A stretch of DNA of 64,000 nt. Origin: an uncultured Bacillota bacterium (GTDB lineage Bacteria > Sysuimicrobiota > Sysuimicrobiia > Sysuimicrobiales > Segetimicrobiaceae). The translations under genes and the position numbers were made by a program. The stretch is taken from positions 160,001 to 224,000 of the forward strand of contig CAWDRG010000017.1 of NCBI GenBank assembly GCA_963804645.1, read 5' to 3'. Position 1 is the stretch's first letter. Every line of letters begins with the position of its first letter. A model generated the notes under the pieces. That model saw nothing but the letters and a program-made list of their open reading frames with translations, did not search any database and had not been told where the DNA came from. Of this stretch, positions 1-64,000 are shown piece by piece.

Positions 1-644
1 CCCAGCACGCGCGGGCTGTCCATGAACGTCTCGATCACCGCGCGAGCGATCCCGTACAGCATGAGGTACTCCCAGAACAGGCGCCCCGGCGCGCGGCGCG
101 CCCCGGCGCTCCACATCAGCACCGCGAAGATCAGCAGCGACGCCACCATCAGGTACAGCTGCGTCGGATGCCGCGGCTGGCCGAACAAATTGATCGCCCA
201 CGGCAGCGACGTCGGCCGGCCGTAGTTGAGCCCGTACAAGAGCGTCCCGATCATGGCGATCGCGTAGCCGAGCGCCACGCTCGGCGCGGACGCGTCGGCG
301 ATCACGCCGAGGCTCCACCCGCGGACGCGTCCGTACAGCCACGCGACGAGCGCGCCCCCCGCCAGCGCGCCGTAGAACGTGAGCCCCGCGTCCTTCCAGA
401 TCGTGAGCATGCGCACGGGCTGGCCGGCGAAGTCGCCGAGATTGATCAGGACGTACCCGATCCGCGCGCCGATGACCCCGCCGATGATCGTGTAGAGACT
501 CAGATCGAGGACTTCGCCCGCGTCCCACCCGAGCCCCCGCGTGCGGACCCGGAGCAGCACGATCCCGACCACGAACGCCAGCAGCAAAAACACGCCGAAC
601 GAGGACACCGGAAACGGCCCAAGCTGGAACAGCACTGGCTTCAT
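1..644 (-). CDS. lgt: Prolipoprotein diacylglyceryl transferase family protein, runs off the window edge, motif-divergent
   Basis: Hand translation from ATG 644: MKPVLFQLGPFPVSSFG...GARIGYV...GLTFYGAL...YGRPTSLPWAI...HPTQLY...YGIARAVIETF. ATGA overlap with the lspA stop. Confidence 0.85.
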   Translation of the reverse strand, partial: MKPVLFQLGPFPVSSFGVFLLLAFVVGIVLLRVRTRGLGWDAGEVLDLSLYTIIGGVIGARIGYVLINLGDFAGQPVRMLTIWKDAGLTFYGALAGGALVAWLYGRVRGWSLGVIADASAPSVALGYAIAMIGTLLYGLNYGRPTSLPWAINLFGQPRHPTQLYLMVASLLIFAVLMWSAGARRAPGRLFWEYLMLYGIARAVIETFMDSPRVL

Positions 645-1153
645 CCGTCACCCTCCCGATCCATCGAGCCTCCGCCCGACGGTGTCCCACCCGTTCGTGG
701 CTGCGGCGCGCCGCCCGTTCGCAGCGCGAGCACCAGCAGCGCGGCGCCCACGACGATCGCGGTGTCGGCGAGATTGAACACGGGCAACACGTGGATGTCC
801 AAGTAATCGAACACGTAGCCGGTGTGCAGCCGCTCGACGATGTTGCTGAGCGCGCCCCCGAGGATCAGCCCGAATCCCCACTGCCCGGCCCGGCCGGCCA
901 GCCAAGCGTCCCTATTGTAGAGAACGACGGCAAGCACGGTCAAGGCAATCGCGACCGTCCCGGCCGTCGGCAGGCGCGCCAGGAGCCCGAACGCGATGCC
1001 TCGATTTTCGACCGTGGTGAGCGACAGCACCCCGGGGATCACGACCTGCTCCGCGCCGGGAGCCAGCGAGGCCGCTGCGGCGCGGCCCCCGACCTGGGCC
1101 GCGGCAAACGCCGCGACCAGCGCGCCGGCCCAGGCGTACCGGACGCCCGTCAG
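641..1153 (-). CDS. lspA: Lipoprotein signal peptidase II
   Basis: C-terminal part of ORF 641..1687: VIPGVLSLTTVENRGIAFG, GYVFDYLD, PVFNLAD. Start uncertain; a CTG at 1153 overlaps the dksA stop. Confidence 0.9.
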   Translation of the reverse strand: MTGVRYAWAGALVAAFAAAQVGGRAAAASLAPGAEQVVIPGVLSLTTVENRGIAFGLLARLPTAGTVAIALTVLAVVLYNRDAWLAGRAGQWGFGLILGGALSNIVERLHTGYVFDYLDIHVLPVFNLADTAIVVGAALLVLALRTGGAPQPRTGGTPSGGGSMDREGDG

Positions 1154-1683
1154 CGTGCGAGGCTGCGCAGGCGCTCCTCGCGCTCCTTGCACTTGATGCA
1201 CAGCCGCGCGTAGGGAATCGCCTTCAGACGGTTGGTGTCGATCGGCCGCCCGCAGCCGCCGCAGACGCCGTACGTGCCGCCCCGGATCCTGCCCAGGGCT
1301 TCCTCGACCTGTTCGAGCAGTCCGAGCACGCTGCTCTCGAGCGCAAACCCCTTCTCGCGCTCGAACGTCTCCGTCGCCACGTCCACGAGATCGTCGTCGT
1401 ACCCGGAGGCGTCGGCGGCGGGCTTCTCCTCGGTCTTGACCTGATGCTGCTCCATCTCGGCGAGCTCCTGGCGGAGGCGGCGGCGCTCCTCCTGCAGCCG
1501 GCGGCTGAAATCCGCGGCCTTCGCGGCCGGCATGCCCTTCGCCGGTCGAGGCGCGGCGTCGTGGTTCGCGGCGGCTTTCGGAGCGGCCGCGCGCGGGGCC
1601 GCCTTCTTCGCGGCCCGCGTCTTCGGACGCGCCGGTCGTGCGCGGCGGGCGGGGGTCGGCTTCGAGGCACGCTTCTGCGGCAT
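1150..1683 (-). CDS. dksA: DksA/TraR family C4 zinc-finger protein with a basic Ala/Lys/Arg-rich N-terminus
   Basis: DLVDVA (DxxDxA) coiled-coil tip; GTYGVCGGCGRPI...PYARLCIKC. Confidence 0.85.
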   Translation of the reverse strand: MPQKRASKPTPARRARPARPKTRAAKKAAPRAAAPKAAANHDAAPRPAKGMPAAKAADFSRRLQEERRRLRQELAEMEQHQVKTEEKPAADASGYDDDLVDVATETFEREKGFALESSVLGLLEQVEEALGRIRGGTYGVCGGCGRPIDTNRLKAIPYARLCIKCKEREERLRSLAR

Positions 1684-2484
1684 TCAATTCCTCCTCACGG
1701 GATCGGTGGCCTGGTCGATGTCGTTGGGACTACGTCCGGACGCCGCGGGAAATTCCCGCGCGAACGCGTCTCGCAGCGCCGCGCGCGCGAGGATCTCGGT
1801 GCCGTCCAGGACGGGCACCGCGGCGTCTTCCGCGCCCATCACGAGCGGCAGCTCGGTGCAGCCCAGCACGACGGCACCGGCCCCCCGCCGGACGAGCCCG
1901 CCGGCGATCCGATGCACGGCCGCCCGCACCCCGGGCCCGAGATCACCGGCCTTCACCGCGTGAATCGCGTCCATCACCGCCGCCTCATCGTCGGGGTCCG
2001 GCTCGAGCGTGACGATCCCGCGGGCGGCCAGCGCCTCGTGGTACCGGCGCATCCGGAGCGTGCCCTCCGTCGCGAGCAGCCCCACCGCGTCCGGCCGCGG
2101 CGTGAGCGCCGCCGCCGCGCGCGCGACCTCGTCCGTGATGTCCAGCACCGGCACGGACACGGCTGCGCGGATCGCCCCGAGGAACGCGTGCGCCGAGTTG
2201 CACGGGATCGCGATCAACTCCGCCCCGGCGCGCTCGAGGTTCTGCGCGGTCTCGACCAGGGCGGGCGTCGGATCCGGGCCCCGCCCGAGCACCGCCTCGG
2301 TGCGGTCCGGGATCGCGGCGTTGCCGTCGATGATCACACGGGGGTGGTCCTGATCCACCTGCGCGGGGGTGAGCCGCACCAGCTTCGCGTAGAAATCGAC
2401 GGTCGCGGCGGGGCCCATGCCGCCGAGGACACCGATCACCCGCGGCCGCCGTCCGGAGGCGCGGCCGTCGCGCCCCCCGCTCAT
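1684..2484 (-). CDS. Aspartate/glutamate racemase family protein (RacX/YgeA-like)
   Basis: IGVLGGMGPAATVDFY, IPCNSAH and LGCTELP (two-cysteine racemase motifs); ATG at 2484. Confidence 0.9.
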   Translation of the reverse strand: MSGGRDGRASGRRPRVIGVLGGMGPAATVDFYAKLVRLTPAQVDQDHPRVIIDGNAAIPDRTEAVLGRGPDPTPALVETAQNLERAGAELIAIPCNSAHAFLGAIRAAVSVPVLDITDEVARAAAALTPRPDAVGLLATEGTLRMRRYHEALAARGIVTLEPDPDDEAAVMDAIHAVKAGDLGPGVRAAVHRIAGGLVRRGAGAVVLGCTELPLVMGAEDAAVPVLDGTEILARAALRDAFAREFPAASGRSPNDIDQATDPVRRN

Positions 2485-2533
2485 CGCGCCACCACGGCCG
2501 TGTTGATTCGGGCCGAGTCCCGGGTCCCCTGCT

Positions 2534-5500
2534 TCACCGCAGCCCCTCCCCCGCGCGCGCGATCGCGAGCGTGACGTCCCGCCCATCGAGCCGCAGCGTC
2601 TTGCGGTGGACGCCGGCGCCGTCCGGGATCGCCCCAGCCCGGGCCTCGCGGGCCAGCACCTCGCGCAGCACGTAGTCGCCGTGCGCCCGGAAGAGCGCGG
2701 CGAGCCGCTCGTCGCCCTCGTGGTACAGGACGATCCGGTCGGCGATCTCCAGCCCGGCGTCCTTGCGCATCTGCTGGATCTGGTGCACCAATTCGCGGGC
2801 GACCCCCTCCTGCACCAGCGCGTCGGTCAGGGTGGTCTCCAGCACAACCCAGTTGCCGCCCTCGCCCGCGCCCACCAGGTCGGGGTGCCAGTGCATCCGC
2901 ACGTCCACCTCGGCTCGCTCGAGCACGATCTCCCGGCCGTCGCTCAGGCGCAGGCGATACGGCTCCCCGTCAGGCGTCCGGGCCAGCAGGGCCTCGCCCT
3001 CCAGGCGCAGGGCCTCGACGATCTTCGTGATCTCTCCGCCGAACTTCGGCCCGAGCAGGTCGAACCGCGGCCGCACGTCAAGCCGGCCGAGCGCGCCGAC
3101 CGAGGTCTCGAAGCGCACCTCCTTGACGTTCAGCTCGTCCTTGATGTGCTCCACAAGCTCCGGCAGGCGCGCGACGGCGCCCGACCGCTCCACGGCCACG
3201 GCCGCGCGCAGCGGCTGCCGCACGCGCAGTTTCGCCGCGTTGCGGGCCGCCCGCCCGAGGGAGATCAGGGTGCGGGCCCGCTCGACCGCGTCCTCGAGCG
3301 AGACGTCCCGGGGCCAGGCCTCCGCCTCGGGCATCGCGCACAGGTGCACGCTCGGGATCGACGACGCATCCTGCGCGCGGACCAGGTTCTGGTACAGCGC
3401 CTCCGAAAGGAACGGCACAAACGGCGCGAGCACCTTCGCGAGCCCGACGAGGACCTCGTACAGCGTCGCGTAGGCCGCCTGCTTGTCCGCGTCGGCCTCG
3501 GACTTCCAGTACCGCCGCCGGCCGCGGCGCACGTACCACGTCGAGAGGTCCTCCACGAACCGCTCCGCCGGCCTGGCGGCGCCGGGCACGTCGTACGCGT
3601 CGAGGCGCTCGCGCACGGTGGCGACCAAGCCCGAGAGCCGGGACAGAATCCACCGGTCCAGCAGCGGCCGCTCGGCGACCGCCGGCGAGGGGCCGGGCGC
3701 CCACCCGTCGAGCGCGGCGTAGGTGACGAAGAACGCGTAGACGTTCCACAGCGGCAGCACGAAGCGGCGGCGGACGTCGTCGCCGGGCCCGTAGCCGAAG
3801 TTCACGTTCTGCGCGGGATTCTGCAGGGCGTAGAGCCAGCGGATCACGTCGGCGCCCATCTTCTCCGCGGCGTCGTTGAACTCGATCATGTTGCCCCACG
3901 ACTTGTGCATCTCGCGGCCGGTCTCGTCGCGGACCATCGCGTGCCCGAGGCAGGTCCGGTACGGCTCACGGTCCTCCAGCACGGTGCTCATCACCAGCAT
4001 GGAGTAGAACCAGTTGCGGTACTGCCCGGGAAACGCCTCGGTGATGAAATCCGCCGGGAACCACTCCGCCCACGCGGCGCGGTCGGTGCGGTAGCCCAGC
4101 GTCGAGTACGGGACGATCCCCGCGTCCAGCCAGGGGTTGCCGACGTCCGCGATCCGCGACGCGAGCCCGCCGCAGTGGGGGCAGCGGATCTTGACCGCGT
4201 CGACCCACGGGCGGTGCGGCGTGTGCCCCGCGAACGCGTCCCAGCCTTCGACGGCCCGCGCCTCCAGCTCGTGCTCGCTCCCGATCACCTCGAACGTCTT
4301 GCACGCCCGGCACTCCCAGATCGGCAGCGCGAGCCCCCAGTACCGCTTCTTGCTGATCATCCAGTCGTGCATGTTGCGCAGCCAGTCGAGCTCGCGGTCG
4401 AGCCCGAACTCCGGCAGCCAGCGGATCTTGCGGGTCACCGCCATCATCGGCTCGCGCAGCGGATCCATCGCGATGAACCACTCGTCCACCAGGCGGAAGA
4501 CAAGCTGGCTGCCGCACCGCCAGCACAGCGGATACCGGTGCGTGTACTCGTCGGCACGGTACAGGAATCCGCGGACCTCGAGATCGTCCCGGATCGGCAC
4601 CGCGACGTCGTCGACGTGCCGCCCCGCGAGCCAGCCGAACGACTCGGTGAACACCCCAAACTCGTCGATCGGCGCGAGCACCGCCAGCGCGTGGAGTTTG
4701 CCGAGGGCGAAGTCTTCGGCGCCGCAGCCGGGCGCGATGTGGACGAGCCCGGTGCCCTCGGCCGCGCTCACGTCCGTCCAGGGAATCACCCGGTGCGCGA
4801 CGCCCTGCTGCGCCGGCAGCTCATCGAACGGCCCCTCGTACGCCCACCCGACGAGCTCCGACCCCGGCAGCTCGCGGATGACCCGCGCCTTCCCCGTGAT
4901 CACCTCGGCGACGCGGTCGCGCCCCACGTAGTACGTCCGCCCGTCCTGCTGCACCTGGGCGTACTGGGCTCGGGGTGCACCGCGACGGCGACGTTGCTCG
5001 TGAGGGTCCACGGCGTCGTCGTCCAGACGAGCAGGTACTCGCCGGGCCGGCCCACGAGCGGGAGGCGCACCGTGAGGGCGAGGTGCGTCACCTCCTGGTA
5101 CCCCTCGGTCACGATCTCATGCTCGGACAGGCCGGTGCTGCACCGCGGACACCAGGGCATCACGTCGTGCCCCTTGTAGAGGAGCCCCCGCTCCGCGCAC
5201 CGCTTGAGGAACATCCAGATCGAGTAGTTGTTCTCGGCCGACATCGTGTAGTACGAGTGGTCCCAGTCCATCCAGTAGCCGAGCCGGAGCGACTGCTGCG
5301 TCTGGATGCCCGCGAATCGGAGGACGCGCGCCTTGCAGCGCTCGACGAACTCGGCGATGCCGTACTGCTCGATGTCGCGCTTCGACTTGAAGCCGAGCTC
5401 CTTCTCCACCTCGACCTCGACCCACAGCCCCTGGCAGTCGAAGCCGTTCTGGTACCGCTGGCGGTGGCCGAGCATCGTGTGGTAGCGGCAGAACAGATCC

Positions 5501-5700
5501 TTGTACGTCCGGCCCCACGCGTGGTGCACGCCCATCGGGTTGTTGGCGGTGATCGGCCCGTCGAGGAACGACCACCGCTCATCGGCGGATGCGTTGCGCG
5601 CGAGGTAGGCGGCGAGAATGCCCTCGCGCTCCCACCAGGCGAGCAGCGAGCGCTCCTGGGCGGTAAAGTCCACGCGCGCATCGACAGGCGAAAACGGCAT
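2534..5700 (-). CDS. ileS: Isoleucine--tRNA ligase (type 2), split by a single-base frameshift near 4967
   Basis: ORF 4900..5784 carries [32 protein letters not shown] 2534..5011 carries [38 protein letters not shown] before ATG 5700; Ile T-box upstream. Confidence 0.93.
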
Positions 5701-5714
5701 GCGGTGCCTCCTCA

Positions 5715-5978
5715 ACAACACAGCCCCCGACCGGAAGGGACGGGGGCCGTGGTACCACCCTTGGTCCGGACCGAAGCCCGGCACTCACGCGCTCGGGATC
5801 GCGCTCGCCTCCCGAACCGCTCGCCCCGCTACCGGAGGGCCACCGGCGGCCATTCGGGACGCGCTCGGCGTCCGGTGAGACCGCAGCTCAAGAGGTGATG
5901 CGCCGCCGCCGGCATCGTACCGGCTCCCACCGCTCCCGGCTCGCTTCCCTCGCCCCGCGGCAGCGGTCCTCTGTCATG
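5715..5978 (-). ncRNA. T-box riboswitch, Ile (AUC) specifier
   Basis: Minus strand: AGCGAG/GGTGGGA stem I motifs; specifier ATC at 5897-5899; antiterminator AAGGGTGGTACCACGG...CCGTCCCTT; GCCCCCG/CGGGGGC hairpin followed by TGTGTTGTT. Confidence 0.9.
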
Positions 5979-5993
5979 GCTCTGTTCTGCGCG

Positions 5994-6023
5994 ATTCTAG
6001 CACACGCGGAATGCGAGCGTCAA
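5994..6023 (-). promoter_or_regulatory. Sigma70-type promoter of the T-box/ileS operon
   Basis: TTGACG-18 nt-TAGAAT with extended -10 TG, immediately upstream of the T-box. Confidence 0.7.
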
Positions 6024-6047
6024 ACGCGCGTCGGCCGACTCGGCCGA

Positions 6048-7514
6048 CTAGGGCGGAGGCGTCGCCGCCGTCTCGGTGGGCTCGGGACCGGCCGCTGAGA
6101 ACCCGACCGGCGCCAGCACCGCGAAGGGATCCTCGGGCCCCGCCCGACCGATGCGCAGTCCCGCGAGGTCGGGCAGGCCCACCCCGCTGTGCTCGGTCTT
6201 CATCCACTCGAACCGCCCGGTGAACACGCTGCGCCCGTACCGGAACAGCGCGAGCGGAAGCGCGACGATCTGATGCATCGCGAACAGCATGTACCGGGCC
6301 GAGCACCACAAGAGGACCAGCGGGCTGTACCGCCGGCCGATCGCCATCGCGACGACGGTCGCGGCCAGCACGATGATCCAGTAGTACCCGTACAGCGGCT
6401 GGTGGGCCGTGACCGGCAGCGCGCTCGCCATCGACACGTCGCGCGCGGCGGCCGCGTCAACCCACTTTTCCACGAGATAGCCGTAGCTCGTGATCATCAG
6501 GAGGGACAGCACGAGCGATCCCAGCAGGAACACCAAGAAGTCTAGCCGCTTCCGCCACGGCACCGGCGCGCGCAGCAGGGCCGCGAAGTGGTCGAACAGG
6601 CACCGCAGCGACCCCTCCGACCAGCGGGTGCGCTGCTGGATCAGCCCGCGCAGGGTGGGCACCGCCTCCTCCCAGACGACCACATCCTCGCAGTAATGCA
6701 CGGTCCAGCCGCGCAGCGCGTACCGGATCGACAGATCGATGTCCTCGGTCAGCGCCTCCTCGTTCCATCCCCCCACCGCTTCCAGGGTGTCGCGGCGCGT
6801 GACGAGCCCGTTGCCGGTCAGGATCACCGCGCCCCCGAGCCGATGCCGGCTGCGCTGGGTCAGCGTCTGAAACACGAAGTAGTCGTCTTCCTGGGCGCGC
6901 ATGAGGGCGTTGCGGCCGCCGTCGTAGACGAGCTTGCGCGCCTGCACGCCGGCCACGCCCGGGCGTGCGAGGTAGGGCACCAGCCGGCCCAGAAAATCCG
7001 GCGCCACGCGCGCATCGGCGTCGAACACCGAGATCACCTCGCCGCGGGCGGCGACCAGCCCCACGTTGAGTGCCACGGCCTTGCCGACCCCGTCCTCGGG
7101 GGTGGGGCGCACCACCGTAAACGACAGGGTGCGCTGCAGCGCCTCGAGCACCGCGGCCGTGCGGTCGGTCGACCGGTGATCCACCACGATCACCTCAAAG
7201 AGCGCGCGGCCGTCGGGGCCCCGATAGTCGAGCCCGCACAAACACCGCACCGTCTCGGCGATGACCCCTTCCTCGTTGCGGGCCGGCACGATCACGCTGA
7301 CGAACGGCCGGTATCCGTCGGGCGCGGGCGGCTCCGGACGCCGCGGCAGCACGCCGACGACCGCGAGGATCGTGCCGTAGAGGCCCGAGAGGAAGAACAC
7401 GAGGGACACCCACGTCACGTCCCGATGGGCGAGCCCCAGCACGGAGCACCCCAGCCAGAGGGCCCCGATCAGCACGACGAACATCTGGCGGCGCACCATC
7501 CGGCGGTGCCTCAT
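6048..7514 (-). CDS. Membrane glycosyltransferase family 2 (CesA/PgaC-like)
   Basis: VSVIVPARNEE, GKAVALN, VFDAD, LTEDIDL, QRTRW, flanking TM helices. Confidence 0.9.
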   Translation of the reverse strand: MRHRRMVRRQMFVVLIGALWLGCSVLGLAHRDVTWVSLVFFLSGLYGTILAVVGVLPRRPEPPAPDGYRPFVSVIVPARNEEGVIAETVRCLCGLDYRGPDGRALFEVIVVDHRSTDRTAAVLEALQRTLSFTVVRPTPEDGVGKAVALNVGLVAARGEVISVFDADARVAPDFLGRLVPYLARPGVAGVQARKLVYDGGRNALMRAQEDDYFVFQTLTQRSRHRLGGAVILTGNGLVTRRDTLEAVGGWNEEALTEDIDLSIRYALRGWTVHYCEDVVVWEEAVPTLRGLIQQRTRWSEGSLRCLFDHFAALLRAPVPWRKRLDFLVFLLGSLVLSLLMITSYGYLVEKWVDAAAARDVSMASALPVTAHQPLYGYYWIIVLAATVVAMAIGRRYSPLVLLWCSARYMLFAMHQIVALPLALFRYGRSVFTGRFEWMKTEHSGVGLPDLAGLRIGRAGPEDPFAVLAPVGFSAAGPEPTETAATPPP

Positions 7515-8572
7515 GCTCCGCCTCCCACGGCGGCGGACACGGCGCCCAGCGCGCGGCGCAGGCCCTCGTCGAACGGCGGTCGGATCACTCCCTGCTCGGT
7601 CACGATCGCGGTGACGAGATGATGCGGGGTGACGTCAAACGCCGGGTTGCGCACCGCGATCCCCTCGGGAGCGATGCGCACCCCCGCCACCGACGTCACC
7701 TCGGCCGGCGCGCGCTCCTCGATCGGGATCGCGTCCCCGTCCGGCGTGTCGAGATCCACGGTCGAGGTCGGCGCGGCCACGTAGAACGGGACCCCGTGCG
7801 CCTGCGCCAGCACCGCCAGCGTATACGTGCCGACTTTGTTGGCGACGTCGCCGTTGCGGGCGATCCGATCCGCCCCCACCAAGACCGCGTCGATCTCGCC
7901 GCGCCGCATCAGCGCACCGGCGGCGTTGTCGGTGATCAAGGTGCAGGGAATGCCGCACCGCAGGAGCTCCCACGCCGTCAACCGCGCGCCCTGCAGCACG
8001 GGGCGCGTCTCGCACGCGAACACGTGAATGCCGATCCCCCCCTCATGGGCGCACCGCAGCACCCCAAATGCCGTTCCGTATCCCCCGGTCGCGAGCATCC
8101 CCGTGTTGCAGTACGTCAGGACGCGCGCCCCGCGCGCCAAGAGCCCGGCGCCGTGCCGGCCGATCCGGCGGTTCGTGTCGGCATCCGCCCGCGCGAGTGC
8201 GTCGGCCGCGCGGAGCAGCTCCGCGGCGAGGTCCGTCGACCCCGGGGCGTCGACGAGCGCGCGCAGCCGATCCAGCGCCCACCCGAGATTCACGGCCGTG
8301 GGGCGCGTGCTCCGCAGTCCCGACGCCGCGGCGTGCACGGCGCGCCGCCGGTCGGCGGCAGGGAGGGCCGAGGCGGAGCGGGCGGCGAGGACCATCCCGT
8401 ACGCGGCCGCGAGGCCGATCGCCGGCGCCCCGCGCACCACCAGCGTCCGGATCGCGTCCGCGACATCCTCCCAGCGCTCGCACCGGCGCAGGCGACTCTC
8501 GTGTGGAAGCGCCGTCTGATCGAGGAGCACCAGCGCCCCGTCGTCCCACCACAGGGACAGGTCAGCGCTCAT
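7511..8572 (-). CDS. mtnA: S-methyl-5-thioribose-1-phosphate isomerase
   Basis: LLDQTALP, VRGAPAIG, RPTAVNL, ETRPVLQGARLTAWEL, GDVANKVGT, NPAFDVTP. Confidence 0.95.
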   Translation of the reverse strand: MSADLSLWWDDGALVLLDQTALPHESRLRRCERWEDVADAIRTLVVRGAPAIGLAAAYGMVLAARSASALPAADRRRAVHAAASGLRSTRPTAVNLGWALDRLRALVDAPGSTDLAAELLRAADALARADADTNRRIGRHGAGLLARGARVLTYCNTGMLATGGYGTAFGVLRCAHEGGIGIHVFACETRPVLQGARLTAWELLRCGIPCTLITDNAAGALMRRGEIDAVLVGADRIARNGDVANKVGTYTLAVLAQAHGVPFYVAAPTSTVDLDTPDGDAIPIEERAPAEVTSVAGVRIAPEGIAVRNPAFDVTPHHLVTAIVTEQGVIRPPFDEGLRRALGAVSAAVGGGA

Positions 8573-8685
8573 CGGGGGGCGCGTCCGCGTTGGTTGTGAT
8601 CATCCGTGCCGGTGCCTCCACAAGCGGCCGCAGCGCGTGGGGCCTGGCGGCCTCCGTTCACCGGCCGGACCGCGGCCGGGGCAGA

Positions 8686-9090
8686 CTACTCCACGGTGAA
8701 GAGCGGACCCGCCACCGTCTCCTCGCGCAGCATCTCGGCGGTGATCGTCACGTGATGGGGCGTAAACAGAAAGATCTCCTCGCCCACGCGGTGCATGTGC
8801 CCGTCGAGCGCATATGCCACGCCGCTCAAGAAGTCTACCACACGTCGGCCCAGTTCCTTCTGCGTGTCGCGCAGGTTGATCACGATCGGGCGCTGTGTCT
8901 TGAGATAATCCGCGGCGGTCTGCGCCTCGTCGTACGCGCGCGGCTCAAGCACGATGATCTCCAACTGCCGCGGCGTGTGCAGGCTGAAGATCGGCGTCCG
9001 CTGCCCAGGCGCGTCGCTGCGCGCGACGGCCCCCTCCTCGTCGTCCGCGAAGCCCAAGAAGCTCCACATCCGCTGCATCATCCGGCCCAT
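8686..9090 (-). CDS. sepF: Cell division protein SepF
   Basis: FLGF amphipathic N-terminus; PIVINL...RVVDFLSGVAYALDG...IFLFTP; GGAGG before ATG 9090. Confidence 0.93.
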   Translation of the reverse strand: MGRMMQRMWSFLGFADDEEGAVARSDAPGQRTPIFSLHTPRQLEIIVLEPRAYDEAQTAADYLKTQRPIVINLRDTQKELGRRVVDFLSGVAYALDGHMHRVGEEIFLFTPHHVTITAEMLREETVAGPLFTVE

Positions 9091-9175
9091 CGTACTGCCT
9101 CCCATCCACTGCTGCGTCTGCTGCTGCGATCGCTGCTGCGTCCGTGTTCCGTCTACGGCTGCGTGTCTCCGTGCG

Positions 9176-9856
9176 CTAGGCGAACAGGGCCCGACCGACC
9201 CGGATCATCGTGGCGCCTTCCTCGATGGCCGCCTCGAAGTCATTGCTCATCCCCATCGACAGCTCCGGCAGCGCCAGGTCCGCGTGCCGGTCGCGAATCC
9301 CGTCCCGCAGCTCGCGCAGCCTCCGGAAAAACGGCCGCGCCTCCTCCGGGCGCGCCACGAGCGGCGCCATCCCCATGCACCCGCGGAGCCGCAGCCCGGG
9401 GAGCCGGCTGACCTCCAGCGCGACCTGCTCCAACTCGTCCGGCGCGATCCCGTGCTTCTCGGGCTCACCGGAGATGTGCACCTCCAGGAGCACGTCCACC
9501 GGGACTCGGCCGCCGTCCCCCCCGGCCCGGCGGCTGATCTCCTCGGCCAGGCTCAGCGAATCCACCGAGTGGATCACATCGAACAGCCGAACCGCTTCCT
9601 TGACCTTGTTGCGCTGCAGGCTCCCGATCAGATGCCAGGACACGCCAGGCACCAGCGGCACCTTCTCGCGGGCCTCCTGCACCCGGTTCTCCCCCAACAC
9701 CCGGAGCCCGGCCGCCACCCCCTCCCGAATCCGGTCGAGGGACACGGTCTTGGTCACCGCGACCAACAGCACATCGTCCGGGCGCCGCCGCGCCCGCTCC
9801 GCCGCGGCTTGGATCCTGGCCCGGATCCGGGCCACGTTTGCAGCGATATCAGCCAT
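9176..9856 (-). CDS. yggS: PLP homeostasis protein YggS
   Basis: LVAVTK, GENRVQE, WHLIGSLQRNK, LSMGMSNDFEAAIEEGATMIRVG. Confidence 0.95.
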   Translation of the reverse strand: MADIAANVARIRARIQAAAERARRRPDDVLLVAVTKTVSLDRIREGVAAGLRVLGENRVQEAREKVPLVPGVSWHLIGSLQRNKVKEAVRLFDVIHSVDSLSLAEEISRRAGGDGGRVPVDVLLEVHISGEPEKHGIAPDELEQVALEVSRLPGLRLRGCMGMAPLVARPEEARPFFRRLRELRDGIRDRHADLALPELSMGMSNDFEAAIEEGATMIRVGRALFA

Positions 9857-9910
9857 AAACCGCCCCTGGCGCGCGTCGTATTCGACGGCGGGGCCTATTT
9901 CCCTCTGATA

Positions 9911-10723
9911 TCACTCGCGCACCCGAATGCACCCCGCCAGACGTCCGGTCACTCGGTCGCGCCGGTACGAAAAGAAGCGTTCCCGGTCGCACGCGGTACA
10001 GCCTCCTACCAGCTCGATCGCGTCGGGCCCAACCCCCGCCTGGAGCAGCTGCGCCCTGACCGCCGCCCGCAGATCGAGCCGCCAGTGGCCGGGCCGCGTC
10101 GCCGCCGCGACCTCGCGCCACCACGGCTGGCGGTCCATCGCGCGGGCGACGGGCTCGTCCACCTCGTAGCAGCACACGCCGATCGCCGGCCCGAGCGCCG
10201 CTCGGAGGCGGCCCGGGCGGGTCGCGAACCGCGCCCGCATGACCTCGAGCAGCCCCCCGACGATCCCGGCGGCCGTGCCCCGCCACCCGGCGTGGAGCGC
10301 GCCGACGGCGGGCCGCTCGGGATCGACGACCAGCAGCGGAACGCAGTCCGCGGCGTAGACCGCCAGCCACACGTCCGGCGCGTCGGTGACGAGCGCGTCC
10401 GCGCCGGGCACGACGGTCCCGGCCGCGTCGCCGCGGACGACGGCGACCGCGCGGCCGTGGACCTGCGCGGCCTCCACCAGCCGCTCCGGCCTGGCCGCCC
10501 AGGCGCGCGCGACGCGGCGCCGGTTTTCCCGCACCGCGTCGCGCGCGTCCCCCACGCCGTAGGAGAGGTTCAGGGCGGCAAACGCGCCGCTGCTCACCCC
10601 GCCCGCCCGCGTGGTGAAGACCGCGTGGGCGCGCCCCGTCGCCTCGACGCAGGACGCGGCGAGGAGCGGCAGTGCCGACGGCGAAGCGAGCGCCGGCGAC
10701 GGCGCATGGTCACCGGCGGTCAT
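9911..10723 (-). CDS. pgeF: Peptidoglycan editing factor PgeF (YfiH family)
   Basis: FTTRAGGVS, LNLS, QVHG, ADCVPLL, HAGWRG, GPAIGVCCYEV, FFSYRR; ATGA overlap with the phnE stop. Confidence 0.93.
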   Translation of the reverse strand: MTAGDHAPSPALASPSALPLLAASCVEATGRAHAVFTTRAGGVSSGAFAALNLSYGVGDARDAVRENRRRVARAWAARPERLVEAAQVHGRAVAVVRGDAAGTVVPGADALVTDAPDVWLAVYAADCVPLLVVDPERPAVGALHAGWRGTAAGIVGGLLEVMRARFATRPGRLRAALGPAIGVCCYEVDEPVARAMDRQPWWREVAAATRPGHWRLDLRAAVRAQLLQAGVGPDAIELVGGCTACDRERFFSYRRDRVTGRLAGCIRVRE

Positions 10724-11907
10724 ACGAGTCGTTCGCGCGCGACCGCGCTCGCGTAGTCGAGCGTGACGACGACGATCGCAATCATCCACAGGGCGGTCGC
10801 GGCCTGGCGCCACTGCAGCAGGTTGATGTACTGCAGGAGGATGAACCCGATGCCGCCGCCGCCCACGAACCCGAGGATCGTACTCATGCGGACGTTGATA
10901 TCCGACCGGTAGATGGTGAACGCAAGAAACTGCGGCACGATCTGCGGCACGACGCCGTAGCGCAAGACCTGCAGGGTGCTGGCGCCGGTGGCGGAGATCG
11001 CCTCGATCGGTCCTCCTTCGATGCTCTCGATCGCCTCGGAGTACAGTTTGCCGAGCGAGGCGATGCTGTTCACGCCCAGCGCGAGCACCCCGGCGAACGG
11101 CCCGAGCCCGACCCAGACCCCGAAGATGATCGCCAGCGCGAGCGGCTCGATGGACCGCGCCAGGTTGAAAAACGTGCGGGTCAGCCCGTAGACGAGCCGG
11201 CCGCCGGGAATGTGCCCCGTGAGGTTCTTGGCGCCGAGAAACGCCATCGGCACCGCGAATACCACGCCCATCGTGGTGCCCATAAGCGCGAGGAACACGG
11301 TCTCCACCATCCGGTCGAGGACCACGAGGAACGTCGGGCTCGGCCGGAGCGGCCCGACGCCCGAGACGATGTCGCCGTAGACGGTGTTCCGGGTGCCCAT
11401 GACGTCCGGGGTGACGAACGTCGTCGTGAATCGGCCCTGGCCGTCCGTGGTCACCGGGACCAGTTCCTGGCGCGACCCGATCTGGTTCTCCCATTCGAGC
11501 ATCCCGCTTCGGTGCGGGGCGAACCCGTCGCCGGTCGCGGTGACTCGCTCACCGGCACGTCCCGACGACTGCGACAACCGCAAAGTCGGGCCGGTCGCGG
11601 CGGCCGACGGTGCGGGTGTCTCGCCCCCGTAGTCGAACGGCGCCCCCGCCTGCTGGACCGGGTTGTCGCGGACCACGACGTCCGGGGAGCCCAGTGCTGC
11701 GACGAACGGGACAATGTTGTGAACGCCGCGCCAGAGCTCGGGCAGCTTGATCTGCGTCTCCTGCCAGCCGTAGACGTACGCGGCCAGCGCCGCGAGCGCC
11801 ATTATATAGAAGCGCCAGGAGCGGTACCACGGCCGGTAGCGGCGCGCCGCCTTGGCGCGCTCACGCGCCGACACCTGGCCGCTCGCCCCGCTGCCGACTG
11901 GAGCCAT
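10720..11907 (-). CDS. phnE: Phosphate/phosphonate ABC transporter permease with an inserted extracytoplasmic domain
   Basis: GLGPFAGVLAL, LGKLYSEAIE, DINVRMSTILGFVGGGGIG. Confidence 0.9.
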   Translation of the reverse strand: MAPVGSGASGQVSARERAKAARRYRPWYRSWRFYIMALAALAAYVYGWQETQIKLPELWRGVHNIVPFVAALGSPDVVVRDNPVQQAGAPFDYGGETPAPSAAATGPTLRLSQSSGRAGERVTATGDGFAPHRSGMLEWENQIGSRQELVPVTTDGQGRFTTTFVTPDVMGTRNTVYGDIVSGVGPLRPSPTFLVVLDRMVETVFLALMGTTMGVVFAVPMAFLGAKNLTGHIPGGRLVYGLTRTFFNLARSIEPLALAIIFGVWVGLGPFAGVLALGVNSIASLGKLYSEAIESIEGGPIEAISATGASTLQVLRYGVVPQIVPQFLAFTIYRSDINVRMSTILGFVGGGGIGFILLQYINLLQWRQAATALWMIAIVVVTLDYASAVARERLV

Positions 11908-12677
11908 CAGGTGATCTCCACCTCGAGGGCGTCCTCGCCGTAGATCGCCTTGAACCGGGTCTCATCGATGTCGGCGGGAAGGCCGTCGAACACGATCTGC
12001 CCCGCCTTGAGTGCAAGGATCCGTGTCCCGTAGCGGCGGGCGAGGCTGAGAAAATGCAGGCTGCACACGACCGTGATGCCGTCCTTGCGGTTCAGCTCCT
12101 CGATGTACTGCAGCACCGAATGGGACATCGCGGGATCGAGGCTCGCGACGGGCTCGTCGGCCAGGATCAGTTGGGGCTCCTGCATCAGCGCACGGGCGAT
12201 GCCCACCCGCTGCTGCTGGCCGCCCGACAGCGAGTCCGCGCGCGTATAGGCCTTCTCGAGGATGCCCACGCGCTCGAGGTTCGCGAACGCACGATCGACG
12301 ACCGCGGAGGCGAAATAGTTCGCGAGCGCCCACGACGGCGGCGTGTACCCGAGCCGTCCCGTGAGCACGTTGGTCAGCACAGAGGCGCGCCGGACGAGGT
12401 TGAACTGCTGGAACACCATCCCGATCTGCCGGCGAATCTCGCGCAACTGATCGGAGGACGCGGCGGTCACGTCGCGGCCCTCGAAGAGAATGCGGCCCCC
12501 GCTCGGTTCGATCAGACGGTTGATGCAGCGCATGAGCGTGGATTTGCCCGAGCCGGACAGCCCGATCACGACCAGAAACTCCCCGCGCGCCACCTCGAAC
12601 GAGACGTCGGACAGGGCCCGCGTCCCGTCCGGATACACCTTGGTCAGGTGCTCGACCGTCAGGACGAGCTCAGCCAC
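11907..12677 (-). CDS. phnC: Phosphonate ABC transporter ATP-binding protein
   Basis: GLSGSGKST, LSGGQQQRVGIARAL, LADEPVASLDP. Confidence 0.92.
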   Translation of the reverse strand: MAELVLTVEHLTKVYPDGTRALSDVSFEVARGEFLVVIGLSGSGKSTLMRCINRLIEPSGGRILFEGRDVTAASSDQLREIRRQIGMVFQQFNLVRRASVLTNVLTGRLGYTPPSWALANYFASAVVDRAFANLERVGILEKAYTRADSLSGGQQQRVGIARALMQEPQLILADEPVASLDPAMSHSVLQYIEELNRKDGITVVCSLHFLSLARRYGTRILALKAGQIVFDGLPADIDETRFKAIYGEDALEVEIT

Positions 12678-12727
12678 GGGGCCGTCCTGCGCCGAGGGCC
12701 GAGCCGCGGCGCCGGGACTGCGCAGGC

Positions 12728-12767
12728 GCGCGGCTCCGGCCGGCCGTCGAGCCCGGCGGAGCCGCGT
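12728..12767 (-). other. GC-rich stem-loop between phnD and phnC (probable mRNA-stabilising hairpin)
   Basis: CGCGGCTCCG...CGGAGCCGCG inverted repeat, no U-tract. Confidence 0.4.
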
Positions 12768-12782
12768 GCGGGAAGACCGATC

Positions 12783-13745
12783 TCAGTGGGGCGGCGCGAT
12801 CAACTGCTCGAGGTTCACGCCGGCGTACGTCGCGACGTCCCGGACGGGATTGTAGAACGCGTCCAGATTCGAGACCTTGATCCCGTATTTCGTGACGAGC
12901 GTCTGGTAGTCGGCGAGGGTCTCGATCCCGTAGGCGTCCTTGAGCGCGTCGATCCCGGCCGGCGTCTGCGAGAACCGCAGCAGCGCCACCGCGATCCGGT
13001 CCTTTACGTCCTGCGGCAGCGACTTCCGGAAGCTCACGGTGTCGTTCGGGATCGGATCGGACTTCCACACGACCTTCAGCTTCTGCATCACGTCGGGCAG
13101 CTGCTTCTGCATGTCCGCGCGCGCGTCCTCATACACCGCCCCGGCGTCGGCGCGGCCCTGGTACACCGCGACCACCACGTTCGGGTGCGAGCCGGCGAAC
13201 ACGGTCTGCCCGAAGAACTTCGCCGGATCGTACCCGGCCTTCTTGAGCCCGGCGAGCGGGAACAGGTAGCCGGAGGTGCTTGCGGGGTCCACGAACGCGA
13301 AGCGCTTCCCCTGCAGATCGGCCAGGCCGTTGATGCCGGAGCTGCTGCCCGCGATGATCTCGGACCGGTAGTACGGGGTGCCGAAGCGGACGGCGACCAG
13401 GCGCACTTCCACGCCGTACTTCTGGTGCGCGATCACGTACGCGAACGTGCTGAGCCACGCCACATCCGCGCGTCCCGCGCCCATCGCCTCGATCACGCCG
13501 GCGTAGCTGGTCGCGACGAACGCCTGGAACTTGTAGCCCGTCATCGTGCCGAGCAGGTCGGCGATCCGGCTGCCCGACGCGAGGATCGCCGCGGATTGGC
13601 CGGACGGCACGAACGCCATGACGAACGTCGGCGTCTGCGCCGGGGCGGACTGGGGACCGGCCGCGATCGAGGCGGCGACCAGGGCGAGCAGAGCACTCAC
13701 GATCAGCAGGCGTCGGGCGGTCAACACGAGGGCGGCCTCCTTCAT
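12783..13745 (-). CDS. phnD: Phosphate/phosphite/phosphonate ABC transporter substrate-binding protein
   Basis: Signal peptide; SYAGVIEAM, FVDPASTSGYLFP, FAGSH, IPND. Confidence 0.9.
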   Translation of the reverse strand: MKEAALVLTARRLLIVSALLALVAASIAAGPQSAPAQTPTFVMAFVPSGQSAAILASGSRIADLLGTMTGYKFQAFVATSYAGVIEAMGAGRADVAWLSTFAYVIAHQKYGVEVRLVAVRFGTPYYRSEIIAGSSSGINGLADLQGKRFAFVDPASTSGYLFPLAGLKKAGYDPAKFFGQTVFAGSHPNVVVAVYQGRADAGAVYEDARADMQKQLPDVMQKLKVVWKSDPIPNDTVSFRKSLPQDVKDRIAVALLRFSQTPAGIDALKDAYGIETLADYQTLVTKYGIKVSNLDAFYNPVRDVATYAGVNLEQLIAPPH

Positions 13746-13842
13746 CTGTTTATCGCGCGCCGCGAAAGTTCTGCCGTCCGCGACCGTTCTCCTGCCGTCA
13801 GACCGCGCCGAAGATGAGTCGAAGATTAACGGAGGATGAAGG

Positions 13843-14982
13843 CTACGCGCGTCCGGTGCCCGACATCACGGCAGCCGTGCGGAGGACCGCGTCGGCGAGC
13901 AGGTGCAGCCCGGGAAGGACGGTTGCCGTGTCGAGCCATTCGTTCGGCGAATGCACCTGGCCGCCGCCGGAGATCCCCATCGCGACGGCGGGAATCCCGA
14001 GCGACAGCGGGATGTTGGCGTCCGTGCTGGACGCGGTCAGCGTGGCGTCGAGGCCGTGGGCGCGGTGCACCTCGCGCAGCGCGACCACGAGCGGGTGGGC
14101 CGGGTCGAGCCGGCCGGCGGGCCGATCACTGATGACCGTGGTCGTCGCGCGCGCGCCGGGTTCCGCCGCTTCGCGGACGAGCCGATCCAGCGCGGCGGCA
14201 AGGCCGTCCACGCGGGCGGTCTCCATCGAGCGAAAATCCACCTGCATCTCGGCCGACGCGGCGATGGCGTTCACGGAAGTGCCGCCGCGCACGACCCCGA
14301 TGTTCAGCGTGGTCTTGGGATCCGCCGGCAGCGACTGCTGCGCCAGCCCGTGGATCACCGACGCGAGGCGATGAATCGCGTTCGGAGCCCCGTAGTCGCC
14401 CCAGCTGTGCCCGCCGTCGGTCTCGAACCGCACCAAGAACCGCCGCACCGCGATGCCCTGATGCACGATCTGCCCCGCAGGCCCGTCGACGAGCAGCATC
14501 GCGTCCGGGCGGGATTCCTCCGGTCGCAGCCGGTGGCGCATCCCGCGCAGGTCGCCGAGCCCCTCCTCCCCGGTATCCGACACGAACTCGAGCGTACAGG
14601 GGACCGTGACGCCAGCCTCCCGCATCGCCCGTGCGAGGGTGATCACCGCGGCGACGCCGGCCGAGTTGTCGCGCACGCTCGATCCCGACAGACGCGACCC
14701 CTCGCGGCGCGGCGGCTGATGGGCCTCCTTCGGGTAGACCGTGTCCATGTGGGCCGCGACCACGACGAGCGGGCCGCCCCGGCCCCCCGGATAGGTCCCG
14801 CGCACGTTGCCGGCCGCATCCACGGTCACGCCCGCGAGTCCCACCTCGCGGAAGCGCTCCAGAATGTACGCTCCGCGCTCGGCCTCACCGAAGCTCGGCG
14901 CCGGGATCGCGGCGATCGCCTTAATGAGCGAGAGATGGCCTTCCGCGCTGCGGTCCAAGAGCGCGTGGACATCCGGCATCAC
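13843..14982 (-). CDS. M20/M25/M40 family metallopeptidase
   Basis: AHMDTV, DNSAG, GEEGLGDLRG, GGHSW, STDAN, HSPNEW. Confidence 0.88.
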   Translation of the reverse strand: MMPDVHALLDRSAEGHLSLIKAIAAIPAPSFGEAERGAYILERFREVGLAGVTVDAAGNVRGTYPGGRGGPLVVVAAHMDTVYPKEAHQPPRREGSRLSGSSVRDNSAGVAAVITLARAMREAGVTVPCTLEFVSDTGEEGLGDLRGMRHRLRPEESRPDAMLLVDGPAGQIVHQGIAVRRFLVRFETDGGHSWGDYGAPNAIHRLASVIHGLAQQSLPADPKTTLNIGVVRGGTSVNAIAASAEMQVDFRSMETARVDGLAAALDRLVREAAEPGARATTTVISDRPAGRLDPAHPLVVALREVHRAHGLDATLTASSTDANIPLSLGIPAVAMGISGGGQVHSPNEWLDTATVLPGLHLLADAVLRTAAVMSGTGRA

Positions 14983-15113
14983 TGTTCCCTCCGGTGGCGC
15001 GGGCTAGGCGTCGGGTTCGGTGCGGTCGCGCAATGTCCTCCGGCTCGGTGCCGGAGTGATGCGGCACGGGCCGGCGACGTCCCGAACGCGGATCGCTGCG
15101 GTCGTCGCTCCGA

Positions 15114-15731
15114 TCACCCGAGCGGCACGCCTGGCCGTCGGCGGAGCAGCACGTAGACGCTCAGCGCCAGGGCGGACGCGGCGAGCGCCGCCGCCCACAC
15201 CGTGCGCAGGTCGAGGCGGGCCCCCGGACCGACCCCGGCCCCCGGTACGAGCGGGGAGACCACGAAGACGATCGTGCCGACGATGAGCGCCGCTCGGATC
15301 TCTCGGAGCGTCACCGTGTTGGCGAACCGGCCGAGCTTCGCCTTCGCCGCGAGGAGCCCAACGACGAGGAACCCGCACCCGGCGGCCGCGGACGCCTGCC
15401 CGGCGCCGACCAGCATGCCGAGCAGCGCGGTCGAGAGCATCACCACCGAGGTCGTCAGCTCGAGCGATCGGTCGATCCAGAGGCTCCGGACATTCAGCGC
15501 CGCGACGACGGGGATCAGCAGCGCGAAGAGCACGTACGCATCGGCCGGATCCAGCTGCCACGCGAGGGTGCTGACGAACGCGAGGCCCCCGAACGTTCGG
15601 ACGCCAACCACCTTACCCGCCGCGCGCCGCTCCAGCCCGAGGGAGAGCCCGAACGCCAGCGACAGCGCAAGCTGTGCCGCGGCGGGCCACGACGCGTGCC
15701 ACGGACCCGGCACGGCGATCGGCAAGGTCAA
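15114..15731 (-). CDS. MgtC/SapB-like (DUF4010-associated N-terminal type) membrane protein, short form
   Basis: LAFGLSLGLER...GVRTF...ELTTSV; TTG start overlapping the upstream TGA. Confidence 0.7.
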   Translation of the reverse strand: MTLPIAVPGPWHASWPAAAQLALSLAFGLSLGLERRAAGKVVGVRTFGGLAFVSTLAWQLDPADAYVLFALLIPVVAALNVRSLWIDRSLELTTSVVMLSTALLGMLVGAGQASAAAGCGFLVVGLLAAKAKLGRFANTVTLREIRAALIVGTIVFVVSPLVPGAGVGPGARLDLRTVWAAALAASALALSVYVLLRRRPGVPLG

Positions 15732-16768
15732 GCCGGCGACGCGCCGGTGGTCCCGAGGAAGACCCCGTGCGGCGAGTGCTGCGTCCGGAACGTCCCGACG
15801 ATGCGCAGCGTGTGCGCGTCCACCACGGTCCCGATGTCGGCGTAGCGGCCGGACACCCACAGGTGGCGCCCGTCCGCGCCGAGCATCGGCATGTCGGGGC
15901 CGCCCGCCACGTGGAACTTCTCGAGCACGCGGCCGGAGGCGACCTCGAACACGCTCACGGTGTTCTCCCCGCGGTTGGTGACGAAGATGTATCGACCGTT
16001 CTGGGTCATGATCATCTCGTGGGTGTCGGTCCCGCTGTGGACGCGCCGCACGAACCGCCAGGTGTCGGTCTCAAAGATGCTGATCGTGCCGGCGTGCCCG
16101 CTGGACACGAACATCTGCCGCCCGTCCTGCGAGATGTTGATCCCCGCCGGAAACGGATCGACGCGCAGCAGGTGGGCGATCGAGAGCGTGTCGGTGTCGA
16201 TCACGGAGACGGTGTCCGCGAGCTGGTTCGAGTTGACGAACCAGCGGCCGTTGGGGGAGAGCGCGTAGTGGCTCGGCGCGCTGCCCGTCTCGAGGCGCCG
16301 CACCCGCGTGAACGTCTTGGCGTCGTGGACCTCGACGAACGTGTACCGGTACGCCAGCTTGAACAGATGCCGGCCGTCCTTCGTGAAGGTCACGTTGTAC
16401 GGATCGAGGATCGGGATGTGCCGCACGGGCCGCAGCGTGGCCAAATCGAGTTCGATCATCTCGTTGCTCGTGGTGTCGCACGAATAGACGCTCCGGCCGC
16501 TCTGGCTGAGGTGGAACTTGTGCGGCTCCCGGCCGACCGGCATCGTCGAGAGCGGCTCGAACGTGCTCGCGTCGACGATCGTGAGCGTGTTGCTCATGCT
16601 GTTGGCGATCAGCGCGATCGGGCGCCCGGACGCGGCCCCGGCACGCGGCGGCGCGCTCCCGGCGGCGAGCCCGGCACCGACCATCGCGGCGCCCAGCAGG
16701 AAGCGGCGCCGCGTCAAGGGCGGCGTCGAGGTCGGTGACGATCTATGCTGCGACGCATGCGACGACAT
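15728..16768 (-). CDS. Tat-exported YVTN/YncE-type beta-propeller protein
   Basis: TRRRFL Tat motif; repeats such as YIFVTNRGENTVSVFE and FVNSNQLADTVSVID. Confidence 0.85.
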   Translation of the reverse strand: MSSHASQHRSSPTSTPPLTRRRFLLGAAMVGAGLAAGSAPPRAGAASGRPIALIANSMSNTLTIVDASTFEPLSTMPVGREPHKFHLSQSGRSVYSCDTTSNEMIELDLATLRPVRHIPILDPYNVTFTKDGRHLFKLAYRYTFVEVHDAKTFTRVRRLETGSAPSHYALSPNGRWFVNSNQLADTVSVIDTDTLSIAHLLRVDPFPAGINISQDGRQMFVSSGHAGTISIFETDTWRFVRRVHSGTDTHEMIMTQNGRYIFVTNRGENTVSVFEVASGRVLEKFHVAGGPDMPMLGADGRHLWVSGRYADIGTVVDAHTLRIVGTFRTQHSPHGVFLGTTGASPA

Positions 16769-17515
16769 CTAGGGTGTGCCTCCCCTGACAAACTCCGTGA
16801 TCGGGACGAACTCGATCCCGGCCGCCTGAAACGCGGGGAGCATCCGTGCGACCACCTCCGGCGTCCCCGTCGTGATATGCGCGGCGGCGACCGCCCATCC
16901 CTGCCGCTGCGCGGTCGCGATCAGCGCGCGGACCTTGCCGGGGATGTCCACCGGCGGGTCGTCGAGGTACGTCAAGACCAGCACGCTGCGCATCCCCAGC
17001 TGCTGGGCCATCATCGTCGCGACGGAGGCCGCGTTGGTGCGGTTCTCTTCGAACCACAGGTGGCGGGCCCGCACCACGTCGAGCACGTCGGTCATGACGC
17101 GGACGTCGGCGGTGCCGCGCGACCCTGCGTGGTTGCTCACGCCGACGACTCCGGGCACGCTGTCGAGGTCGCCGGCGACGACGCGGGTGATCTCGGCGTC
17201 GGTCATGCGCACCCACACGACGCCGGTCACCGGCCCGAGGTCCGCCGGATGAAACGGTTCGATCGGCAGGTGCAGGATGGGCGTCAGGCCGTGCGCCGCC
17301 GCGTCGCGCACGATCTGCGCCGAGTACCGCATGTGCGGAAAAATCCCGAGCCCGAACGGCTCCCGCATCGCGTAGATCGGCGCGAGCTGGTCGAGGCTCT
17401 CACCGGCGTGCTCGAATACGAGCGCCACGCGTGGACGGGTCCCCGGCGCGGCCGGGACGCCGACCACGAGCACGCAGAGCACGGTCAGACAGACGCGCAA
17501 CAGCCGGGACAGCAT
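16769..17515 (-). CDS. Divergent polysaccharide deacetylase family protein (YibQ-like)
   Basis: Signal peptide; ILHLPIEP, GVSNHAGS, YLD, GWAVAAAH. The first motif reads FEHAG instead of IDDxG. Confidence 0.8.
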   Translation of the reverse strand: MLSRLLRVCLTVLCVLVVGVPAAPGTRPRVALVFEHAGESLDQLAPIYAMREPFGLGIFPHMRYSAQIVRDAAAHGLTPILHLPIEPFHPADLGPVTGVVWVRMTDAEITRVVAGDLDSVPGVVGVSNHAGSRGTADVRVMTDVLDVVRARHLWFEENRTNAASVATMMAQQLGMRSVLVLTYLDDPPVDIPGKVRALIATAQRQGWAVAAAHITTGTPEVVARMLPAFQAAGIEFVPITEFVRGGTP

Positions 17516-17611
17516 CGCCGACCTTCACGGCTCCTTTCGCTCGGCGGGCACCGTGCCGCTCTCAGTATCGGCCACCACGTGCGACGTGTCCAGACCTGCC
17601 GGACGGCGGGC

Positions 17612-18481
17612 CTACCGGATCACGAGGGCGACGAGCCCGACGAACATCGCCGCCGCCGCGGCGACGCGCCGGCGGGCGTCCCCCTCCGCCAACAGCCGCG
17701 CGCCCATCAGGGTGCCGACCAGGATGCTGATCTCGCGCGCCGGCGCCACGTAGATCACCGGCGTGAACACGAGCGCGGTCAGCACCAGGATGTACGCGAG
17801 CGGGCTGAGCACGCCGGTCCCGATCAGCTCCCATCGCCGCGCGGCCCACAGCTCGCGAACGGTCGACCACCGCGCGGCGGCGACCGGCGTCAGCGCGATC
17901 GCGCGCCCGAGATCCCCACTCCACTCGTACAGGATCGGCGGGATCGCCAGCACAGTGACCGCGCGCTGATCCCACAGCGTGTAGGCGGCGATCACCACCC
18001 CGATGGCGCAGGCGTACGCGACCGCGTGCCGCAGATCAGGCCGCCGCACCGGCCCGTGCGTCCCGGCCAGGAGGAGCACGCCCGCCACGATCAGGAGGAT
18101 CCCGACGATCCCGATCGGCGTGGGCCGCTCCCCGAGGAACGCGATCGCAGCCGCCGCGGACAGCAGCGGTCCCGTCCCGCGCGCGATGGGGTACACCAGC
18201 GAGAGATCGCCGACCGCGTACGCCCCCTGCAGCATGAGGAAGTAGACGACGTGGAAGCCAACGGTGCCCGCGATGAACGCCCACTGAATCCATCCTAGGT
18301 GCGGCCGCTGCCAGAGGATCACCGCGGCCGCGAGCGGGGCGTAGAGGACCGCCGACACCCAGCCGGTCAGCCAGACGAACGCCGCGCCGCCCCCGGCCCG
18401 CTTCAGCAGCAGGTTCCAGGTGGCGTGCGCCGCCGCCGCCGCCAACACCAATCCGAGCGCCGCGGGAGTCACGGCGGTCAT
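17612..18481 (-). CDS. EamA/DMT family transporter (true start may be GTG 18472)
   Basis: HATWNLLLK, GDLSLVYPIARGTGP, VAPAREISI; about 10 TM helices. Confidence 0.9.
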   Translation of the reverse strand: MTAVTPAALGLVLAAAAAHATWNLLLKRAGGGAAFVWLTGWVSAVLYAPLAAAVILWQRPHLGWIQWAFIAGTVGFHVVYFLMLQGAYAVGDLSLVYPIARGTGPLLSAAAAIAFLGERPTPIGIVGILLIVAGVLLLAGTHGPVRRPDLRHAVAYACAIGVVIAAYTLWDQRAVTVLAIPPILYEWSGDLGRAIALTPVAAARWSTVRELWAARRWELIGTGVLSPLAYILVLTALVFTPVIYVAPAREISILVGTLMGARLLAEGDARRRVAAAAAMFVGLVALVIR

Positions 18482-18527
18482 TGTAACAGACGACCGCCTT
18501 GACCGGTGTTCGGGGGCCTGTCACTAT
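18480..18527. promoter_or_regulatory. Back-to-back sigma70 promoters, both apparently leaderless
   Basis: Plus: TTGACC(18499)-17 nt-CACTAT(18522) with TG, GTG 7 nt later at 18535. Minus: TG-n-TACAAT(18485-18480), GTG 7 nt later at 18472. Confidence 0.6.
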
Positions 18528-18534
18528 GTGGGTT

Positions 18535-18957
18535 GTGCGAATCCGCAAGGCGCTCTCGCTGGCGTTCCTCGGTGTTGCCGCCGCCGCGCTGCTGGCGTCC
18601 GGCGGCGAGCGAGACCCGGCTCACATGCACGTCGTCATCGGCGGCACGCCCGCGCAGCGCGCCCAGGCGCTCGCGGCGCACTTGGCCGGCGAACTCTCGG
18701 GTCAGGATGACGGACCCACATTCGGCGTGCCGCAGGCGCTCGCCGGCGGCGCCGGTCACGTCCGCGTGGTATCGGTCGGCGCCTCGGACGGCGGCGGACC
18801 CGCCGTCCTCAGCAGCGGAAACGGCGTCGATTTCACCGCGCCGGCCCTGGCGTGGCTCCCGGCGCCGGGTGTGACGAGTCCGTCGCGCGTCGGGTTGCCC
18901 GCCGTGCTCACGAACGCCTCCGTGCCCGCGTCGGATCCACCTCCCCGCCCCGTCTAG
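18535..18957 (+). CDS. Hypothetical exported leader protein (signal peptide, HMH motif, C-terminal DPPPR); candidate arrest peptide
   Basis: ORF 18499..18957; promoter directly upstream; first gene of the copper operon. Confidence 0.65.
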   Translation: MRIRKALSLAFLGVAAAALLASGGERDPAHMHVVIGGTPAQRAQALAAHLAGELSGQDDGPTFGVPQALAGGAGHVRVVSVGASDGGGPAVLSSGNGVDFTAPALAWLPAPGVTSPSRVGLPAVLTNASVPASDPPPRPV

Positions 18958-19114
18958 TTCGCGACACACTCCCTGCCCCGTCCTCGGTCGGTGACCGCGG
19001 CGGCCGCCGTGCGCGGGACGCGCACCGGCAAGTCCGCCGTGCATCCACGCGCGCGAACGGGGCGGAGTACACACTGAAGCCACACCAGACCTGACAACCA
19101 CGTGGGGGTGTCCG

Positions 19115-19759
19115 ATGAACGCACGGAGATGGAAGCTGTTCGCGGCCGCCGCGCTCGCGGCCGTGGTCCTGTCCTCGGGGCCGCTCACCGGCGCGTACGC
19201 GCACGAACGCCGCACGGTCGGTCCGGTGACGATGCGGGTCGGATGGCTCAACGAACCGACCTACAGCGGTTTCATGAACGCGGTCCAGCTGTTCCTCACC
19301 GATAAAAACAAGAAGCCGATCAGCGGTGCCGCCGACACGCTCAAAGTCCAGGTCACGTTCGCCGATCAGAAAACCGCGATGCTCCCTCTCGACGAATCGG
19401 ACGAACGGCCCGGCGAGTATCTCGCCCCGCTGATCCCGAACCGTCCGGGCAACTACACGTTCCACTTCGTCGGCACGGTCGCCGGGACGGCGATCGATCA
19501 GTCGTTCACGTCGTCGGAGACCACCTTCGACCCGGTCGGCGACTCCACGCAGGTCCAATTCCCAGCGAAGGATCCGTCGATCTCCAACCTCTCGGGGCTC
19601 GTGGACCGGCTGAGCCCGCGTGTGGACGCGAGCGCCGCGGCGGCCAGCAGCGCGGCCGCGGCCGCGGAGCAGGCGCGCATGTTCGGCACCGCCGGCCTCG
19701 TCCTCGGCGCGGTGGGCACGCTCCTCGGGATCGGCGCGCTGATGAAGCGGACGCGCTAA
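19115..19759 (+). CDS. Exported, C-terminally membrane-anchored protein with His at mature position 1 (putative copper binding)
   Basis: Signal peptide ending AYA|HERR; C-terminal TM helix plus KRTR; adjacent to copCD. Confidence 0.75.
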   Translation: MNARRWKLFAAAALAAVVLSSGPLTGAYAHERRTVGPVTMRVGWLNEPTYSGFMNAVQLFLTDKNKKPISGAADTLKVQVTFADQKTAMLPLDESDERPGEYLAPLIPNRPGNYTFHFVGTVAGTAIDQSFTSSETTFDPVGDSTQVQFPAKDPSISNLSGLVDRLSPRVDASAAAASSAAAAAEQARMFGTAGLVLGAVGTLLGIGALMKRTR

Positions 19760-19766
19760 GCGTCCT

Positions 19767-21719
19767 GTGCGCTGGCTCGGCCGCTCCGCCGCCGCCTTCA
19801 GCGCGGTGCTGATCCTGGCATCGGGGGTCTCGGCGCACGCCCTGCTCGTGCGCTCAGATCCCGCGGCCGGAGCGGTGCTGCAGCGCTCCCCCGACACAAT
19901 CACGTTGTCCTTCACCGAGGCCCCCGATCCTTCGCTGTCCATCGTGCACGTGCTGGACAGCACCGGGAAGGCCGTCGACCCGCACGGCGCGCGCCCCGTC
20001 CCGGACCAGCCGCAAGAACTTGCCGTGGCGCTCAACCCGCTCCCCGCCGGTGTGTACACCGTGTCCTGGCGCACGGTGTCCGCGGTCGACGGGCACGTGG
20101 CCGGAGGGGCATTTGCGTTCGGCGTCGGCGTAACGCCCCAGGCCGCCGCGCCCGCGCAGCCGTCGACCCTCCTGCCCTCTCCGCTGTACGTGGCGAGCCG
20201 CTGGGCGCTCTATCTCGGCCTGGGCGGGATCCTCGGAGCGGCCTGGGTGTGGACGATCGCGTTCCCGGCGCCGCCCAGCCGCTGGTGGTTCCTGGGCGCC
20301 GCGTGGGGACTGTCCGCAGTCGGCGTGGTGGTGCTCGGGGCGGCCCAGGCCGCGGACGTCGGGGTCGGTGTTGGACGGCTCCTGGCGACCAATCTCGGAC
20401 AGGCGCTGTACTGGCGCGCCCTCCCGATCGCCGTGGCCGGGGCCGCGATCGCCGCGGGCGCGGCGCGAGGGGCGCCCCGCCGGTCCCTGCTGGTGGTGGC
20501 GGGAGCCGCAGCGGCGGTGGCGATGCTGGCGCACGTCCTCGCGGGACACGCGGCGGCCAATCCCGGGCCGTGGCAGCCCGCGAACGTCGCGGTGCAGTGG
20601 ATCCACTTCGCCGCGGTGGGGGCGTGGATCGGGGGTCTGGCCGCGCTGCTGGTCGCGCTCCCCGCCGCGGGGCGAGAGGACGGCGCCCTCGCGACGCGCC
20701 GGTTCTCCGCCGCCGCCGCGTGCCTGCTGGGGATCGTCGCCTCGACGGGCGTGCTACGCGCGGTCGACGAGGTCGGCAGCGTCGGCGCCCTGCTCTCGAC
20801 CGGGTTCGGACGGCTCGTGGACCTCAAGGCGCTGCTGCTCCTCGTCCTCGCCTCGCTCGGCGCCATCAATCGCTATCGCAACGTGCGGCGCGGAGCGCAG
20901 GGCCAGCCCGGGCTGCTGCGCATCGGCGCCGCGGAGGTCGCGCTCGGGGCGATCGTCTTCGGGATCGCCGGCTATCTGACGGGATTCCCGCCGCCGCGCT
21001 ACAACCCCGCGCTTGCCTCGCCGCCGCCCTCGGCCGCGGTGGCAACCGGCCACGACTTCGCGACCTCTGTGCGGATGCGCCTCGAGGTCTCCCCGGGAAT
21101 CGTCGGCGTGAATCGGTTCACCGCGTCGGTCTCGGACTACGACACGGGGCTCCCGGTTGACGCGAACCGAATCACGCTCACCTTTTCGAAACCCGACCGT
21201 CCGGACATCGGGAGCTCCGCGCTCGATCTGCTCCGGACGGCGCCGGGCGCGTACCGAGCGGAGGGCACCAATCTCTCGCTCGAGGGATCCTGGAGCATCT
21301 CGGCGCTCGTCGTCCACGGCCTCAGCTCCGTCGACGTGCCGCTTACCGTGACGGCGCGAAGCCTGCCGCAGACCGTGCGCACCATCATGGCGCCCGGCCA
21401 GCCGACGCTGTACGTCATCGATCTCGGCGGCGGCCCGCAGCTGAACGTCTACCTCGACCCCGACAAGCCCGGTCCGAACGAGGTGCATGCGACCTTTATC
21501 GACGCGAACGGAAACGAGCTGCCGATTCCGGCGGCCGCGACGGTGACGGCCGCGGCACCCGGTCAGACCCCGCGGGCGCTCCCCGTCCGGCGGTTCGGAC
21601 CCGGGCACTTCATCGCCGATGCGACGTTTCCCGGTGGCACCTGGAACCTTGAGTTCTCGGGCATCTCGAAGGACGGGAGGACGCTCCGGGCACCACTCAC
21701 GGTCCGCGTCGGCCCTTGA
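19767..21719 (+). CDS. CopC-CopD fusion copper uptake/resistance protein with C-terminal YtkA/FixH-like domains
   Basis: SA|HALLVRSDP...YTVSWRTVSAVDGH (CopC); GHAAA, HFAAVGAWIGGL, RRFS (CopD). Confidence 0.9.
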   Translation: MRWLGRSAAAFSAVLILASGVSAHALLVRSDPAAGAVLQRSPDTITLSFTEAPDPSLSIVHVLDSTGKAVDPHGARPVPDQPQELAVALNPLPAGVYTVSWRTVSAVDGHVAGGAFAFGVGVTPQAAAPAQPSTLLPSPLYVASRWALYLGLGGILGAAWVWTIAFPAPPSRWWFLGAAWGLSAVGVVVLGAAQAADVGVGVGRLLATNLGQALYWRALPIAVAGAAIAAGAARGAPRRSLLVVAGAAAAVAMLAHVLAGHAAANPGPWQPANVAVQWIHFAAVGAWIGGLAALLVALPAAGREDGALATRRFSAAAACLLGIVASTGVLRAVDEVGSVGALLSTGFGRLVDLKALLLLVLASLGAINRYRNVRRGAQGQPGLLRIGAAEVALGAIVFGIAGYLTGFPPPRYNPALASPPPSAAVATGHDFATSVRMRLEVSPGIVGVNRFTASVSDYDTGLPVDANRITLTFSKPDRPDIGSSALDLLRTAPGAYRAEGTNLSLEGSWSISALVVHGLSSVDVPLTVTARSLPQTVRTIMAPGQPTLYVIDLGGGPQLNVYLDPDKPGPNEVHATFIDANGNELPIPAAATVTAAAPGQTPRALPVRRFGPGHFIADATFPGGTWNLEFSGISKDGRTLRAPLTVRVGP

Positions 21720-21805
21720 ACACCGGACGGCCTTCTGCGGGGATCGTACGGGCGGCCGTCCAACTGTTTCCTCTAGGAAGGGCGTCGAGGGGCGAGCTGG
21801 GGGCC

Positions 21806-22303
21806 ATGAACCTGCCTGGGTGGACATCGAGGAACGACGGGCCGCGCGCCGCGGGTGGCGGCCGGGTGCGTACGCGGCTCCGGACCCGCCGCAGGATCCT
21901 GGCGGCGGGATCGGCGGCGCTCGCGGGCCTCCTCACTGGATGTGGCGGCGGCCCTCAAAGCGCCGCCCCGACCGCACCCTCGCCACAGGGCCGGCCCCGA
22001 TCCACGGCTCATCTCACCATCCTGTCACCGGAGCCCGGGGACACGATCTCCGGGAAGGTCATGCACGTCCGGCTCGCGCTCGCCGGCGCCGTCATCGTGC
22101 CCCAAACGTCGACGCACCTGACGCCGGATCGCGGTCACGTGCACCTGCTGGTAGACGGCCGGGTCGTGTCGATGGCCTACGGCCTCGAGCAGGATGTTCC
22201 CGTGACCCGTGGACCGCATCTGCTCCAAGCGGAGTTCGTGGCGACCGATCACTTCCCGTTCAACCCGCGGGTCATCGCCACCGTCACCTTTACGGACCGA
22301 TGA
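21806..22303 (+). CDS. His-rich lipoprotein (DUF4399-like Ig fold)
   Basis: Lipobox LTG|C; GHVHLLVDG and GPHLLQAEFVATDHFPF. Confidence 0.7.
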   Translation: MNLPGWTSRNDGPRAAGGGRVRTRLRTRRRILAAGSAALAGLLTGCGGGPQSAAPTAPSPQGRPRSTAHLTILSPEPGDTISGKVMHVRLALAGAVIVPQTSTHLTPDRGHVHLLVDGRVVSMAYGLEQDVPVTRGPHLLQAEFVATDHFPFNPRVIATVTFTDR

Positions 22304-22836
22304 CGACCGAGGCGTCGACCCCGCACGCGATGCTCACGCCCGCCGCGATCTGCGTGGGCGTCGCGGCGCTGCTCCTCCGCCCGTTCGCCGGGCCGGGCGC
22401 GCTCGCCGTGATGGCCGGCATCGGCCTGCTGGGGGTGCTCACCCCAGCGCCGCTGAGTTCCCCCGCCTCGCGCGGCCGTGTCGCTGCCGCCACCGCGGTC
22501 GGCGTGGGCGCGTTTGCGCTTGCGCGGGTGCTCCACGGGGGCGCGCATGCCGAGGTGAGTCTCGCCACGCTGGTGCCGCCGGCGGTCGCGGCCGTCGCCG
22601 AGGAAGCGTTCTTCCGGCGCCTCGTCTACGGCTGGCTGTCCCGCACCGGACCCGCGCTCGCGGTCGTGGGCAGCGCCGCGCTCTTCGCGCTGGTGCACGT
22701 GCCGGGGTACGGATGGGATGCGATCCCCGTGGACGCCGCGGCGGGGCTCGTCTTCGGATGGCAGCGGTGGGCCAGCGGCGGGTGGGCGGCATCGTGCGTG
22801 ACCCACGTCGCCGCCAACGTGCTCCAGGTCGTCTGA
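22300..22836 (+). CDS. CPBP (CAAX/Abi) family intramembrane glutamic protease
   Basis: AEEAFFRR, FALVH, HVAAN; ATGA overlap with the upstream gene. Confidence 0.85.
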   Translation: MTTEASTPHAMLTPAAICVGVAALLLRPFAGPGALAVMAGIGLLGVLTPAPLSSPASRGRVAAATAVGVGAFALARVLHGGAHAEVSLATLVPPAVAAVAEEAFFRRLVYGWLSRTGPALAVVGSAALFALVHVPGYGWDAIPVDAAAGLVFGWQRWASGGWAASCVTHVAANVLQVV

Positions 22837-22840
22837 CCCC

Positions 22841-23626
22841 GTGATGCCGATCATCACCCGACGGGCGGTATCGCGGCGACGACAGATCCGGGGCGCGTGG
22901 CTCGCCTGCGGCGGCGCCGCAGCGCTCGTGTACCTCGCGGCGATGGCATGGACATGGTCGTGGCCGGTCCCGGTCCGTCTGCTCTACGATGGGTACACGC
23001 CGCCCGCCCCGTACCACTGGGTACACCCGCCGCCAGCGCTTGCGGCCAACAACGAGCGGCCCGCGCCGGGATCCGGCGTGGTCACGTTCAACGCCCAAGG
23101 GTCGGCGCCGGCGTCGATCCCGACCGGGGATGAGCAGGCCGTGATCGTCATCCCGAAAGGCGCGTTTCCCGCGCTGCCGGGCCAGCCGTCGATCACGGTC
23201 CGGATCGACCCGCTCGACGCGGCGACCGTGGCGCCCTCGCCGGGGAGCGGGCTCGCGTACGACGGCAACGCGTACCGCATCACCGCCGCCTACACCAACT
23301 CGCACGTGCCCGCGCCCCTGATCGGCCCGGTCAACATCGTGCTGCGGTACGCGACCGGCGCGAACATGATCCTGCGCGCGGCGGGATCCGGCTGGGTTCC
23401 TCTCTCGCCGACGACGCTGCCGATTACCTTTCAGATCTACGGCCCGACGAACGATCTCGGCGTGTTCGTGGCCGCGGGGCCCCCGCCCCACGGGACCTCG
23501 TTCTCAGCGTGGACGTATCAAATCGTCACGGTCCTCTTGTGGCTCGCGGTGGCCGCGCTCGCCGGTCTGCTGATCAGAGACTCCGTGCGGCGCTCGCGCC
23601 GGGGAGGGAAACGCGCCGGTCGCTGA
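22841..23626 (+). CDS. Hypothetical membrane-anchored exported protein
   Basis: N- and C-terminal TM helices; LYDG...PYHWVHPP soluble domain; basic tail. Confidence 0.7.
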   Translation: MMPIITRRAVSRRRQIRGAWLACGGAAALVYLAAMAWTWSWPVPVRLLYDGYTPPAPYHWVHPPPALAANNERPAPGSGVVTFNAQGSAPASIPTGDEQAVIVIPKGAFPALPGQPSITVRIDPLDAATVAPSPGSGLAYDGNAYRITAAYTNSHVPAPLIGPVNIVLRYATGANMILRAAGSGWVPLSPTTLPITFQIYGPTNDLGVFVAAGPPPHGTSFSAWTYQIVTVLLWLAVAALAGLLIRDSVRRSRRGGKRAGR

Positions 23627-23694
23627 GCCCACACTGCACCCCCCGGCGGGATCCGCGGTGCTCGAGGCCGCGATCTCGAGAGGGGCTCAGGCGC

Positions 23695-24849
23695 TCAGAA
23701 GTACACGACCTGCAGGGACGGAGTCGAGTACTTCGTGAGGCAGCCGGTGGTCACGATCGGCTGGGCGCCCGCCGGCAGGCTCCCCGCAACGATGAATCCG
23801 TAGTTGGCACGGTATTGGTACTTCTCCCACCCCGACACAATCGACGTCACGTCGATGGATGCCGTCGGCTGGGCCGCGAACGACATCCTCCCGGCCTTCC
23901 CGTAGGTTAGGTTGCCGAGCGGGGAGATCCACCACTCCTTATTCGCGACTCCGATGAAAATCGGGCACCAGCCGCCGGTCGAGAGCGTGGCCCTCTCCGA
24001 GGGAAACGTCACGGTTTGCGACGACTTGAGCGTCAGCGCGGCCGAATACAGCTTGTGATTGGCGAGTTCCCCGAGATCGAATGCGGCGCCCGAGATCGCG
24101 GTGAGTTGGGCGACGGCGCGCTGGTTTTGGGTCACGGTGCAGAAATAGCCGCCGAACGGCGCCGAAGGCTGGTGGATGTTAATCTGCATGACCGCGGCCT
24201 CGTTGCCCGCGTACACGCCGCTCACGCCGATCCGGCCGGACGTCGGCTGCTCGTTCGTCACCCATGGGAAGAACGCCGTGAACTCCCCGCCGTAGTCTTG
24301 GTCGGCGGCTTTGAAGAACGCGGATCCCGGCAGAGGACTCCCGGTGCACTGCACGCCCGCCGGTGACGACCACGCCACCTGCGCGGCCGTATGGCTGGGC
24401 TTGAGGGTACGCGTCGTCGCCGTCCCGCCAGGCCGGTAGCAGTACCGGCCGCTGTCCTTGGAGGTTTGGTTCCCGGCGGTTGCCTCGACCGCAAAGCACA
24501 GGTTCGCGTAACCTTCCGACGACTTCTTGACCAGGTAGTACCGCGCGGTCGACGTCCCCAGGAGCTGGTGACCGCCGCCGTCGACGCGGTAGACCTTGTA
24601 CCCGGTCACGTTCTTGTTGGAGTCGTTCCAGATCAGCTGGAGGTCGCCCTGGGTCACCGCGGACCCGCAGATCGCGGCCAGCAGGCTGAGGGCCGTAGCA
24701 CAGTCCGCTTTGCTCTGGACGGGACGCAGGTGCGTCGGGGGGGCAACGGCCGGGCCGGCCGCGGCGCCGCCTGGAAGCGGCGTTCCAAGGGACAAGAGAC
24801 CGAGGATGACTGCGACCAGGGTTGGGACCGTACGGCGACTGAAAGCCAC
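23695..24849 (-). CDS. Secreted Cys-containing protein with FN3-like and DNRLRE-like domains
   Basis: Signal peptide from GTG 24849; LIWND...VTGYKVYRVD (FN3-like); IDVTSIVSGW...NYGFIV...PSLQVVY tail. Confidence 0.65.
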   Translation of the reverse strand: MAFSRRTVPTLVAVILGLLSLGTPLPGGAAAGPAVAPPTHLRPVQSKADCATALSLLAAICGSAVTQGDLQLIWNDSNKNVTGYKVYRVDGGGHQLLGTSTARYYLVKKSSEGYANLCFAVEATAGNQTSKDSGRYCYRPGGTATTRTLKPSHTAAQVAWSSPAGVQCTGSPLPGSAFFKAADQDYGGEFTAFFPWVTNEQPTSGRIGVSGVYAGNEAAVMQINIHQPSAPFGGYFCTVTQNQRAVAQLTAISGAAFDLGELANHKLYSAALTLKSSQTVTFPSERATLSTGGWCPIFIGVANKEWWISPLGNLTYGKAGRMSFAAQPTASIDVTSIVSGWEKYQYRANYGFIVAGSLPAGAQPIVTTGCLTKYSTPSLQVVYF

Positions 24850-25058
24850 GACGCGTACCCCCTTGCGCGAGGCGCATGACGCATGTGATTGCGAGGGGGA
24901 TTCCACCGCCGGTTCCGGCGCTCCTTCCCACGAACGAAGGATGGAGAAGCGCGGATCGGCCGGAAGGAGAGGACGGCCGCGCTGGGCCTCAAACACAGAC
25001 GCGAGGGGGGCCGCTGTCCGACCCCCCTCGCGCCACACGACCCCGCCGAATCAGCGCG

Positions 25059-28000
25059 TCAGCACTTTGAATATCCGCACGACCGGCAGTGACTGCAGCC
25101 GTTCTCGTACACGAGCGAGCTGCCGCAGTCCGGGCAGACACCGGCAAACGTCAGCAACGGCTGCTGGACCTCGACCGGCACCTCTGGATCGGTGCGCGCC
25201 GCCTCTCCGGCCGGTGCGGCGTCCTCCACGTGCGTGTGACCGTTCGCGTGCCCGTTCCCGATCCGCGGTTCCGGCAGACGATCCGCCATCGGAAACGCCT
25301 GGTCCGGCCGGAACCACGAGCCGTACAGCGCGCGGCCGATCGCGAGCGCGACCCCCTGCGCGATCGTCGCAACCCGCGCGATCGTGCCGTCCGCCGACCG
25401 ATCGATCGCGACCTCGCGAGACTGCACCCGCCAGAGCTGCTCGATCACGTCGCGCGGATCCGCCCCCGTGCGCAGGGCGAGCGATGCGAGCCGGCCGATC
25501 GCATCGGCCTCCACGTCGAGCGACTGGACGAACACCTCGCAGACGCCCTTCGCGTCTTCGTTGATCGTGACATAGATGCGCCCGCGGGGCGTCTCGATCC
25601 GTTCCGTGCGTCCCGTGGTCACCTTCGGGCGCGGCCGCTTGTGGTGCACGAGCTCGACCGACTGGGCCTCATGGACGAGCGGCGCCTTCGACCCCGCGGG
25701 GGCCTCGGGAATCGCAACGGCGGTGCCCTCACCGCTCGCGGCCTTCACCGACCGCGCGGTACCTGCGGTGAGGATATTCTCCCGAGAGCTGTCCCGGTAC
25801 ACGGTGATGCCCTTGCACCCGAGCTTCCACGCCTTGAAGTAGATCTCCGCGACGCCCTCCTCGGTCGTATCCGCCGGGCAGTTCACGGTCGACGAGATCG
25901 AGTGGTCGATGTGCTTCTGGATCGCCGCCTGCATCTGTACCCGCATCTCAGGCTTGATCTCGTGCGCGGTCACGAAAAACGGCGGCAGCTCCGACTCATC
26001 CTTCAGGCCGAACTTTTCCATGTAGCTCCGAACCAGCGGATGATACACGGTGAACGTGTTCTGCGACAGCGACTCGCTCCGGCGCGTGTACGACAGGTCG
26101 AACATCGGCTCGATCCCGCTGGTCGTGCCGGCCAGCGCCGCGCCGCTGCCGACCGGCGGTACGGTCAGCACGGCGACGTTCCGGAGCCCATGCTCGCGGA
26201 TCCGCTCGATCACCTTCGGCTCGAGCGTGTAGATGAACGCCCCCTGCAGGTGCTTTTCGCGGTCGTACCCGGGGAACGGCCCCTTCTCGATTGCGAGATT
26301 CACGCTCTCGTCGTAGACGATGTTCTTGATGCGCTCAAACGTGCGGTCGACGAACATCACCGCGTCGTCCGCATCGTACTTCAGGCGCAGCTTGCACAGT
26401 AAATCCCCCAGGCCGGTGAATCCGACCCCGATGCGCCGCGAGTAGAGGCTGGCCTCGCGCTGAGCCGGGAGCGGATGCTTGTCGGCGTTGTAGTCCAATA
26501 CGTTGTCCAGGAAACGCGTGGCCAGCCGGAGAGCCTGCTCCAGATGGGGCCAGTCCACCTGCGCCTGGGGGGAAAACTCGTCCGTCACAAATTCGCCCAA
26601 ACTGAGATTGCCAAGGCAGCAGCACCCGTACGGTTCAAGCGGGATCTCAGAATTGCTGACGACCAAGCCGTTCGCGAGGAAGGACTTCGTATCCAGCACC
26701 GTGAGGTCGTACACCGGCTCGGACACACCCTCATCTACTACCTCGGCGACGTGGGTCGTCTCCGTGACATCCCGCAGCGCCAGGCTGCGCACCGACCGCA
26801 GCGCTGCGATCGCCTCTCGCTTCCGGGGCAGCGCGCTGCCGACGCTCTCGGCGAAGCGTTCGATCGACGGGTAGCCGCCGATGCTCAGCTTGTAGCTATC
26901 GCGCACGCTCTGATACTCGCGCTCCTCCCCGGCCACCGTCGTATATCGGAGCCCCGACCGGGTCGCGTTTTTCTGCTCAGCCCGGTACGTGGTCACCGTC
27001 GAGAAAATGCCGAACTGCAGCAGCAAGAGTTGCGTCTGCTGGATTAGTGTTCGCGATGCGGACGACAGCGAAATCATCGGCCGATCGCTGGGGCGTGAGA
27101 CCGAACCGTCGGCATCGAACAGCCCACGAAGGAACGCAGCAGTGGCGTCCCGAGGTGCGGTCAGCACAGTGTCGGGCACGGTCTTCTCGTGGGCTACTGC
27201 GGGCCGCAGGCCGAGCGCGGCCAGCATTCGCAGAAATGCGCTTGAGTGGACCGACATCCACGCGCGGTGTGTGCCCGGGACTGTGTGCAACGGGTACTCT
27301 GGTGCGGTACCAGAGTCAACCGCGACCGCGACGCCCACGCCAACCGCGACACCTTTGCGGACGCGAACGCAGCGGCCGGTCACGCGGTCCAGCACCGGCT
27401 TCACGAACGGCGCGTCCTCGATGTGCATGTGGATATCGAGCCGCTTTCCGTGCTCTCGGCTGCTGTGGTTAGTGTAAGACCCGTCACCCACCGCATACCC
27501 AAGCAGGTACGCGAGATCGTCGTCCCACTGCTCCGGAATGTTGATCAGCGAGTAGTGAGCATCGCGCCGGCGCGGCTGTACCCACGCGTGGTCGATGTGC
27601 AGATACGGCGACCGCTCACCGAACATCGCGTCAACAACTCTCGGGGCGTTCGGATCCGCGACCGCGAGCACGTCGCCGGGCTGCAGCTCGTCGATCCGCT
27701 TCCACCCCTTCGAGTCGTGCACCGGGTCCGGCGTCTCATCGTTCAAGACCTTGACCTTGTGGTCACCGGTCCCTCGGATCGTGAAGCCGCTCGTCGTCTC
27801 GACCCGGAAGATACGCTTCACGCCGGTGAACGCCAGGGCATCAGCCCGAACCGCGGCAACGCCCCGCGCGTCTCCAGCCCGGCGGTCGATCAACACCGTG
27901 GGGTTGCTGCGATCCCGGACCGCGTCCTCCACGAGACGATCGAGCCGATGCAGCCCGCTCGGTGTCATCACATACGTCGATCCAACCAAGGAGCACGGAT

Positions 28001-30065
28001 TGGTCGTAGTGATGTTCATCCCGTTGTATTCTGATGTGCTCCAGCGCTTCATCGCGTCCCAGAAGATCACGCCGGGCTCTGCGTGGTTGCGGGCGCCGTA
28101 GATCAACTCGCGCCAGACCTCGCGCGCCTTCACGGTCCGGGCGACGTGAACGCGGTCGTTGTCGAACGAGAGCGTCCAGTCGCTGTCGGACTCGACCGCC
28201 CGCATGAACGCGTCGCTGATCCGGACGCTGATGTTGGCGAAACGCACCTTGTCCACGTTCCGCTTGATCTTGACGAAATCGAGCACATCGGGGTGGTTGT
28301 CGGCGATCGTGATCATCAACGCGCCGCGCCGACCACTCTGGCCGATGGTACCGGTCGTGAGCGACATCAGTTCCATGAACGACGTCGACCCGGTACTCGT
28401 CCGCGCCGCGTTGTTCACGGGCGCGCCCGCCGGCCGCAGCACGCTGATGTCGGCGCCCACACCGCCGCCGAGCGAATACGTCCGCGCCGCCTGTTTCGTC
28501 CAATCGAAGATCGATTCGATCGAGTCATCTTTGATTGGAATTACATAGCAGTTGTGGGAAACTGCGAACTCGGCAACGAACGAATGGTCATCGTCTACGG
28601 TGAGGTCGTAGACGGTCTCCGTGGAAGGCTCCGTCCACTCGGCGGCCTTCACCTTTACGAACAAATCACCGTCGACGACCTTGTAAAAATAGTTGCGCGG
28701 CGACTCTTCAAACACGGATTCGTACGCATAGTCGCCCTCGATCCACGCGTGCAGCGCATCGACGTAGCGCTGCGTCCCCACCTGAACCCACATGCCGCGG
28801 TGCCGGGTGTACTTGAGGATTCCCTCCCATCGAATCGCCGGCGCGATGCCAAGGCGCACGAGCAGGAGGAACACCTGACGGACAAGCTCGGGGTTCGCGA
28901 GGAAGATCTTCACGAAGTCCTGACGGACAGTCCCGTCGCCTGACAGCAGCCCCGCCACAAACGCCTTCTGAATCGACGTGGGTGCCGTCATGAACCAGGC
29001 CGGCAGCGTCTTGTCATGGGCGTGCGTCGCGCCCCCGCACAGCGATCGGACGAACTCGACGAGCAACTTGCTGTGGACGTTGACACGCATCCAGTGACCG
29101 GGCTGGTCCTCGCGCCGCTGGATCGCCGCCTCGACACCGAAGATCTGCTGCGTTAGGTTGTAGATCGCCTCGGCATACACTTCCTCGTCCTTGCTGAACG
29201 TGAAGTACACCGTGTTGTCTGTCACGCCGCCTTCGGCCATGAAAAACCCGAGCCACAGCCCGAAGCGCTCATCGAACGGGATCGACCGGCGGACCCGCTT
29301 GCTCTCCGCCACGCTCCGCGCGCCCTGTCCGCCGACGTAGGCCGTGGCCGTATACATCCCAGCCTCGTCCTCCAGCGTGTCGGCGCTCACGAAGTTCGCC
29401 AAATCGAGATCCCACGACGGCAGCGTTTCGCCGATGCATCCGACCTTGACGTAATGGTCGGGCGTGAGGTCCTTCGCTTCCACCCAATCGACGCGCGTCC
29501 CGTCGAACGCGAGAAACGGGTGTTTGCCCGTGGCCCTGACCGGCTGATCGCCCAGATACCAGAAGCGCACGGTGCGCAGCGGTTCGTTGACCTCGCGGGA
29601 CATCGTATGCGTGACCGGACGGTACCGGTTCTTGTGGGTGAGGACTTCCTCGCCCGGCCGGATCTCCTCGATCGGCTTGATGCCCCGCCGCGTGACCACG
29701 CGCGTCCCGGCCGGGAAGCAGTTCAGGGCCGTCACGCGCTTCTGGTTGCCCACCGCGTGCATGATGCGCCCGCCCGGGATGAACCGGAATCCATCAAGCA
29801 GCCAGTAGAACTCCTGCGCGTACCGCTCCCGCCCCGCCTCGGTGGGCTCGACGCTCGCCAGCCCGCGCGCGATCCGCTGCCACATCGCCACCGGCGTCCG
29901 CTCGAGGATGCGCCCGTCGGGATCGCGCAGCGCGTACTTGTCGTGGAACACGCGCGCGCGCAGCGCATCACCGTTGAAAAACTCCAATGTCTCGGGTGCG
30001 ATCGCGTTCGGGTCGGCACCAGCTGCGGTTGCTCCTGTGGTGATCTGCTGCGGCGTGACGGCCAT
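25059..30065 (-). CDS. nrdJ: Adenosylcobalamin-dependent (class II) ribonucleotide reductase with two inteins; about 831 aa after splicing
   Basis: PGGRI, N|CYV, GGGVG, RRGALM, TNPC|SE, RRIGVGFTG, SGIEP, KGITVYRD; C-terminal CPDCG...CGYSKC; AGGAGGAG RBS before ATG 30065. Confidence 0.95.
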   Translation of the reverse strand: MAVTPQQITTGATAAGADPNAIAPETLEFFNGDALRARVFHDKYALRDPDGRILERTPVAMWQRIARGLASVEPTEAGRERYAQEFYWLLDGFRFIPGGRIMHAVGNQKRVTALNCFPAGTRVVTRRGIKPIEEIRPGEEVLTHKNRYRPVTHTMSREVNEPLRTVRFWYLGDQPVRATGKHPFLAFDGTRVDWVEAKDLTPDHYVKVGCIGETLPSWDLDLANFVSADTLEDEAGMYTATAYVGGQGARSVAESKRVRRSIPFDERFGLWLGFFMAEGGVTDNTVYFTFSKDEEVYAEAIYNLTQQIFGVEAAIQRREDQPGHWMRVNVHSKLLVEFVRSLCGGATHAHDKTLPAWFMTAPTSIQKAFVAGLLSGDGTVRQDFVKIFLANPELVRQVFLLLVRLGIAPAIRWEGILKYTRHRGMWVQVGTQRYVDALHAWIEGDYAYESVFEESPRNYFYKVVDGDLFVKVKAAEWTEPSTETVYDLTVDDDHSFVAEFAVSHNCYVIPIKDDSIESIFDWTKQAARTYSLGGGVGADISVLRPAGAPVNNAARTSTGSTSFMELMSLTTGTIGQSGRRGALMITIADNHPDVLDFVKIKRNVDKVRFANISVRISDAFMRAVESDSDWTLSFDNDRVHVARTVKAREVWRELIYGARNHAEPGVIFWDAMKRWSTSEYNGMNITTTNPCSLVGSTYVMTPSGLHRLDRLVEDAVRDRSNPTVLIDRRAGDARGVAAVRADALAFTGVKRIFRVETTSGFTIRGTGDHKVKVLNDETPDPVHDSKGWKRIDELQPGDVLAVADPNAPRVVDAMFGERSPYLHIDHAWVQPRRRDAHYSLINIPEQWDDDLAYLLGYAVGDGSYTNHSSREHGKRLDIHMHIEDAPFVKPVLDRVTGRCVRVRKGVAVGVGVAVAVDSGTAPEYPLHTVPGTHRAWMSVHSSAFLRMLAALGLRPAVAHEKTVPDTVLTAPRDATAAFLRGLFDADGSVSRPSDRPMISLSSASRTLIQQTQLLLLQFGIFSTVTTYRAEQKNATRSGLRYTTVAGEEREYQSVRDSYKLSIGGYPSIERFAESVGSALPRKREAIAALRSVRSLALRDVTETTHVAEVVDEGVSEPVYDLTVLDTKSFLANGLVVSNSEIPLEPYGCCCLGNLSLGEFVTDEFSPQAQVDWPHLEQALRLATRFLDNVLDYNADKHPLPAQREASLYSRRIGVGFTGLGDLLCKLRLKYDADDAVMFVDRTFERIKNIVYDESVNLAIEKGPFPGYDREKHLQGAFIYTLEPKVIERIREHGLRNVAVLTVPPVGSGAALAGTTSGIEPMFDLSYTRRSESLSQNTFTVYHPLVRSYMEKFGLKDESELPPFFVTAHEIKPEMRVQMQAAIQKHIDHSISSTVNCPADTTEEGVAEIYFKAWKLGCKGITVYRDSSRENILTAGTARSVKAASGEGTAVAIPEAPAGSKAPLVHEAQSVELVHHKRPRPKVTTGRTERIETPRGRIYVTINEDAKGVCEVFVQSLDVEADAIGRLASLALRTGADPRDVIEQLWRVQSREVAIDRSADGTIARVATIAQGVALAIGRALYGSWFRPDQAFPMADRLPEPRIGNGHANGHTHVEDAAPAGEAARTDPEVPVEVQQPLLTFAGVCPDCGSSLVYENGCSHCRSCGYSKC
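26652..27992 (-). mobile_element. Intein 2 in nrdJ (447 aa) with LAGLIDADG homing endonuclease; Ser1, ends SN, Ser+1
   Basis: SLVGSTYV; block B GTGDHKV; LLGYAVGDG and FLRGLFDADG; VYDLTV...ANGLVVSN|SEIPL. Confidence 0.9.
28551..29720 (-). mobile_element. Intein 1 in nrdJ (390 aa) with LAGLIDADG homing endonuclease
   Basis: C1 CFPAGTRV; block B ATGKHPF; LGFFMAEG and FVAGLLSGDG; VYDLTV...SHN|C+1. Confidence 0.93.
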
Positions 30066-30123
30066 CTGCGTCTCCTCCTGGGTAGAAGTGGACAGCTGGG
30101 GCGACCCCGGGGTATCCATCGGA

Positions 30124-30648
30124 TTAGTTCCGGTCGGTGCGGTGCGGTGCGAGCGGAATCAGCAGGATCTGAGATGCGAGCTCAGCTTCGTGCTGCTTTC
30201 GCGCCTTGAGCGCCTCGATCTCCTCGACCAGACGGTCGACATCGCCCATGCGCCGGTACACGGAGACGAATCGCACGTACGCGACGTCGTCGAGATCGCG
30301 CAGGCGCTCGATCACCCGGTCGCCGATCTCACGGCTGGGCACTGTCGGATTACCGGTATCCAGCACCGCGCGCTCGATCTCTTCGGCGACGCGCTCCAGC
30401 GTCTCGCCGGGCACCGGGCGCCCCTCGCAGGCGCGCACGAGACCGGTCAGCACCTTGGCGCGATCAAACGGCTCCCGGCGACCGTCCCGCTTGAGCACCG
30501 ACACGAGCACGCGCTCCGCGCGTTCAAATGTCGTAAACCGCTTGCTGCACGCCTCGCATTCCCGGCGCCGCCGGATCCCGTCTCCGTCCTCGATCGAGCG
30601 GGAATCCAAGACCCTCGTTCTCCGCGAACTACAATAGGGACATCGCAC
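30124..30648 (-). CDS. nrdR: Transcriptional repressor NrdR
   Basis: RCPYC...VLDSR...IRRRRECEAC..RFTTFE, ATP cone, DDVAYVRFVSVYR. Confidence 0.96.
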   Translation of the reverse strand: MRCPYCSSRRTRVLDSRSIEDGDGIRRRRECEACSKRFTTFERAERVLVSVLKRDGRREPFDRAKVLTGLVRACEGRPVPGETLERVAEEIERAVLDTGNPTVPSREIGDRVIERLRDLDDVAYVRFVSVYRRMGDVDRLVEEIEALKARKQHEAELASQILLIPLAPHRTDRN

Positions 30649-30663
30649 AGGCGTTCGATCCTT

Positions 30664-30716
30664 TATCAAGATCTAGCAGCAGGAAGGATCGTAGCATACT
30701 ATATGTTGTGGCTCAA
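30664..30716 (-). promoter_or_regulatory. nrdR-nrdJ promoter with tandem NrdR boxes
   Basis: Boxes ATACTATATGTTGTGG (30696-30711) and TATCAAGATCTAGCAG (30664-30679), 32 bp apart; minus-strand TTGAGC-17 nt-TACGAT promoter overlapping box 1. Confidence 0.85.
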
Positions 30717-30918
30717 GGGTAGAATTCGTGGTCCACCATCGCGAGAGTTTCTCAGCGTCCCCGTACCGCGTTCACCCGTGCCAACACGCCGTTTCTCTAA
30801 TTTTTCCCTAGATTTTTAATCGTGCCATAACGAGCGGTCACGGTCAGACGGCGAGCAGAACCAGCGCTGTGGAACGCCCGCGGTCGCGGCGCGCGAGCGC
30901 GATACAACCGCCCCGCGC

Positions 30919-31998
30919 TCACCAGAAGGTCGCGAGCGGAACCGCGCTGAGCACGAAGATGCCGACGAGCACGGCCGCCGCCACGAGGTGCATCGGGGAC
31001 ACCGGGCTCACGTCGTCGAGCGGGCCGGGGTGCCCCCGGCGGATCAGCACGAGAATCAGGAGACTCATCACCCAGTAGCCGAACACGATGCCCGCGACGA
31101 CCCCGGCATACGACAGGATCGTGTGCAGGCGCGGGCCGAACACCGCCCGCGTCACGTGGCCGCCGTCGAGCATCCCCGCCGGAAGCAGGTTGAGGGCCGT
31201 CACCAGGAGTCCCACCCAGCCGGCAAACGCCATCGGATGGATCAGTACCTCGGCGTTCGCCGCCGGGTGCAGCAGCCATCCGACGAGGAGATTCAGGAGC
31301 TGCGGGGTCGGAATCTCCGTCACGTGACAGCCGTTCGCGAGAATCGCCGCGTGGGAGATCACGAGCGAGTGGGCCACGCCGTAGATCAAGACCGGCACGG
31401 CCACGACAAATCCCGCGATTGGTCCGCTCGCCCCCAGCTCGATCAGCGCGTCGCGGTTCGGCGCGGGCATGCGGGTCAGAATGACCGCCCCCATCGTCCC
31501 GATCGCAAACCCGGGCAGCGGCACCATCGGGATGAAGTACGGCAGACTCGCGTCGATCCGCCGCCGGATCGAGACGATCTTGTGCCCCATCTCGTGGCAC
31601 ACCAGGATCGCCAGTAGCGACAGCGAGAACTCGACCCCGCCGATGATCGGGCTGACGAGCCCCGGCACGCAGCCCCCGCTGGAGTTCAGATACCCGGCCA
31701 CAAACGTCGTGACGAGGGTCCCGAGGAACAGCCCGATCGGCAGCAGCCAGCGCGTCGGGGCCGCCGGGGGCTTCGGCGCGAGCGTGAGCACGGTCTCGTG
31801 GTCGTGATGCCGCAGGAGCGGCAGGAACCCGAGCGGAGCGAGTTGGTCCCGAAGGCGGAGAAACTGCGCCTTATCGTCCGGCCCGGGCAGGATCGCGAAC
31901 ACCGGCCGGCCGTCCTGGAACCACACCTCCCGAACCGTAAAGCAGGTATGGACCGCCGCACGGACCGCGGCGTATCGTTCGTCTGGGGCCATGACCAT
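30919..31998 (-). CDS. Site-2 protease (M50 family)
   Basis: HEMGH, PYFIP, GASGPIAG, NLLPAGMLDGGH. Confidence 0.92.
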   Translation of the reverse strand: MVMAPDERYAAVRAAVHTCFTVREVWFQDGRPVFAILPGPDDKAQFLRLRDQLAPLGFLPLLRHHDHETVLTLAPKPPAAPTRWLLPIGLFLGTLVTTFVAGYLNSSGGCVPGLVSPIIGGVEFSLSLLAILVCHEMGHKIVSIRRRIDASLPYFIPMVPLPGFAIGTMGAVILTRMPAPNRDALIELGASGPIAGFVVAVPVLIYGVAHSLVISHAAILANGCHVTEIPTPQLLNLLVGWLLHPAANAEVLIHPMAFAGWVGLLVTALNLLPAGMLDGGHVTRAVFGPRLHTILSYAGVVAGIVFGYWVMSLLILVLIRRGHPGPLDDVSPVSPMHLVAAAVLVGIFVLSAVPLATFW

Positions 31999-32084
31999 GG
32001 TCTGAGCCTACCACGACGGACCGCGGTTGAAAACGCGGAGGAGCGGCACCGCGCGCGGCGCCGCCCCTCCGGCACGTCCTTGCG

Positions 32085-33158
32085 CTAGCGCTTGCGGAGG
32101 AACGCCGGGATGTCGAGATCCTCCAGCCCGAGCCGGGGCGCCTGTGCCTCCCGCGGCGCGACGGTCCCCTCCGCCGCCGGCTCGGCGGCGTCTTCGATGT
32201 GGCGGGTGCCCTCGAACCCGGTCGCGATGACCGTGATCTGGATCTTCCCGTCGAGCGACTCGTCGAGCACCGCCCCGAAGATGATGTTCGCCTCCGGATC
32301 GGCCGCCTGCTGCACGACCTGGGCCGCCTCGTTGATCTCGAGCATGCCGAGATCCATCCCGCCCGTGATGTTCATCAGCACGCCGCGCGCGCCCGCCATC
32401 GACGTCTCGAGGAGCGGGCTCGCGATCGCGGCCTGCGCCGCGGCCACGGCCCGGCCCTCCCCGCTTGCCGACCCGATCCCGATCAGCGCGGAGCCGGCCT
32501 CGGCCATGATCGTGCGCACGTCCGCGAAGTCCAGGTTGATGAGCCCGGGGACGGTGATGAGGTCCGCGATCCCCTGCACGCCCTGCCGCAGCACGTCGTC
32601 CGCGACCCGGAACGCCTCCACAACGGTCGCCGTCTTGTCGACCACCGCCAGCAGCCGATCGTTCGGGATCGTGATCACGGTGTTCACCCGCTGCCGGAGA
32701 TTGCGGATGCCCTCCTCGGCCGCGCCCGAGCGGCGCCGGCCCTCAAAGTTGAACGGGCGGGTGACCACCCCGATCGTCAGGGCGCCCAGTTCGCGCGCGA
32801 CCTGCGCCACCACCGGTGCGCCCCCGGTCCCTGTCCCGCCGCCCATGCCGGCGGTCACGAACACCATGTCGGCGCCCTCCAGGGCCTCGGTCAGCTCCTC
32901 GCGGTTCTCCTCCGTGGCCTGCCGGCCGATCTCGGGATCGCCGCCGGCGCCGAGTCCGCGCGTCAGCTTGCCGCCGACGTGAATCTTCTTGTCGGCGTTC
33001 GACAGCGCGAGGGCCTGCGCGTCCGTATTGATCGCGATGAACTCGACGCCGCGAAGACCGGCGGTGATCATCCGATTGACCGCGTTGCTGCCGCCGCCGC
33101 CGACCCCGACGACCTTGATCGCTGCATAGCGCAGGAGATCCCGCTCCACATTCGCCAT
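32085..33158 (-). CDS. ftsZ: Cell division protein FtsZ
   Basis: [42 protein letters not shown] before ATG 33158. Confidence 0.98.
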
Positions 33159-33390
33159 CCGCAAACCTCCTGAGACTTCGGGGGTTCCGCTGCCCCCCGG
33201 ACGTGTCTGACCGGGCCGTTCAGAGAGCAGCCGCTGTACCGGGTGCCACCGCTTCTGCGTCATTGATCCCTCTCCATTCGCTGCGAGTGATATCGTGCCG
33301 CGTGCGTCTCCATCCGCTGCTGCGTCCGTCTGGCGTCCCGTTTGCCCATCCTCACCTGCCGCGCCGCTTCTGACGGCGGTGCCGCGCGCC

Positions 33391-34632
33391 TCACGCGCCC
33401 AGCGCGAAGACGCGCAGCCACTGCCGCATCCGCCCGAACAGCGAGCCGGCCCCGTCCAGGCTGCGGCTCAGGCGCCCCGGCGACCGCTGGCGCGCGCCGT
33501 GCAGCACGAGCCCCACCCCGGTCGCGTACATCGGGCTGTCGACCGTGTGGCCCATCGTCCCCGCCACGTCGGGCACCCCGATGCGGGCGGGCATCTCGAG
33601 CTGCTCGGACGCCGCGTCGGCCATGCCCGCGAGCAGCGCCGTCCCGCCCGTCAGCACCACGCCCGCCGGAATAAGGTTGGCGTACCCCGACCGTTTGATC
33701 TGGGCCTTCACCATGCCCAGGATCTCGCTCAGGCGCGGCTCGATGATCTCCACGAGCGCGCGCCGCGGCCGCAGCTGCGCGTCGTGCGTGCCGATGCGGG
33801 GCACCTCGATCATCTCGCCGTCCGCGACCATCGACAGCATCGCGCACCCCTGCGAGATCTTGAGGCGCTCGGCCTCCGCGATCGGGGTGCGCAGCCCCAC
33901 CGCGATGTCGTTGGTGATATGGCTGCCGCCGACCGGCAGGATCGCCGTGTGGCACAGCCCGCCGCCGATGAAGATGCCGACGCTCGTGGTGCCGCCGCCG
34001 CTGTCGACGAGGGCCACGCCCAGGTCGCGCTCCGCCTGCGTCAGCACCGACTGGCCGGACGCGAGCGGCTCGAGCACGAGGTCCTCGACCTCCAGCCCGG
34101 CGCGCTGCACACACTTGAGAAGGTTGGCGAGCAGCGTCCCCGCGCCCGTGACGATGTGGGCGTCGACCTCGAGCCGGGACCCGTACATGCCGACCGGATT
34201 CTTGACGCCGTCCTGTCCGTCCACGACGAAGTCGCGCGGGATCAGGTGCACGATCTCCCGGTCGCTCGCCGGAATGGCCGTCATCCGCGCCGCCTCGACG
34301 ACCCGCGCGATGTCCTGCTCGGCGATCTCGTGATCGGCGCGGGACACCGCCACGACGCCGCGGCTGTTCTGCGAGGCCACGTGCTCACCGGAGACCGACA
34401 CGAACGCCGCGCCGACCTTGGTCCCGGCCATGCGCTCCGCGCGATCGACGGCTTCCCCGATCGCCCGAGTCGTCGCGTCGAGATCGACGACGACGCCTTT
34501 CCGGACACCCGTAGAAGGGGAGGTCCCCATCCCCTTGATGTGGACCTCCGCCTCGTCGTCCTGATCTGCGATGATGACACAGACCTTGGTGGTCCCCACG
34601 TCCAGCCCCACCAGCGGTCCCCTTCTCGCCAC
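33391..34632 (-). CDS. ftsA: Cell division protein FtsA
   Basis: [35 protein letters not shown]-terminal amphipathic helix. Confidence 0.97.
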
Positions 34633-34691
34633 TCAGACCCACCTCCGGCCAAGCGTCACCGGGTGACGAGAGACGGCCATTTCAACGATAT

Positions 34692-35609
34692 TCAACGATG
34701 CGGTGGGTTCTCCTGCCCCGGAGCCGCCGATGACGCGGTCGCGGGCACACTGCGCGTCGCGGCGGGCGTGCCGGTCGCGGCGGCGGCCGCTCCCACGGGC
34801 GTCGCGGGCGCGGCCGGCAGGACGATGATGTTGCCCGGCACGCGCAGATCGACGTAGCGGGCGCGAATGCCGCGGGCGCGCACGGCCGCCAGCACCCTCG
34901 GGGCGAGGGCCAGCCGCTCGTCGAGGCCGTCGGGGCCCCCCGCTTTGACCCAGGTGCCGTCCCGCGTCTCAAGGATCAGCTCGCCGGCCTCCACCCGCAC
35001 CGCCGTCACCTGGGACCGGAGCACCGGCGAGAGGCCCGCCGCCACCGCGGCCCCGAACCGGACGTCGTCCGAGGGCACGGCGGTGCCGAGCTGCAGCCAC
35101 GGCAGCGCGAGCGGCTGCACCTCGAGCCGGAGCCCGCGTCCGGGCGTCGCGGCGCGCGAGATCGCGACCCCGTCCCCCCCGATCTCCACATACCCGCCCG
35201 GCAGCACCAGCGCGGCGACGGGATCGCGCTCCCGGACCGACACCACGAGGGCGTGGGGAAACGACAGCGCGACGGCCGCGTCCGCCACGCGGGGGTCCTC
35301 CAGCAGCCGGCGGCGGATCTCGAAGGCGTTCACGCGGAAGGCACTGTCGCCCGGGCGCACGCCGAGCCGCTCGAGCGCCTCGCCGGTCGGCAGCGCGGCG
35401 TTGCCGCGCACCGAGACCGACGTCAGGGCGAACGCCGAGGAGCTGGGCAGCGAGGCGACGGCGCACAGGGCGCAGATCGCCGCGAGAAACCGTCCGAGCC
35501 GGTCGAAGCGGGCCCAGTCCGCCGACCGGGCCGGCGACCGGTCGACCGGCCGATCGACGACGGCGGTCCGCCGGGGCGGCTTGGGCATCGCGGTCGCCCG
35601 CCGCCTCAT
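34692..35609 (-). CDS. ftsQ: Cell division protein FtsQ/DivIB
   Basis: TM helix, POTRA (VSVRGN...FPHALVVSVRER), YVDLRVP; position between murB and ftsA. Confidence 0.88.
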   Translation of the reverse strand: MRRRATAMPKPPRRTAVVDRPVDRSPARSADWARFDRLGRFLAAICALCAVASLPSSSAFALTSVSVRGNAALPTGEALERLGVRPGDSAFRVNAFEIRRRLLEDPRVADAAVALSFPHALVVSVRERDPVAALVLPGGYVEIGGDGVAISRAATPGRGLRLEVQPLALPWLQLGTAVPSDDVRFGAAVAAGLSPVLRSQVTAVRVEAGELILETRDGTWVKAGGPDGLDERLALAPRVLAAVRARGIRARYVDLRVPGNIIVLPAAPATPVGAAAAATGTPAATRSVPATASSAAPGQENPPHR

Positions 35610-36526
35610 GCCGGATCGAACTCCCCGATCAGCTTCACCTCGGTCGCGAGCTCGATCCCAGACCGCGTGCGTACCTGCTCGCGCACCTTCCCGATCAGGG
35701 CCAGCACCTCGGCGGCGCTGGCGCCGCCCACGTTGAGGATATAGTTGGCGTGGCGGTCGCTCACGACCGCGCCCCCGACGCTCAGGCCCTTCCCGCCGGC
35801 CTGGTCGATCAGCCGGCCGGCGTGGTCGCCCGGCGGGTTGCGGAACACGCAGCCCGAGCTCGGGGGGCCGAGCGGCTGGGTGTCGCTCCGGTGGCGCAGC
35901 CAGTCCTCCAGGCGCGCCACGGTGACGGCCGGGTCCTCCGGAACGAGCACGAACTCGGCCTCGAGGACCACCACATCCGCGTGCTGCAGCTCGCTTTCCC
36001 GGTAGCCGTACGCCAGGCGGCGCGACGACCACACGGCTTCCCCCGCCGCCCCGACGACCCGGACGCTCTGCACCACGTCGGCCGTGGAGCGGCCGTGCGC
36101 GCCCGCGTTCATCACGACCGCGCCCCCGACGGACCCCGGCACGCCGCCGGCGAACTCCAATCCGGACAACCCCCGCACCGACGCCTGACGGGCGAGATAC
36201 GGCATGCTCACGCCGCACTCCGCGACGACCCGCGGGCTGTCGAAGCGCAGGCCTTCCTGGCCGCGCCCCGTTTTCACCACGACGCCGCGCACGCCCCGGT
36301 CGGCGATCAGCACGTTGCTGCCGCGGCCGAGCACGATAAACCGCTCGCCTTCCGCGGCGAGCCAGCGGACGACCCTGGCGAGATCGTCGAGGGTGCGCGG
36401 CAGCACGAGGACATCGGCGGGCCCGCCGATGCGGAACGTCACATGGCGCGCGAGCGGCTCGTCGCGCCGGACCTGGCCCGGCGCGAGGCGCTCCAGCGCG
36501 GCCGCCAGCGCCTCGGGGCTAGCCAC
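35606..36526 (-). CDS. murB: UDP-N-acetylmuramate dehydrogenase
   Basis: TFRIGGPA, GRGSNVL, PGSVGGAVVMNAGA, SSGCVFRNP, HANYI. Confidence 0.96.
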   Translation of the reverse strand: MASPEALAAALERLAPGQVRRDEPLARHVTFRIGGPADVLVLPRTLDDLARVVRWLAAEGERFIVLGRGSNVLIADRGVRGVVVKTGRGQEGLRFDSPRVVAECGVSMPYLARQASVRGLSGLEFAGGVPGSVGGAVVMNAGAHGRSTADVVQSVRVVGAAGEAVWSSRRLAYGYRESELQHADVVVLEAEFVLVPEDPAVTVARLEDWLRHRSDTQPLGPPSSGCVFRNPPGDHAGRLIDQAGGKGLSVGGAVVSDRHANYILNVGGASAAEVLALIGKVREQVRTRSGIELATEVKLIGEFDPA

Positions 36527-37931
36527 CCGCGCCCTCCCGGGCGCGCGGCCGCTCCGCCGCGCGGCGCCGCAGGCGTACGACGAGCTCGTCCGCGACCTTC
36601 CAGATATCGCCCGCGCCGATCGTCAGCACGAGGTCGCCCGCCCGCACGTGCTCCTCGAGGATCGACGCGACGTCGCCGGCATCCTCGACGAACCGCACGG
36701 GGCGCCGCGCGCCGATCGCGCGCATCACGATGCCCGCGTCCACGCCCGGGATCGGCGGCTCGTCGGCACCGTAAATCTCGGTGACGATCACCTCGTCCGC
36801 GGAGCCGAACACCGTCCCGAACTGCTCCCCGACGGTGCGCGTGCGCGTGTACCGGTGGGGCTGGAACACCGCGATGATGCGGGCGTCGGGCCAGCACTGG
36901 CGCGCGCCCTGCAGCAGCGCGGCGACCTTCGTCGGGTTGTGCGCGTAGTCGTCGACGACGAGCACCCCCGAGACGTCCCCGCGCACCGTGAACCGGCGCT
37001 GCACCCCGCGGAACGCCCCGAGCGCCGCGGCGCATACGGCAAACGGAATGTCGAGCTCGACCCCGACCGCGATGGCCCCGAGCGCATTCTGCACGTTGTA
37101 GCGGCCCGGCACCCCGAGCGTGACCGTCCCGAGGAGCAGCCCCGCCCGGCGCACCTCGAACACCGACCGGCGCCCGGCCATCTCCACCACCCGCGCGGTG
37201 TACGTGGCCCCGGGCTCGAGACCGTAGGTCACGACCCGCGCCCGCGCGGCCTGGGCGAGCGTCCGCCCGAGCGGCGCGTCCGCGCAGATCACCGCGAACC
37301 CGTCCGACGGGAGCCCGTCGAGAAACATCCGGAACGTGTCGATCAGGCGCGCTTCCGATCCGTAGAAGTCGAGGTGATCGGTGGCATCGACGCTCGTGAC
37401 CACCGCGATGCGGGGCGAGATCCACAAGAGCGACCCGTCGCTCTCGTCGACTTCCGCGACCAGCTCCGGGCCGGCGCCCGCGCGGGCGTTGCCGCCGAAG
37501 TCCTCCACCTCGCCGCCGATCAGGACGGTCGGATCGCGCTCGGCCGCGTCGAGGATAATCGCCGTCATCGAGGTGGTCGTCGTCTTCCCGTGCGTGCCGG
37601 CGACGGCGACGCCGCGGGATCCCTCCATGAGGGCGGCCAGCATCTGGGCGCGGTGCATGATCGGGAGCCCGAGCGCGAGCGCCGCCTGAATCTCGACGTT
37701 CTCCTCGGGGACCGCGCGGCTGATGACGACGACCTGCACGCCGGCCAGGTGCTCCGCCGCGTGCCCGATCTGAATCCGCGCCCCCGCGGCCCGCAGTCGG
37801 CGCGTCGCGTCACTCTCGCGCAGGTCGGAGCCGGACACCGGGTAGCCGCGCGCGAGCAGCACCGAGGCGATCGCGCTCATGCCGGCGCCGCCGATCCCGA
37901 CGAAGTGCACGCGGGTGCCCGGCGCGATCAC
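36519..37931 (-). CDS. murC: UDP-N-acetylmuramate--L-alanine ligase
   Basis: HFVGIGGAGMS, GTHGKTTT, EVDESD, DDYAHNP, FQPHRYTRT. Confidence 0.97.
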   Translation of the reverse strand: MIAPGTRVHFVGIGGAGMSAIASVLLARGYPVSGSDLRESDATRRLRAAGARIQIGHAAEHLAGVQVVVISRAVPEENVEIQAALALGLPIMHRAQMLAALMEGSRGVAVAGTHGKTTTTSMTAIILDAAERDPTVLIGGEVEDFGGNARAGAGPELVAEVDESDGSLLWISPRIAVVTSVDATDHLDFYGSEARLIDTFRMFLDGLPSDGFAVICADAPLGRTLAQAARARVVTYGLEPGATYTARVVEMAGRRSVFEVRRAGLLLGTVTLGVPGRYNVQNALGAIAVGVELDIPFAVCAAALGAFRGVQRRFTVRGDVSGVLVVDDYAHNPTKVAALLQGARQCWPDARIIAVFQPHRYTRTRTVGEQFGTVFGSADEVIVTEIYGADEPPIPGVDAGIVMRAIGARRPVRFVEDAGDVASILEEHVRAGDLVLTIGAGDIWKVADELVVRLRRRAAERPRAREGAGG

Positions 37932-39049
37932 TCGGACGCCTCCGCCGCGATCTCGGGCCGCGCCACGCTCTCGACGAGCGCGAGCACGCGGTCCGCGGCG
38001 TCGCGCTGTCCGAGCCCGCGCGCGCGCGCCGCCATTTCCTCGAGCCGGCCCGGCCGGTCGAGCAGCGAGGCGACCGCCCGCGCGAGCGACTCGCCGTCGA
38101 GGCCGGACTCCGGCAGCAGCACGGCGGCGTTCGCCGCCACGAGCGGCTTGGCGTTCCACGCCTGGTGATCTTCGACGGCGTACCGGTAGGGCACGAGGAT
38201 CGAGGGCAGGCCGACGGCCGTGATCTCCGCGAGCGATGTGGCGCCGCACCGGCTGAGGACGAGATCCGCGCACGCGTACGCATCGCCGATGTGATGGACG
38301 TACGACGCGCGGACGTACAGCACGCCGCCCACCTGGCGGCGCTCGTCGCGGCCCCGGGCCACCGACCACCCGCCGCCCACCACGTGCAGGACTTGAAGAT
38401 CCTGCCGCCGCGCAAGGCGTGCGACGGCGTCCTCGACCGCGGCGTTCAGGCGCGCCGCGCCCTGGCTGCCGCCGAGCACGAGCAGTGTGCGCCGGGCGGG
38501 ATCCAGGCCGAACACGTCGAGGCCGTCCCGCCGCGGGGTCGAGTAGATCTCCTCGCGGACCGGCAGCCCCGTCACCACCACATCGCGGGCCCCGGTGTAG
38601 GGGGCGGTGCCTCCCCGCGCGACCGCCATCGCGCGGCTCCAGCGGGCGAGCACGCGGCTGACGCGTCCCGGCAGCATGTTGCCCTCGATCACCACCACCG
38701 GCACGCGGAGCGCCACGCCGGCGGCGACCACCGGGATCGACGCGATCCCGCCGGTGGCGACGATCGCGCTCGGCCGGAACCGCCGGAGGATCGGGAGGGC
38801 CTGCGCGACGCTGGCCGCGGCCGTCGCCACCGCGATCGCCGCACGGATCGGCGACCGGTCGCGGGGCGCGCGGACCACGAGCCCGACGAACGGCATGCCG
38901 GATTCGGGCACCAAGCGGGCTTCCATCCCGGTGGCGCTGCCCGCGAACAGCACGCGCGACTCGGGGTCCCGGCGCTTCAGGCACTCGGCGATCGCCAGCG
39001 CGGGGTACACGTGGCCGCCGGTCCCGCCCCCTCCGAACAGCAGGTTCAT
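37928..39049 (-). CDS. murG: Lipid II GlcNAc transferase MurG
   Basis: GGGTGGHVYPA, GLPVR, GGSQGA, RCGATSLAE, DHQAWNA. Confidence 0.96.
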   Translation of the reverse strand: MNLLFGGGGTGGHVYPALAIAECLKRRDPESRVLFAGSATGMEARLVPESGMPFVGLVVRAPRDRSPIRAAIAVATAAASVAQALPILRRFRPSAIVATGGIASIPVVAAGVALRVPVVVIEGNMLPGRVSRVLARWSRAMAVARGGTAPYTGARDVVVTGLPVREEIYSTPRRDGLDVFGLDPARRTLLVLGGSQGAARLNAAVEDAVARLARRQDLQVLHVVGGGWSVARGRDERRQVGGVLYVRASYVHHIGDAYACADLVLSRCGATSLAEITAVGLPSILVPYRYAVEDHQAWNAKPLVAANAAVLLPESGLDGESLARAVASLLDRPGRLEEMAARARGLGQRDAADRVLALVESVARPEIAAEASE

Positions 39050-40224
39050 CCGCCCGCCCACGCGGACCGGCGCCGCGGCCCGCCCGGCCGGGCTGGGGCG
39101 CGGGCCACGGCGGGCTCCTCCTCGTAGGCGTACTGCGACACGTTCAGGATGATGCCGACCGCGATGTAGCTCAGCACCAGCGACGAGCCGCCGAAGCTGA
39201 TGAACGGCAGCGGGACCCCCGTGATCGGGAGCGACCCCGAGACGACGCCGATGTTCAGCACCGCCTGCCCCACGAGCATCGTCGTCAAGCCCGAGACGAG
39301 CAGCGCGGCGTAGCGGTTGGGAGCGCGGGAGGCGATCCGGTAGCCCCACACCGCCAGCAGCAGGAACAGCAGAATCACAAACGCGGTCCCGAGCAGGCCG
39401 AGCTCCTCTCCGATGATCGAGAAGATGAAATCGGTGTGGCGCTCGGGCAGGTAGAAGAACTTCTGCCGGCTGTGGCCCAGCCCGAGGCCGAGGATCCCGC
39501 CCGAGCCGAGGGCCAGCAGCGACTGGATGATGTGGAACCCCGTCCCCTGCGGATCCTTCCAGGGATCGAGGAACGCGAGGAGCCGGTGCGCGCGGTACCC
39601 GGCGTGCAGAATGGTCAGCAGCACGACCGGCACGGCGGCCGCGCCCATCAGGAACAGGTGCAACAGGTTCACGCCTCCGACGAACAGCAGCGCGAACGTG
39701 ATGAGCGCCAGGATCAGCGCCGAGCCGAGATCCGGCTGCTTGACCACGGGGAGCGCGAACAGCGCGAGCACGATCAGCGGCGGCACGACGCCCGCGCCGA
39801 ACTCCCGCACGCGCGGCCCCCGGTTGGCGAGGAAGTTCGCGAGATACAGGATCATCGTGAGCTTGGCCAGCTCGGCCGGCTGAAAGTTCAAGGGTCCGCC
39901 GAACGACAGCCAGCGGCGCGCCCCGCCCGCCTCCCGGCCGATGTGCGGGACGAGCACCAGGACGAGTGTCAGCAGCGTCAGGCCGAGCAGCGGCAGCGTC
40001 AGCGCGCGCAGCTTGTCGTAGTGGAGCCGCCACGCCACCGACATCGCGACGAGCCCGAGGACCGTGTACAGGAGCTGGCGCTTGAGGAACCAGGCGCTGT
40101 CGTGGTACTGCGCCTGCGCGACCACCGCGCTCGCGCTGTACACCATGACGACGCCGACGCAGCTCAGGAGCAGCACCGTCACAAACAGGCCCCACGCCGG
40201 GCCGCGCCGGTGGATCAGCTCCAC
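39046..40224 (-). CDS. ftsW: Peptidoglycan glycosyltransferase FtsW
   Basis: MVYSAS, GARRW, FQPAELAK, QPDLGS, YLPERHTDFIF, GVPLPFISFGGSS. Confidence 0.97.
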   Translation of the reverse strand: MELIHRRGPAWGLFVTVLLLSCVGVVMVYSASAVVAQAQYHDSAWFLKRQLLYTVLGLVAMSVAWRLHYDKLRALTLPLLGLTLLTLVLVLVPHIGREAGGARRWLSFGGPLNFQPAELAKLTMILYLANFLANRGPRVREFGAGVVPPLIVLALFALPVVKQPDLGSALILALITFALLFVGGVNLLHLFLMGAAAVPVVLLTILHAGYRAHRLLAFLDPWKDPQGTGFHIIQSLLALGSGGILGLGLGHSRQKFFYLPERHTDFIFSIIGEELGLLGTAFVILLFLLLAVWGYRIASRAPNRYAALLVSGLTTMLVGQAVLNIGVVSGSLPITGVPLPFISFGGSSLVLSYIAVGIILNVSQYAYEEEPAVARAPARPGGPRRRSAWAGG

Positions 40225-41723
40225 GGCCGGTCGCCTCCGGATCGCGGGCCCACGGGGTCCTGCGGCGCCGGGCCGTCGGCGAGCGCCTGCACGAGCTCGC
40301 AGAACCGGTCGCCCCGGTGCCGGTAGTCGCGGAACTGGTCGAAGCTCTCGCACCCCGGCGAGAGGGTGACCACGTCCCCGGACCGGGCGCGCTCGCGCGC
40401 CGCGGCGACCGCGTCGTCGAGCGTCGCGCGCCGCACGACCGGGATGTCGCCGCCCCAGGCATGGATCGCGTCCTCGATGCGCTCCGCCATCGTGCCGAAC
40501 ACGACGACCGCGCGCACGGCCCGGCCGCGCAGCGCGTCGGCGATCGGGCGGAAGTCTTCCGCGGTAGCTCCGGGCCGGTGTCCGCCGGCGAGCAGCACCA
40601 GCGGCCGGTCGAACGCGCGCACCGCGGCTGCAGCGGCCGCCGGGTTGGTCGCGAGGGAGTCCTCATAGTAGCGCACGCCGGCGGCCTCGCCGACGAGCCG
40701 GAGGCGGTACGGCAGCCCGCGGTACCGCCGCAGCACCGCGGCGATCGCGGACGGCGCCGCGCCGGCCACGCGGGCGGCGAGCGCCGCGGCGAGCGCGTTC
40801 TCGAGGGCGTGGGCCCCCGGGGCCTGCAGCGCCGCCTCGCAGATGCGCTCCTCGCGCCCGTCGAGGCGGAGGGTGATGTCGCCGTCCACGACGCACGCGC
40901 CCTCATCCAGCGGCTCGAGCCGGCTCCAGAACAGCGTGCGGGCGGGCGCGTCCGCCGCGAGCGCCCGCGTCCCGGGATCGTCGTAGTTGAGGAGGGCCAG
41001 CTGATCCGGCGTCTGGTGGCGGAGAATGCCGCGCTTCGTCTCCACGTACGCCTCGAACGACCCGTGATCGTCGAGGTGGTGCCGGGCGAGGTTGGTGACG
41101 ACCGCGATCGCCGGGCTGTACGGGAGGCCCACGAGCTGCCGGTTGCTGATCTCGAGGACCAGGATCGCGTCCGGGGTCACCTCGTCGAGCCGGTACAGGA
41201 TCGGCACGTGCGTGCGGTCGTTGCCGCTCTCAAACGTGCGCCGGCCGCTCTCCTTGAGCATCGCGCCGGCGAGGTGCACCACGGTGAACTTCCCGTTGGT
41301 TCCGGTGACGCCGAGAATGGGACACGGCACGGTCTCGAAAAACAGCGCGGTCATGCTGCTGAGGGGTACGCCCAGGTCCCGGGCGCGACGGATCGGCGCG
41401 TTCTCCGGATGGCGGAACCACGCCTGGGTCGTGTAGATCACCTCGGCGGCCTCGATCCCCTCGAGGTAGCGGTCGCGGAACCGCAGCGCGATCGGCGCCG
41501 CGAGCAGCCGGGCGAGCGCCGCGTCCCGCTCCTCGGGCGCCATCCACGCGTGCGCGCGGCGAAACGCGTCCGGAAACGTCTCGCGGGTCTGCAGATCGTG
41601 GGCCGTGATCGCCGTGAGGCCCGCGCGCAGCAAGAAGTCCACGATGGTCGACCCCTCCGTGCCCGACAGCCCGACGACGTGGATCGCCCGGCCGCGGAGA
41701 CGCCGCAGGACGTCCGCGATCAC
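40215..41723 (-). CDS. murD: UDP-MurNAc-L-Ala--glutamate ligase, divergent motifs
   Basis: Position between mraY and ftsW; VTGTNGK, HLDDHG, DSLATN, LSPGCESFDQF. Confidence 0.88.
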   Translation of the reverse strand: MIADVLRRLRGRAIHVVGLSGTEGSTIVDFLLRAGLTAITAHDLQTRETFPDAFRRAHAWMAPEERDAALARLLAAPIALRFRDRYLEGIEAAEVIYTTQAWFRHPENAPIRRARDLGVPLSSMTALFFETVPCPILGVTGTNGKFTVVHLAGAMLKESGRRTFESGNDRTHVPILYRLDEVTPDAILVLEISNRQLVGLPYSPAIAVVTNLARHHLDDHGSFEAYVETKRGILRHQTPDQLALLNYDDPGTRALAADAPARTLFWSRLEPLDEGACVVDGDITLRLDGREERICEAALQAPGAHALENALAAALAARVAGAAPSAIAAVLRRYRGLPYRLRLVGEAAGVRYYEDSLATNPAAAAAAVRAFDRPLVLLAGGHRPGATAEDFRPIADALRGRAVRAVVVFGTMAERIEDAIHAWGGDIPVVRRATLDDAVAAARERARSGDVVTLSPGCESFDQFRDYRHRGDRFCELVQALADGPAPQDPVGPRSGGDRPWS

Positions 41724-42694
41724 AGGCCGAGCCTCACGCCGACGGCCGCGAGCAGCGCCCCGCAGACCCAAAACCGCACCACGGTCTGCGTCTCGCTCCA
41801 GCCGGCAAGCTCGAAGTGGTGGTGCAGCGGGCTCATGCGGAACAGGCGGCGGCCGCCCGTCAGCTTGAACCAGGCGACCTGCAGCATGACGGAGAGGGCC
41901 TCGGCGACGAACAGCCCGCCGAGGATGAGCATGAGCACCTCGAGCTTGGCGAGGATGCCGGCCACCGCGAGCGCCGCGCCGAGCCCGAGCGAGCCGACGT
42001 CTCCCATAAACACCTGCGCGGGATGGGCGTTGTACCACAGAAAGCCGAACGAGGCGCCGGCCACGGCCGCCGCGACGATCCCCGACGGCAGCGCTCCGCT
42101 GAACGCCGCGATCACCGCGAGCGCACCCGCGGCGATCGCGGTGCCGCCGGCGGCGAGACCGTCCAAACCGTCGGTCAGGTTCACCGCGTTGGCCATCCCG
42201 ACCACGAGCACGGCGCAGAACGCCGGATAGCCCCATCCGAGATCGACCCGCCACGCCGTGGCGGGAATGTCGACCACGGTGCCGAGGCCGGGCGTGAGCG
42301 CCACGTACACGCCGAGCGCGAGGGCCACGGGAATCTGCAGCGCGAACTTCTCCCGGGCCCGGAGCCCGAGATTCCGGCCTCGCGTGATGCCGAGCCGGTC
42401 GTCGAGCGCGCCGATCGCCGCGAAGATCGCGATCACGCCGAGGGCCACCGCGAGCGCGCGCGGCGGGCGTCCGAGCACCGCGGCGACGCCGAGCGCGGCG
42501 GCGAGGGCCGCGCCGATGATCAAGAGGCCCCCCATCGTCGGCGTGCCGGCTTTCGCCGCGTGGCGGCTCGGCGCGTCCTCGCGCACGGTCTGTCCCACGC
42601 CGGCGCGCTGCAGGGCCTCGACCACCGGTGCGCCGGCGGCGAGCACGAGGACGGCCGCGAAGCTCCACGCGGCCACCAGCGGTATCAGGTCCAT
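41720..42694 (-). CDS. mraY: Phospho-MurNAc-pentapeptide transferase
   Basis: KAGTPTMGG, NAVNLTDGLDGLA, FMGDVGS, PLHHHFE. Confidence 0.97.
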   Translation of the reverse strand: MDLIPLVAAWSFAAVLVLAAGAPVVEALQRAGVGQTVREDAPSRHAAKAGTPTMGGLLIIGAALAAALGVAAVLGRPPRALAVALGVIAIFAAIGALDDRLGITRGRNLGLRAREKFALQIPVALALGVYVALTPGLGTVVDIPATAWRVDLGWGYPAFCAVLVVGMANAVNLTDGLDGLAAGGTAIAAGALAVIAAFSGALPSGIVAAAVAGASFGFLWYNAHPAQVFMGDVGSLGLGAALAVAGILAKLEVLMLILGGLFVAEALSVMLQVAWFKLTGGRRLFRMSPLHHHFELAGWSETQTVVRFWVCGALLAAVGVRLGL

Positions 42695-44127
42695 GCGAGG
42701 CCCCGATCGGACCGCTCGGACGGCACGCCGGCGGCGAGCCCGGCGACGATCCGCTCCATCTCCATCGCCCGCGATCCCTTGACCAGCACCACCGCGCCCG
42801 CGCGCAGCTCGGGCCGCAGCAGCCCGAGCGCCTCGTCCGGGTCCGCGGCGTGTACGACCCGGACCCCGCCGGCCTCGCGCGCGGACCGGGCGAGCTCCTC
42901 CGCGAGCGGGCCGCACGCGATGAGCAGATCGAGCCCGCGCGCCGCGGCCAGACGCCCCACGCGGCGGTGGGCGTCCGCGGATCCCGCGCCCAGCTCGCGC
43001 ATGTCGCCGAGCACGGCGATGCGCGGCGTGCCCGCCAGCTCATCCATCGCATCGAAGGCCGCCTCGACCGACTGCGGGCTGCTGTTGTACGCGTCGTCCA
43101 GGAGCGTGATGCCGGCGAGGCGCCGCACGGCGAGGCGCATCGGCAGCGGGGGCACGCTCCCGAGCCCTTCCACGATCTCTCCCACCGGCACCCCGAGCGC
43201 CCAGCCGATCGCCGCGGCCGCGAGGGCGTTGATCACGGCGTGGCGCCCGAGCTGCCCGAGCGACACCTCGCCGGAGCCCGCCGGGGTCCGGAGGCGAAAC
43301 ACGCGGCCGCCGCCCGGCACCGCGCGGATATCGTCCGCGGTGACATCCCCGCCGCCGAGCCCGAACGTCACGACGCGGGCCGGACCGCGGCCGCGCATCG
43401 CGAGGACGAGCGGATCGTCCGCGTTCAGGATCGCCGTCGCCTCGCGCGCCAGCCCCTCGATCAGCTCGCCCTTCGCCCGGGCCAGTGCCTCCCGGCTTTC
43501 GAAAAAGTCGAGGTGCGACTCGCCGACGTTGGTGACCACGCCGATATCGGGACGGCAGATCTCGACGAGCTCGCGGATCTGTCCCGGACCCCGCATCGCC
43601 AGCTCCACGATCGCGACCTCGGTGTCTCGGGGCAGGTTCGCCAGCACGAGCGGGATCCCGATCTCGGTGTTCCAGTTCTGGGGCGACCGCGCGGTCCGGA
43701 ACGCGCGCCCCGCCACGGCCGCGGCCAGCTCCTTGGTGGACGTCTTGCCGACGCTGCCGGTGATGCCCACGACCCGGACCGGCTGCCGGTCGCGCAGCGC
43801 CCGTCCGATGCGCTGCAGGGCGCGCAGCGTGTCCGCGACGCGGATCACCGCCGCGTCCGGCGGCACGCCGGAGACGTCGCGCGAGACCACCACGGCCGCG
43901 GCCCCCCGGCGGCACGCGTCCGCGGCGAACTGATGGCCGTCGGTCTGCGTCCCGGCCAGCGCCACGAACAGCATCCCGGGAGCGACCGCGCGGCTGTCGA
44001 TCGCGGTCCCGCGCACGAGCGACGCCGGATTGCCCTCGACGAGCACGCCGCCCGCGAGGGCCGCGACCTCCTGCACCGTGACCGCGACGGGCTCGGACCC
44101 GGACGGCGCCGGCCCGGAGACGATCAC
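42685..44127 (-). CDS. murF: UDP-MurNAc-tripeptide--D-Ala-D-Ala ligase
   Basis: DSR, GITGSVGKTSTKE, NTEIGIP, DDAYNSSP, GDMRELG, LVKGSR. Confidence 0.96.
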   Translation of the reverse strand: MIVSGPAPSGSEPVAVTVQEVAALAGGVLVEGNPASLVRGTAIDSRAVAPGMLFVALAGTQTDGHQFAADACRRGAAAVVVSRDVSGVPPDAAVIRVADTLRALQRIGRALRDRQPVRVVGITGSVGKTSTKELAAAVAGRAFRTARSPQNWNTEIGIPLVLANLPRDTEVAIVELAMRGPGQIRELVEICRPDIGVVTNVGESHLDFFESREALARAKGELIEGLAREATAILNADDPLVLAMRGRGPARVVTFGLGGGDVTADDIRAVPGGGRVFRLRTPAGSGEVSLGQLGRHAVINALAAAAIGWALGVPVGEIVEGLGSVPPLPMRLAVRRLAGITLLDDAYNSSPQSVEAAFDAMDELAGTPRIAVLGDMRELGAGSADAHRRVGRLAAARGLDLLIACGPLAEELARSAREAGGVRVVHAADPDEALGLLRPELRAGAVVLVKGSRAMEMERIVAGLAAGVPSERSDRGLAWT

Positions 44128-45620
44128 GCGATCTCCTTCGCGCCGCGCCGCTGCGCCCGCAGCACCTCGCGCGCGACCTCGCGGTCGTCGAACGCGATCG
44201 TACGGTCTCGAAGGATCTGGTACGGTTCGTGCCCCTTGCCGGCGATCACCACGACGTCCCCGGGCCGGGCGAGGGCGAGCGCCCGCACGATCGCGCGGCG
44301 CCGGTCCGGCTCGGTCTCGAAGTTGCTCCGCGCGGACGCGCCGGCCTCGATCTCGCGGAGGATCGCCTCGGGCTCCTCGCTCCGCGGATTGTCGGAGGTG
44401 AACACGGCATGGTCCGCAAGCTCCACCCCGAGGCGCCCCATGATCGGCCGCTTCGTCCGGTCGCGATCGCCGCCGCAGCCGAACACGGCGAGGACGCGCG
44501 CCGTGGACACTTCGCGCGCCAGCCGGAGCACCTTCTCGAGCCCGTCGGGCGTGTGCGCATAGTCCACGAGCACCGCGAACGGCTGGCCCTCGTCGATGAG
44601 CTCGCACCGCCCGGGCACGCCGGGGGCCGCGGCCAGCGCCGCGCACACAAGGTCCGGCGTGATCCCGCGGGCCAGCGCGACCGCCGCGGCGGCCAGCGCG
44701 TTGGACAAATTGAACCGACCCGGCAGCGGCAGCGCGAGCGGCGTACGGCCCGCCGGGGAAGCAAGGACGCACCGCGTCCCCCGCGGCCCGAACTCCGTCC
44801 CCTCCGCCCGGACGTCCGCCGGGGCGTCGATCCCGTACGTCCACACCGGCGCCCGGCTGTGCCGGGCGATCTCCGCGCTGCTCGGATCGTCAGCGTTGAC
44901 GACGGCCACCCCGTCCGGGGACACCCGCGCAAAGAGCCGCGCCTTGGCCGCGCGGTACGTCGCGAGATCACCGTGGAAATCCAGGTGGTCCTGCGTCAGG
45001 TTCGTGAAGACGGCCGCCGCAAATCGGCACGCGTCGACGCGGTGCAGCGCGAGCGCGTGCGAGGTGACTTCCATGACAACGTCGCGCGCGCCCCCGGCCA
45101 GCATCTCGGCGAGCAGGCGCTGCACGTCGGGCGACTCCGGCGTTGTCGACGTGGTCGACTCGAACGCGACCGCGGCGCCGTCGAGTCGAACGCCGAGCGT
45201 GCCGATCAGACCCGGACGGCCGCCGGCGCGCGCGAGGATCCCCTCGAGCAGATGCGTGGTGGTGGTCTTGCCGTTGGTGCCGGTGACGCCGCACACCCAC
45301 AGGGACGCCGACGGATCGCCATAGAACGCCGCGGCGATCGGCGCGAGCGCGCGCCGCGTGTCGGCCACGACGATCTGCGCCGCGGCCAGCTCCGGCAGCG
45401 CGTGATCGACCAGCAGCGCCGCGGCCCCGCGGCGCACCGCGTCGGCCGCGTATCGATGTCCGTCCTGGGCGTAGCCGCGGATCGCCGCGAACAAATCGCC
45501 GGGCCGTACGTGCGCCGAATGATAGGTGAGCCCTGTCACGTCGCGATCCGGGGCACCCACCAACGACGGTGCACCCACCCCGGACGCCGGGAGCACCGCC
45601 AGCAGGTCCGCTACCCGCAT
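44124..45620 (-). CDS. murE: UDP-MurNAc-dipeptide--diamino acid ligase (DNPR, DAP-type motif)
   Basis: GTNGKTT, TTPE, NLTQDHLDFH, VDYAHTPD, GCGGDRD, SDNPR, AGKGHE. Confidence 0.97.
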   Translation of the reverse strand: MRVADLLAVLPASGVGAPSLVGAPDRDVTGLTYHSAHVRPGDLFAAIRGYAQDGHRYAADAVRRGAAALLVDHALPELAAAQIVVADTRRALAPIAAAFYGDPSASLWVCGVTGTNGKTTTTHLLEGILARAGGRPGLIGTLGVRLDGAAVAFESTTSTTPESPDVQRLLAEMLAGGARDVVMEVTSHALALHRVDACRFAAAVFTNLTQDHLDFHGDLATYRAAKARLFARVSPDGVAVVNADDPSSAEIARHSRAPVWTYGIDAPADVRAEGTEFGPRGTRCVLASPAGRTPLALPLPGRFNLSNALAAAAVALARGITPDLVCAALAAAPGVPGRCELIDEGQPFAVLVDYAHTPDGLEKVLRLAREVSTARVLAVFGCGGDRDRTKRPIMGRLGVELADHAVFTSDNPRSEEPEAILREIEAGASARSNFETEPDRRRAIVRALALARPGDVVVIAGKGHEPYQILRDRTIAFDDREVAREVLRAQRRGAKEIA

Positions 45621-45680
45621 GCACTCGCCTCCGACCGGGGCCCCGAGTCAGACGCAGACCGACCCGACTGCCCGAATTCC

Positions 45681-45689
45681 ACTATAGCA
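45681..45689 (-). promoter_or_regulatory. Internal extended -10 promoter upstream of murE
   Basis: TG-C-TATAGT in the 100-nt ftsI-murE gap. Confidence 0.5.
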
Positions 45690-45722
45690 GGCGCGCGGAC
45701 GGCCCGATAGCGCGCGGGCACG

Positions 45723-47528
45723 TCATCGCGCGGGCTGGCCCGCGGGGCCGGCCGACGGCGCCGGCGGCCCGGGCGGCGCGGCGGCGGAGTCGGCCGCGGG
45801 AATCGTCGGCGGAATCTGCAGGTACCAGAGCGCCTGCCGGCCGATCTCGCGGAACACGGGCGCCGCGACGTCGCCGCCGTAGTAGAGCCCCTGCGGGTGG
45901 TCGATGACCACCAGGATGGCCAAGCGCGGGGCGATCGCCGGCACCACGCCGACAAACGACGCGATGTAGCCGCCCGACTCGTATCCGCCGTTCGGGCTCG
46001 GCTTCTGCGCGGTCCCGGTTTTGCCGGCCACGGTGAACCCGGGGATCTGGGCCTTCACGCCGGTCCCGCCGTCGGAGATGACTCCGCGCATCATGGCGAG
46101 CACCTGGTCGGCGACGGCCGCGGGCACCACGCGGTGGGGCGCGTCGGCCGCGGGCGCGTCGACCGGATGGCCGGCCGCATCGCGGATCTCGCCGAGCAGG
46201 TGCGGCCGTACCTCCATCCCGCCGGTCGTCAACGACGAGGCCGCCACCAGCAACTGCAGCGGGGTGACGGAGATGCCCTGGCCGAACCCGATGTTCTGCA
46301 GGGTGGGCCCGAACCACTGGCTGATCGGCCTAATGAGTCCCGACGCTTCGCCCGGCAGGTCGATCCCGGTCGGACGCCCGAACCCGAACCGGTGAATGTA
46401 GTCCGCGTACGTGGCCTTCCCGACGCGGGTCGCGACCTGCACCGCGCCCACGTTGCTCGAGTACTTGATGATGTCCGCGAGGCTCAGCGACGCGAAGTGC
46501 TCGGTTGTCTCCGCGTCGTGAATCGTCACACCGTTGATGCGGATCTGCCCGGGATCCGTCACCCGATCGTCGGGCGTGAACGTGCCGCTCTCGGTCGCCG
46601 CGGCCGCGAGGATCAGCTTGAACGTCGACCCCGGCTCGTACAGCGCCGAGACCGCCGCGTTGTTCCACAGCGCCGGCGGCGCCTTCTGGTACGCGTTGGG
46701 GTCGAAGGTCGGCGTCGTCGCGATCGCGAGAATCGCGCCGGTGGCGGGATCCATGACGATCGCGACGCCGCCGAGCGCGTGTGCCTGCGCGACCGCGTGC
46801 GTGAGCTCGCGCTCGGCGATGTGCTGGATCACTTCGTCGAGCGTCAGCACCAGCGTGTCGCCGTCGCGCGGCGGGGTGAGGATCTGCAGCGTCTGCATCA
46901 GCTCGCGGCCGATCGCATCGCGGTTCGCGGTCCCGACGCCGCTGGCGCCGCGCAGGAGCGCGTCGTACCGCAGTTCGAGCCCCGCGAGTCCCGCATCGTC
47001 GGTGCCGGTGAAGCCGACCACGCTCGCGGCGAGCGGGCCGTTCGGGTAGTCGCGCTGGGCCTCCGGGACGACGCCAATCGCGCTGCCGTACCCGAGCGCG
47101 GCGAGCGCCTGCGCGACCGCGACCGGCTGCCGCCGGGCGAGCCACGCGAAGTACCGGCCGCCGCGCCCAAGCCGCGCGGTGATCTCCGCGGGGGGGAGAC
47201 CCAGCACCGGCGCGACACGCTGCGCAAACTCGGCCGGATCCGTGATCGCCTGCGGCACCGCGTAGATGGAGTCGACGTCGACGTTGATGGCGAGCGGACG
47301 GCCGACGCGGTCGAGGATCACGCCGCGGCGGCCGGGAATCTGCACGGTTTCGAGCTGCTGGCGGAGCGCGAGGCGCTCCAGCGTCCGGGCGCGCACCACC
47401 TGCAGATCGACCATGCGCGCGAACAGGCCGACGCACGCCAGGATCCAGACCACCAGCAGCGCAACCAGCCGGCCGGGAGTCGCGCCGGCCCGCGGCACCG
47501 CGTGAAGCCGCCCGTGCCTGGGCGTCAT
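45723..47528 (-). CDS. ftsI: Class B penicillin-binding protein (FtsI/SpoVD-like)
   Basis: RGVILDR, RDYP, GLAGLE; STFK, SSN and KTG transpeptidase motifs. Confidence 0.93.
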   Translation of the reverse strand: MTPRHGRLHAVPRAGATPGRLVALLVVWILACVGLFARMVDLQVVRARTLERLALRQQLETVQIPGRRGVILDRVGRPLAINVDVDSIYAVPQAITDPAEFAQRVAPVLGLPPAEITARLGRGGRYFAWLARRQPVAVAQALAALGYGSAIGVVPEAQRDYPNGPLAASVVGFTGTDDAGLAGLELRYDALLRGASGVGTANRDAIGRELMQTLQILTPPRDGDTLVLTLDEVIQHIAERELTHAVAQAHALGGVAIVMDPATGAILAIATTPTFDPNAYQKAPPALWNNAAVSALYEPGSTFKLILAAAATESGTFTPDDRVTDPGQIRINGVTIHDAETTEHFASLSLADIIKYSSNVGAVQVATRVGKATYADYIHRFGFGRPTGIDLPGEASGLIRPISQWFGPTLQNIGFGQGISVTPLQLLVAASSLTTGGMEVRPHLLGEIRDAAGHPVDAPAADAPHRVVPAAVADQVLAMMRGVISDGGTGVKAQIPGFTVAGKTGTAQKPSPNGGYESGGYIASFVGVVPAIAPRLAILVVIDHPQGLYYGGDVAAPVFREIGRQALWYLQIPPTIPAADSAAAPPGPPAPSAGPAGQPAR

Positions 47529-47992
47529 CGCGTCAGCGGTGCGGCTGCCGCCTCATTCCGGTGGAGGTACGCGTCGAGACGCTGCCACAGCCCAGACGGA
47601 CCGCGGGCGTCGTCCGCGGTCCCGAGGTCGGACACCGACAGCGACGCGATCTGGCCCGCGCCCGGGGGGCGCAGCCCGAGCCGCGTCGTCGCCAGCCGTT
47701 CAATACGATCTGGAGCCCTGAGGGAGGAGGCGATGGCCTGGAGGCGTTCGTGGTCCGTCTGTAGTGCCGCGATGTCCTGCGAGTCCTGGAGGATGTGGTA
47801 GCCGATGTGTGCTGCGTTGGATACAGCTGCGACGTATGCGACGAGTGGTAGTATGGCGAGTGCTGCGATCGTGAGTGCCGCGATCATGGGATATGGCCTC
47901 CGCCGACGCCGGATCGCCTCCCTCCCTTCAGGGCCCCAATGCGCAGGAATCAGCACCGGGCACGCCGATTGGCCTTGCCGAGCCGCCAACAT
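47525..47992 (-). CDS. ftsL: Cell division protein FtsL
   Basis: Single TM helix, coiled coil, PDRIERLATTRLGL; position between rsmH and ftsI. Confidence 0.85.
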   Translation of the reverse strand: MLAARQGQSACPVLIPAHWGPEGREAIRRRRRPYPMIAALTIAALAILPLVAYVAAVSNAAHIGYHILQDSQDIAALQTDHERLQAIASSLRAPDRIERLATTRLGLRPPGAGQIASLSVSDLGTADDARGPSGLWQRLDAYLHRNEAAAAPLTR

Positions 47993-49008
47993 CAGTGGGT
48001 CTCTCCCCCGCGCGGCCGCCGGCCCGAGCGCGCGGCCGGGGCCGCGTCCTCGAGCCGCTCCGCCGCGCGCAGCCGCGCGCTGCGCGCCCGGGGATTCTGG
48101 CGCACCTCCGCGGCCGATGCGGTGACGGGCTTCTTGGTCAGCACGCGCAAGAGGCGCTGGCCGCCGCACCCGCACACCGGCAGGTCCGGCGGGCACGTGC
48201 AGCCCTTGGAGAAGCGGGCGAGCGTCTGCTTGACGATGCGGTCCTCGAGCGAGTGAAAGGCGATCACGCACAGCCGACCGCCCGGGCGCAGCCGGCGAAT
48301 CGCCTGCGGCAGTCCGGCCTCGAGCTCGCCCATCTCGTCGTTGGTCGCGATGCGAATCGCTTGAAACGTCCGGGTCGCCGGGTGCAGGCGCCCGCGCGAC
48401 CCGCCGAGCGCCGCCTCGACGGCCTGCACGAGATCCCGCGTGGTCCGCAGCGGCCGCCGCGTCACGATCTGCCGGGCGATCCTCCGCGACGCGCGCTCTT
48501 CCCCGTACCGGTAGATCAGATCGGCGAGGTCGCGCTCGCGCAGCGTGTTCACGAGATCGGCGGCGGTCAGGTCCTGCCCGCGGTCCATACGCATGTCGAG
48601 CGGGCCGGCGCGGTCGAAGCTGAACCCGCGCGAGGGCTCGAGGAGCTGCCGCGTCGAGACGCCGATATCGAGCAAGATGCCGTCGACCGTCCCCACCCCC
48701 AGGGCGTCGAGCGCCCCGTCCAGATCGCCAAAGCTCGCCTGCTGCAACGTCACGTTGCGGCCGAACGGACGCAGCCGCTCCTCCGCGTGCGCGATCGCGT
48801 CCCCGTCCCGGTCCAGTCCGATCAACCGGCCCGCGGGCGCGATCCGGCGCAGCACCGCTTCGGCGTGCCCGCCGTCTCCCACCGTTGCGTCCACGATCAC
48901 CGCCCCCTCGCGGGGCGCGAGATACGTCATCACTTCATCGACCAGAACCGGCACATGCGTCGACATCCCGGGGGACTCCACCGCCGCGCTCGCCTGACAA
49001 GACGCCAC
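47992..49008 (-). CDS. rsmH: 16S rRNA m4C1402 methyltransferase (alternative start ATG 48966)
   Basis: HVPVL, DATVGDGGH, PLDMRMD, HPATRTFQAIRI, FHSLEDRIVK, NPRARSARLR. Confidence 0.97.
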   Translation of the reverse strand: MASCQASAAVESPGMSTHVPVLVDEVMTYLAPREGAVIVDATVGDGGHAEAVLRRIAPAGRLIGLDRDGDAIAHAEERLRPFGRNVTLQQASFGDLDGALDALGVGTVDGILLDIGVSTRQLLEPSRGFSFDRAGPLDMRMDRGQDLTAADLVNTLRERDLADLIYRYGEERASRRIARQIVTRRPLRTTRDLVQAVEAALGGSRGRLHPATRTFQAIRIATNDEMGELEAGLPQAIRRLRPGGRLCVIAFHSLEDRIVKQTLARFSKGCTCPPDLPVCGCGGQRLLRVLTKKPVTASAAEVRQNPRARSARLRAAERLEDAAPAARSGRRPRGGETH

Positions 49009-49032
49009 TCGCGCCTCGCCCCTCCGCCATCG

Positions 49033-49455
49033 CTACAGGATCAAACCCTGGAGCTGATCCGCCAGCAACTCCGGCGCTTTCCGCGCCTTCTGGAGGCGGC
49101 GGCGCCACTGCGGCGTGTGCCAGAGCTCCAGGTGCGATCCCGCCCCAATGATCGTGACGCTCCGCGTGATCGCGGCGTGCTCGCGCAGGTGCGGCGCGAG
49201 CGGGATCCGGCCCTGCCGATCGAGATCGCAATCTTCCGCGCCCGACAGCAGCAGGCGCACGATGTCGCGCTGTCCGGCCGGCATCGCGCGCAACCGCTCC
49301 TCAAGCGTCTGCCACTCGATCGGGGAGAACGCGGCGAGGCACGGATCGATCCACCGCGTGACGATGATGCGATCGCCCATCGTCGCCCGGAATTTGGGAG
49401 GGATCACCACCCGCCCTTTGTCGTCGAGCGCGTACTGCGCCTCGCCTCTGAGCAT
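49033..49455 (-). CDS. mraZ: Division/cell wall cluster transcriptional repressor MraZ
   Basis: LDDKGRVVIP and LDRQGRIPL SpoVT-AbrB repeats; ELW. Confidence 0.96.
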   Translation of the reverse strand: MLRGEAQYALDDKGRVVIPPKFRATMGDRIIVTRWIDPCLAAFSPIEWQTLEERLRAMPAGQRDIVRLLLSGAEDCDLDRQGRIPLAPHLREHAAITRSVTIIGAGSHLELWHTPQWRRRLQKARKAPELLADQLQGLIL

Positions 49456-49476
49456 GTGTCCTCAACGTGCACGCAT

Positions 49477-49523
49477 CTCCCACCGTTCCCTATGAATCCC
49501 CACTATTCTCCACATGCCCCCAA
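49477..49523 (-). promoter_or_regulatory. MraZ-binding direct repeats
   Basis: GTGG-type boxes at exact 10-nt period (plus strand CCAC at 49480, 49500, 49510; variants at 49490, 49520) upstream of mraZ. Confidence 0.8.
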
Positions 49524-49549
49524 TCTCCTTCCCCTAGACTCACGCCGGC

Positions 49550-49580
49550 AAAATAAAAACGGGCCGCGCCGCCCGGCCCG
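49550..49580 (-). terminator. Rho-independent terminator after the DUF5317 gene
   Basis: CGGGCCG/CGGCCCG stem followed on the minus strand by TTTTTATTTT. Confidence 0.7.
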
Positions 49581-49610
49581 AATATCAGCGCACACACGTT
49601 CGCCTCTCTG

Positions 49611-50143
49611 CTACGCGGCGCCCCTCGCCGTGGTCGACTGCACGAATCCCGCGAGCCCGATCGCGAGCAGCACGTCCCCGACGCTCAGGATCAGGGCGAG
49701 CTGCCCGGCATGGACGAAGAGTCGATCGCCGAGCCACCCGAGGTGGGTGCCGGGCCCCGCGAGGACGTGTCGCGGATCCGTGCCGGCGAGCAACGAGCCC
49801 GGAACCGGCCGACCCATCCGCTCGAACAGCGACGGCGACACGGGCATGCGGCCCCCATTCGCCGCGATCACCGCGCCGTTGAGCACGGCGCCGACGAACA
49901 GCACGGGGAGCCACGGCCGATCGCGATTCCGCCACAGCATCACGCACACGGCCGCGTACCCCGCCGCCGCGAGCGCCGGCGCGGCTGCGGGGAACCCCAC
50001 CGGATCTCGGCCGCGGCCACCAGCACGATGCCGACCACCAGCAGCGGAAGCGTCCGGAGAGAAACCTGGGCGAGCCCCTGAAGCCGTCCGCCCCGCGCGA
50101 GGCCGATCGCGAGGCCGACCAGCGCGGCGACGAGCAGGATCAG
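49611..50143 (-). CDS. DUF5317-like membrane protein, frameshifted near 49996
   Basis: N-terminus LILLVAALVGLAIGLARGGRL in one frame; LNGAVIAANGGRMPVS...WLGD...SVGD in the next frame. Confidence 0.75.
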
Positions 50144-50406
50144 TACAAGACCTCGCGGGCGCCGGTCTTGTGCCGCACGACGACCACATCCGCGTTCTCT
50201 TGCAGGCGGCGCACGGCGTCGCTGATCACCGGTACCTCGACGGACCGGAAGGTGAACTCGCCTCCCGCGGGAAGCGCTTCTTCAAAGGCGTTGCCGCACG
50301 CGGTGCAGTAGTAGCCGCGCTCCGGCACAAAGGAGCCTTTGACGTGCAACCAGCGGATCGTGACGTGACTCACGATCGACTTGCGGCCGCAGTGCGGACA
50401 CCGCAT
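50140..50406 (-). CDS. Small zinc-ribbon protein
   Basis: MRCPHCG...YYCTACG; GAGGT RBS upstream. Confidence 0.7.
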   Translation of the reverse strand: MRCPHCGRKSIVSHVTIRWLHVKGSFVPERGYYCTACGNAFEEALPAGGEFTFRSVEVPVISDAVRRLQENADVVVVRHKTGAREVLY

Positions 50407-50560
50407 CGACAACCCCACCTCACGTGATGCTCGTCGTTATCCCGGCCGCGCGCGCCCGCCGACTCTCGCCGAGGCGCCGCCCGCGTCTTCTGGCACGGCC
50501 GAGTCGGCGGTTCCAGCCCGCCGCGGCCTCTTCCTGCCCCGACCACACCAACCCCCGGCG

Positions 50561-51556
50561 TCAGCCGGACGTCCCGGACGGCGAACTCCCCGCCGCGGGG
50601 GCCGGCGCCGCGGTCGCCGCGGGCGCGACGCCGATCACCTGAACGGCCTGCGGCAGCGCCGCGGCCACGACCGCCGGGTCCGGCGGTTGCGGCGGCTGCC
50701 CGGTCAGGCGCAGGTTCACGAGCCGGCCGAGAAAATCGAACCAAAACGGCGCGCCGAGCGACACGGCGGCCGCCGTGAACAACAGCCCCAGCAGCTTCGA
50801 GAGAATCCCGGCAACATCCGTCGGCACGGCGCGGGGATCCGTGCCGGTGTGCGCCAGTGACCAGCCGATCGGCAGCTGCAGGGCGACCAGGTCGGCTTCC
50901 GCTTGCGTCTCCGACGGCGGCGTGGGTTGGGCCCCGGGCGCCGGCGGCTGAACGGCGGTCTGGGCGGCCGACGCCACGCGGGCCACCAGCGCCGGATCCT
51001 GTGCGAGCCGGTTGGCGAACGTGAGGGTGTCGGCGTTCAGGACGACCGTGATCACGGCGGCGAGCACGAAAATGATCACCTGCACGCGGCGCTTGTACAC
51101 GCCGGAGGCGCGGTCCATCGCGTCATGAAACCACAGCTCGACCGAGCGCCGCAGGCCCTGCGGCGCGTTGCCGACCTGGTTGAGCATCGCCTGGAGCGCC
51201 CCCCGGATCTTCGCGTTGGGAATCGCGTCCACCCGCGCGCGCACCGCCGCGGCGGCCGCCGGTCCGGTCGCCACGTCCGCGATGTGCAGCACGTCGAGCA
51301 GCGTCGTCGCAAACACGCGCGCCGGAATGTACGACGGCAGGCGGCTGCTTCCCGACAATCCCTGGACAAGCGGGTGCGCATAGATCGCGTCCACGGTGGA
51401 ATCGTCGAGTAAATTGCGGAGCGCGGCGCTGAGCGTCGAGCCTCGCAGCGCCAGCAGGCCGGCCAGCCATTCGTTCGCGGCGCTGCACACCGTGCTTAAC
51501 AGCAGATACAAGAACGCCAGGCCGATCGCAACCTCGAGGACCACCGACCCAAACAT
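50561..51556 (-). CDS. Conserved hypothetical membrane protein
   Basis: LEVAIGL..LYLLLS, PSYIP, WFHDAMDR.SG.YKR, LGAPFWFD; GGGAGGGG RBS. Confidence 0.8.
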   Translation of the reverse strand: MFGSVVLEVAIGLAFLYLLLSTVCSAANEWLAGLLALRGSTLSAALRNLLDDSTVDAIYAHPLVQGLSGSSRLPSYIPARVFATTLLDVLHIADVATGPAAAAAVRARVDAIPNAKIRGALQAMLNQVGNAPQGLRRSVELWFHDAMDRASGVYKRRVQVIIFVLAAVITVVLNADTLTFANRLAQDPALVARVASAAQTAVQPPAPGAQPTPPSETQAEADLVALQLPIGWSLAHTGTDPRAVPTDVAGILSKLLGLLFTAAAVSLGAPFWFDFLGRLVNLRLTGQPPQPPDPAVVAAALPQAVQVIGVAPAATAAPAPAAGSSPSGTSG

Positions 51557-51745
51557 GTCGACCCCTCCCGTCGGTTACGACGCGCGCTGCGTCGCCATCG
51601 TTGCCGGCCCCGCGACCCCGTCCGCGGTCCTGCCCTGCGATCACCGCGGCGGCGGTCTGGGCTCCGAACGCGCCACAGGCCGGGCCCGGATTACCCCCCG
51701 TCGGCGGTCCGGCCGGCCGTGCGGACCGTTCCCCGGGAGTCGGCG

Positions 51746-52777
51746 CTACGCCTCAATGCGCTCGCGACGCCGCGCGGTCAGCTCGGCCGCGACCCGGATC
51801 GCCTCGACCATGCTGACGGCGCTCGCCACCCCCTTGCCCGCGATGTCGAACGCGGTGCCGTGGTCGACCGACGTCCGCACGAAGGGCAGGCCGGTCGTCA
51901 CGCTCACCGTCTTGTAGAAATCGGACATCTTCGCCGCGACGTGACCCTGATCGTGATACAGCGAGAGCACCGCGTCGAACCGGCCGTCCGCGGCGAGATG
52001 GAACACCGAGTCCGCCGGGATCGGGCCGGACACGTCGAGCCCGGCGCGTCGCGCGTCCTCGATCCCGGGCGTAATCTCCACAATTTCCTCCTGGCCCATC
52101 TTCCCGCCCTCGCCGGCGTGCGGGTTCAGCGCGGCCACGACGATGCGCGGCGCGGCGAGTCCGAGGCCCGCGAGCACCTGGGCCATCACCCCGAGCGTCT
52201 CCGCGATGCGCTTGCGCGTCACCTGGTCGATCGCGTCGCGCAGCGAGAGGTGGCGTGTGAGGAAGAAGATCCGCAGCGCGCCGATGACGAACATCGTCAG
52301 AGACTCCCGACTCTGAGTCAGCTCGGCGAGCATCTCCGTGTGGCCCGGATACGGATACCCGGCGGCCCACAGCGCCTCCTTATTGAGGGGCGCCGTCGCG
52401 ATCGCGTCGATCTCGCCGGCCTGCGCAAGCCGGATCGCCCGCTCGATCGCCTGCCCGGCGGCGCGGCCGGCGTCGGGTTGGATCACCCCCATCCGCAGCG
52501 TCCCGGGATTCACGTTGGCGAGGTCGAGCACGTCGATGGTGCCGTGCGCATACCGGCCCCCCCGGGGCTCCGCCACCGCGGCCACGGCCACCGGCAGCGC
52601 CAGATCGCGCGCAGTCCTCGCGATCGTGCCGAGGTCGCCGACCACGAGCGGCCGCGACGTCTCGTACAGTTCGGGCCCGGCGAGGGCCTTGGCGATGATC
52701 TCCGGACCGATCCCGGCCGGGTCGCCCATCGTCACGCCGATCAGCGGGCGTCCATCGGATGCGGCCATCTGCCTCAC
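51746..52777 (-). CDS. pdxA: PdxA-family dehydrogenase (probably catabolic PdxA2)
   Basis: TMGDPAGIGPE, TAPLNK, GHTE, LNPHAGE, YHDQGH, RTSVDHGTAFDIAG. Confidence 0.92.
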   Translation of the reverse strand: MRQMAASDGRPLIGVTMGDPAGIGPEIIAKALAGPELYETSRPLVVGDLGTIARTARDLALPVAVAAVAEPRGGRYAHGTIDVLDLANVNPGTLRMGVIQPDAGRAAGQAIERAIRLAQAGEIDAIATAPLNKEALWAAGYPYPGHTEMLAELTQSRESLTMFVIGALRIFFLTRHLSLRDAIDQVTRKRIAETLGVMAQVLAGLGLAAPRIVVAALNPHAGEGGKMGQEEIVEITPGIEDARRAGLDVSGPIPADSVFHLAADGRFDAVLSLYHDQGHVAAKMSDFYKTVSVTTGLPFVRTSVDHGTAFDIAGKGVASAVSMVEAIRVAAELTARRRERIEA

Positions 52778-54282
52778 TCCCTCTCGGCGGCCCCGCCGCG
52801 ATGCTCGTGGAACACGGGGCTCAGCGCCTCATACAGTCGGGTATACACGTCGTACAGGACCGCGTATCGTGCCCCGGCCTCGGGGTCCGGCGCGTACGTC
52901 TGCCCCACGGGGTTGATCGCACGCGCCGCATCCTCCACGCTGCCGACTCGCCCGATCGCCGACGCGGCCAGCAGCATCGCACCGAGCGCCGCCGCGTCGG
53001 TCTGGCGCGGCACGCCCACCGGCCGGCCGAGCACGTCGGCGATGATCTGGTCCCACAGCGCGCTCCGGGCACCACCCCCGACGGCAACCACTTCGCGGGG
53101 GCTGAGACCCATCCCCTCCAACAGCGCGACGCACGCGCGGACCTCGCACGCGACGCCTTCCATGATGCTGCGGGCCAAGTCGCCGAGCCCGTGGGTCTCG
53201 CGCAGGCCGAACCACGTCCCGCGCGCGTCCGGGTCCCATCGCGTCGCCCGCGCGCCCATCATGAACGGCAGGAATACGAGGTCGTCCGCGCCGGCCGGCA
53301 CCGCCTGCGCGAGCGCGTCGAGCCGCGGGTAATCGAGCGTGCCGCCGAGCAGGATGTCGCGAAGCCATCGGAGGATCGAGCCGGACGCGCTGATGCCCTG
53401 CTCCAGGAGGAACGCGCCGTCGACGGCGTGCAGCGAGCACATCACGCGCGGATCGCGCGCGGCGGGCACGCCGGGCGACGCCGCCGACACGTTCGTCGTG
53501 GTTCCGGTGGAGACCATGACGCGCCCCCCGACCGCGCCGGCGCCGAGCACCTCGCACGGCCGGTCCCCGGCGCCGAGCGCCACCGGCACCCCGGAGGGGA
53601 TCCCCAGCGCGGCCGCGGCGGAGGCGGCCACGCGATGCGGCGCCGCGGTGGACGCGTACACCGGGGGAAACGCATCGGGCGTGATCCCCACGTACGCGAA
53701 CGCCTCCGGCCACCACGTGCGGCGCACGACGTCGAGCATCATCGTGCGAGACGCGAGCGTGTAATCCGTCGCCGGGTGACCGGTCAGGCACAGATAGAGG
53801 TAATCCCGCGGCTGCAGGTACAGCCGCGCGGCCCGAAACACGTCGGGGGCATTGGCGCGCAGCCACAGAATCTTGCCGGCGGTGAACTCGGTGTCGGGCA
53901 CGAGCCCGGTGATCTCGTGGACCCGTTCCCGGCCGAACGTGCGCACGAACGCCTCGATCTCTCCGGTCGACCGGCGGTCCATCCAGATGATGCACCGCCC
54001 GAGCGGGCGGAGGTCCGCGTCCATCGGCACGACGCCGCCGCGGTGGCTGCTCAGGCCGACCGCGACGACGCGGCGGCGGGCCTCCTGGGGCAGCACGGCG
54101 CACCCGCGCGCGGCGGCGTCCCACCAGGCCGACGGGTCCTGCTCCGCGGCCCCCGGCTCCGGGTGCAGCGTCGGATATTGGACGCTCGTCTGCGCCGCGA
54201 CGCTGCCGTCCATGGCAAACAGCGACGCCTTGCACGCCGTGGTGCCCAGGTCGAGCGTGAGGATGTGCTCGGGCACAATCAC
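52774..54282 (-). CDS. FGGY family carbohydrate kinase (xylulokinase-like)
   Basis: LDLGTT, WMDRRS, KILWL, STGTT, EGVA, VGGGARS. Confidence 0.9.
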   Translation of the reverse strand: MIVPEHILTLDLGTTACKASLFAMDGSVAAQTSVQYPTLHPEPGAAEQDPSAWWDAAARGCAVLPQEARRRVVAVGLSSHRGGVVPMDADLRPLGRCIIWMDRRSTGEIEAFVRTFGRERVHEITGLVPDTEFTAGKILWLRANAPDVFRAARLYLQPRDYLYLCLTGHPATDYTLASRTMMLDVVRRTWWPEAFAYVGITPDAFPPVYASTAAPHRVAASAAAALGIPSGVPVALGAGDRPCEVLGAGAVGGRVMVSTGTTTNVSAASPGVPAARDPRVMCSLHAVDGAFLLEQGISASGSILRWLRDILLGGTLDYPRLDALAQAVPAGADDLVFLPFMMGARATRWDPDARGTWFGLRETHGLGDLARSIMEGVACEVRACVALLEGMGLSPREVVAVGGGARSALWDQIIADVLGRPVGVPRQTDAAALGAMLLAASAIGRVGSVEDAARAINPVGQTYAPDPEAGARYAVLYDVYTRLYEALSPVFHEHRGGAAERE

Positions 54283-54307
54283 GCGGGCGCCCGGGATGCC
54301 GGCGGCA

Positions 54308-55294
54308 CTAGCGCCGCTGCAGCGCCTCGGGGTTCACGACGTTCGGAGGAAGCGCTCCGGTGACGCCCGCGAGACAGTTCTCCGCGGCCATCGTCGCCAT
54401 CTTGATGCGCGTGTGAATGCTCGCGCTGCCGAGGTGCGGGGGAATCACGACGTTGTCGAGCCGCAGCAGTGGATCGTCCATCGGCACCGGCTCGACCTCA
54501 AAGACGTCGAGCCCGGCCGCCCAGATCCGCTTGTCGACGAGCGCCCGGTACAGCGCCCGCTGGTCGACCACCGGGCCGCGGGAGATGTTCACCAGCACGG
54601 CCGTCGGCTTCATGAGCGCCAGCTCCCGCTCGCCGATCAGGTGGCGCGTGTCCGGGGTGAGCGCGGTTGAGATCATCACAAAATCGCTCTGCCGCAGGAG
54701 GTCGTCGAGGGATGCGTAGGTGGCCCCGAGCTCCGCTTCAAGCGTCTCGTTGCGGCGCCGGTTGTGATACAAGAGCGGCATATCGAACCCGCGTGCCCGG
54801 CGAGCGATCGCGGCGCCGATTCGGCCGAGCCCGACGATGCCGAGCGTCGCCCCGTGCACGTCCTGGCCGGTAAACCCCATGAGCTCCCAGGTCTTCCACC
54901 GCCCCGAGCGTGTAAACCTGTCGCCCTCGACGACCCGGCGGGCCGTCGCCATCAGGATCGCCCATCCCATGTCGGCGCTGGTTTCCGTCAGCACGCCCGG
55001 CGTGTTCGTGACCAGGATGCCGCGCCGGGTCGCGGCCGCGACGTCGATGTTGTCGTACCCGACCGCCACCTGGGAGATCACCCGGCACCGCCGGGCCCGC
55101 TCGACCACCTCGGCGTCGATCTTCTCGGTGATCAGGCAGATGAGCCCGTCCACGTCAACGATCTCGCGCAGCAGCGTGTCGCGCGGCACCGGCTCGTCGT
55201 GCCGGTCCCACACACGGTATTCCACCGCGCCCCGAAGCGGCTCCATCGCCTCCGGGGGCAGCGGGCGCGTGATATAGATCCGCGGGGTGGCCAT
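54308..55294 (-). CDS. D-glycerate/2-hydroxyacid dehydrogenase (glyoxylate reductase-like)
   Basis: AVGYDNIDV, TNTPGVLT, GLGRIG, NISRG, AGLDVFE, PHLGSA. Confidence 0.93.
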   Translation of the reverse strand: MATPRIYITRPLPPEAMEPLRGAVEYRVWDRHDEPVPRDTLLREIVDVDGLICLITEKIDAEVVERARRCRVISQVAVGYDNIDVAAATRRGILVTNTPGVLTETSADMGWAILMATARRVVEGDRFTRSGRWKTWELMGFTGQDVHGATLGIVGLGRIGAAIARRARGFDMPLLYHNRRRNETLEAELGATYASLDDLLRQSDFVMISTALTPDTRHLIGERELALMKPTAVLVNISRGPVVDQRALYRALVDKRIWAAGLDVFEVEPVPMDDPLLRLDNVVIPPHLGSASIHTRIKMATMAAENCLAGVTGALPPNVVNPEALQRR

Positions 55295-55321
55295 CCCGTG
55301 TCCTCCTCGATCCGGGACCCG

Positions 55322-56236
55322 CTACAGCTGGGCCCAGGCGTCGGCGAAGACGCGCTTCGTGCTCGCGATCACCGTGGCGGGATCCTCGCCGGGCTGCGGC
55401 TTCACTTCAAAGCTGAGGAACGGCAGTCGGTTCGTCGCGCCGAGGAACCCGATCTCAAACAGCACCCGCAGGTACTCGAGCACCTCCGGCGTGTCGTTCT
55501 CCCCGCCGGCGATGCCGAACCGGGGATGCGCGTCGCCGTACGCGGGGTGCTTGGGATCGCCCATGACGCAGTTCCCGATGTGCGCGTGCACCAGATGGTC
55601 CCGGCCGGTGATCAGCGACTCCCGGACGCTCTCGCCGAGCAGCGGCATGTGGCTCAGGTCGAGCATCAGGCCGAACTCGCGATATTCCTTGCGCACGGCC
55701 TCGGAGACCTTGACGGCCAGCGTGGTCGGCCCCACGAGCGACTTCTTCTCGACCGTCCGGTCGAACGTCTCCATTGTGATCGCGAGATTGCGGTCCCGCG
55801 CGTACCCCGAGAGCTCCATCAGCGAAGCGACGAGCCGCTCGGTGGCCTTCGCCTCGTCCGCCGCGCCGGGATACGGGCCGCTCAGCACGGCGACCCGCTT
55901 GGCCCCGAGGGCCGCAGCCTGGTCGATGCATCCGTGGACGACCTCAACGGCCTTGCGCCGCGTCGGCTCGTCGAGCGCGTTCAGGTTCGATTTCGTCGTG
56001 AGCAGCGCGGACTGCGCCCCGAATCCGACCGCGAGATGGCTCTCCCGGAGCACCGCGGCCGCGGCGACGCGCTGGGCCGCGTCGTGCGCCCACCCGACCT
56101 CGATCGCGGTAAAGAACGGATCGCGGGCGATCTCGCGGATCGTGTCCGCATAGGGCCCCTCACCGGCCATGACCGCCGGGAACGCCATGAAGTGCACGAT
56201 CCCCAGCCGAAGATATCGGGTCCAGGACTCGTCCAT
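55322..56236 (-). CDS. Sugar phosphate isomerase/epimerase (xylose-isomerase-like TIM barrel)
   Basis: GIVHFMAFP, METFD, LDLSH, HAHIGNC, SFEVKP; GGAGG RBS before ATG 56236. Confidence 0.82.
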   Translation of the reverse strand: MDESWTRYLRLGIVHFMAFPAVMAGEGPYADTIREIARDPFFTAIEVGWAHDAAQRVAAAAVLRESHLAVGFGAQSALLTTKSNLNALDEPTRRKAVEVVHGCIDQAAALGAKRVAVLSGPYPGAADEAKATERLVASLMELSGYARDRNLAITMETFDRTVEKKSLVGPTTLAVKVSEAVRKEYREFGLMLDLSHMPLLGESVRESLITGRDHLVHAHIGNCVMGDPKHPAYGDAHPRFGIAGGENDTPEVLEYLRVLFEIGFLGATNRLPFLSFEVKPQPGEDPATVIASTKRVFADAWAQL

Positions 56237-56439
56237 GCGGCACCTCCACTGGCCCAATGGGGACGGCGCGTGAGTTTACCCGAGGGGCACGTGGCACCAT
56301 TCTCGCGCGCCGGCCCGCATCCCTGCGCCCGGCACCGGCGCGGGAACGGGCGCCACACGGCCGCGGCGCCGAGCGCCTGTCACGCGGGACGGTCCACGTG
56401 TGCGTCGGCGATCCCGCGGCCCCGCCGGCCGCCCTTCGG

Positions 56440-56815
56440 TGACGGCGCCGATAGCCATCGGCGCGGTACGAGCGCTCCCGAGACGAGGACTGGTTCGCGG
56501 AGGCGGCGGGACAGGTCGTACGACATCAGCACAGGCGCCCGTCTCCGGGCACGTGCCGACGGTCGCGGCGAGCACCCGGCCGGTCGCAACGGCCACCGTG
56601 ATCTTCACGCCGTAGGAATTCGACGGGGTGTTGCTGTCGAAACAGACGAGCTCGAAGGTCGCGCCTGCCGGCGTCGAGCGCGGAGTAGCCACGTTGACCG
56701 TCCCACGGCGCGGAGGCCGGCCCACACGCGTGGTCGCCAGCACGTGGAACGGTCCGATCAGAAGCTGGGAGGAAGCCGGCGGACGCGGAACGACGCGCGC
56801 GGTGCCGTCACCTCA
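56440..56815 (-). pseudogene. Partial, start-less copies of the pilin head domain (silent cassette or remnant)
   Basis: 56548-56668 encodes AGATFELVCFDSNTPSNSYGVKITVAVATGRVLAATVGTC, 26/40 aa identical to the pilin C-terminus by hand count; weaker similarity on both sides. Confidence 0.75.
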
Positions 56816-57000
56816 CTCGCGGTTCCCCCGCGCTGGGCGAGGCGCGCAGCAGCCACGCGTGGTCCGCATGCCGCCGTCTACTGACACTTTCCCACGACGC
56901 TCGAGATGATCTGGCCGGTCGCGATGACCACGGTGATCTCAATGCCATAGGGACTCGCCGGGGTATTGCTGTCGAAACAGACGAGCTCGAAGGTCGCGCC
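56631..57000. repeat. 35-nt perfect direct repeat (56631-56665 and 56966-57000)
   Basis: TTGCTGTCGAAACAGACGAGCTCGAAGGTCGCGCC at both positions. Confidence 0.95.
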
Positions 57001-57393
57001 CGCCACTGATCCGCACGGGGGAGAGGCCACGTTGACAGGCCCCTGAGGGCTGATTGGACCGCGGTAGCAAGTGCCGGTGATGTGCAGCGGCGCCGCGATC
57101 TTGGCCGCACTGAGATTGGTGTAGGAAATTGTCGCTCCGGTGCCCGGGAGGGTGACCTTGACGTAGTTGGGGGAGCAGTCCCAGCAGGCCCACCACTCCA
57201 GTGTTTGATCCGTCGACGCCGCTTCCGTCTCCGCGGCACGCAGCTGCGCGACGACCTGCTCGCCCAGCTGACGCACCTGCGCGTTGGCTTGGTACCCCTG
57301 TAACGACGGCATCATAATAAGGAGCAGTAACCCGAGAACGGCAAGACCAATAGCAAGTTCGATAAATGTATGGCCGGCCTCGCGTCTGAACAT
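56878..57393 (-). CDS. Type IV pilin / pseudopilin (FimT/GspH-like)
   Basis: Class III signal MFRREAG|HTFIELAIGLAVLGLLLLIMMPSL; six Cys in the head; GGAGGG RBS; AT-richer codons. Confidence 0.85.
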   Translation of the reverse strand: MFRREAGHTFIELAIGLAVLGLLLLIMMPSLQGYQANAQVRQLGEQVVAQLRAAETEAASTDQTLEWWACWDCSPNYVKVTLPGTGATISYTNLSAAKIAAPLHITGTCYRGPISPQGPVNVASPPCGSVAGATFELVCFDSNTPASPYGIEITVVIATGQIISSVVGKCQ

Positions 57394-57798
57394 CACAACC
57401 CCTCCCCCGCGGCCAGTGGCGCCGGCCATACATCCCGCTCGGATGCAGCCGGACCGCTCCAACCCGCCGCTCATACCATGTCTCGTTACATAGTACGCCG
57501 CCGCACCGCCACGCAGTATAGGACTTTTGGGCAATCGTTTGGGTATACGAACGCGTTTTAGCCGGATTTCTGTTCCCGGTGCTCAATTTCCTCCCGTCAC
57601 CCGCCCCGCAATCGCGGCGTCCCGGCCGCGGACCCCGTTCCCGCTCCTTTTCTTTTAATGAAGCGCTCGGACGGCGACGGGAAGTTTCGAGACACGCGTC
57701 ACCGATCCGACACCCTCGCTTGACGGCCGCGTCAGCCTCGGGTGATACGCTCCGGGCAGGAACCCGGCCGAGTCATTCGACTACACGAGGTGAAGGGG

Positions 57799-58290
57799 AT
57801 GTTCGACAGCCGCGTCCTGCTGCAGTTGGCCGAGGGACAAGTCCAGGCTCGACTCGACGAAACAGACCACCAGCGCCTCTTCGCGGAGGCGATGCGAGAC
57901 CACAGCGCCCACGGTGCGGAGCCGACGAGTGGCGCCCACGCGTGGTGGGTGAACCCCGACGCCGGAGGGCGGCGGGCGCGCCCCGAAGGCACGGCGGGCT
58001 CGCAGGCGTCGACCGGCCCGCGGCGCGCTCAGCGGGGGGACCGCGGCACGAGCGGGCGGAGCGCGGCGAGCGTTTGGCGCGCTGCGTCCTCGAGCGTCGG
58101 CTGCTGCAGAATCTCCGCGGAGACAAACCCGGTGTATCCGACCTCCAACAGCGCGGCGATCCACGTCCGGAAGTCGAGATGCCCCCATCCGGGCGCGCGG
58201 CGCGTATTGTCGGCGACGTGCACGTGCCACACCCGGGACGCCGCCCGACGCAGGGCCGCCAGCGGATCCGCCTCTTCGATGTTCATGTGA
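57799..58290 (+). CDS. Possible small hypothetical protein (3' part overlaps iolO antisense)
   Basis: GAGGTGAAGGGG RBS plus ATG; the first ~50 aa look protein-like (MFDSRVLLQLAEGQVQARLDETDHQRLFAEAMR). Confidence 0.35.
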   Translation: MFDSRVLLQLAEGQVQARLDETDHQRLFAEAMRDHSAHGAEPTSGAHAWWVNPDAGGRRARPEGTAGSQASTGPRRAQRGDRGTSGRSAASVWRAASSSVGCCRISAETNPVYPTSNSAAIHVRKSRCPHPGARRVLSATCTCHTRDAARRRAASGSASSMFM

Positions 58291-58850
58291 AACGTGTCGG
58301 GCAGGATGCCGACGTTCTCCTCGCCGAGCCGCCGGAGCAGGTCCATCACCTCGCCGACCGTGGTGAGCCAGTTGCTCTCGTACCGGTTGATCGGCTCGAT
58401 GACGAGACGGACGCCCCGCGCGCGCGCGGCCCGCGCGATCCGCGAGAGTCCTGCGCACAGCCGGTCCTCCGCCTGCGCCCGTGGCTCTCCCGCCGGGACG
58501 GGCCCGTGGATCAACCCGACGATCACAAGGGCCCCAAGGTGCGCCGCCAACTCCACCTGCGCCAGCAGACGCCGTTCGGTCTCCTCGCGACGCGCGGCGT
58601 CCGGCGAGGTGAGCGCGAGTCCCTCCTCAAGATACGCCTGCCCGGTGCCGATCGCGGGAATGGCGACGCCGAGCGCGTGCGCGTCCCTCGCGATCGCGTC
58701 CGCTGAGACGAGGGACGGATCGCGGACCGCGACCTCCACCCCGTCGAAGCCGAGCCCGGCGAGAAACCGCAGCGCCGCCCCGAGGTCCGCGGTCTGGGCG
58801 ACCGCGGCAAACCGGGTGGCGGTCGCGGAGATCGTGTAGGCCAGCTTCAT
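58029..58850 (-). CDS. iolO: 5-keto-L-gluconate epimerase-like TIM-barrel protein
   Basis: MKLAYTIS N-terminus, GFDGVE, AIGTGQAY, IEPINRYE, DTFHMNIEE, HVADNTR; context with iolM. Confidence 0.75.
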   Translation of the reverse strand: MKLAYTISATATRFAAVAQTADLGAALRFLAGLGFDGVEVAVRDPSLVSADAIARDAHALGVAIPAIGTGQAYLEEGLALTSPDAARREETERRLLAQVELAAHLGALVIVGLIHGPVPAGEPRAQAEDRLCAGLSRIARAARARGVRLVIEPINRYESNWLTTVGEVMDLLRRLGEENVGILPDTFHMNIEEADPLAALRRAASRVWHVHVADNTRRAPGWGHLDFRTWIAALLEVGYTGFVSAEILQQPTLEDAARQTLAALRPLVPRSPR

Positions 58851-59656
58851 GGATCCCCTCCAAGGAAGTAGCGCTCGAGCACGACCCGCACCCCCTCCTG
58901 CTCGGGTCCGGGACAGGTGGCCCGGGCCGCGGCCAGCACCTCGGCCGGGGCTCCCTCAACGGCCACGCCGAGCCCGGCGACCCGGAGCATCGTCACGTCA
59001 TTGTGGTTGTCGCCCACGGCGACGACGCGGTCCAGCGGCACCCCCAGGGCGCGCGCAAGGATGGGGAGCGCCACGCCTTTGCTGACGCCGGCCGGCAGGA
59101 TCTCAAGGTAGTCGGCCTGAGAAAAGACCTGCGAGACCAGCGCCCCGCCGGCCGCGGCGGTCTCGCGGCCGAGCGCCTCCAATTCGTCGTGCCGCCCTAC
59201 GATGAGCAGTTTGACCGGCGTCTCGTCCAGCACCTGCTCGAACGCCGGCACGATCTCGACCGTCAACCGGTCTCTCCGTGCGTACAGGTCCACCTGCGGG
59301 GTCCGGCGCTCGGCATAGACCCGGCCGTGTACGAACACCAGCGGCGAGGTGTCGCGAAACCGGCGGAGCACGGGCAGGAGCCGCGGGACGACCTCGGGCG
59401 GAAGCCGCGACGCCCACAAGGTTGCGTCCGCGACGAAGTCGTAGACGACCGCCCCGTTGTACAGGATCGCGGGCGGATCCGCCCCGATCGCCTCAGCGAA
59501 CGGCCGGGTGGCCTCCCACATGCGGCCGGTCGCCAGGCACACGCGCACGCCCCGCTCGCGCGCGGTCCGCACGGCCGCCGCCACGCCCGGAGGCACGATC
59601 TTGTCTTCGCCGACGAGCGTCCCGTCGACGTCCACGACCAGCGCCGCGTACCTCAT
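58847..59656 (-). CDS. Cof-type HAD-IIB phosphatase
   Basis: DVDGTL, LATGR, YNGA, SKG, GDNHND. Confidence 0.92.
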   Translation of the reverse strand: MRYAALVVDVDGTLVGEDKIVPPGVAAAVRTARERGVRVCLATGRMWEATRPFAEAIGADPPAILYNGAVVYDFVADATLWASRLPPEVVPRLLPVLRRFRDTSPLVFVHGRVYAERRTPQVDLYARRDRLTVEIVPAFEQVLDETPVKLLIVGRHDELEALGRETAAAGGALVSQVFSQADYLEILPAGVSKGVALPILARALGVPLDRVVAVGDNHNDVTMLRVAGLGVAVEGAPAEVLAAARATCPGPEQEGVRVVLERYFLGGDP

Positions 59657-60510
59657 GCCTTCTCCCGGACGGCGCCGAACGTCAGCGCGGACAGCACGTA
59701 CCGGTGCGCCAGCAGCAGCAGCGCGACCGGGACGAGCGCGGAGACGACCCCCATGGCCGCGAGCTGGTTCCACACGATCTCGAATTCGGTCACGAAGCTC
59801 CACACTCCAATCGAAAAGGTCTGGGATCGCGGCGTGGCGGTCAAGATCAGGGCGTACAGAAACTCGCTCCACGCCAGCGCGAAGGTAATCACCCCCGCGG
59901 CGAGCAGCCCGGGGGAGAGCTGCGGCAGCAGGATCTGGAAGAACGCCCGCCACCGCCCCGCCCCGTCGAGGAGCGCGGCCTCCTCCACCTCCACCGGCAC
60001 CTCGAGCAGAAACCCCTTGAGCATCCAGACGGCGAACGGCAGTGAGAACGCGGTGTAGATCAGCACGAGCGCCAGCAGACTGTCGTACAGGCCGATCAGG
60101 CGCACGGTCGCAAAGATCGGGACGACGACGACCATCGACGGCAGAAACCGGAGGCTGAGCAGCCACGACAGCAGGCCGCGCCGGAACCCCGGCGCCACAG
60201 GCAGCCGGGTGAGCGGATACGCCACGAGGAGCGCGAGCGCCAGCGAGAGGACCACGGTCGCGACGCAGGCGACGACGCTGTTGCGCAACAGCACCCAGTG
60301 CCCGCTCCCGACGAGCGCGGCCGTGTACGCGGCGACCGTGGGGTGCACCGGCCACAGCGTCGGCGGCTGCGCGTACAGTTCGCGGGTCGGCTTGAGCGAG
60401 GTCGACACCATCCAAAGGAACGGGAACAGGTAGACGACGCCGAGGACCCCGAGCGCAGCGAGCACGATCCCGCGGAGGACCCGGCGGCGGCGCCGCGGAT
60501 GCCCCCTCAC
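59653..60510 (-). CDS. Carbohydrate ABC transporter permease
   Basis: PFLWMVSTSLK, EEAALLDGA (EAA loop), WSEFLYA. Confidence 0.92.
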   Translation of the reverse strand: MRGHPRRRRRVLRGIVLAALGVLGVVYLFPFLWMVSTSLKPTRELYAQPPTLWPVHPTVAAYTAALVGSGHWVLLRNSVVACVATVVLSLALALLVAYPLTRLPVAPGFRRGLLSWLLSLRFLPSMVVVVPIFATVRLIGLYDSLLALVLIYTAFSLPFAVWMLKGFLLEVPVEVEEAALLDGAGRWRAFFQILLPQLSPGLLAAGVITFALAWSEFLYALILTATPRSQTFSIGVWSFVTEFEIVWNQLAAMGVVSALVPVALLLLAHRYVLSALTFGAVREKA

Positions 60511-61379
60511 GCGATCTCCTCGGAGAGCACGCGGCTCCCGAGCGCGAACAGGATCGACACGACGAGCACCACGTACAGCGCCAGCGCCGACGCGTAGTTC
60601 AGGTTGCTGAACTTGAACGCGATCTGGTACAGATAGAGACTCAAGAACTCGGTCGCCGATCCGGGTCCGCCCATCGTCAGCACCTGCACGTGGTCGAACA
60701 CCCGGAGCGTGTCCGTGAAGCGGAAGACGAGGACGAGCAGCAGCAGCGGCTTGAGATACGGCAGATCGATCGCGAGGAAGCGCGCCCAGCCGCCGGCGCC
60801 GTCGACCGCGGCCGCCTCGATGACGTCGGACGGAACCGCCGCGAGCCCGGCGAACAGCACCAGAAACACAAACGGCATCCACTGCCACACGTCGACGCTG
60901 ACGACCGAGAACATCGCCATGCCCGGCGACGACATCCAGAGGATCGGCCGACCGTGATACCCGAGGTCGCGCAGCAGCACGTTCAGGATGCCGTAATCGG
61001 GAATGTACATCAGCCTGAAGATCACGCCGGCCGCGACCGGCGGCGTCACCATGGGGACGATGAACAGCAGGTACACGAGCGCCCGCCCGAGCGCGCTGCG
61101 GACCGTCCGCTGCACGGCGACGGCGAGCGTGAGGCCCAGCACGCATTCGACCCCCATGGCCAGGGCGACGTACAGCGCGGTCGCCCGGAGCGACGCGCCG
61201 AGCAGCGCGTCGTGAAACGCGAACAGGAACTTGTGGAGGCCGGCGAACCCGCCGAGCCGGTAGTACTGGAGGCTCAGGCCGACCGCGTACGCCATGGGAT
61301 AGACGACGACCGTCAGGAGGAACACCACGGGCGCGGCGACGAGGAGGTAGGGGACCAGAGATCGCCGGCGGATGGGCAC
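60507..61379 (-). CDS. Carbohydrate ABC transporter permease
   Basis: GILN, DVWQWMPF, EAAAVDGA, GGPGSATE; start approximate. Confidence 0.9.
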   Translation of the reverse strand: MPIRRRSLVPYLLVAAPVVFLLTVVVYPMAYAVGLSLQYYRLGGFAGLHKFLFAFHDALLGASLRATALYVALAMGVECVLGLTLAVAVQRTVRSALGRALVYLLFIVPMVTPPVAAGVIFRLMYIPDYGILNVLLRDLGYHGRPILWMSSPGMAMFSVVSVDVWQWMPFVFLVLFAGLAAVPSDVIEAAAVDGAGGWARFLAIDLPYLKPLLLLVLVFRFTDTLRVFDHVQVLTMGGPGSATEFLSLYLYQIAFKFSNLNYASALALYVVLVVSILFALGSRVLSEEIA

Positions 61380-61444
61380 CCCTCCCGTGCGGGGCGGGGC
61401 GCCGCTCGGACGCGGGGCGCCCCACCGCCGGGATCGCTCGCGGA

Positions 61445-62821
61445 CTACTTGATGTAGCCCGCCTCCCGCATGTGCTGGGTGGTCTCGGTCGCGGCGCGGC
61501 TCACCGCCTGTTCGGGCGACTCGGTGCCGGCCAGCGCGGCGTTCAAGTGCGTGCCAAGGATCGTCTCGACCGCCGACCATTCGGTCGTGCGCGGGCGCCA
61601 GAACGGCGGCGTCGCCAGCGACGCGCTCATCGCCTGGAAAAACGGGTAGCGCTGGTTGAGCGACGGGTCGGTCAGGATCGATTTCCGCGACGGGATCCCG
61701 CCGGCCGCGGCGTACGGGCGCTGGACCGCGGCGCTCGTGGCCCACGTGATGAACCGGTAGGACCAGTCTTTCTGCCGGGCCGCCTGCGGGATGCCCATCA
61801 GCCAGTTCCCCATCATCGGCGTATGGCGCCGCGCGATGCCCATCGGAATCACCGTGTACCCCACCTTGTGCGCCACGGTGCTGACCAGCGGGTTTTCGAT
61901 GATGTCGGATGCTTCGGCCGGCCACACGGTGCTCTGGAGCGCGTGCCCGGTCGCGATGAGCCGCGAGCGGTCCGCGGCGTCCGTCGTGTCCGGACCCGGC
62001 TGCGCGACGGCCAGCAGCTGCCCGGCGAGAAACTTCACGGCGTTGACGGTGTCTGACGAGCTGAAGACCACGTTCCACTGACTGTCGAAGACATCCCCGC
62101 CGAACGCCCGCAGCATCGGGAACCAATCCGACATGATCGGGTTCCCCTTGGCGCCCCGGATCGCGTATCCGTAAAACTGATGGCCCTGGTTCTGGAACGT
62201 CGTGCCGTTCGCCAGCACCTGATCCCAGGTTTGCGGCGGGAGCGGCACGATGTCCTTACGGTACATGAACAGCTCGACGTTGCCGACCACCGTCAGCCCG
62301 TACAGGTGCCGGGCTTTGCTCGCCTCCCCCGGGGGGATCGGCCCGCTCGGGGGCGGCCACGTGCCGAGGTCGTAGACCACCGGAAAGATGTCCGGATCGC
62401 GCGCCATGTTGAACGGAGAGGCGTCCAGCGGAGCCAACCAGCCCTCGGACCCAAACTTCGGCATCCAGGGGTCGTCCAGCATGACGAGGTCGAACGTCGC
62501 GGCGTTGGCCTGAAACGCCGTCGTCAGTTTCTCGTAGAGGCTGGCGTACGGATACTCGATCAGGTTCAACTGGACCCCGGTCGTCCGGTTCCAGATCGGC
62601 GCGATCGCCTTGAGTCCGCGGGTTTCGACGCCGGCGACGACGCCCACGTTCAGGACCTTCGGCTTTGGCGCCGCCACCGTGATCGACGCGACCAGGTCAC
62701 CGAACGTGCCTGCGCCGGCGGCCGCGCCGGCAAGCCCGGCGGCTGTGGTCGCGAGCCATCGCCGCCTCGTGAGCGTCCGCCGAGGCTGCGGAGCGTGCCG
62801 GTCTGCTCGTACGGGCTTCAT
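61445..62821 (-). CDS. Sugar ABC transporter substrate-binding protein (Tat signal)
   Basis: TRRRWL; FDLVMLDDPW, MYRKD, PQTWD. Confidence 0.9.
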   Translation of the reverse strand: MKPVRADRHAPQPRRTLTRRRWLATTAAGLAGAAAGAGTFGDLVASITVAAPKPKVLNVGVVAGVETRGLKAIAPIWNRTTGVQLNLIEYPYASLYEKLTTAFQANAATFDLVMLDDPWMPKFGSEGWLAPLDASPFNMARDPDIFPVVYDLGTWPPPSGPIPPGEASKARHLYGLTVVGNVELFMYRKDIVPLPPQTWDQVLANGTTFQNQGHQFYGYAIRGAKGNPIMSDWFPMLRAFGGDVFDSQWNVVFSSSDTVNAVKFLAGQLLAVAQPGPDTTDAADRSRLIATGHALQSTVWPAEASDIIENPLVSTVAHKVGYTVIPMGIARRHTPMMGNWLMGIPQAARQKDWSYRFITWATSAAVQRPYAAAGGIPSRKSILTDPSLNQRYPFFQAMSASLATPPFWRPRTTEWSAVETILGTHLNAALAGTESPEQAVSRAATETTQHMREAGYIK

Positions 62822-62891
62822 GGATTCCTCTCCCGTCTCGCCGTCATCTCGACGCGGTCGATGGCACCCGGTTCGTCGCGCCGGCCGGACC

Positions 62892-64000
62892 TCAGGCCAT
62901 CTTGATCATCACTTTGCCGTCCTGGCGCTTGCTGGCCTTCTCGACGGCCGCGTTCGCCTGCGCGAGCGGAAACCGGCTCGTGATGATGGGGCGAAGATCC
63001 ACCCGCCCCGACGCCATCAGGCGAATGACGTTCTGGAACGTCCCGTACCCGGAGTGCCCCTGCGCCCCGTACACCTGCGCCGCGTGCGTCTGAAAGCTCT
63101 CGAGGTACATCGGCGCGCGCTCCGCGGCCCGCCCGATGATCACGATCTTCCCGCCGATCGCCAGCGCCTGCTCCATCTCCGGGACGGTCCGGTTCATCGC
63201 TCCCGCCGCTTCCACCTGGAGATCGGCGCCGGCGCCGTGGCTCGCGTCCATCAACACCTCGTGCGGGCTGCTCCCGGCTTTCTCAAGCTCGACCGGACTG
63301 TGGACTTCGTCCGCGCCAACCTTCTTCGCCAATTCCTGCCGGAACGGGCTCACCTCAAACGCCACCACTTTGCTGGCCCCGGCGGCGCGGGCCAGCGCGA
63401 TCGCCGCGAATCCGATCGGCCCGGTACCGTAGACCGCCACGATCCCGCCCGGCTTGAACCCTTCCGCCCGCACGAACATCCCGTTGTAGGCGACGCTCGT
63501 CGGCTCGCACAGCGCTCCGGCCTCGAACCCGGCCTCGGCGGTGCCGTAGGTCGTCATCAGCGCGCCGATCGGCCAGCAGTACTTCGCGCCCACGACAAGC
63601 TGATCGGCCATCGCGCCCGGAATCGTGAATCCGATTTCCTCCAAATTCAGGCACTGGTTCGGCCAACCGTTCCGGCACGGCACACACTCCCCGCACCAGA
63701 TCATCTCCTCCACGGTCACCGGATCCCCGACCCGCAGATCCTGCACCGCCGGGCCGGCCTCGACCACCTCGCCGCTGAACTCGTGCCCGATGATCGTCGG
63801 GAACTTCGTCAGCCCCGGGTAGAGCATGTACCCGTCGGGGTCGGTCTCGTAGAAGTGCACGTCCGACCCGCAGACGCCGCACGCCCGCGGGCGCAGCCGC
63901 ACCTCCTTGGGCCCGAGCGGCCCCTCGGCGACGTCCACGAACCGCAGTTTCGGATGCCGCCAGACGCTGTTGCCCGTGACGGCCTTGCCGGTTCGGCGCT
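62892..64000 (-). CDS. iolM: Zn-dependent dehydrogenase, scyllo-inosose 3-dehydrogenase-like (N-terminus outside window)
   Basis: GNSVWRHP, CGVCGSDVH, YPGLTKFP, GHEFSG, EEMIWCGEC..C...PNQC, GAQGHSG. Confidence 0.8.
   Translation of the reverse strand, partial: RRTGKAVTGNSVWRHPKLRFVDVAEGPLGPKEVRLRPRACGVCGSDVHFYETDPDGYMLYPGLTKFPTIIGHEFSGEVVEAGPAVQDLRVGDPVTVEEMIWCGECVPCRNGWPNQCLNLEEIGFTIPGAMADQLVVGAKYCWPIGALMTTYGTAEAGFEAGALCEPTSVAYNGMFVRAEGFKPGGIVAVYGTGPIGFAAIALARAAGASKVVAFEVSPFRQELAKKVGADEVHSPVELEKAGSSPHEVLMDASHGAGADLQVEAAGAMNRTVPEMEQALAIGGKIVIIGRAAERAPMYLESFQTHAAQVYGAQGHSGYGTFQNVIRLMASGRVDLRPIITSRFPLAQANAAVEKASKRQDGKVMIKMA

Follow-up and report, generated by a model that had tools for sequence, protein, structure and literature searches.

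The window analysed here is a stretch of 64,000 nt (G000:C17:160001-224000) from a metagenome-assembled draft genome of 5.3 Mb in 22 contigs, with ~69% G+C. The same genome is present in peat metagenome runs. Part of the minus strand is occupied by a sugar-utilisation cluster of ABC permeases, a HAD hydrolase, two TIM-barrel genes, a 2-hydroxyacid dehydrogenase and an FGGY-type kinase, named from our own reading of the translations together with tblastn. Between the two TIM-barrel genes lies a 1.78 kb segment that holds an intact type IV pilin-like gene and, 72-330 nt past its stop, a partial pilin copy. The features discussed below are as follows.

58850..58029, minus strand: first TIM-barrel gene (translation reading and tblastn).
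56263..58045, strand not assigned: lineage-specific segment between the two TIM-barrel sugar genes, comprising the pilin gene, the relic and 652 nt of upstream non-coding DNA.
56878..57393, minus strand: intact type IV pilin-like gene, 171 aa (open reading frame and translation).
56771..56877, minus strand: spacer from the pilin stop to the profile-detectable relic; no terminator-like site; may hold a weak VTAP stretch (56801-56812).
56753..56754, minus strand: position in the 5' part of the relic where the window and L056 differ by a 7-nt indel; it alters the frame upstream of PFHV.
56546..56770, minus strand: probable 3' relic left by another pilin gene from the same subfamily (HMM, tblastn, paralogue alignment).
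56578..56669, minus strand: best-kept relic block, 79/92 nt identical to gene positions 56913-57004, including a 35-nt identical run.
56543..56548, minus strand: former last codon and stop of the relic (CCG GAG in the window; CAG TAG in L056).
56257..55322, minus strand: second TIM-barrel gene (translation reading and tblastn).

An earlier, sequence-only reading of this DNA had described an intact pilin at 57393-56878 with a repeat of its C-terminus downstream on the same strand, and had proposed that the repeat is either a silent donor cassette of the Neisseria pilS kind or scar tissue from repeated replacement of the pilin tip. The arrangement itself is confirmed. A blastn comparison of the gene with the 678 nt downstream aligns 79/92 identical nt (E 1e-27), tblastn pairs pilin residues 84-170 with 56806..56549 at 45% identity (E 8e-17), and a direct-repeat search returns a 138-nt direct repeat of 76% identity at a spacing of 335 nt. 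The hand counts given at the time were reproduced exactly: 28 mismatches in 120 nt over codons 131-170, 26 of 40 amino acids identical, and an identical run of 35 nt, which we place at 56631-56665 in the copy and 56966-57000 in the gene.

The intact gene begins with the leader MFRREAG/HTFIE (MFRREAG/HTFIELAIGLAVLGLLLLIMM), which is short and basic, has G at -1 and E at +5, and runs into a hydrophobic helix. The Pfam N_methyl model scores 19.1 bits on the pilin, below its 21.2-bit cut-off, and no other Pfam family was matched at E up to 1, the GspH-type model included; this weakens formal membership in GspH/FimU but not the resemblance in fold. The AlphaFold (AF2) model of the pilin, with a pLDDT of 71.6, contains one helix (residues 3-61) and eight strands. 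In structural comparisons it is closest to EpsH (Z 10.7, rmsd 2.6 Å, 109 residues aligned) and FimU (Z 10.4, 2.9 Å, 123 aligned), followed by GspH (Z 8.1, 3.9 Å, 118 aligned) and FimT (Z 6.8, 3.8 Å, 104 aligned), while the major pilins reach a Z of 6.2 or less. Foldseek returned FimU for all five of its best chains, with weak E-values of 6e-3 to 4e-2. The genome encodes a single prepilin peptidase (Peptidase_A24, C4:91789-92094, 74.4 bits) and five T2SSE matches for assembly ATPases, among them C4:85345 and C19:214788. A class III-type leader followed by a helix, a predicted pilin fold, and a peptidase and ATPases in the same genome together mark the gene as a type IV pilin or pseudopilin.

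Because the modelled fold lies closest to EpsH, FimU and GspH, with the major pilins behind, the product looks like a GspH/FimU-like minor pilin and not like the abundant surface subunit that antigenic variation targets. The resemblance to the GspH/EpsH/FimU/FimT minor (pseudo)pilins (PDB 4dq9, 4ipu, 2knq, 7qyi) lies in the predicted fold, over 104-123 aligned residues, in the class III-type leader and in the N-terminal helix, whereas sequence identity to the pilin here is just 9-14%. The setting differs as well. The gene is an orphan inside a sugar-utilisation cluster, with no minor-pilin or pseudopilin operon around it; its neighbours are the two TIM-barrel sugar genes and genes for HAD, dehydrogenase, kinase and ABC-permease proteins.

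The segment that carries the gene is peculiar to this lineage. No homology to 56263-58045 was found in four congeners (G001, G002, G003 and G005) or in the rest of its own genome, and the non-coding parts of the segment have no second occurrence in that genome. The pilin is absent from the syntenic slot in all four congeners, where the gap between the TIM-barrel genes measures 369 nt in G002 and 3.3-3.8 kb in G001, G003 and G005; the open reading frames of the G001 gap, the one for which they were listed, are dehydrogenase-, TIM-barrel- and creatininase-like by our own reading of the translations. We therefore conclude that the pilin segment entered a variable slot in the lineage of this species. 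A repeat search around the segment gave no convincing flanking repeats as signs of a mobile element.

A second haplotype of the locus is available from a sister strain, L056, a JGI metagenome contig that is 92.4% identical to the window strain over 4 kb. The arrangement of gene and copy is the same in L056, and the copy has the same boundaries in at least these two strains and in one further sample of independent origin. The reads visibly come from mixed strains, and a 48-nt skip at 56330-56379 in run X1 has the look of an indel between strains, downstream of the copy. Two longer read skips, over 55064-58385 and 55849-58045, were set aside; on one side each is anchored by just 21 letters, and they were attributed to other organisms or to repeats.

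The family HMM, run over all three forward frames downstream of the gene, matches the copy in a single frame in both strains, across profile positions 95-171 (74.0 bits in the window, profile 95-170; 83.7 bits in L056). In the same three-frame search of both strains no leader, helix or variable region was detectable in the copy, as had been noted for the prepilin leader. A C-GP-S-P motif in another frame of the 5' part was considered and rejected, the HMM giving no support in the other frames. The 5' edge of the copy lies somewhere between about 56755 and 56812. By the HMM the copy amounts to some 70-76 terminal codons of a pilin gene, and in the wider estimate to some 70-90. The weaker similarity that the earlier reading had followed to ~56810 survives in part: the pairing of IGPFHV with IAAPLHI is supported by the profile, whereas the pairing of VTAP with VTLP falls in another frame in the window and comes into frame in L056 only by way of the 7-nt indel. 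At the other end, the L056 copy closes with CAG TAG and then ACGG, exactly as the intact gene does, and ~10 nt after the stop are common to the two; the window has CCG GAG at the same place. The copy was thus rightly said to have no cognate stop in the window, and since L056 keeps the native one, its absence is a recent loss in the window strain. Among the conserved residues, neither strain keeps the family-invariant C109 and Y110, and the window strain, unlike L056, has also lost C127. The paralogue alignment shows the last Cys pair in place, and it is for this pair that the statement that both cysteines are kept holds true.

Nucleotide identity between gene and copy follows a steep gradient, from 17-43% over codons 84-117, near random for this base composition, through 57-60% over codons 118-130, to 90-97% in the core, with 53-77% after the core. 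This gradient mirrors the conservation profile of the family. Seven subfamily members share 48 invariant columns, 21 of which fall in residues 135-170, while the variable part, where substitutions and indels are concentrated, corresponds to residues ~60-105; a wider alignment agrees. The best-conserved family stretch after the N-terminal helix is GATFELVCFDSNTP..GI.ITVVIATGQ.I...G.C, which forms strands 135-141 and 150-156 in the core sheet of the AF2 model. The relic block at 56578..56669 encodes GATFELVCFDSNTP..ITV..ATG; these residues are the motif best conserved across the subfamily and form two core β-strands of the model. What had been taken for a duplicated variable head is therefore the opposite, the part of the pilin that the subfamily conserves best. 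At synonymous sites the gene differs from the copy (pS 0.34-0.39) at least as much as it does from the old paralogue C5a (0.32), which points to saturation under strong codon bias. The block is similar because it encodes the most conserved core strands of the family, with a GC-rich codon bias limiting synonymous divergence, and not by recent gene conversion. The 35-nt identical run is itself a feature of the window strain only; in L056 it is 16 nt.

The family to which both sequences belong is small and lineage-restricted. Five close relatives of the pilin were found in a collection of 5.8 billion proteins, and 14 family members at E up to 1e-10 among 1.84 billion representatives; P0008, a 3,972-aa repeat protein, was rejected as a relative, its match being judged one of repeated short motifs. 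The genome holds five intact family paralogues, namely the focal gene, C5:61-546, C5:40987-41475, C5:177368-177898 and C18:73830-74381, and among these five loci a relic lies within 1.5 kb of the focal gene and of no other (family HMM, 1.5 kb on each side). A genome-wide six-frame HMM search also recovered one lone, near-full-length family pseudogene (G000:C13 ~9140-9560, minus strand) with a frameshift and in-frame stops. Neither tblastn with the C-terminal half nor the HMM over 89,964 six-frame fragments found another 5'-truncated family fragment in the genome, and the further cassettes that a donor system would suggest did not appear. Five intact genes, one relic and one pseudogene in a single genome describe a family that evolves by duplication, dispersal and decay, or birth and death.

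The two strains differ in how gene and copy have changed. The intact gene is under purifying, not diversifying, selection (dS 0.19, dN 0.039, omega 0.20; changes by codon position 13/2/21). The copy carries 10 changes between the strains, nine of them non-synonymous and one synonymous (codon positions 7/2/1), plus the 7-nt indel at 56753, which shifts the frame for everything upstream in the copy. The 9:1 ratio fits neutrality (P 0.17) and rejects an omega of 0.2 (P 3e-4). With no start or 5' part, no purifying selection, a frame-breaking indel and essential residues lost, the copy has the character of a relic or pseudogene fragment. Between strains it diverges by 11/225 (4.9%), which falls short of the synonymous difference pooled over four neighbouring genes (11.3%; Poisson P 0.001) and is compatible with that of the slowest neighbour (6.2%; P 0.26), adjacent non-coding DNA standing at 6.5-7.1%. 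Under strict neutrality, faster divergence than this might have been expected. In addition, seven differences can be polarised against the family consensus, and in every one of them it is the window strain, never L056, that has lost the consensus state (P 0.016; two haplotypes, polarised without an outgroup), an asymmetry that could reflect some constraint in the L056 lineage.

We consider it very probable that a second pilin gene, from the same lineage-restricted subfamily, has left the downstream copy behind as a non-functional 3' relic. Such a relic would consist of approximately the last 70-90 codons, the stop and ~10 nt of flank; it would have no function, would be carried passively, probably in the 3' untranslated region of the intact gene, and would decay through point mutation and small indels. 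The origin step is one that we infer, and two routes to it seem about equally plausible: a deletion may have removed the 5' half of a tandem duplicate, or the resident gene may have been replaced by an incoming allele and its old 3' end left in place. The intact gene would encode a functioning minor pilin of GspH/FimU-like type and would belong, with four other paralogues scattered through the genome, to a birth-and-death family. The earlier idea of scar tissue holds to the extent that this is a relic of another pilin gene, but a history of repeated tip replacement is not evident from one relic.

It is very unlikely that the relic is instead in some other use, either as a stability or regulatory element in the 3' untranslated region of the pilin mRNA or as a small leaderless peptide. 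The case for such a use includes RNA-library contigs, which cover 57113-57272 and 56753-56943 at the pilin and are absent from the flanking 3 kb. The second of these starts inside the gene, bridges its stop and extends 125 nt past it, to 56753. The contigs hint weakly at transcription of the pilin that continues into the relic, although the RNA library may contain carried-over DNA. No terminator-like site was found between gene and relic, and one such site lies inside the downstream gene. A promoter scan returned two promoter-like sites, both on the plus strand and hence the wrong one, and is uninformative for this host. The low divergence of the relic between strains would also suit a retained element. 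Against these points, an Rfam search of 56000-58200 at E up to 1 gave no family over threshold, the only match being Acido-1 at 21.4 bits against a gathering score of 50, downstream of the relic. The pattern of changes is unlike that of a coding region, L056 has an in-frame TGA five codons upstream of PFHV, and a peptide made from the relic would be without signal or leader. The RNA contigs also stop short of the conserved block, although in read data consisting of four runs, all as short contigs, the absence of RNA contigs over that block carries no meaning.

The donor reading holds that the copy is a single pilS-like silent cassette, kept so as to convert the 3' part of the pilin now and then by way of the shared conserved block. 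We regard this as highly improbable. The copy does have the outward form of a cassette: it is 5'-truncated, has no start, adjoins the apparently expressed gene on the same strand, keeps an open frame and the last Cys pair, and is retained in two strains and a third sample. Its divergence lies below the pooled local synonymous rate, and the L056 copy retains consensus residues along with the native stop. The homologous part is conserved core, however, and has little variation to offer, and the loss of two invariant cysteines means that longer tracts would break a disulfide. Nine of the ten changes in the copy are non-synonymous, besides the 7-nt indel, and the identical block through which exchange would proceed is not conserved between the strains. 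The truncated copy is also single, the other four paralogue loci having nothing comparable and the rest of the genome just the broken lone pseudogene. The gene, for its part, looks like a minor pilin and is not diversifying.

Comparison of the four sequences, gene and relic in each strain, speaks directly to exchange. Over 136 aligned nt, gene-relic identity is no higher within a strain (103/136 and 107/136) than across strains (108 and 103). At the nine polymorphic sites of the gene, the relic matches each strain four times, as a plain outgroup would. No conversion tract is visible in this two-strain, four-sequence comparison; the differences that a tract would have carried lie interleaved. 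The relic thus shows no concerted evolution with the gene. One gene polymorphism in favour of the donor reading is 56958 C>A, by which codon 146 (GCG/TCG) becomes equal to the relic; the adjacent variant 56953 A>G does not match the relic, and the four-way comparison attributes such matches to shared ancestry.

Alleles that had switched to the downstream copy were likewise sought. The relic differs diagnostically from the gene at V151, K152, A156, V162, L163, T166 and T169, and its tail is absent from all five public alleles (at least 94% identity) and from a 77% homologue. The read data, all in the form of short contigs, have limited power here, rare chimeras being invisible in them. The last 25 residues are invariant among the five public alleles. 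No G4 motif (four G3+ runs, loops of 1-7 nt) occurs on either strand of 55800-58400 or in L056, at a genome-wide density of 0.10 per kb. A G-rich stretch upstream, at ~57590-57640, was rejected as a G4; one of its loops is long, and L056, which has a 46-nt indel there, does not conserve it. The repeat search found no shared 3' element beyond the ~10 nt after the stop, an equivalent of the Neisseria Sma/Cla repeat being of unpredictable sequence in this lineage.

What can still be said for a donor is best put in its narrowest form, in which the relic is a one-cassette, low-frequency conversion partner for the last β-strands of a minor pilin, kept by second-order selection. We give this form very little credence. 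It is left open because the boundaries are kept, divergence is slow, one strain has the frame, three of the four cysteines and the native stop, and all seven losses fall in the other strain; the small probability that we leave for a maintained donor is owed mainly to this 7:0 asymmetry.

An assembly artefact, in which reads of two pilin alleles or paralogues had been collapsed or joined into a chimera, could be suspected in a metagenome-assembled draft of 22 contigs with mixed strains among its reads but is scarcely credible. The independently assembled JGI contig L056 is collinear through gene, spacer and relic. A separate study of a bioreactor metagenome yielded a 347-nt contig that agrees with 56527-56873 at every position, and the stretch 56753-56943 is spanned by an RNA-library contig.

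What stands here is thus a gene fragment of an ordinary kind, decaying next to a minor-pilin paralogue that is restricted to the lineage, with no pilus-varying system. It carries a caution, in that a 5'-truncated pilin copy with a long identical block beside an intact pilin mimics a variation locus of the Neisseria style; comparison with relatives and with a sister strain identifies the block as the conserved core of the family and the copy as decaying. The by-products are modest: a lineage-restricted family of GspH/FimU-like pilins and a variable slot in a sugar-utilisation cluster.

The nearest parallel within the family itself is in the congener G004 (G004:C9, locus L064), where two members form a tandem head-to-tail pair with 84% nt identity and identical runs of 35-41 nt, and a 1-nt deletion frameshifts the second gene, a change that could also be a sequencing error. 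A full-length second pilin in a relative had been named in advance as the sign of a simple decayed paralogue; such a gene does exist, but at a different locus. As an instance of tandem paralogue birth and death, the G004 pair shares with the present locus the pilin family, the head-to-tail order, the long identical blocks and the damaged second copy. The two differ in that both G004 copies are full length, whereas the relic here is without its 5' half and far more diverged.

For Neisseria, the comparison draws on one account (PMC4023411). As described there, class I isolates of Neisseria gonorrhoeae and N. meningitidis have 4-11 silent cassettes each, and it is in these that the hypervariable D-region is found; pilE alleles can be seen to be hybrids and traced to cassettes; and there is an upstream G4 element and, at the 3' end, a 66-bp Sma/Cla repeat. 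The present locus resembles that system in having an expressed pilin beside a partial, non-expressed, 5'-truncated copy, and in the conserved sequence around a Cys-bounded C-terminal region. It differs in the features that would make the copy a source of variation. There is one truncated copy where class I has several; the variable residues ~60-105 are absent or unalignable in it, and what it carries is conserved core; none of the five alleles is a mosaic, within the limited power of the read contigs; there is no G4 beside the expression locus; and the copy has not been kept usable, given its Cys losses, its 7-nt indel and its 9/10 non-synonymous changes. PMC4023411 also describes a second situation, that of meningococci with class II pilins, whose pilS cassettes are not donors and are possibly a remnant of an ancestral locus. 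There, as here, partial pilin copies persist without detectable donor use, although the class II cassettes as described are several, stand at a separate locus and resemble a different pilin class, while the copy here is single, directly downstream and of the same subfamily. By analogy it is this class II remnant case, and not an active variation system, that is the closest counterpart of the relic.

The pilin gene lies in a variable slot. The gap separating two TIM-barrel sugar genes (window 56263-58045) is occupied in the source genome by the pilin segment, and the matching slots of four congener genomes (L052-L055) differ from one another in size, with 369 nt separating the two genes in G002 and gaps of 3.3-3.8 kb in G001, G003 and G005. 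Among these larger gaps, the ORF listing for that of G001 comprises dehydrogenase-, TIM-barrel- and creatininase-like ORFs.

Divergence between strains reaches its maximum for the locus in the 635 nt of non-coding DNA upstream of the pilin gene (57394-58028), at 14.7% as compared with 2-7% in the flanks, and this same region holds a 46-nt indel between strains at about position 57602. On the other side of the gene, Rfam returned a weak match to the Acido-1 sRNA (56404-56468, minus strand), which, at E 0.32 and 21.4 bits, falls short of the gathering score of 50 and is probably due to chance.

The closest paralogue of the pilin gene (C5:61-546 of the source genome) comes within 60 nt of one end of its contig. 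A metagenome contig, L057, joins C5 and C6 at their starts (L057:3484-3809), and the junction measures 164 nt in L057 versus 563 nt in C6; the break in the assembly thus falls at the site of an indel between strains. No pilin fragment is present at this junction (C5:1-60, C6:1-661 and L057:3484-3809).

Outside the window, contig C13 of the source genome carries a solitary pseudogene of the same pilin family (C13:9140-9560, minus strand), for which the family HMM gives an E-value of 4e-6. The part encoding the N-terminal helix is in a different frame from the remainder, two in-frame stops are present, and the C-terminal end is absent.

The search for pilin relatives in the library of representative proteins also matched P0008, a giant repeat protein of 3,972 aa, in which 13 stretches were matched to pilin residues 41-153 (E 3e-37, 26% identity). 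We rejected it as a homologue, as the match appears to reflect a short repeated motif summed across near-identical repeats.

In the congener G004, two pilin genes of the family lie in tandem at L064 (G004:C9:41500-46000; positions within the locus):

1375-2037, family pilin gene, first copy
2302-2888, family pilin gene, second copy

A 1-nt deletion splits the second copy into two frames; this copy is an early pseudogene, unless the deletion is a sequencing error. The two copies share 84% nucleotide identity, with identical runs of 35-41 nt.
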